Shown piece by piece: positions 1 through 20,000 of a DNA stretch of 20,000 bases. The stretch is taken from positions 177,754-197,753 of the forward strand of contig JBGQBE010000002.1 in the NCBI GenBank assembly GCA_041494685.1. Reading direction: 5' to 3'. Source of the DNA: Dehalococcoidia bacterium (GTDB lineage Bacteria > Chloroflexota > Dehalococcoidia > DSTF01 > JACRBR01). Below the pieces are notes generated by a model that worked only from the letters and a program-made list of their open reading frames with translations, was not told the DNA's origin and searched no databases. A program made the translations under genes and the position numbers. Numbering within the stretch: the stretch's first letter is position 1; every line of letters starts with the position of its first letter.

Positions 1-10
1 GACGTAGCCC

Positions 11-892
11 CTACGCCAGTTCGGACTCGCCGCGCACGTCGCGCCCCGCCTCGACGTCGTCGATGAACTCGAAGACGGCGCGCTGCCACAGCTTCGGCCG
101 GAAGTCGGGCGTCGAGTGCGCCGCGCGGCGGATCGTCACCAGGCGCGAGTTCGGGATCAGCGCGTGATCGCGCTCGGCGCACGGGTAGAAGTCGTCCCAC
201 TCGCCGCACGAGACGAGCGTCGGCGCCGTGATCGCGGGCGTGCGCGACGTGAGGTCCGGGCGCTCACGCAGCGCACGGTTCGCCGCCAGGTATCCCGCCT
301 CCGTCATCATCTCAAGCTTCTGCTGCCGGTTCTTCGCGCCCTGCTCCTCCAGCGACATCTCGGACAGCCGCGCGTAGCGGTCGCTCTCGAGGCGGTACAC
401 GTCCTCGCGCTCGACGAGCCCCGCCATGCCGTACTTCTCGACGATGTACGCCATCCGCTCGAACGCGCTGATGATCCGGCGCTCGACCTCATTCGCCGCC
501 GCGCTGGAGCCGGCGCCGTTGCCCGCCGTCGTGTCGCAGAGCAGCAACGACCGCAGGCGCTCCGGGTAGTCGCAGGCGAACTGCGCGCTGATCATGCCGC
601 CCATCGACACGCCACCTACGTGCGCGCGCTCGATGCCGAGCGCGTCGAGCAGCCCCGCCAGGTCGGCGGCGAACTGCGGCACGGTGACCGTCGCCGGATC
701 GGCGGGTACCGTCGTGTTGCCGTGGGCGCGCACGTCGTACAGCAGCAGGTCGAAGTGTGTCTTGAACGCCTCGATGATCGGCGGCCAGCCGCCCGTCGGC
801 CCGGCGAAGCCGTGCGTCAGCACCAGCAGCGGCCCCGGCGCGCCGGAGCGCTCGTACCAGATGTCGATGCCGTTGACGCGCGCGGTCGGCAT
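11..892 (-). CDS. Alpha/beta fold hydrolase (293 aa)
   Basis: Start trimmed to MPTARVNGIDIWYE (ATG at 892). HGF oxyanion motif, YDVRAHG, nucleophile elbow GVSMGG, Asp in GEWDD and His in AAHS. Confidence 0.9.
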   Translation of the reverse strand: MPTARVNGIDIWYERSGAPGPLLVLTHGFAGPTGGWPPIIEAFKTHFDLLLYDVRAHGNTTVPADPATVTVPQFAADLAGLLDALGIERAHVGGVSMGGMISAQFACDYPERLRSLLLCDTTAGNGAGSSAAANEVERRIISAFERMAYIVEKYGMAGLVEREDVYRLESDRYARLSEMSLEEQGAKNRQQKLEMMTEAGYLAANRALRERPDLTSRTPAITAPTLVSCGEWDDFYPCAERDHALIPNSRLVTIRRAAHSTPDFRPKLWQRAVFEFIDDVEAGRDVRGESELA

Positions 893-894
893 GG

Positions 895-1221
895 CTATCG
901 GCCTGACTTCGCGGAGCGGGATGAGCGCGACGGCCGCTGCGGCAGCACGACCGCGCCCTCGGCGGGCGCGTTCCACAACTGCTCGGCGCGGCGCGGCGCG
1001 CGCACGTTCGGCGGGAAGATGCCGTTGATCGAGGCGATGACCAGCGTCAGCCCGGAGAGCGCCAGGATGGCGAAGAAGAGCAGCAGCCACGCCACGAACA
1101 GGTCGCCGCGGATGCCGAGCGCGTGCGGGACGGGCGTCCAGAACAGGAACAGCCCGATCACGAACCAGAGCCCGGCGAACACGAACGCCGTAACGGCGGT
1201 GCGGTAGCTAATGCGGCGCAT
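895..1221 (-). CDS. Small two-TM membrane protein of unknown function (108 aa)
   Basis: Two hydrophobic segments (TAVTAFVFAGLWFVIGLFLFW; LFVAWLLLFFAILALSGLTLVIASI). Stop lies 2 nt before the hydrolase start. TG-C-TACGAT extended -10 sits 8 nt upstream of ATG 1221. Confidence 0.7.
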   Translation of the reverse strand: MRRISYRTAVTAFVFAGLWFVIGLFLFWTPVPHALGIRGDLFVAWLLLFFAILALSGLTLVIASINGIFPPNVRAPRRAEQLWNAPAEGAVVLPQRPSRSSRSAKSGR

Positions 1222-1312
1222 CAGGCAAGATCGTAGCACATGAGATCCGGGCAGCGTGGGGGCTCGAGCCAACGGCGCTTAGAGGATCTACCCAGGAACG
1301 CACCTTCGGTAG

Positions 1313-1350
1313 TATGATCCTCATGGCGGGAGGCGTACGGTAACGGAGGG
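1313..1350 (+). promoter_or_regulatory. Putative -10 (TATGAT) and Shine-Dalgarno (GGAGGG) for the DUF5131 operon
   Basis: TATGAT at 1313-1318; GGAGGG at 1345-1350, 5 nt before ATG 1356. Confidence 0.5.
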
Positions 1351-1355
1351 CTGCC

Positions 1356-2099
1356 ATGTCGAGCACGTCATCGATCGAGTGGACGGACGCAACCTGGAAC
1401 CCCGTCACCGGCTGCTCAAAGGTCTCGCCGGGGTGCGCGCACTGTTACGCCGAAACGTTCGCCGAGCGTTTCCGCGGCGTGCCCGGGCACCCATACGAAC
1501 AGGGCTTCGACCTCAAGCTTTGGCCGCAACGCCTGGAACTGCCGCTCACGTGGAAGCGTCCGCGGATGATCTTCGTCAACTCGATGAGCGATCTCTTCCA
1601 CGATGACGTCCCCGATGCCTTCATCCAGCAGGTGTTCGATGCGATGGGGCGCGCCGACTGGCATACCTTCCAGGTGCTGACCAAGCGACCGGAGCGAGCC
1701 GCCGCGATGTCGGCGCAACTGCCGTGGCGTGCGAATATCTGGATGGGCACGAGCGTCGAGAACCAGCGCTTCACGTCGCGCATCGAGTCGTTGCGGGGCA
1801 CCGCGGCTCACGTGAAGTTCCTGTCCTGTGAGCCGCTGCTCGGGCCGCTGAAGCTCAAGCTTCGCCATATCGACTGGGTGATCGTGGGCGGCGAGTCCGG
1901 CCCCGGCGCGCGGCCCATGCGCGCCGACTGGGCCCGCAGCGTGCGCGACCAGTGCGGGGCGTCGGGCGTGGCGTTCTTCTTCAAGCAGTGGGGCGCGCAC
2001 GACGAAGCCGGCATCCGCGTGGGCAAGAAGCACGCTGGACGCGTACTCGATGGTCGAACGTGGGACGGGATGCCCCGGACGGCGGCACTCGCACGCTGA
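1356..2099 (+). CDS. DUF5131 / phage Gp37-Gp68 family protein (three-Cys CX6CXXC, radical-SAM-like)
   Basis: SIEWTDATWNPVTGCSKVSPGCAHCYAE, IFVNSMSDLFH, FQVLTKRPER, FLSCEPLLGPL, IDWVIVGGESG, FFFKQWG, GRTWD: all family hallmarks. Confidence 0.93.
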   Translation: MSSTSSIEWTDATWNPVTGCSKVSPGCAHCYAETFAERFRGVPGHPYEQGFDLKLWPQRLELPLTWKRPRMIFVNSMSDLFHDDVPDAFIQQVFDAMGRADWHTFQVLTKRPERAAAMSAQLPWRANIWMGTSVENQRFTSRIESLRGTAAHVKFLSCEPLLGPLKLKLRHIDWVIVGGESGPGARPMRADWARSVRDQCGASGVAFFFKQWGAHDEAGIRVGKKHAGRVLDGRTWDGMPRTAALAR

Positions 2100-2943
2100 T
2101 GCCAAGACAGAAGATTCCGCGACCGATAGGCGACTGGACAGCGCACAAGCTTGAGCATCTCAGCGCGTACCTCGAGGCTTTTGCCAAGGCTACGACCACA
2201 GCTCGCGAGCGATATTACATCGATGCGATGGCCGGCTGTGGCGAGTGCGTGCTCTCGAAAACTGGCTATTCTACTCCAGGCTCAGCTTTGCGCGCGTTGA
2301 ACGCTAGACCACGGTTCACAGGCATTCACTTGGTGGAACTCGACCCGGCGTCCGCGCAGCACCTACGTCTCAAGATGCAGTCCCACCGAAACGTCTTCGT
2401 GTACCAGGGGGATTGTAACGAAGTGATCCCGCGAGACGTGCTCCCAAAGATCTCAACGATCGCGCCGACGCTGGCGTTCATCGATCCGACGGGTGTGCAG
2501 TCCACCTGGACATTAATCGAGCGAATCGCGCGACATCGCAAAGGTGTGCGCGGCGAGAAGATCGAGCTGCTCGTCTGTTCGCGTTCGACATGTTCATCAA
2601 CCGTTGGCTGAAGAACGAATCTTCGTGGCCCCAGTTAGACGCGTTCTACGGAACACACGCGTGGCATGCGGACCTTCTTGAAAGCCAGCGGCTCGGCGAG
2701 GACCTCGATGCACGGCGAGAACGATTCATGAAGCTTTATATGGATCGATTGAAGGCCGTCCTTGGTTACAAGTACGTTGATCCCCACGGTCCGCTGAAGA
2801 AGAAGAACCGCACTCTATACCACATGATCTTCGCCACGGATCATCCTGCTGCACACAGAATCATGAGTGACGTCTGGGGGAAGGCCCGTCCGTTACCAGG
2901 AGACATGTTCTATCAGAAGACTTTCGATCTTGAACCAGGCTGA
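2099..2943 (+). pseudogene. tcmP: Three-Cys-motif partner protein (TcmP-like, SAM-methyltransferase-like fold), split by a 1-nt frameshift near 2575
   Basis: ATG overlaps the DUF5131 stop (TGATG). WTAHKL..L..YL, YIDAMAGCG, VELD, GDCN and AFIDPTG occur in the first frame (stop 2611); LYHMIFATDH occurs in the second frame (2590-2943). Inserting one C after GTC 2573-2575 joins them as IELLVLFAFDMFINRW, 281 aa in total. Confidence 0.8.
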
Positions 2944-2993
2944 CGACTGACAGTCGCGGCGACACAACGGCGACGCGCAGGGCTCTCAATAGG

Positions 2994-3019
2994 AGAGGCC
3001 CCCTTCACCGGGGGCCTCT
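2994..3019. terminator. Hairpin between convergent tcmP and glnK, likely a (bidirectional) terminator
   Basis: AGAGGCCCCC-ttcacc-GGGGGCCTCT, a perfect 10-bp stem. U-tracts are weak on both sides. Confidence 0.65.
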
Positions 3020-3051
3020 TCCGCTTCGATGCTCTGTGCTGGCCGCGGCGG

Positions 3052-3399
<348 letters not shown>

Positions 3400-3411
3400 T
3401 CAGTCCCCTGG

Positions 3412-4788
3412 CTACCGGGCCGTGCCCGAATGCTGCGGCTGCATCGTGTGCTGGTCCGCGAACGGCTCCCCTGAAGCCATCGTGTGCACCGGGATCGCCT
3501 CCGGGATGCCGAGCACCGGGCCGCTGCCGCCGAAGATGTAGGCGCGCTCCCCGTGCTGCGACACGTCCAGGCCGGCGATCTCCTGTTCCTCGCTGACCCG
3601 CAGCCCCATGGTCACGTCGAGGGCCTTGAGTATGACCCACGTGGCCGCAAAAGAGTAGACGCCGACCGCTCCCGTGGCGACCATCTGGCGCCACACCTGG
3701 TCGCCCGCGCCGTGAAACAGGCCGTCCACGCCGCCCACCGTCGCCGTGGCGAAGAGGCCCGTCGCCAGGCTGCCCCAGAGTCCGCCGACGCCGTGCACGC
3801 CCACCACGTCCAGCGAGTCGTCGAGCGACGTCCGGCCGCGCCACTGCACCGCCAGGAAGCAGATGACACCCGCGACCGCGCCGATGGCGATCGCCTCCAT
3901 CGGCTGCACGAAGCCGGACGCCGGCGTGATCGCCACGAGCCCGGCCACCGCGCCCGCCGCCGCGCCCACGACGCTTGGCTTGCCCGACAGCCACCAGCTC
4001 ATCCCGACCCAGCTGAGGGCCGCCGCGGCCGCCGCCGTGTTCGTCACGACGAAAGCGTTGACCGCCTGCGCGTTCGCCGCGCCCGCGCTGCCGGCGTTGA
4101 AACCGAACCAGCCGAACCAGAGCAGCGACGCGCCCAGCACGACCATCGTCACGTCGTGCGGCTCCATCGGCTCTTCCTTGAAGCCCTTGCGCCGCTTGAA
4201 GATCAGCGCCGCGGCCAGCGCGGCCGCGCCCGCGTTCACGTGGATCGCCGTGCCACCGGCAAAGTCCAGCGCCTTCACCTTCGTGCCGGCCAGCGAGGCC
4301 CAGCCGTCGTTCGCGAACACCCAGTGCGCGACCGGGTCGTACACCAGGAAGGACCAGAGCAGCATGAACACGAGGAAGGTGCTGAACTTCGCCCGCTCGG
4401 CGAAGGCGCCCGTGATCAGCGCGGGCGTGATGATGGCGAACATCATCTGGAACGCCATGAACGCCTCGTGCGGGATGCCGATGCCGTAGGTACGCGGCTC
4501 GCCGTTGTGCGTGTAGCTGGCGACGTTCGCGCCGACATCCTTGAGTCCGACCCAGTCCAGGCCGCCGATGAGGCCCCAGTGGTCCGGCCCGAACGCCAGG
4601 GTGTAGCCGATGACCACCCATTGGACGCCGATCAGCCCCGCCACGATGAAGCTCTGCATGATCGTGCCCAGGACGTTCTTGCTACGGGTCAGTCCCCCGT
4701 AGAAGAAGCCCAGCGCGGGCGTCATCAGCAGCACCAGCGCGGACGCTGTCAGCACCCATGCGGTATTGCCCGAGTCAACTGCCGGCAT
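3412..4788 (-). CDS. amtB: Ammonium transporter
   Basis: LMTPALGFFYGGL, FQMMFAIITPALI, DFAGGTAIH, LWFGWFGFNAGS, DDSLDVVGVHG (both pore His), GLDVSQHGE; GGGGAGG SD upstream. Confidence 0.97.
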   Translation of the reverse strand: MPAVDSGNTAWVLTASALVLLMTPALGFFYGGLTRSKNVLGTIMQSFIVAGLIGVQWVVIGYTLAFGPDHWGLIGGLDWVGLKDVGANVASYTHNGEPRTYGIGIPHEAFMAFQMMFAIITPALITGAFAERAKFSTFLVFMLLWSFLVYDPVAHWVFANDGWASLAGTKVKALDFAGGTAIHVNAGAAALAAALIFKRRKGFKEEPMEPHDVTMVVLGASLLWFGWFGFNAGSAGAANAQAVNAFVVTNTAAAAAALSWVGMSWWLSGKPSVVGAAAGAVAGLVAITPASGFVQPMEAIAIGAVAGVICFLAVQWRGRTSLDDSLDVVGVHGVGGLWGSLATGLFATATVGGVDGLFHGAGDQVWRQMVATGAVGVYSFAATWVILKALDVTMGLRVSEEQEIAGLDVSQHGERAYIFGGSGPVLGIPEAIPVHTMASGEPFADQHTMQPQHSGTAR

Positions 4789-4822
4789 GTTCCCTCCCCT
4801 GACTATTCAGTGCGATGGGGAG

Positions 4823-4876
4823 AGCATAGGGCCGTAATGTTACGGCCACGTTTCGGGCAGGTGACGGCACGGTTAC
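4823..4876 (-). promoter_or_regulatory. amtB promoter: -10 TATGCT plus four phased GlnR-like boxes
   Basis: Minus strand reads GTAAC-n6-GTCAC-n6-GAAAC-n6-GTAAC (4876-4839), then TATGCT (4828-4823). Confidence 0.7.
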
Positions 4877-5017
4877 GCGTGAACCTGCAAGTTGGCGAAT
4901 CCAAAGCAACCGCCGCGAGATCACGTCAAGTTCGGAGCGGGAAGCGTTCAGGAACCGGTCCGCGCCCCGGTCCGGCCGGCGCGGGCGCCAGATCATCGCC
5001 CGTAACCGGTCCCCCGG

Positions 5018-6283
5018 CTACCGCCCGATGCCCACATACGCCGCGCCCGCCGCCGCCACGACGGCCGGATCGAGCGCCGCGCGCGTGTCCAGCACGGCGC
5101 GCAGGCCGCTGAACGCGCGCAGGTCCAGCGCCGCGTACTGCTCGTGCCACGCCTGCACGACGAGCGCGTCGCACGCCAGCGGGAACGCGGGCGGCGGCTG
5201 CATGCCGTGCGCGGCGATCTCGGCGTCGGAGTACAGCGGGTCGTGCACGTAAACCGTCGCGCCGCGGGCGGTGAGCGCCGCCGCGAGGCCGTAGGCGCTG
5301 CTGTGGCGCGACTCCTTCACGCCGGGCCGGTACGCCAGCCCCAGCACGACGGCCGTGGCCCCGCGCAGCGTGCCCAGCGCGTGCTCCAGACGCGACGCCG
5401 CGTACGCCGCCATGCCGTCGTTCAGGCGGCGCGACACGCCGATCAGGTCGTCCGGCTCGTCCGCCGCGTCGAGGAAGTAGGGGTACACCGGGATGCAGTG
5501 GCCCCCGACTCCCGCGCCCGGCGCGTGGATGTGCGAGTAGGGCTGCGTGTTCGCCGCGGCGATCGCCTGCAGCGCGTCCACGCCGATGCGGTCGGCAATC
5601 CGCGCGAACTCGTTCGCCAGCGCGATGTTCACGTCGCGGTACGTCGTCTCCGCGAGCTTCGAGAACTCCGCCGTCTCGGCGTCGCGCACCTCCAGCACCT
5701 CGGCGTCGAGCATGGCGCGGTAGAAGCGCGCGGCCCGCGCGGTACTCTCCGCATCGATGCCGCCGACGATCTTCGGGTAGGTGCGCAGGTCGCGCAGCAC
5801 GCGGCCCGATGACACGCGCTCGGGCGAGAACGCGAGCGCGAAGTCCGCACCCGGCCACATCGCTGACACGGCAGCGATCTGCGCGCCCACGCGGTTGCGC
5901 GTCGTGCCGGCCGGCACCGTCGTCTCGACGATCACGAGCGCGCCGCGCTTGAGGTGCGGCGCCACGGCCGCCACCGCCTCGTCGAGCAGCGCGAAGTCGG
6001 CCTGGTGGTGCGCGTCAATGTCCACGGGTACGATGAACACTGCGACATCGGCATCCGCGACCGCATCGCGCGCGTCGGTGGTGGCGCGCAGCCGGCCGTC
6101 CGCCACGAGCGCCGCGATGCGCTCCGAGAGCACCGGCTCAGTGGGCAGCGGGTTGCTGCCGGCGTTGATCTCGGCGACGCGCGCGGCGTTCACGTCGTAG
6201 CCGGCGACGCGCGCGCCTTTCGATGCGAACTGCACCGCCAGCGGCACGCCGATCTTGCCCAGCCCGACGATGGCGACGTTCAC
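5018..6283 (-). CDS. Nucleotide-sugar dehydrogenase (UDP-GlcNAc/ManNAc 6-dehydrogenase, WbpA/WecC-like)
   Basis: GLGKIG Rossmann motif, ETTVPAGTT, FSPERV, KLAETTYRDVNIALANE, GVGGHCIP catalytic Cys, GLAYRPGV. GTG start overlaps the upstream stop (GTGA). Confidence 0.92.
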   Translation of the reverse strand: MNVAIVGLGKIGVPLAVQFASKGARVAGYDVNAARVAEINAGSNPLPTEPVLSERIAALVADGRLRATTDARDAVADADVAVFIVPVDIDAHHQADFALLDEAVAAVAPHLKRGALVIVETTVPAGTTRNRVGAQIAAVSAMWPGADFALAFSPERVSSGRVLRDLRTYPKIVGGIDAESTARAARFYRAMLDAEVLEVRDAETAEFSKLAETTYRDVNIALANEFARIADRIGVDALQAIAAANTQPYSHIHAPGAGVGGHCIPVYPYFLDAADEPDDLIGVSRRLNDGMAAYAASRLEHALGTLRGATAVVLGLAYRPGVKESRHSSAYGLAAALTARGATVYVHDPLYSDAEIAAHGMQPPPAFPLACDALVVQAWHEQYAALDLRAFSGLRAVLDTRAALDPAVVAAAGAAYVGIGR

Positions 6284-7311
6284 GACGGCGCCGCCTCCAG
6301 GGGCAGGCTGACACCGGCGCCGCTGCGCGCCGCGCGCACAAGCGCCTCGGCCGCCGCCATGGCGGCGAGCCCGTCGTCAGGCGTGACGGCAGGCGGCGTG
6401 CCGGCGCGCACCGCCGCGGCGAACGCCTCCAGCTCCATGCGCAGCGGCTCGCGCTTGTCAATCTTCAATTGGTGCACGGGGCCCTCGCTCACGCCCTTCT
6501 GGTGGCGCGCCGCCCAGCCGCCCGGCTGCTCCGCGCCGTGCGCGTTCTCGAAGAAGGTCAGCTCGCGCGCCAGGTAGTCGACCACGAACAAGCCGCGCTC
6601 GCCGAGCACCGAAAGCTCGCGGATCTTCGTCGGCGTCAGCCAGTTGATGTCCAGCACGCCCACGACGTGGTTGGCGAAGCGCAGCAGCCCGATCAGCATG
6701 TCCTCGTGCTCGGTGTTGATACGCTGCTCGGTCTCCGCCTGGACGCGCGTCACCTCGCTGTTCAACAGGTAGCGCATCACGTCGATGTCGTGCGGCGCCA
6801 GGTCCAGCACCACGCCGACGTCGCGCACGCGCTCCGGGAACGGTCCGACTCGCCGCGCGTGCACCTGGTACACGCGGCCCAGCTCGCCCGCGCTCAGCTG
6901 CCGCTTCAACTCGATCACGGCTGGGTTGAAGCGCTCGATGTGACCGACCGTCAGCAGCACGCCGGCCGCCGCGGCCAGATCGCGCAGCCGCCGCCCCTCG
7001 TCCAGCGTCGCGGCCAGCGGCTTCTCCACCAGCAGCGGCACCCCGCGCGCAATCACCTCCGTGCCCACGTCGCCGTGCGCGCGCGTCGGCACGGCCACCG
7101 ACACCAGGTCGATGCGCTCTTCGTCCAGCATCCGTCGATAGTTGGTGTAGCCGCGTGCGGCGCGCCCGCGCGTCGCGTGCCCGACGCGCGCGGCGTCAGT
7201 ATCGGCGACGGCGGCAAGCTCCACGCCGGGGATCTCGGCGTAGACGCGGGCGTGGTTCGACCCCATGGCGCCCAGCCCGATGACGGCAGCTCGCAGCACG
7301 CGCTCGCTCAC
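6280..7311 (-). CDS. Gfo/Idh/MocA family oxidoreductase (WbpB-like sugar-nucleotide 3-dehydrogenase)
   Basis: GLGAMGSNH, VEKPLA, GHIERFNPA, DVGVVLDLAPHDID. GTG start at 7311 with TACACT 6 nt upstream. Confidence 0.88.
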   Translation of the reverse strand: MSERVLRAAVIGLGAMGSNHARVYAEIPGVELAAVADTDAARVGHATRGRAARGYTNYRRMLDEERIDLVSVAVPTRAHGDVGTEVIARGVPLLVEKPLAATLDEGRRLRDLAAAAGVLLTVGHIERFNPAVIELKRQLSAGELGRVYQVHARRVGPFPERVRDVGVVLDLAPHDIDVMRYLLNSEVTRVQAETEQRINTEHEDMLIGLLRFANHVVGVLDINWLTPTKIRELSVLGERGLFVVDYLARELTFFENAHGAEQPGGWAARHQKGVSEGPVHQLKIDKREPLRMELEAFAAAVRAGTPPAVTPDDGLAAMAAAEALVRAARSGAGVSLPLEAAPS

Positions 7312-7374
7312 GCCGCCAGTGTATCGGTGCATGCCGACGCGCGGCAGACGGAATCGTGTCGAGGGTGCTGATGG

Positions 7375-8313
7375 TTAGGAAGCCGCTGCCGCGCCGTTCT
7401 CGAACACGTCGCCGGGTGCGATAGCCGCCTCCGCGGCGAATTCCGCGGCCGACAGCTTCTTGCCGCCCTCGAACTGCAGCCGCCTCGCGTGCAGCACGCC
7501 ACCCGCCAGCGCGATGTCGATGCCGCCGTCCGCCACGGCCAGCACCGTGCCGGGCGCGGCGTCCGATGCGATCTCAGGCGTCATCCGCGCGTCGAAGAAG
7601 CGCACCCGCGTGCCCCGCAGCAGCGCGTGCGCGCCCGGCGCGGGGTTGGAGCCTCGGACCAGGTTGTAGACCTCCGCCGCGGGCCGCTGCCAGTCGATGC
7701 CGCTGTTGCCGTCGTCGGCCGGAGCCTCGTACGTGGCGCGCGACTCGTCCTGCGGCTCGCGCGGCGCCGTGCCCTCGCGCACCATGCGCACCGCGTCGGT
7801 CAGCGCCTGCACGCCCATCGGGAAGAGCCGGTCGAAGTACAGCGAGCGGACGGTGTCGTCCGGCCCGATCTCCGTTTCGCGTTGTAACAAGATCGGGCCC
7901 GTGTCGATGCCCTTGTCCACCCAGAAGATCGTCAGGCCCGTTGTCGTGTCGCCCTGCATGATCGACCAGTTCATCGCGCTGCGGCCACGGTGGCGCGGCA
8001 GCAGCGACGGGTGGTACTGGATCGAACCGTGGCGCGGCTGCTCGATCACGCGCTCGGGCAGAATGTGGTTCACGTACGCCATCACGCAGAGGTCCGGGCG
8101 CGTGGCGGCGTACGCCTCCAGCACGTCGGGCTTCTTCAGGCTGCCCGTGGGGAACACCGGCACGCCGGCGGCCTGTCCCGCCGCCCACAACGGGTCCGGC
8201 CGCTCCGGCTTGCCCGTGATCGACGACACCGCGACGACGTCCTCGCCGGCCGCGCGCAGCGCGGTGAACACCGCCTCGCCGAACGCAGCCTGGCCGATCA
8301 GTGCGATGCGCAT
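7375..8313 (-). CDS. Formyltransferase-family protein resembling the 10-formyl-THF dehydrogenase N-terminal domain
   Basis: MRIALIGQAAFGEAV, QYHPSLLPRHRG, IFWVDKGIDTGPILLQ, PDDTVRSLYFDRLFPMG, ATYE, and a C-terminal FMT domain (IDWQRPA..VYNLVRG..PAPGA). Confidence 0.85.
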   Translation of the reverse strand: MRIALIGQAAFGEAVFTALRAAGEDVVAVSSITGKPERPDPLWAAGQAAGVPVFPTGSLKKPDVLEAYAATRPDLCVMAYVNHILPERVIEQPRHGSIQYHPSLLPRHRGRSAMNWSIMQGDTTTGLTIFWVDKGIDTGPILLQRETEIGPDDTVRSLYFDRLFPMGVQALTDAVRMVREGTAPREPQDESRATYEAPADDGNSGIDWQRPAAEVYNLVRGSNPAPGAHALLRGTRVRFFDARMTPEIASDAAPGTVLAVADGGIDIALAGGVLHARRLQFEGGKKLSAAEFAAEAAIAPGDVFENGAAAAS

Positions 8314-8314
8314 C

Positions 8315-8349
8315 GTAGTCTGTAGCGGGTAGTGAGTAGTTTGTAGTTC
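8315..8349. repeat. Five degenerate tandem heptamers GTAGnnn
   Basis: gtagtct gtagcgg gtagtga gtagttt gtagttc; GTAG at 8315, 8322, 8329, 8336 and 8343. Confidence 0.8.
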
Positions 8350-8387
8350 ACGGCCTGCGCAACCTCACCAGCGACCAGGCGACCAGA

Positions 8388-9554
8388 TCACGGGTAGACC
8401 AGCTCGCGCTCCAGCAGCGACCGCGCGATCACCACGCGCTGCACCTGGCTCGTGCCCTCGACGATCATCAACTGGCGCGCGTCGCGGTAGTGGCGCTCCA
8501 GCGGATGGTCCATCATGTAGCCCTGCGCGCCCAACACCTGCAGCGCGTCGCTCGATACCTTCACCGCCGTCTCCGTCGCGAACACCTTCGCGATCGAGAG
8601 GTACGCGGCATGCTCGCGGCTGTAGAGCCCCTGGTCGACGCGCCACGCCCCCTGGTACACGAGCAGCCGCGCCGCCTCGATCTGGATCGCCATGTCGGCG
8701 AACATGAACTGGATCGCCTGCAGGTCCGCGATCGGCTTGCCGAACGCCTCGCGCTGGCGCGCGAACTCCAGCGCGTACGTCATCGCGCCCTCCGCAAGGC
8801 CGACGCCGCGCGCGCCGACCACCGGCCGGCACGAGTTCAGCGTCAGCATGGCGTGCGTGAAGCCCTGGCCCTCGACGCCGCCGACCAGGTTCTCGCGCGG
8901 CACACGCACGTCCTCCAGCACGATGTCCGCCGTCGGCACGCCGCGCACGCCCATCTTGCGGTCGGTGCCGGCGACGCGGAATCCCGACGCGTCCGTCGGC
9001 ACGATGAAGGCGCTGATCCCCTTCGGTCCGGGCGTGCCGTTGGTGCGCGCGAACGCCACCACGTAGTCGGCGACGGTGCCACCGGAGATATACATCTTCT
9101 CGCCGTTCAGGATGTAGTCGTCGCCGTCGCGGACCGCGCGCGTCTCCAGGTTGCCGGCGTCGGAGCCGTGGTTCGGTTCCGTCAGGCAGAAGGCGCCCTT
9201 CATGTTGCCGCTGGCGATGCCTTCGCCGATCCACTTCTTCTGGCGCTCGTCGCCGCCGATCATCACCGGCTGCGAGGGCAGCGCCGAGAGCAGCAGCATC
9301 AGCCCGGAGGCGCAGCAGTACTTCGCCGTCTCTTCGACCGCGAGCGCCAGCGCCAGCATGCCCGCACCGCTGCCGCCGTACTGCGCCGGGATCGTCAGCC
9401 CCGTCAAGCCGGTATCCTTAAACGCCTGGAAGATGTCGTGCGGATACTCGCCTGAGATGTCCATCTCGGCCGCCCGCGGCGCGATCTTCTCTTTCGCGAT
9501 GCGGCGCGCCGTCTCCTGGATCAGGCGGTGCTCGTCGGATAGCTGGAACTGCAT
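8388..9554 (-). CDS. Acyl-CoA dehydrogenase
   Basis: Start trimmed to MQFQLSDEH. FCLTEPNHGSD, LNGEKMYIS, KMGVRG, REAFGKPI, GAQGYM, RDARQLMIVEGTSQVQR with the catalytic Glu. Confidence 0.95.
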   Translation of the reverse strand: MQFQLSDEHRLIQETARRIAKEKIAPRAAEMDISGEYPHDIFQAFKDTGLTGLTIPAQYGGSGAGMLALALAVEETAKYCCASGLMLLLSALPSQPVMIGGDERQKKWIGEGIASGNMKGAFCLTEPNHGSDAGNLETRAVRDGDDYILNGEKMYISGGTVADYVVAFARTNGTPGPKGISAFIVPTDASGFRVAGTDRKMGVRGVPTADIVLEDVRVPRENLVGGVEGQGFTHAMLTLNSCRPVVGARGVGLAEGAMTYALEFARQREAFGKPIADLQAIQFMFADMAIQIEAARLLVYQGAWRVDQGLYSREHAAYLSIAKVFATETAVKVSSDALQVLGAQGYMMDHPLERHYRDARQLMIVEGTSQVQRVVIARSLLERELVYP

Positions 9555-9618
9555 GTGCGGCCTCGCTGAGATGGAATCGGGGTGTCCCAAAGAGAGTACC
9601 CGCGCCGCGCGCGTGAGG

Positions 9619-10386
9619 CTACCGTGCGCCCTGCACCCATAGCGCCGCTGTATGCGCTTCCTCGAACCCGAGCGACGCGAACAGCTTGCGCGCCGACCCC
9701 TCGATCCCCGTGCGCAGGCCGATGACGTCGCAGCCTTCCGCGCGCGCGTCGGCGATCGCCGCGGCCAGCAGCGCCGTGCAGATGCCCCGCCGGCGGTACG
9801 CTTTCAACGTCGCGACGCCGTAGACGCCGGCCGTCGCGCCGTCCACGAGCAGGTGCACGGTGCCGGCCGTCTCGCCATCAACCCCGGCCAGGTAGAAGGT
9901 GTAGCCCGGCTCCAGCACGCCGGCGAGCACCGATTTCAGCATGAGCGGCTTCAGCCACTTCTCGCCGCGCGCCGCCGCGATATCCGCGACGGCCCGTGCG
10001 TCGTCCGGCTCCGCGCGGCGGATGCGCACGCCCTCCGCGCGCGGCGATGGCACGGCGCCGCGGTGCACCATCGTCACCGTGCGCTCGGATGGCGCCAGGC
10101 CGCGGCGCCGCAGCCGCTCCTCCAGCGACGCGGGCCGGTCGAGCGGCGTCACGTACGCCGCCGGCTCGCGGTCGAACGCGCGCAGCAGCGCGAAGCCGAT
10201 ATCGAGCAGGTCGTCGATCGTGCGTTCGTCGGCGGTGAAGGATTCGATGCGGTTGAGGTCTTCGAGCGGCGCGTCGGAGGTCAGCGCCAGTGCGCCGCGC
10301 AGGTCGCGGTACTCGCCCCAGCCGAGCGACCGCCGGAGCCGCTCGTTGTTGATGATCCGTAGCGAGACCGCCGCATCGAAGGCCAT
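9619..10386 (-). CDS. GNAT family N-acetyltransferase
   Basis: VYGVATLKAYRRRGIC acetyl-CoA motif A and ARKLFASLGF. Start at ATG 10386 with TACACT 6 nt upstream. Confidence 0.85.
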   Translation of the reverse strand: MAFDAAVSLRIINNERLRRSLGWGEYRDLRGALALTSDAPLEDLNRIESFTADERTIDDLLDIGFALLRAFDREPAAYVTPLDRPASLEERLRRRGLAPSERTVTMVHRGAVPSPRAEGVRIRRAEPDDARAVADIAAARGEKWLKPLMLKSVLAGVLEPGYTFYLAGVDGETAGTVHLLVDGATAGVYGVATLKAYRRRGICTALLAAAIADARAEGCDVIGLRTGIEGSARKLFASLGFEEAHTAALWVQGAR

Positions 10387-10420
10387 GCCGCGAGTGTAGC
10401 GCGTGTCCACAGGAATGCGG

Positions 10421-10448
10421 CGCACCTTTACGTGCACGTAAAGGTGCG
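10421..10448. promoter_or_regulatory. Perfect 28-bp palindromic operator in a divergent promoter region
   Basis: CGCACCTTTACGTG|CACGTAAAGGTGCG, followed by a -10-like TATATT at 10450-10455. Confidence 0.8.
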
Positions 10449-10465
10449 GTATATTTTGCCTTGCC

Positions 10466-12349
10466 ATGAAGCCCAGCCGCCTCCCTGTTACGCTACGCCT
10501 TCTCAAATACGCCCTTCCCTACAAGCGCCGCCTCTTCGGCACCTGGCTTGCGGTGGGCGGTCTCACCACGTTCCAGCTCCTCGGCCCCTGGCTCGTGGCC
10601 TACGCGATCGACAAGGGCCTCGACGTCAAGACCGAGGGCGGCGTGTCGGTTCACCACGGCAGCTTCCACACGCTCTGGATCGCGGCCGTGCTGATCACGG
10701 CGGCGGCCGCCATGCGCGGCATCTTCCAGTTCTGGCAGACGTACACCTCGGAGTGGCTCGCCCAGCGCGTCGCCTACGACATCCGCAACGACATCTACGA
10801 CCACCTGCAGCGCCTGAGCTTCGCCTACCACGACCAGGCGCAGACCGGCCAGGTGATGCAGCGTGCCACGCAGGACGTCGAGGGCGTGCGGATGTTCGTG
10901 AACCTCGGCGCCATCCGCCTGGTCTACGTCGCCGCGCTGCTGGTGACAACGCTCGTGCTGATGGTGCTGACGGACATGAAACTGGCGCTGCTGAGCTGGG
11001 TCTTCATCCCGCCCACGGCGCTGATCGCGGTCCGCATGACCTCGCTGTTGCGGCCCATCTCGTTCGAAGTGCAGAACCTGCAGGGCCGCCTGGGAGTAGT
11101 GCTGCAGGAGAACCTCAGCGGCATGCGGGTCGTCAAGGCCTTCGGCCGCGAAAAGCACGAGGAGAAGAAGTTCAACGCCGAAGCGGAGAACCTCTTCAAG
11201 TTCTCGTACCAGACCAACCGCATCCAGGCCACCTACGCGCCGCCGCTCAGCCTCGTCTGGTCGCTCGCCATGGTCGCCACGGGCTGGTTCGGTGCCTACC
11301 AGATCTTGCACGGCAACCTGCGCGCCGGCGAGTTGGCGCAGTTCATGCTCTACCTGACGATGCTGCAGCTGCCCGTGCGCAGCCTGGGCTGGGTGAACAT
11401 GCTCTGGGCGCGCGCCGCCGTCTCCGGCCAGCGCATCTACGACATCCTAGACGCCGAATCCGCCGTGCAAGAGAAGCCCGACGCCGTCGAGCTGACCGGC
11501 CTCAAGGGCCACGTCCGCTTCCAGGACGTGTCGTTCGGCTACGACGCGATCAGCCCGGTGCTGCGCCACGTCGACGTCGACGCGCACCCCGGCCAGATCG
11601 TCGCGCTGCTCGGACAGACCGGCTCGGGCAAGACCACCGTCGTCAACCTGATGCCGCGCTTTTACGACGTGACGGGTGGCGCCATCACGATCGACGGCAT
11701 CGACATCCGCGACGCGACGCTCGCGTCGCTGCGGCGCGCCTTCGGCATCGTGCAGCAAGACGTCTTCCTCTTCTCCGCCACGATCCGCGAGAACATCGCC
11801 TACGGCGCGTCGTCCGCGTCGGAGGAGGACGTGGTGCACGTCGCGAAGATGGCCCGCATCCACGACTTCATCACGACGCTGCCGGACGGCTACGACACCT
11901 GGGTCGGCGAGCGCGGCATCACGCTCTCCGGCGGCCAGAAGCAGCGCATCTCGATCGCACGCACGCTGCTGCTGGACCCGAAGATCCTGGTGTTCGACGA
12001 CTCCACGTCGAGCGTCGACACCGAGACCGAGTACCTGATCCAGCAGGCCCTCGCCGAGCTGATGAAGGGGCGCACGACGTTCGTCATCGCCCAGCGGCTG
12101 CGCACGGTGAAGGCGGCCGACCAGATCCTGGTGCTCAAGGACGGCAAGATCGCGCAGCGCGGACGCCACGAAGAGCTGATCAAGGAAGAGGGCCCGTACC
12201 GCCAGATCTACGACGTGGAACTGCGCGACCAGGAAGAGGCGTTCGAGCGCGAGCGCGAGCGCTTGGCGAACATGACCGAGGCGGCCGCGGCGGCGGCTGA
12301 AGCTGCGGCGGCGGCACAGGCGGCGCCAGCGGCCGGCGGCGCGGACTAG
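10466..12349 (+). CDS. ABC exporter TMD-NBD half-transporter, subunit with degenerate Walker B/switch
   Basis: N-terminal TM domain; Walker A GQTGSGKT, signature LSGGQKQR, Walker B VFDDS (E to D), switch AQR (H to Q). Confidence 0.95.
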   Translation: MKPSRLPVTLRLLKYALPYKRRLFGTWLAVGGLTTFQLLGPWLVAYAIDKGLDVKTEGGVSVHHGSFHTLWIAAVLITAAAAMRGIFQFWQTYTSEWLAQRVAYDIRNDIYDHLQRLSFAYHDQAQTGQVMQRATQDVEGVRMFVNLGAIRLVYVAALLVTTLVLMVLTDMKLALLSWVFIPPTALIAVRMTSLLRPISFEVQNLQGRLGVVLQENLSGMRVVKAFGREKHEEKKFNAEAENLFKFSYQTNRIQATYAPPLSLVWSLAMVATGWFGAYQILHGNLRAGELAQFMLYLTMLQLPVRSLGWVNMLWARAAVSGQRIYDILDAESAVQEKPDAVELTGLKGHVRFQDVSFGYDAISPVLRHVDVDAHPGQIVALLGQTGSGKTTVVNLMPRFYDVTGGAITIDGIDIRDATLASLRRAFGIVQQDVFLFSATIRENIAYGASSASEEDVVHVAKMARIHDFITTLPDGYDTWVGERGITLSGGQKQRISIARTLLLDPKILVFDDSTSSVDTETEYLIQQALAELMKGRTTFVIAQRLRTVKAADQILVLKDGKIAQRGRHEELIKEEGPYRQIYDVELRDQEEAFERERERLANMTEAAAAAAEAAAAAQAAPAAGGAD

Positions 12350-12358
12350 GGAGACATC

Positions 12359-14308
12359 ATGGTGTTCTTTGGCGGCGCCGGATCGGCCGGTGGCTGGAGC
12401 GGCGGCGGCCCCGGAAGCAACTGGAACAACCTGCGTCCCAACACGCTGCGCCGCAGCACGGATGGCTGGGACGACGACGAGCTCGGCTCTGTCTACAACC
12501 ACCGCGTCGTCACGCGCCTGGCCAAGTTCGTCGCGCCGTACCGGTTCCGGCTGTTCGTCGCGCTGTTCGGCACGCTCGGCTTCGCCGTCCTCACCCGCTC
12601 GATGCCAGTCGCCGTCCAGGGACTCATCCACGCGGCGATGTACAAGGACCTCAGTTCGTTGAACTTCTGGGGCTGGGTCTATATCGCCATGGCGGTGCTG
12701 TCCGCCGGCTTCTACTACATCCAGCTCACGTCCACCGGCTGGATCGGCCACCGGCTGCTGTTGAGCCTCCGCAAGGACATGTTCGCCCACATGCAGAAGC
12801 TCTCCCTGAGCTTCTACGACAACAACGAGGTCGGGCGCATCATGTCCCGCATCACAAGCGATGTCACGTCGCTGCAGGACCTGATGACCAGCGGATTCCT
12901 CACGATCATCGGTGACATCGCCGGAATCGGGATCTCCGTCCTCGCCCTGATGTACTTCGACATGCGGCTCGCGCTCGTCACGTTCACGGTCGTGCCGCTC
13001 CTCGTCGTCACGATGGCCATCTGGCAGAACTACTCGCGCCGCGCCTTCATCCGCGTGCGCCAGGCGATCGCCCAGGTGAACGCGAATCTGCAGGAGAACG
13101 TCTCGGGCGTCCGCGTCATCCAGAGCCTCTCGCGCGAGGACGAGAACGCGAAGCGCTTCGACTCGATCAACCAGCAGAACTGGCGCGCCAACGTCGACGC
13201 CGGCCGGCTCTCCGCCGCCGTCACGCCCGCCGTCGAGGTGATCGTCGCCATCGCGATGTCGCTGGTCGTCGGCTACGGCGGCTACCTGGTGCTGCACGGC
13301 CGCATGGAGGTCGCCGCGCTGATCGCCTTCACGTTGCAGCTCCAGCTCTTCTTCGATCCGGTGCGCGACCTGGTGCTGCAGTACACGCAGCTCCAGCGCG
13401 CCATGGCCGGCGGCGAGCGCGTGCTGGAGGTGCTGGACACGAAGCCGGAGTTCGAGGATGACCCCAACGCGATCGACCTGGAGGACGTGGCCGGCCGCGT
13501 AGACTTCAACCACGTCACCTTCCGCTACGTGGACGAGGTGCCCGTGATCGAGGACATCGACCTGCACGTGCAGCCGGGCGAGACGATCGCCCTGGTCGGC
13601 CAGACCGGCGCCGGCAAGACGACGATCACGGCGCTGATCTCCCGCTTCTACGAGGTCAGCGAAGGCTCGATCGAGATCGACGGCATCGATGTGCGCAAGA
13701 TCTCGCACGCCAGCCTGTCGCGGCGCATGGGGCTGGTGCTGCAGGAGCCGTTCCTCTTCTCCGGCACCGTCTTCGAGAACATCCGCTACGGCCGCCTCGA
13801 CGCCACGGACGAGGAAGTCGCGGAGGCCGCCCGCAACGTCGGCGCGCACGAGTTCATCTCGCGCCTGGACCAGGGATACGACACCTACCTGCACGAGCGC
13901 GGCATGAACCTCTCGGTGGGCCAGCGGCAGCTGATCAGCTTCGCGCGCGCCATCATCGCGCAGCCGCGCATCCTCATCCTGGATGAGGCGACGGCGAACG
14001 TGGACACGCAGACCGAAGTGATCATCCAGCGCGCGCTGAAGACGCTGCTGGAGGGTCGCACGTCGTTCGTCATCGCGCACCGGCTCTCGACGATCCGCAA
14101 CGCCGACCGGATCATCGTGCTGGAGCACGGGCGGATCGTGGAGCAGGGCAAGCACGACGACCTGCTGGCGCTGGGCGGCCGCTACGCCAGCCTCTACCGC
14201 ATGACGTACGAGCAGCACCCGATGCACACGAACGGCGCAGGCGGGAGCAACGGCAAGAACGGCGCAGCCGCGGCGACCACGCCACTCACCGCGCCGGGGC
14301 CGGCCTGA
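12359..14308 (+). CDS. ABC exporter TMD-NBD half-transporter, partner subunit
   Basis: Walker A GQTGAGKT, signature LSVGQRQ, ILDEATA, AHRL. GGGAG SD; starts 9 nt after the previous stop. Confidence 0.95.
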   Translation: MVFFGGAGSAGGWSGGGPGSNWNNLRPNTLRRSTDGWDDDELGSVYNHRVVTRLAKFVAPYRFRLFVALFGTLGFAVLTRSMPVAVQGLIHAAMYKDLSSLNFWGWVYIAMAVLSAGFYYIQLTSTGWIGHRLLLSLRKDMFAHMQKLSLSFYDNNEVGRIMSRITSDVTSLQDLMTSGFLTIIGDIAGIGISVLALMYFDMRLALVTFTVVPLLVVTMAIWQNYSRRAFIRVRQAIAQVNANLQENVSGVRVIQSLSREDENAKRFDSINQQNWRANVDAGRLSAAVTPAVEVIVAIAMSLVVGYGGYLVLHGRMEVAALIAFTLQLQLFFDPVRDLVLQYTQLQRAMAGGERVLEVLDTKPEFEDDPNAIDLEDVAGRVDFNHVTFRYVDEVPVIEDIDLHVQPGETIALVGQTGAGKTTITALISRFYEVSEGSIEIDGIDVRKISHASLSRRMGLVLQEPFLFSGTVFENIRYGRLDATDEEVAEAARNVGAHEFISRLDQGYDTYLHERGMNLSVGQRQLISFARAIIAQPRILILDEATANVDTQTEVIIQRALKTLLEGRTSFVIAHRLSTIRNADRIIVLEHGRIVEQGKHDDLLALGGRYASLYRMTYEQHPMHTNGAGGSNGKNGAAAATTPLTAPGPA

Positions 14309-14318
14309 GAGTATTCCG

Positions 14319-15218
14319 CTACGCCCGGGTGAGGCGGATCGCGCCGGTGTGCGTGCGCAGTTGCACCTTCGGGCCGCTGCCGTTCGGCGCGCTGCCCGCG
14401 CGGCGCGGCGGCAGGTCGCTGCGCACGCTGCCGACGTCGCTCTGTGCGTCGACGTAGAAGGGGTAGTCCGGGTCCACCGCGAGGTGGATCAGCCCCGTGT
14501 GCGCGCGCATGTCAAAGTCACCGCGTACCGCGCCGCGGTAGCGCACCGCGCCCGTGTGCGCGCGCGCGTACACCGCGCCCTGCGCCTGCTCGATGCTGAT
14601 CGAGCCGGTGTGCGTCGTCACCTTCAGCTTGCCCCGCACGTCGCGCACGTCCGCGGCGCCGCTGCGCGCTTCGATGCTCACGTCGCCGGCGATGTGCTGC
14701 ATCTCGATGCGGCCGCTGCGCGCCTCTGCCGTGACGTTGCCGCGCACGCGCTCCGCGCCGATCGCGCCGCTGCGCGAGACGATCGTCACGTCACCTTCGA
14801 TGTCCTCGACGCTGACCCGGCCGCTCATGCTCTCGATGTGGACGCGGCCGTGCGTCCGCGCGACCTGCACGCGGCCCGAGCGCGAGAGCACGCGCACGGC
14901 CGTCTGCACTGGCACGCGCGCGGTGTAGTCGACACGCGCACCGCGCTTGCCGCCCCACAGGCTCCATCCCTCGGTCTGCGGCATCGACGGCGCGCGCACG
15001 ATCACGCGGTGCGAGTCCTGCTCCAGCCCGCGCGCCACGAGCGCCGCCGCTTCATCCGCTTCGTCGGCGGTGTCAGACCAGACGTGCACGACGGCCTCCA
15101 GCAGCACGGAGTGGCCGTCGTACGCCTCGACAGCGACCGTGCCGGAGCGCGCCTCCACGTGCAGGACGGCGCGCTCCCCTGTCTCGAACTCGCGGGTGAT
15201 CGTGCGGGTGTGTTCCAT
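14319..15218 (-). CDS. DUF4097 / adhesin-like beta-strand repeat protein, no signal peptide
   Basis: Repeats of about 18 aa (V.I.S/ARSG.V/I....GDV; later HTG.I) ending in VQLRTHTGAIRLTR. Start trimmed to MEHTRTITREF, 1 nt after the upstream stop. Confidence 0.85.
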   Translation of the reverse strand: MEHTRTITREFETGERAVLHVEARSGTVAVEAYDGHSVLLEAVVHVWSDTADEADEAAALVARGLEQDSHRVIVRAPSMPQTEGWSLWGGKRGARVDYTARVPVQTAVRVLSRSGRVQVARTHGRVHIESMSGRVSVEDIEGDVTIVSRSGAIGAERVRGNVTAEARSGRIEMQHIAGDVSIEARSGAADVRDVRGKLKVTTHTGSISIEQAQGAVYARAHTGAVRYRGAVRGDFDMRAHTGLIHLAVDPDYPFYVDAQSDVGSVRSDLPPRRAGSAPNGSGPKVQLRTHTGAIRLTRA

Positions 15219-15219
15219 C

Positions 15220-15627
15220 TCAGACGCTCGTGAATCCCCAGAGCCGCGCCGTGAAGTCGTTCCAGAGGCCGCGCGCCCGCGGCGGCTCATCGACGCGCAC
15301 GGTGCCCGGGTCCAGCGCGCGCCGGATCGCGCTCGCCAGCTCGCGGCGCGAGTGGGGTCCGACGAAGCGCGCCAGTTCGTGCGCGTCGTGAATGACGACG
15401 AAGGTCGGCAGCAGGTTGATCTTGAAGCGCCGCCGCAGGTCGGGGTGCGCGTCGATGTCCACCGCGCGCACCGGCAGCCGTCCGGCCGCCAGCTCGATGC
15501 CGGCGATGCGCGTCGCGAGCGGCCGCGTCCGCACGCGCGACGACGTGAATTCGACGATCAGCGGCATCTCGCGCCGCGCCAGCTGCGCGTCGGTGATGGT
15601 GCATTCGGGCGAGAGGTTCATCGTCAT
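15220..15627 (-). CDS. Thioredoxin-fold protein lacking CxxC
   Basis: PLIVEFTS...VRAVDIDAHPDLRRRFKINLLPTFVVIH..ELARFVG matches the thioredoxin pattern including the cis-Pro, but WCxxC is absent. ATGA overlap with the upstream gene. Confidence 0.7.
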   Translation of the reverse strand: MTMNLSPECTITDAQLARREMPLIVEFTSSRVRTRPLATRIAGIELAAGRLPVRAVDIDAHPDLRRRFKINLLPTFVVIHDAHELARFVGPHSRRELASAIRRALDPGTVRVDEPPRARGLWNDFTARLWGFTSV

Positions 15628-16091
15628 GACCAGTCGTCCTCCAGCTCCGCACCGTGGTGGCGGCCGGTGTGCCGGTCATCCATCTTCCGCTCCCAGCGAT
15701 CCCACTTCCGCTCCCACCGCCGCTGCCGGCGCGCCCACTTGTCGCCGACCCGGATCTGCCAGTCCCAGTCCCACGCGCGTTCCGCCCGATGGTTGAACCC
15801 GAAGGGGTCGATGGCGAAGACGTTCGGCGCGATCATCGCCACGCCGGTCACGACCGTGTACGCGATCAGCCAGTCCTTCGTCGGATCGATGGTGCCCGCC
15901 AGGAAGAGGATCGACAGCACGAACGCCGCCATCCGCAGGTCGATCGCCGGCCGCAGCTGCAGCCAGTTCCAGAACCGCGGCCGCATCGCGGCGACGCCCG
16001 TGACGACGGTGAGCGTGATCCACCAGCCGCGCTCGGGATCGATGTTGCCGCCGAGCAGCAGGCAGGCCACGATGAATGCGAAGAGTCTCAT
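15624..16091 (-). CDS. Hypothetical membrane protein with internal duplication and W/R-rich tail
   Basis: GAGGGG SD. Two copies of hydrophobic-G-x-IDP-xxx-W-(I)-xxTVVTGVA; tail WDWDW...RRWERKWDRWERK. Confidence 0.75.
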   Translation of the reverse strand: MRLFAFIVACLLLGGNIDPERGWWITLTVVTGVAAMRPRFWNWLQLRPAIDLRMAAFVLSILFLAGTIDPTKDWLIAYTVVTGVAMIAPNVFAIDPFGFNHRAERAWDWDWQIRVGDKWARRQRRWERKWDRWERKMDDRHTGRHHGAELEDDWS

Positions 16092-16127
16092 GTCGTCCCC
16101 CCTCGGGCCGGCGGTTCGCCGCCGCCG

Positions 16128-16346
16128 TCAGCGTGCGCCGTGCGCGAGCGTCTTTGCCGCGCGCTCACCCGCGGTGCGGTCCAACATGATGCCCAGCTGC
16201 ACCAGCGCCGCCGCGATCGTCTGCCGCAAGCCGCGGTGCAGGCGCCGCTGCCGCGCGCGCGCCTCCTCTACGAGCGCGATGTACGCGCTGTCGATGCGGC
16301 CGAGCTGCTGGATGCGCTGCTCCGCGATCAGTTCGTCGATCATCAT
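16128..16346 (-). CDS. Small helical hypothetical protein (72 aa)
   Basis: Strong SD AAGGAGGG before MMIDELIAEQRIQQL; fits between two operon genes. Confidence 0.7.
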   Translation of the reverse strand: MMIDELIAEQRIQQLGRIDSAYIALVEEARARQRRLHRGLRQTIAAALVQLGIMLDRTAGERAAKTLAHGAR

Positions 16347-16380
16347 GGTCCCCTCCTTCCCCGCTCCGGCGGGGAGATCT

Positions 16381-16908
16381 CTACTCGTCGTCGCCGCCGA
16401 CCCAGCCGCTGAGTCGCGAGCCGCGTCCCGGGCGATCGCTCCAGCCGGGCGGGCGCGGCGGGCGCGACGGGGTCGGCCCCGTCTGCACCTCGATGTTGCG
16501 GACCGCACGCGCGAGTGCCTTCACAAACCAGGTGTTCGCCGACGTGCCGGCCTTCGACGCGGCCTGCTGCGCAAGGTCCTTCAGCTCCGCCGGGATGCGG
16601 ATCGTGATCTTCTCGACATCGCCCTCAAGCGCGGAGTACTGGGCTTCCTCGCCGTTGCCGGACTTCTCATCCACCTCGACCGCCAGGCCGCCCGGCCGGT
16701 ACGCCAGCCGCACGCGGTAGTGCGCTGCGACCTTGTCATCGACCGCCTGCGCCACTTGCGACATCAGGTCGTAGACCGCGCGCTCCAGCGGCGTCCGCGC
16801 CGCGTCGACGTAAATCTCGATGGCGCGGCGGCGCTCGTCGCTCTCGATCAGCGCCAGCGGCTGCTTCAGCGCGTCGAAGACTGGCTGGGTGTTGAGCTCG
16901 GTGGCCAT
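16381..16908 (-). CDS. Ribbon-helix-helix DNA-binding protein (family often labelled 'HicB family antitoxin')
   Basis: C-terminal KITIRIPAELKDLAQQAASKAGTSANTWFVKAL (RHH pattern) and terminal RLSGWV motif, like the RHH proteins found with DUF4097 genes in Actinobacteria. Confidence 0.75.
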   Translation of the reverse strand: MATELNTQPVFDALKQPLALIESDERRRAIEIYVDAARTPLERAVYDLMSQVAQAVDDKVAAHYRVRLAYRPGGLAVEVDEKSGNGEEAQYSALEGDVEKITIRIPAELKDLAQQAASKAGTSANTWFVKALARAVRNIEVQTGPTPSRPPRPPGWSDRPGRGSRLSGWVGGDDE

Positions 16909-16965
16909 CTGGCCTCACTCCCCGGCGGGTGCCATCGGCAGTCCGCCATCTCTGTGCAGTACATT

Positions 16966-17005
16966 TGATGGCGATATGATGGCACCGTGATGGCATACCT
17001 GTCAA
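16966..17005 (-). promoter_or_regulatory. Promoter of the RHH operon (TTGACA-18 nt-CATCAT with extended TG) overlapped by three TGATGGC repeats
   Basis: TTGACA at 17005-17000 and CATCAT at 16981-16976. + strand TGATGGC at 16966, 16977 and 16988. Confidence 0.75.
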
Positions 17006-17090
17006 GGGGTGATCGGTATGAAATTCCGGGAAAATTGGGAAAACGACCTGATCCGGGTGCACAGGAGCACGGCGCTGGCCGCCGCCGAAG

Positions 17091-17573
17091 CTAGTCTGAA
17101 GCTGAGCACGAGGCCGCGACGGCCTCTTCGGGCGAGAAGCGCCGCTTGAAGTTGAAGGCGTACGGCGTCGGGCCGTCCGCGCGCAGGTGCGCCAGCCGCT
17201 CCTCCGCCTCGGCCACGGACGGCAAGTGCCCCGCCGGCAGCCACCACATCGCCAGGTACGGGCGGGGGGCGTGCTCGAACCACTCGCGCCGGCGGCGGAA
17301 CATCTCGACGTGGTCGCTGTGGTACGTGTACTCGAACAGCGCCTCGATCGACTCCCACACCGTGAAGTTCACGACCACCAGCGGGTCGTCGTCCACCCGC
17401 ACATCGGTGGAGTCGCCGCTGGCCGACTGGAGGTGCCAGACGAAGCCGGGAGTGCGGTCGCCGAGCGTGTTGATGCGCTGGAGGTTCGCCACGAAGCCGG
17501 CGACGCGCTGGTCGTCCAGCGGAGCGATGAGCTTCGCGACGTTGTACTGCGCCAGGTGCCAGTCGCCGCTCAC
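17091..17573 (-). CDS. DUF3291 family protein
   Basis: WHLAQYNVAKL.APLDD...GF..NL..IN.L.D.TPGFVW.LQ, NFTVWESIEAL, RRRREWF, GPTPYAF. GTG start overlaps the ketosynthase stop (GTGA). Confidence 0.85.
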   Translation of the reverse strand: MSGDWHLAQYNVAKLIAPLDDQRVAGFVANLQRINTLGDRTPGFVWHLQSASGDSTDVRVDDDPLVVVNFTVWESIEALFEYTYHSDHVEMFRRRREWFEHAPRPYLAMWWLPAGHLPSVAEAEERLAHLRADGPTPYAFNFKRRFSPEEAVAASCSASD

Positions 17574-18730
17574 GGCCGGGACAGGATCAGGCTGGCGTTG
17601 TGGCCCGTGCCGAACGCGTTCACCAGCGCCTTCGAGCCGTGCAGCCGCCGCACGTCGTCCGTGACGATCTCCAGCTGCCCGCACTCCGGATCCTGCTCGT
17701 CGAGGTTCGCCGTCGGCGGGATCAGCCCGGACTGCAAACAGTAGATCGCCGCGATCGCGTTGAACGCGCCGGATGCGCCGAGCGTGTGCCCCAGCGCCCC
17801 CTTGATCGAGGTGAGCCACAGTCGGTCCGTGTTCGGCCCCCAGACGCGCCGGATCGCCTGCCCCTCGACCGCGTCGATCGATGAGCCGCCGCCGCTGCCG
17901 AAGATCACGTCGATCTCGCCCTGCAGCGTCAGATCCCATTTCGTCAGCGCTGCCTGCATCGCGCGGCCGGTGTCCACGACGTTCGCCGCGGGGTGCGCGA
18001 CCGGCGCGCGGTTGAACGTCGCGCCGTAGCCCTCGACATACGCGAGGATGTGCGCGCCGCGCCGCACCGCCACGTCCTCGTCCTCCAGCACCACCGCCGC
18101 CGCGCCTTCGCTCAGGGCGATGCCGTCGCGCGCGATGTCGTACGGCCGCACGGCGCGCGCCGGGTTGGCGTTGTTGCGCGTCAGGAACCCCATGCGCTCG
18201 TAATCCCGCAAGGCCTCCAGCGTCACTGGCGCGTCCGCGCCGCCCGCGACGGCGATCGCGCACTCCTCGCGCCGGATCCACTCCGCCGCCTCGCCGATCG
18301 CCATCATCCCGCTCGCCGCCAGCGCCGAGATGTGCGCCACCGGCCCGGCCGCGCTGATCGTGCGCGCCACACTGGCCGCTGTCGTCGTGAAGTGCTCCGG
18401 GATCTCGCTGCCGAAGGCGACGCCGATCTGCGTCACCGTCTCCGCCTTGATCGGCACGGCCGCCTCGATCAACGCCTGGATCGCCGCGTCCGTCGCGAAG
18501 AGCGCGCGCCGGTCCAGCAGCGCGGCCGCTTCCGGATCCATATCCTCGCGCGGCGCATAGTCGCGCAGCTGCCCGGCGACGCGGCAGCCGAGGCCGGACG
18601 TATCGAACGAAGTGATGGGCGCGACGGCGCTGACGCCGGCCTGCAGCCCGGCCCAGAGCGCGGTGCCGCCCCGTCCGAACGGCGATACCGCCCCGATGCC
18701 GGTGATGCAGACGCGTCTTGGTTCAGCCAT
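17570..18730 (-). CDS. Beta-ketoacyl-ACP synthase (FabF)-like protein with degenerate active site
   Basis: RRVCITGIGAVSPFG, RPYDIARDGIALSEGAA, SIKGALGHTLGASGA, IPPTANL, NAFG.GHNASL. Catalytic Cys and first His are absent. TACCTT lies 6 nt before ATG 18730. Confidence 0.85.
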   Translation of the reverse strand: MAEPRRVCITGIGAVSPFGRGGTALWAGLQAGVSAVAPITSFDTSGLGCRVAGQLRDYAPREDMDPEAAALLDRRALFATDAAIQALIEAAVPIKAETVTQIGVAFGSEIPEHFTTTAASVARTISAAGPVAHISALAASGMMAIGEAAEWIRREECAIAVAGGADAPVTLEALRDYERMGFLTRNNANPARAVRPYDIARDGIALSEGAAAVVLEDEDVAVRRGAHILAYVEGYGATFNRAPVAHPAANVVDTGRAMQAALTKWDLTLQGEIDVIFGSGGGSSIDAVEGQAIRRVWGPNTDRLWLTSIKGALGHTLGASGAFNAIAAIYCLQSGLIPPTANLDEQDPECGQLEIVTDDVRRLHGSKALVNAFGTGHNASLILSRP

Positions 18731-18773
18731 GCACCGAAGGTAGCGGCTGCGTCGGGCGCGCGCCACCAATGAG

Positions 18774-20000
18774 CTACCGCCGCGCCGTCCGCTTCCGGAG
18801 GATCTGCGCCTCCGGCACCCAACGCGCCCGCAGCGCACCGACCAGGAACATCGAGCCGGCGACGCAGACGATGTCGCGCGCCCGCGCCGCGCCCAGCGCC
18901 AGGTCGAGCGCGCGCTCGCTGTCCGGCTCGAAGGCGACGTTCGCCGCACCCAGGGCACGCCGGAAGCCCGCCAGCATCCGCGCCGGGTCGCCGATGCGTT
19001 CGCCGAGCGGCGGCTGCGTCAACACGATGCGGTCCGCCACCGAGGCGAACGCCCGCACCATCGCCGGCTGGTCTTTGTCGGCCAGGATGCCCGCGACCAT
19101 GTGCAGCCGCACGCCGTCGCTCAGCCAGTGCGCCCGCAGCGCCTCGGCCAGACGCCGCGCCTCCACGGGATTGTGCGCCGAATCGAGCAGCACGCGCGGC
19201 CGGTCCTGCACCCGCTCCAGCCGCCCGCTGATCCGCACCGACGCCAGCCCCTCGCGCACCGCCGCCGCGTCGATCGCGATGCCCGCCGCCGCACCGTGCG
19301 CCAGCGCTGCCGCCACGGCTAGCGCGGCGTTGTCCGCCTGGTACGCGCCCGCCAGCGGCAGCCGCAGCTTCTCGAAGGCGCCCAGCGGCGTCGTGACGGC
19401 CAGCGTGCTGCCGTGCGCGTCCGCTGTCGCGACGCGCACGCGCACGTCGCGTCCCAGCCGCCAGAGCGGCGCGCCGGTCTCGGCGCAGCGCGCGGCGATC
19501 ACGTCCAGCGCCTCGCGCCGCGACGCGCCCGTGATCACGGCCTCGCCGCCGCGGATCAACGCTGCCTTCTCGCGCGTGATCGATGGGATCGACCAGCCGA
19601 GCCGCTCGCGGTGCTCGAAGTCGACGTTCGTGATCACGGTTGCGGACTTCTCCGCGAAGACGTTGCTGTAGTCGGTGCGGCCACCGAGCCCCGCCTCCAC
19701 GACGGCCGCGCCGCAGCGCTCCTCCGCGAAGTGGCGCATGCCCGCCGCGAACGCCACCTCCACCAGCGACGGCCGGCCGAAGCCCGTGCCGTCCAGCACC
19801 TCCATGTGCATCTGCCGCACCAGCGGGTCGAACCCGAGCACCGTGTCAGCGAACGCGTCCGGCGCGATCAGCACGCCATCCACGTCGATCCGCTCGATGA
19901 AGGTCTGGAGGTGCGGCGACGTGTACAGCCCGGTCCGCACGCCTGCCGCGCGCAGGATCGACGCCGTGATCGCGGAGGTCGATCCCTTCCCGGCGCTGCC
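18774..20000 (-). CDS. folC: Folylpolyglutamate synthase/dihydrofolate synthase (5' end outside window)
   Basis: Frame is open to the window edge: GSAGKGST P-loop, GLYTSPHL, VEAGLGGRTD, GRLE, DSAHNP, AGSMFLVG. Confidence 0.88.
   Translation of the reverse strand, partial: GSAGKGSTSAITASILRAAGVRTGLYTSPHLQTFIERIDVDGVLIAPDAFADTVLGFDPLVRQMHMEVLDGTGFGRPSLVEVAFAAGMRHFAEERCGAAVVEAGLGGRTDYSNVFAEKSATVITNVDFEHRERLGWSIPSITREKAALIRGGEAVITGASRREALDVIAARCAETGAPLWRLGRDVRVRVATADAHGSTLAVTTPLGAFEKLRLPLAGAYQADNAALAVAAALAHGAAAGIAIDAAAVREGLASVRISGRLERVQDRPRVLLDSAHNPVEARRLAEALRAHWLSDGVRLHMVAGILADKDQPAMVRAFASVADRIVLTQPPLGERIGDPARMLAGFRRALGAANVAFEPDSERALDLALGAARARDIVCVAGSMFLVGALRARWVPEAQILRKRTARR

Follow-up and report, generated by a model that had tools for sequence, protein, structure and literature searches.

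A degenerate DUF5131/TcmP cassette in a Dehalococcoidia genome: a predicted radical-SAM-fold gene fixed at one site, an exchanged methyltransferase-like partner and a possible tie to the SOS response

In no fewer than five related genera, a gene of the DUF5131 family has been kept at the same position of the chromosome and has diverged like its flanks, whereas the TcmP gene adjoining it has been replaced. The copy of this two-gene cassette carried by the 20,000-nucleotide stretch of Dehalococcoidia DNA analysed here (the window) is, with a probability that can be put at roughly 0.4, a decaying representative of a DNA-damage-linked, DNA-acting two-enzyme module. What is new is the association of a fixed DUF5131 with an exchanged TcmP at a single site, the enrichment of LexA boxes upstream of the pairs and the occurrence of an SPL-family gene as a stand-in for DUF5131; the status of the pair as a defence candidate is not new, being already recorded in PADLOC as PDC-M41/PDC-M30, and, taken singly, the locus is just one ordinary copy, and a broken one, of a candidate system that has been catalogued.

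The features of the locus are collected in Table 1. The TGA of DUF5131 (2097–2099) and the ATG of TcmP (2099–2101) have one A in common, and this 1-base overlap (TGATG) bears out the coupling of the two genes proposed in a preliminary description made from the letters of the DNA. The downstream hairpin proposed at the same time is likewise present at 2992–3021 (z −3.9); the region 2940–3055 has a minimum free energy of −60.5 kcal/mol (z −3.88), and none of 200 shuffles folds equally well. The terminator scan left this hairpin uncalled because there is no T run there, and the two terminator-like sites that it did call lie elsewhere. The neighbours with Pfam matches around the cassette are all housekeeping genes, and the 17 kb of the window lying 3′ of it contain no defence or mobile gene.

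Table 1. Position and basis of the features of the DUF5131/TcmP cassette (window coordinates)
Feature	Position	Strand	Basis
LexA-box-like palindrome GAACGCACCTTC, one mismatch to GAAC-N4-GTTC	1296–1307	+	homology to the exact box of G004
−10-like hexamer TATGAT, putative promoter element	1313–1318	+	conserved with G004
Shine-Dalgarno GGAGGG, 5 nt 5′ of the DUF5131 ATG	1345–1350	+	read from sequence
DUF5131 (Gp37/Gp68) gene, intact, 247 aa	1356–2099	+	PF07505 match
Exchanged segment: DUF5131 3′ tail, TcmP and hairpin	2031–3045	+	blastn, GC
TcmP pseudogene, 5′ part, frame A, residues 1–159 up to the break; Rossmann SAM-binding motifs	2099–2573	+	TIGR04474
Frameshift: one T of a TT pair absent	2573–2574	+	homologue consensus and second allele
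TcmP pseudogene, 3′ part, frame B, without further lesion	2575–2943	+	TIGR04474
Hairpin, 12 bp, G+C-rich, between convergent TcmP and glnB; terminator-like on either strand	2992–3021	.	folding energy

The cassette locus is syntenic in five relatives (G004, G024, G017, G013 and G001) and, at the syntenic site, identity to the window amounts to 72–86% for DUF5131 and 70–85% for Amt, as opposed to 30–34% for TcmP. When the window is compared with G004 by blastn, positions 1106–2030 align at 78.6%, nothing aligns across the exchanged segment, and similarity returns at 3046. Within this segment the GC content drops from ~0.70 to 0.54–0.58, and the GC3 of TcmP (0.64–0.69) lies below that of DUF5131 (0.85) and of the host genes (0.89–0.97). 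The same disparity is seen in the family at large, the median identity among 109 DUF5131/TcmP pairs being 0.58 for DUF5131 vs 0.22 for TcmP, with a Spearman coefficient of 0.115. Among 41 relatives the DUF5131 family is carried by 13 and the TcmP family by 16. A simple, recent two-gene insertion is ruled out by the synteny, by the fixed DUF5131 and by the exchange of TcmP alone, so that the picture of a cassette inserted among unrelated genes holds as far as the housekeeping neighbours are concerned but not as an event of that kind; vertical inheritance as a core pair, against which the preliminary description had set its own interpretation, is seen for DUF5131 only and not for TcmP.

The TcmP of the window departs from the intact frame of ~260–290 aa by a 1-nt deletion at 2573/2574: frame A has EKIELLV and frame B goes on with LFAFDMFINRWL, the homologue consensus being EKIELLILFAFDMFINRWL. 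That this gene would need repair of its frame had been implied from the beginning, and the TIGR04474 matches are indeed split over two frames. Run X4 contains a contig of 428 nt with an extra T behind 2573 and otherwise 0 differences; it represents the intact allele, known from this single contig, of depth 2.7, in a second sediment sample. An independent contig of depth 11.7 from the probable source run, X1, agrees with the frameshift of the window, which makes an assembly error unlikely, and a programmed frameshift is ruled out by the extra-T allele and by the TcmP matches in the relatives, all of which are single open frames. The stretch is present in 12 runs, no RNA run being among them. 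Because its TcmP is frameshifted, the cassette of the window is probably non-functional. A pseudogene is found in G001 as well.

The first gene is a member of DUF5131 with a C-X6-C-X2-C motif, as had been recognized. The HMM search yields a match to PF07505 that spans positions 2–243 of the 243 of the profile (E 6.4e-106, 353.7 bits with a cut-off of 28.9), along with matches to phrog_2045 (2.9e-104) and to the PADLOC models PDC-M41B (4e-109) and PDC-M30B (9e-105); PF07505 is the only Pfam family found in the gene at E ≤ 0.01, with no match to SPL (PF20903), a family that the profile search did not find anywhere in the window's genome. The motif corresponds to C20-x6-C27-x2-C30 and none of its three cysteines varies among the 33 aligned homologues, sequences from many phyla whose alignment contains 64 invariant columns. 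When the predicted model (pLDDT 91.9) is compared with 48,161 chains, radical SAM enzymes fill all top 22 rows, the best being spore photoproduct lyase (4fhc_A; Z 13.8, rmsd 2.8 over 195 residues), followed by viperin (Z 11.0) and SuiB (Z 10.5); the top match given by Foldseek is spore photoproduct lyase, too. At the sequence level, the DUF5131 profile gave only chance-level rows against solved structures and single sequences gave nothing useful. Whereas the canonical radical SAM cluster loop is CX3CX2C, that of DUF5131 is CX6CX2C, and the superfamily accepts non-canonical cysteine spacings. DUF5131 is moreover listed by RadicalSAM.org as a subgroup (Megacluster-5-2), according to the available text of PMC9477430, and on these two grounds it is filed here as a variant member with a predicted radical-SAM fold, in line with what had been surmised for gene 1. 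Compared with spore photoproduct lyase (SplB, PDB 4FHC), its closest solved fold, DUF5131 is ~100 residues shorter, in addition to having another cysteine spacing and no Pfam SPL match. A homologue, P0013, is 97% identical to the DUF5131 of the window.

The identity of the second gene as TcmP is likewise upheld by the HMM search, positions 1–155 of the TIGR04474 profile matching 2099–2608 (98.7 bits, cut-off 53) and positions 166–261 matching 2590–2940 in the other frame (47.5 bits), and PDC-M41A matches the two halves at 9.7e-20 and 5.3e-7. The 5′ part is 72–73% identical to intact homologues of 278–287 aa and the 3′ part shares 49% identity with the C-terminal portion of the TcmP of G028; the motifs IDAMAGCG, VELD, GDCN and FIDPTG all lie in the frame-A translation. 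The fold closest to the predicted model (pLDDT 95.9) is, over its whole length, that of RlmJ, the 23S rRNA m6A2030 enzyme (PDB 4BLV, 7P8Q; PMC3814359, available text), with Z 15.8 over 211 residues and a Foldseek E of 1.7e-7, after which come Trm1, TYW2, Hen1 and Trm5. A comparison of the TcmP profile with the PDB also retrieves RlmJ, at an E of only 0.026, and pairs YiDlfAGeG with YLDTHAGAG, GSP with PGSP and flDP with LIDPPY. The sequence identity of TcmP to RlmJ is 12–14%. TcmP and RlmJ thus have in common the motif X Lys, the D-x-x-A-G-x-G of motif I, GS(P), the acid of motif II, the Asp of motif III and the Asp-Pro of motif IV. Among 115 homologues K16 is kept in 115, S61 in 113, E/D79 in 113, D104 in 103 and D128 in 114, and these residues correspond to K18, S100, E118, D143 and D164 of RlmJ, whose roles are described in the available portion of PMC3814359. 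Motif IV reads D-P-x-G and not DPPY, position 130 being variable and 131 being G in 82/115; the motif IV Tyr of RlmJ is likewise devoid of base stacking, according to the same portion of that paper. At E ≤ 0.01 the RlmJ Pfam models match none of the 115 TcmP sequences, and Pfam as a whole gives no match for the pieces of the window and no real match for the 115 homologues. The methyltransferase-like character seen in gene 2 at the outset can therefore be narrowed to a predicted RlmJ-like class I SAM-methyltransferase fold in which the cofactor ligands and the catalytic Lys and Asp are kept. The two differ in their evolution: RlmJ is a housekeeping rRNA enzyme passed on vertically, TcmP a mobile and hypervariable protein. 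The predicted complex of DUF5131 and TcmP has a score of 0.01 vs a mark of 0.32, a value that counts neither for nor against.

TcmP adjoins DUF5131 at 126 of 160 loci, or at 126 of the 140 with room for a partner, the other 34 DUF5131 loci consisting of 20 at a contig edge, 13 with room and 1 with TcmP 1.7 kb off. Both families are large, with at least 8000 DUF5131 homologues at E ≤ 1e-10 and 4792 TcmP cluster representatives at E ≤ 1e-3. In three genomes having TcmP without DUF5131 (G026, G027 and G028; 3 of the 3 assessable), a gene of the Pfam SPL family (PF20903), 305–314 aa long, lies directly upstream of TcmP. Conversely, most of the 181 phage records that contain DUF5131 have it as a solo gene, and it therefore does not strictly need TcmP. 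Solo DUF5131 adjoins the Lhr repair helicase at two loci (L028, L034), and in the Gordonia phage Easley the pair is located between the integrase and the immunity repressor. By our own sorting of Pfam names, and without a control set, 24 of 114 pair loci have defence or mobile genes as immediate neighbours (HsdR twice, Eco57I/MmeI, DpnI, DarT1-NADAR, AbiEi, PIN twice, Uma2 twice, SIR2-TPR, Cas5d, integrase, transposase and TraG); most neighbours of the pairs are housekeeping genes.

Upstream of DUF5131, the window has the stretch GGTAGTATGATCCTC in common with its nearest relative, G004 (L011), in which an exact GAAC-N4-GTTC occupies the position homologous to 1296–1307, directly 5′ of the same −10-like element; in G001 (L006), too, TATGAT is found at the same place behind the LexA box. 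The box of the window has lost a conserved G and probably represents an SOS operator that has degenerated, though taken by itself the match is weak, the genome containing 1180 sites (3.6e-4 per nt) that differ from the LexA box by one mismatch or none. The boxes of the host lexA and recA have one mismatch each, the GT of the right half-site being kept. As to the own promoter and SD attributed to the cassette, the GGAGGG and the conserved TATGAT speak in their favor, whereas the sigma-70 consensus scan finds 0 promoters in 1100–3200 and leaves TATGAT uncalled.

In the pair family as a whole, 12 exact GAAC-N4-GTTC boxes are found at most 270 nt upstream of 11 of 126 pair loci, as opposed to 1.12 expected from the background of the same loci, an excess of about tenfold obtained with a motif that suits Chloroflexota and Actinomycetota, LexA motifs differing by phylum so that most copies are unassessable. 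The gammaproteobacterial CTGT-N8-ACAG gives 0 sites upstream of the pairs vs 0.18 expected. Of 11 relatives, 4 have the exact box upstream of DUF5131, the homologous promoter of G004 being one of these cases. Gene context points in the same direction: in L115 the pair lies ~15 nt behind lexA, and in L096 an IMS gene of the ImuB/DinB type and a DnaE2-like gene flank it on one strand, so that it lies inside a cassette of the imuA-imuB-dnaE2 type. Like the pair, this mutagenesis cassette is patchy, horizontally spread and LexA-regulated, but the likeness is an analogy, its proteins and chemistry being unrelated to those of the pair. SplB-like radical SAM genes are members of SOS regulons, as stated in the available text of PMC8565304 and PMC3765255, and a LexA link is common to DUF5131 and to the SplB-like COG1533/PF20903 "DNA repair photolyases" of the SOS response. 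The literature searched contains nothing that ties LexA/SOS operators to mobile radical SAM and methyltransferase genes. The LexA link and the SPL-family stand-in, both missed by the preliminary description, favor an SOS-tied DNA chemistry at least as much as phage defence.

In the DNA-damage-linked module considered here, TcmP would be the variable, target-selecting subunit: bound to DNA, it would flip a base out into its SAM pocket and there methylate an exocyclic amine, or at any rate hold it. DUF5131 would be the constant catalytic subunit which, with a 4Fe-4S cluster and SAM, would generate a 5′-deoxyadenosyl radical and, in the manner of spore photoproduct lyase, abstract H from its nucleic-acid substrate; the outcome would be a DNA base that is repaired or chemically altered. 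The module would normally be repressed by LexA and turned on by DNA damage, and in the genome of the window it is probably inactive, owing to the 1-nt deletion in TcmP and to the degenerate LexA box. Several considerations weigh against this reading. A DNA or RNA substrate is suggested by fold neighbours and gene context alone, and LexA boxes occur at 11 of 126 pairs only, that of the window being mismatched and mismatched sites being common. Furthermore, LexA also governs many mobile elements and some toxins, so that a role in repair is not proved by SOS control. RlmJ is an rRNA enzyme and is inactive on single-stranded DNA according to the available text of PMC3814359. Finally, DUF5131 is mostly solo in phage records, and the replacement of TcmP, the patchiness, the pseudogenes, the low GC and the 24/114 neighbours fit a conflict system better.

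Such a system, namely an anti-phage defence resembling restriction-modification in which TcmP is a Mod/HsdS-like selector, DUF5131 a conserved effector whose radical chemistry damages or marks nucleic acid of foreign origin, and SOS control, where found, merely times expression, is the main rival of the DNA-damage reading and, in our estimate, rather unlikely. It draws on the PADLOC models PDC-M41 and PDC-M30 matching both genes, on the defence or mobile neighbours just mentioned, on the phage Easley pair beside integrase and immunity repressor, on the patchy spread, lower GC3 and cassette-like replacement of TcmP, and on the pseudogenes of the window and G001, as well as on the tolerated loss of either gene, as for an effector that needs a specificity subunit. 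The logic is that of type I/III restriction-modification, in which a conserved effector is combined with an exchangeable methyltransferase-type selector and single-gene loss is tolerated, but the analogy concerns the logic only, the pair having no helicase or nuclease subunit and its effector being a predicted radical SAM enzyme. Moreover, the literature yielded no phage phenotype, the neighbour tally is without a control set and housekeeping genes predominate in it, the 17 kb downstream in the window are free of defence or mobile genes, pairs are located in lexA and imuB-dnaE2 operons, and the vertical retention of DUF5131 in at least five genera, with its 64 invariant columns, is unusual for an arms-race gene.

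Improbable in our judgement is a direct-reversal repair in which DUF5131 alone acts as an SPL-type lyase on a UV or alkylation lesion, with TcmP as a recognition or recruitment accessory performing no methyl transfer. The closest fold of DUF5131, the SPL-family genes in its place beside TcmP, the SplB-like genes in the SOS regulons of several phyla (PMC8565304 and PMC3765255, available text), the LexA-box enrichment, the solo DUF5131 beside Lhr, the extreme conservation of DUF5131 and the TcmP without DPPY would all agree with it. Nevertheless, swaps of TcmP at 30% identity at a fixed locus are unexpected for a repair accessory, the SAM ligands and catalytic Lys and Asp all kept in TcmP argue for a real SAM chemistry, and DUF5131 has neither a Pfam SPL match nor CX3CX2C. 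Several radical SAM enzymes work on RNA, and RlmJ, the closest structure to TcmP, modifies rRNA (m6A2030), with Trm1, TYW2, Hen1 and Trm5 next in the list; an RNA modification in which TcmP, in the way of RlmJ, would methylate an adenine of rRNA or tRNA and DUF5131 would modify the RNA further is nonetheless very improbable, since neither patchiness nor swapping, pseudogenes, carriage by phages or LexA control would be expected of a housekeeping RNA modifier, and the closest fold of DUF5131 works on DNA.

The two PADLOC component models match the two adjacent genes of the window, which resemble the catalogued systems in size and two-gene layout. PDC-M41 and PDC-M30 are candidate systems drawn from genes within BREX, DISARM or type I restriction-modification loci (Payne et al., bioRxiv 10.1101/2024.01.29.577857, available text), and what that text offers is a candidate name without a mechanism; compared with them the cassette of the window, its TcmP being frameshifted, is incomplete. 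The literature searched holds no biochemistry of DUF5131 or TcmP, in agreement with the preliminary description: DUF5131 is merely listed, TcmP, TIGR04474 and PF07505 occur as annotation labels only and Gp37Gp68 as a phage annotation, and PDC-M41/PDC-M30 appear in surveys only, with no phage phenotype found. The overall interpretation given in that description therefore stands with regard to families and folds and falls with regard to a recent two-gene insertion, its defence-candidate idea having already been catalogued.

The pair family is very large. Should the pair turn out to work on DNA and to be controlled by the SOS response, a radical-SAM branch would be added to the damage response or to DNA modification and defence. 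A bolder proposal, which we regard as rather unlikely, is that TcmP with DUF5131, or with its SPL-family stand-in, forms a new class of damage-induced DNA chemistry in which a swappable RlmJ-like amino-methyltransferase subunit would pick and flip the base and a near-invariant SPL-like radical SAM subunit would perform C–H chemistry, installing or removing an undescribed base modification; if true, this would be the radical-SAM counterpart of the systems composed of a conserved effector plus an exchangeable specificity subunit, recruited by SOS regulons, phages and defence islands. In the copy of the window, nature has kept an enzyme gene in place at one site and exchanged its partner; the copy further offers a loss-of-function allele that segregates and a LexA-box promoter directly comparable with the intact box of a sister genus. 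In a metagenome scan for close relatives, the loci are 56–72% identical among the matches listed.

The preliminary description's two-gene cassette with overlapping start and stop is borne out by the sequence, gene 2 lying in two frames, and all the motifs it named, as well as the Shine-Dalgarno sequence and the hairpin, are present. An HMM search upheld both of its family assignments: gene 1, the only DUF5131 copy of the host genome, matches the whole Pfam profile PF07505 (E 6.4e-106), PHROG 2045, both PADLOC PDC-M41B and PDC-M30B and, weakly (66 bits, cut-off 355), the NCBIfam "radical SAM mobile pair protein A", while NCBIfam TIGR04474 (TcmP) picks out gene 2 in two frames and each half of that gene matches PDC-M41A. 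What the window carries is a broken copy of the catalogued candidate pair PDC-M41/M30.

Coordinates of the cassette in the window and of the pairs and neighbours in other loci
Feature	Location	Strand	Remarks
Shine-Dalgarno GGAGGG	window 1345-1350	+	before DUF5131
DUF5131 gene (gene 1)	window 1356-2099	+	open frame, 247 codons
Gene 1 stop TGA	window 2097-2099	+	one base in common with ATG 2099-2101 of gene 2
TcmP, frame 1 piece	window 2099-2608	+	TIGR04474 profile 1-155, 98.7 bits
TcmP, frame 2 piece	window 2590-2940	+	TIGR04474 profile 166-261, 47.5 bits
Strong hairpin	window 2992-3021		z -3.9
DUF5131 of G001 (related genome)	L006 / L195, G001:C23:4471-5178		one in-frame TAG
SPL-family gene, TcmP neighbour	L016 (G028:C3) 2249-3172	-
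SPL-family gene, TcmP neighbour	L023 (G026:C6) 517-1428	+
TcmP / SPL-family neighbour locus	G027:C187:4556-5071
lexA ahead of a pair	L115 2240-2836	+
Pair flanked by IMS and DnaE2-like genes	L096 7686-13418	+
Pair of Gordonia phage Easley	L025 (MH155867.1) 2992-4859		DUF5131 (gene 38) convergent with "methyltransferase" (gene 39)

Intact TcmP homologues (278-287 aa) are 72-73% identical to the N-terminal piece of the window protein; across the break site they read EKIELLILFAFDMFINRWL whereas the window has EKIELLV in one frame, followed by LFAFDMFINRWL in the next frame, so that exactly one base is missing, and no second lesion was found in the window gene. The locus was compared with contigs from four sediment-metagenome runs. 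That of the probable source run (depth 11.7) is the same as the window at the break, and a 428-nt contig of another run, otherwise identical to the window, has an extra T behind 2573 that restores the frame; this intact allele is a single contig with a depth of only 2.7, and the contigs of the remaining two runs end short of the site. Given the agreement of the source run and the restored frame of the otherwise identical contig, the frameshift is a loss-of-function allele, very recent and probably segregating.

The predicted DUF5131 structure, built from a 33-sequence alignment (sequences labelled Chloroflexota, Acidobacteriota, Actinomycetota, Planctomycetota, Cyanobacteria and Proteobacteria) with 64 invariant columns, C20, C27 and C30 among them, is confident (pLDDT 91.9), and in an unbiased search of 48,161 chains its nearest solved fold is spore photoproduct lyase (Z 13.8, rmsd 2.8, 195 residues), followed by viperin (Z 11.0), SuiB (10.5), SkfB, lipoyl synthase and lysine 2,3-aminomutase, the first 22 rows being radical SAM enzymes throughout; the Foldseek result is consistent with this. 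In RadicalSAM.org, DUF5131 is Megacluster-5-2, adjoining spore photoproduct lyase, 5-3 (PMC9477430). TcmP was folded via a homologue 63-68% identical to the window's pieces, from a 115-sequence alignment (pLDDT 95.9), and E. coli RlmJ matched this model along its full length (Foldseek E 1.7e-7, Z 15.8), the motifs corresponding one for one in the profile-to-PDB alignment. The SAM residues (S100, E118, D143, D164) and catalytic residues (K18, D164) that PMC3814359 assigns to RlmJ are conserved in 103-115 of the 115 aligned TcmP sequences, picked from full-length homologue matches, none of which has a Pfam family. Motif IV differs, being DPPY in RlmJ and DP-x-G in TcmP; the Tyr, according to that paper, does not stack on the base in RlmJ either (PMC3814359).

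Among the matches listed, 160 DUF5131 loci (80 genome and 80 metagenome) were examined with a local HMM made from the TcmP alignment. TcmP lies within 400 nt in 126, namely upstream on the same strand in 70, downstream as in the window in 35, convergent in 15 and divergent in 6; it is absent at a contig edge in 20 loci and with space on either side in 13. At the one other locus (L057) an IS with an rve integrase (10905-11909, -) separates the genes by 1.7 kb. Related genomes, counting the unpublished G021, which matches neither, hold DUF5131 in 13 of 41 cases and TcmP in 16 of 41. In three with TcmP and no DUF5131 (G026, G027, G028; G032, with TcmP at the contig start, was left out) a Pfam SPL (PF20903) gene of 305-314 aa (E 1e-22 to 5e-25) with the canonical CX3CX2C immediately precedes TcmP. 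TcmP thus stands beside DUF5131 or beside a true member of the spore-photoproduct-lyase family, in agreement with the DUF5131 fold. Solo DUF5131 genes of two Dehalococcoidia genomes adjoin a large Lhr repair helicase (L028 5328-9833, -; L034 5385-9962, -).

In five other genera of the host's family, represented by G004 (the nearest relative), G024, G017 and G013 and, for part of the order, G001, the genes are again arranged as abhydrolase, small membrane protein, DUF5131, TcmP, (glutamine synthetase), P-II, Amt. Identity to the window genes is 72-86% for DUF5131, 70-85% for Amt, 79-88% for P-II, 64-71% for the abhydrolase and 30-34% for TcmP. At the nucleotide level the window aligns with G004 from 1106 to 2030 and then again from 3046 on, which makes a replaced block of the final ~70 nt of DUF5131 together with TcmP and the hairpin. 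GC3 is 0.64-0.69 in TcmP, 0.85 in DUF5131 and 0.89-0.97 in host genes; the same marked drop in TcmP is seen in 5 of 8 cassettes of relatives (0.63-0.75 vs 0.80-0.93). In G002 the site is empty, P-II and the membrane gene being ~70 nt apart, and G007 has no cassette at the site. Of the 126 pairs, 17 with incomplete HMM coverage or stops were set aside; in the 109 full-length ones, pairwise identities have a median of 0.58 among DUF5131 sequences and of 0.22 among TcmP sequences (Spearman 0.115), and TcmP falls below 40% in 60% of pairs with DUF5131 80-90% identical. Decay in G001 is the opposite of that in the window, DUF5131 being hit and TcmP open. A glutamine-synthetase-like gene stands between the cassette site and glnB-amt in L200 (G007:C22, 1896-3026, -) and L192 (G024:C3, 9660-10982, -), and is absent there from the window and G002.

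The pair is most likely a DNA-acting module, in which the spore-photoproduct-lyase-like radical SAM enzyme would be the constant partner and the RlmJ-like, SAM-binding TcmP the exchangeable one, under putative LexA control in many lineages. We tentatively prefer, at a probability of about 0.4, a role in repair or modification after DNA damage. Exact GAAC-N4-GTTC occurs upstream of the pairs (270 nt) at 12 sites in 11 of 126 loci against 1.12 expected from the rate within those loci (43 in 1.43 Mb), mostly 23-60 nt ahead of the start codon, and the alphaproteobacterial-type GTTC-N7-GTTC 9 times against 1.59. The exact box precedes DUF5131 in 4 of 11 relatives; in G004 it directly precedes a -10-like stretch conserved with the window, whose equivalent position reads GAACGCACCTTC (G to C), one-mismatch sites being common by themselves. 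In L115 a TcmP-DUF5131 pair lies ~15 nt behind lexA, and in L096 a pair has an IMS (ImuB/DinB-type) gene on one side and a DnaE2-like gene on the other, all on one strand; SplB-like radical SAM genes are published as SOS members (PMC8565304, PMC3765255). The host's lexA and recA are preceded by TAGAAC-N4-GT.. boxes, and its perfect extended palindromes TAGAAC-N4-GTTCTA (G000:C3:114288, G000:C37:29292, G000:C3:48795) are likely true LexA operators. A palindrome, TTACAAATGTAA, also lies ahead of lexA in L115.

Phage defence, the main rival and in our view the less likely role, is bound up with the PADLOC candidates, which derive from genes inside BREX, DISARM or type I RM loci (bioRxiv 10.1101/2024.01.29.577857). 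A raw tally without a control set (197 immediate-neighbour ORFs, Pfam names sorted by us) gave a defence or mobile neighbour at 24 of 114 paired loci (of the 126) and an SOS or repair neighbour at 4, the others being housekeeping or without a Pfam match; in the window all Pfam-matched neighbours are housekeeping genes. DUF5131 occurs in 181 of 50,697 phage records and a TcmP-like gene in 7 (one query), and in Gordonia phage Easley the pair lies between a tyrosine integrase and an immunity repressor. An SPP1-type portal-like gene adjoins TcmP in G028 (L016 667-1440, +) and G032 (L013 1222-2280, -), and both TcmP copies are probably within prophages. Pfam GMT-like wHTH matches fall inside or right after TcmP in L072 (11212-11853) and L075 (11606-12901), the former also neighbouring an Nmad2 (nucleotide modification associated) gene.
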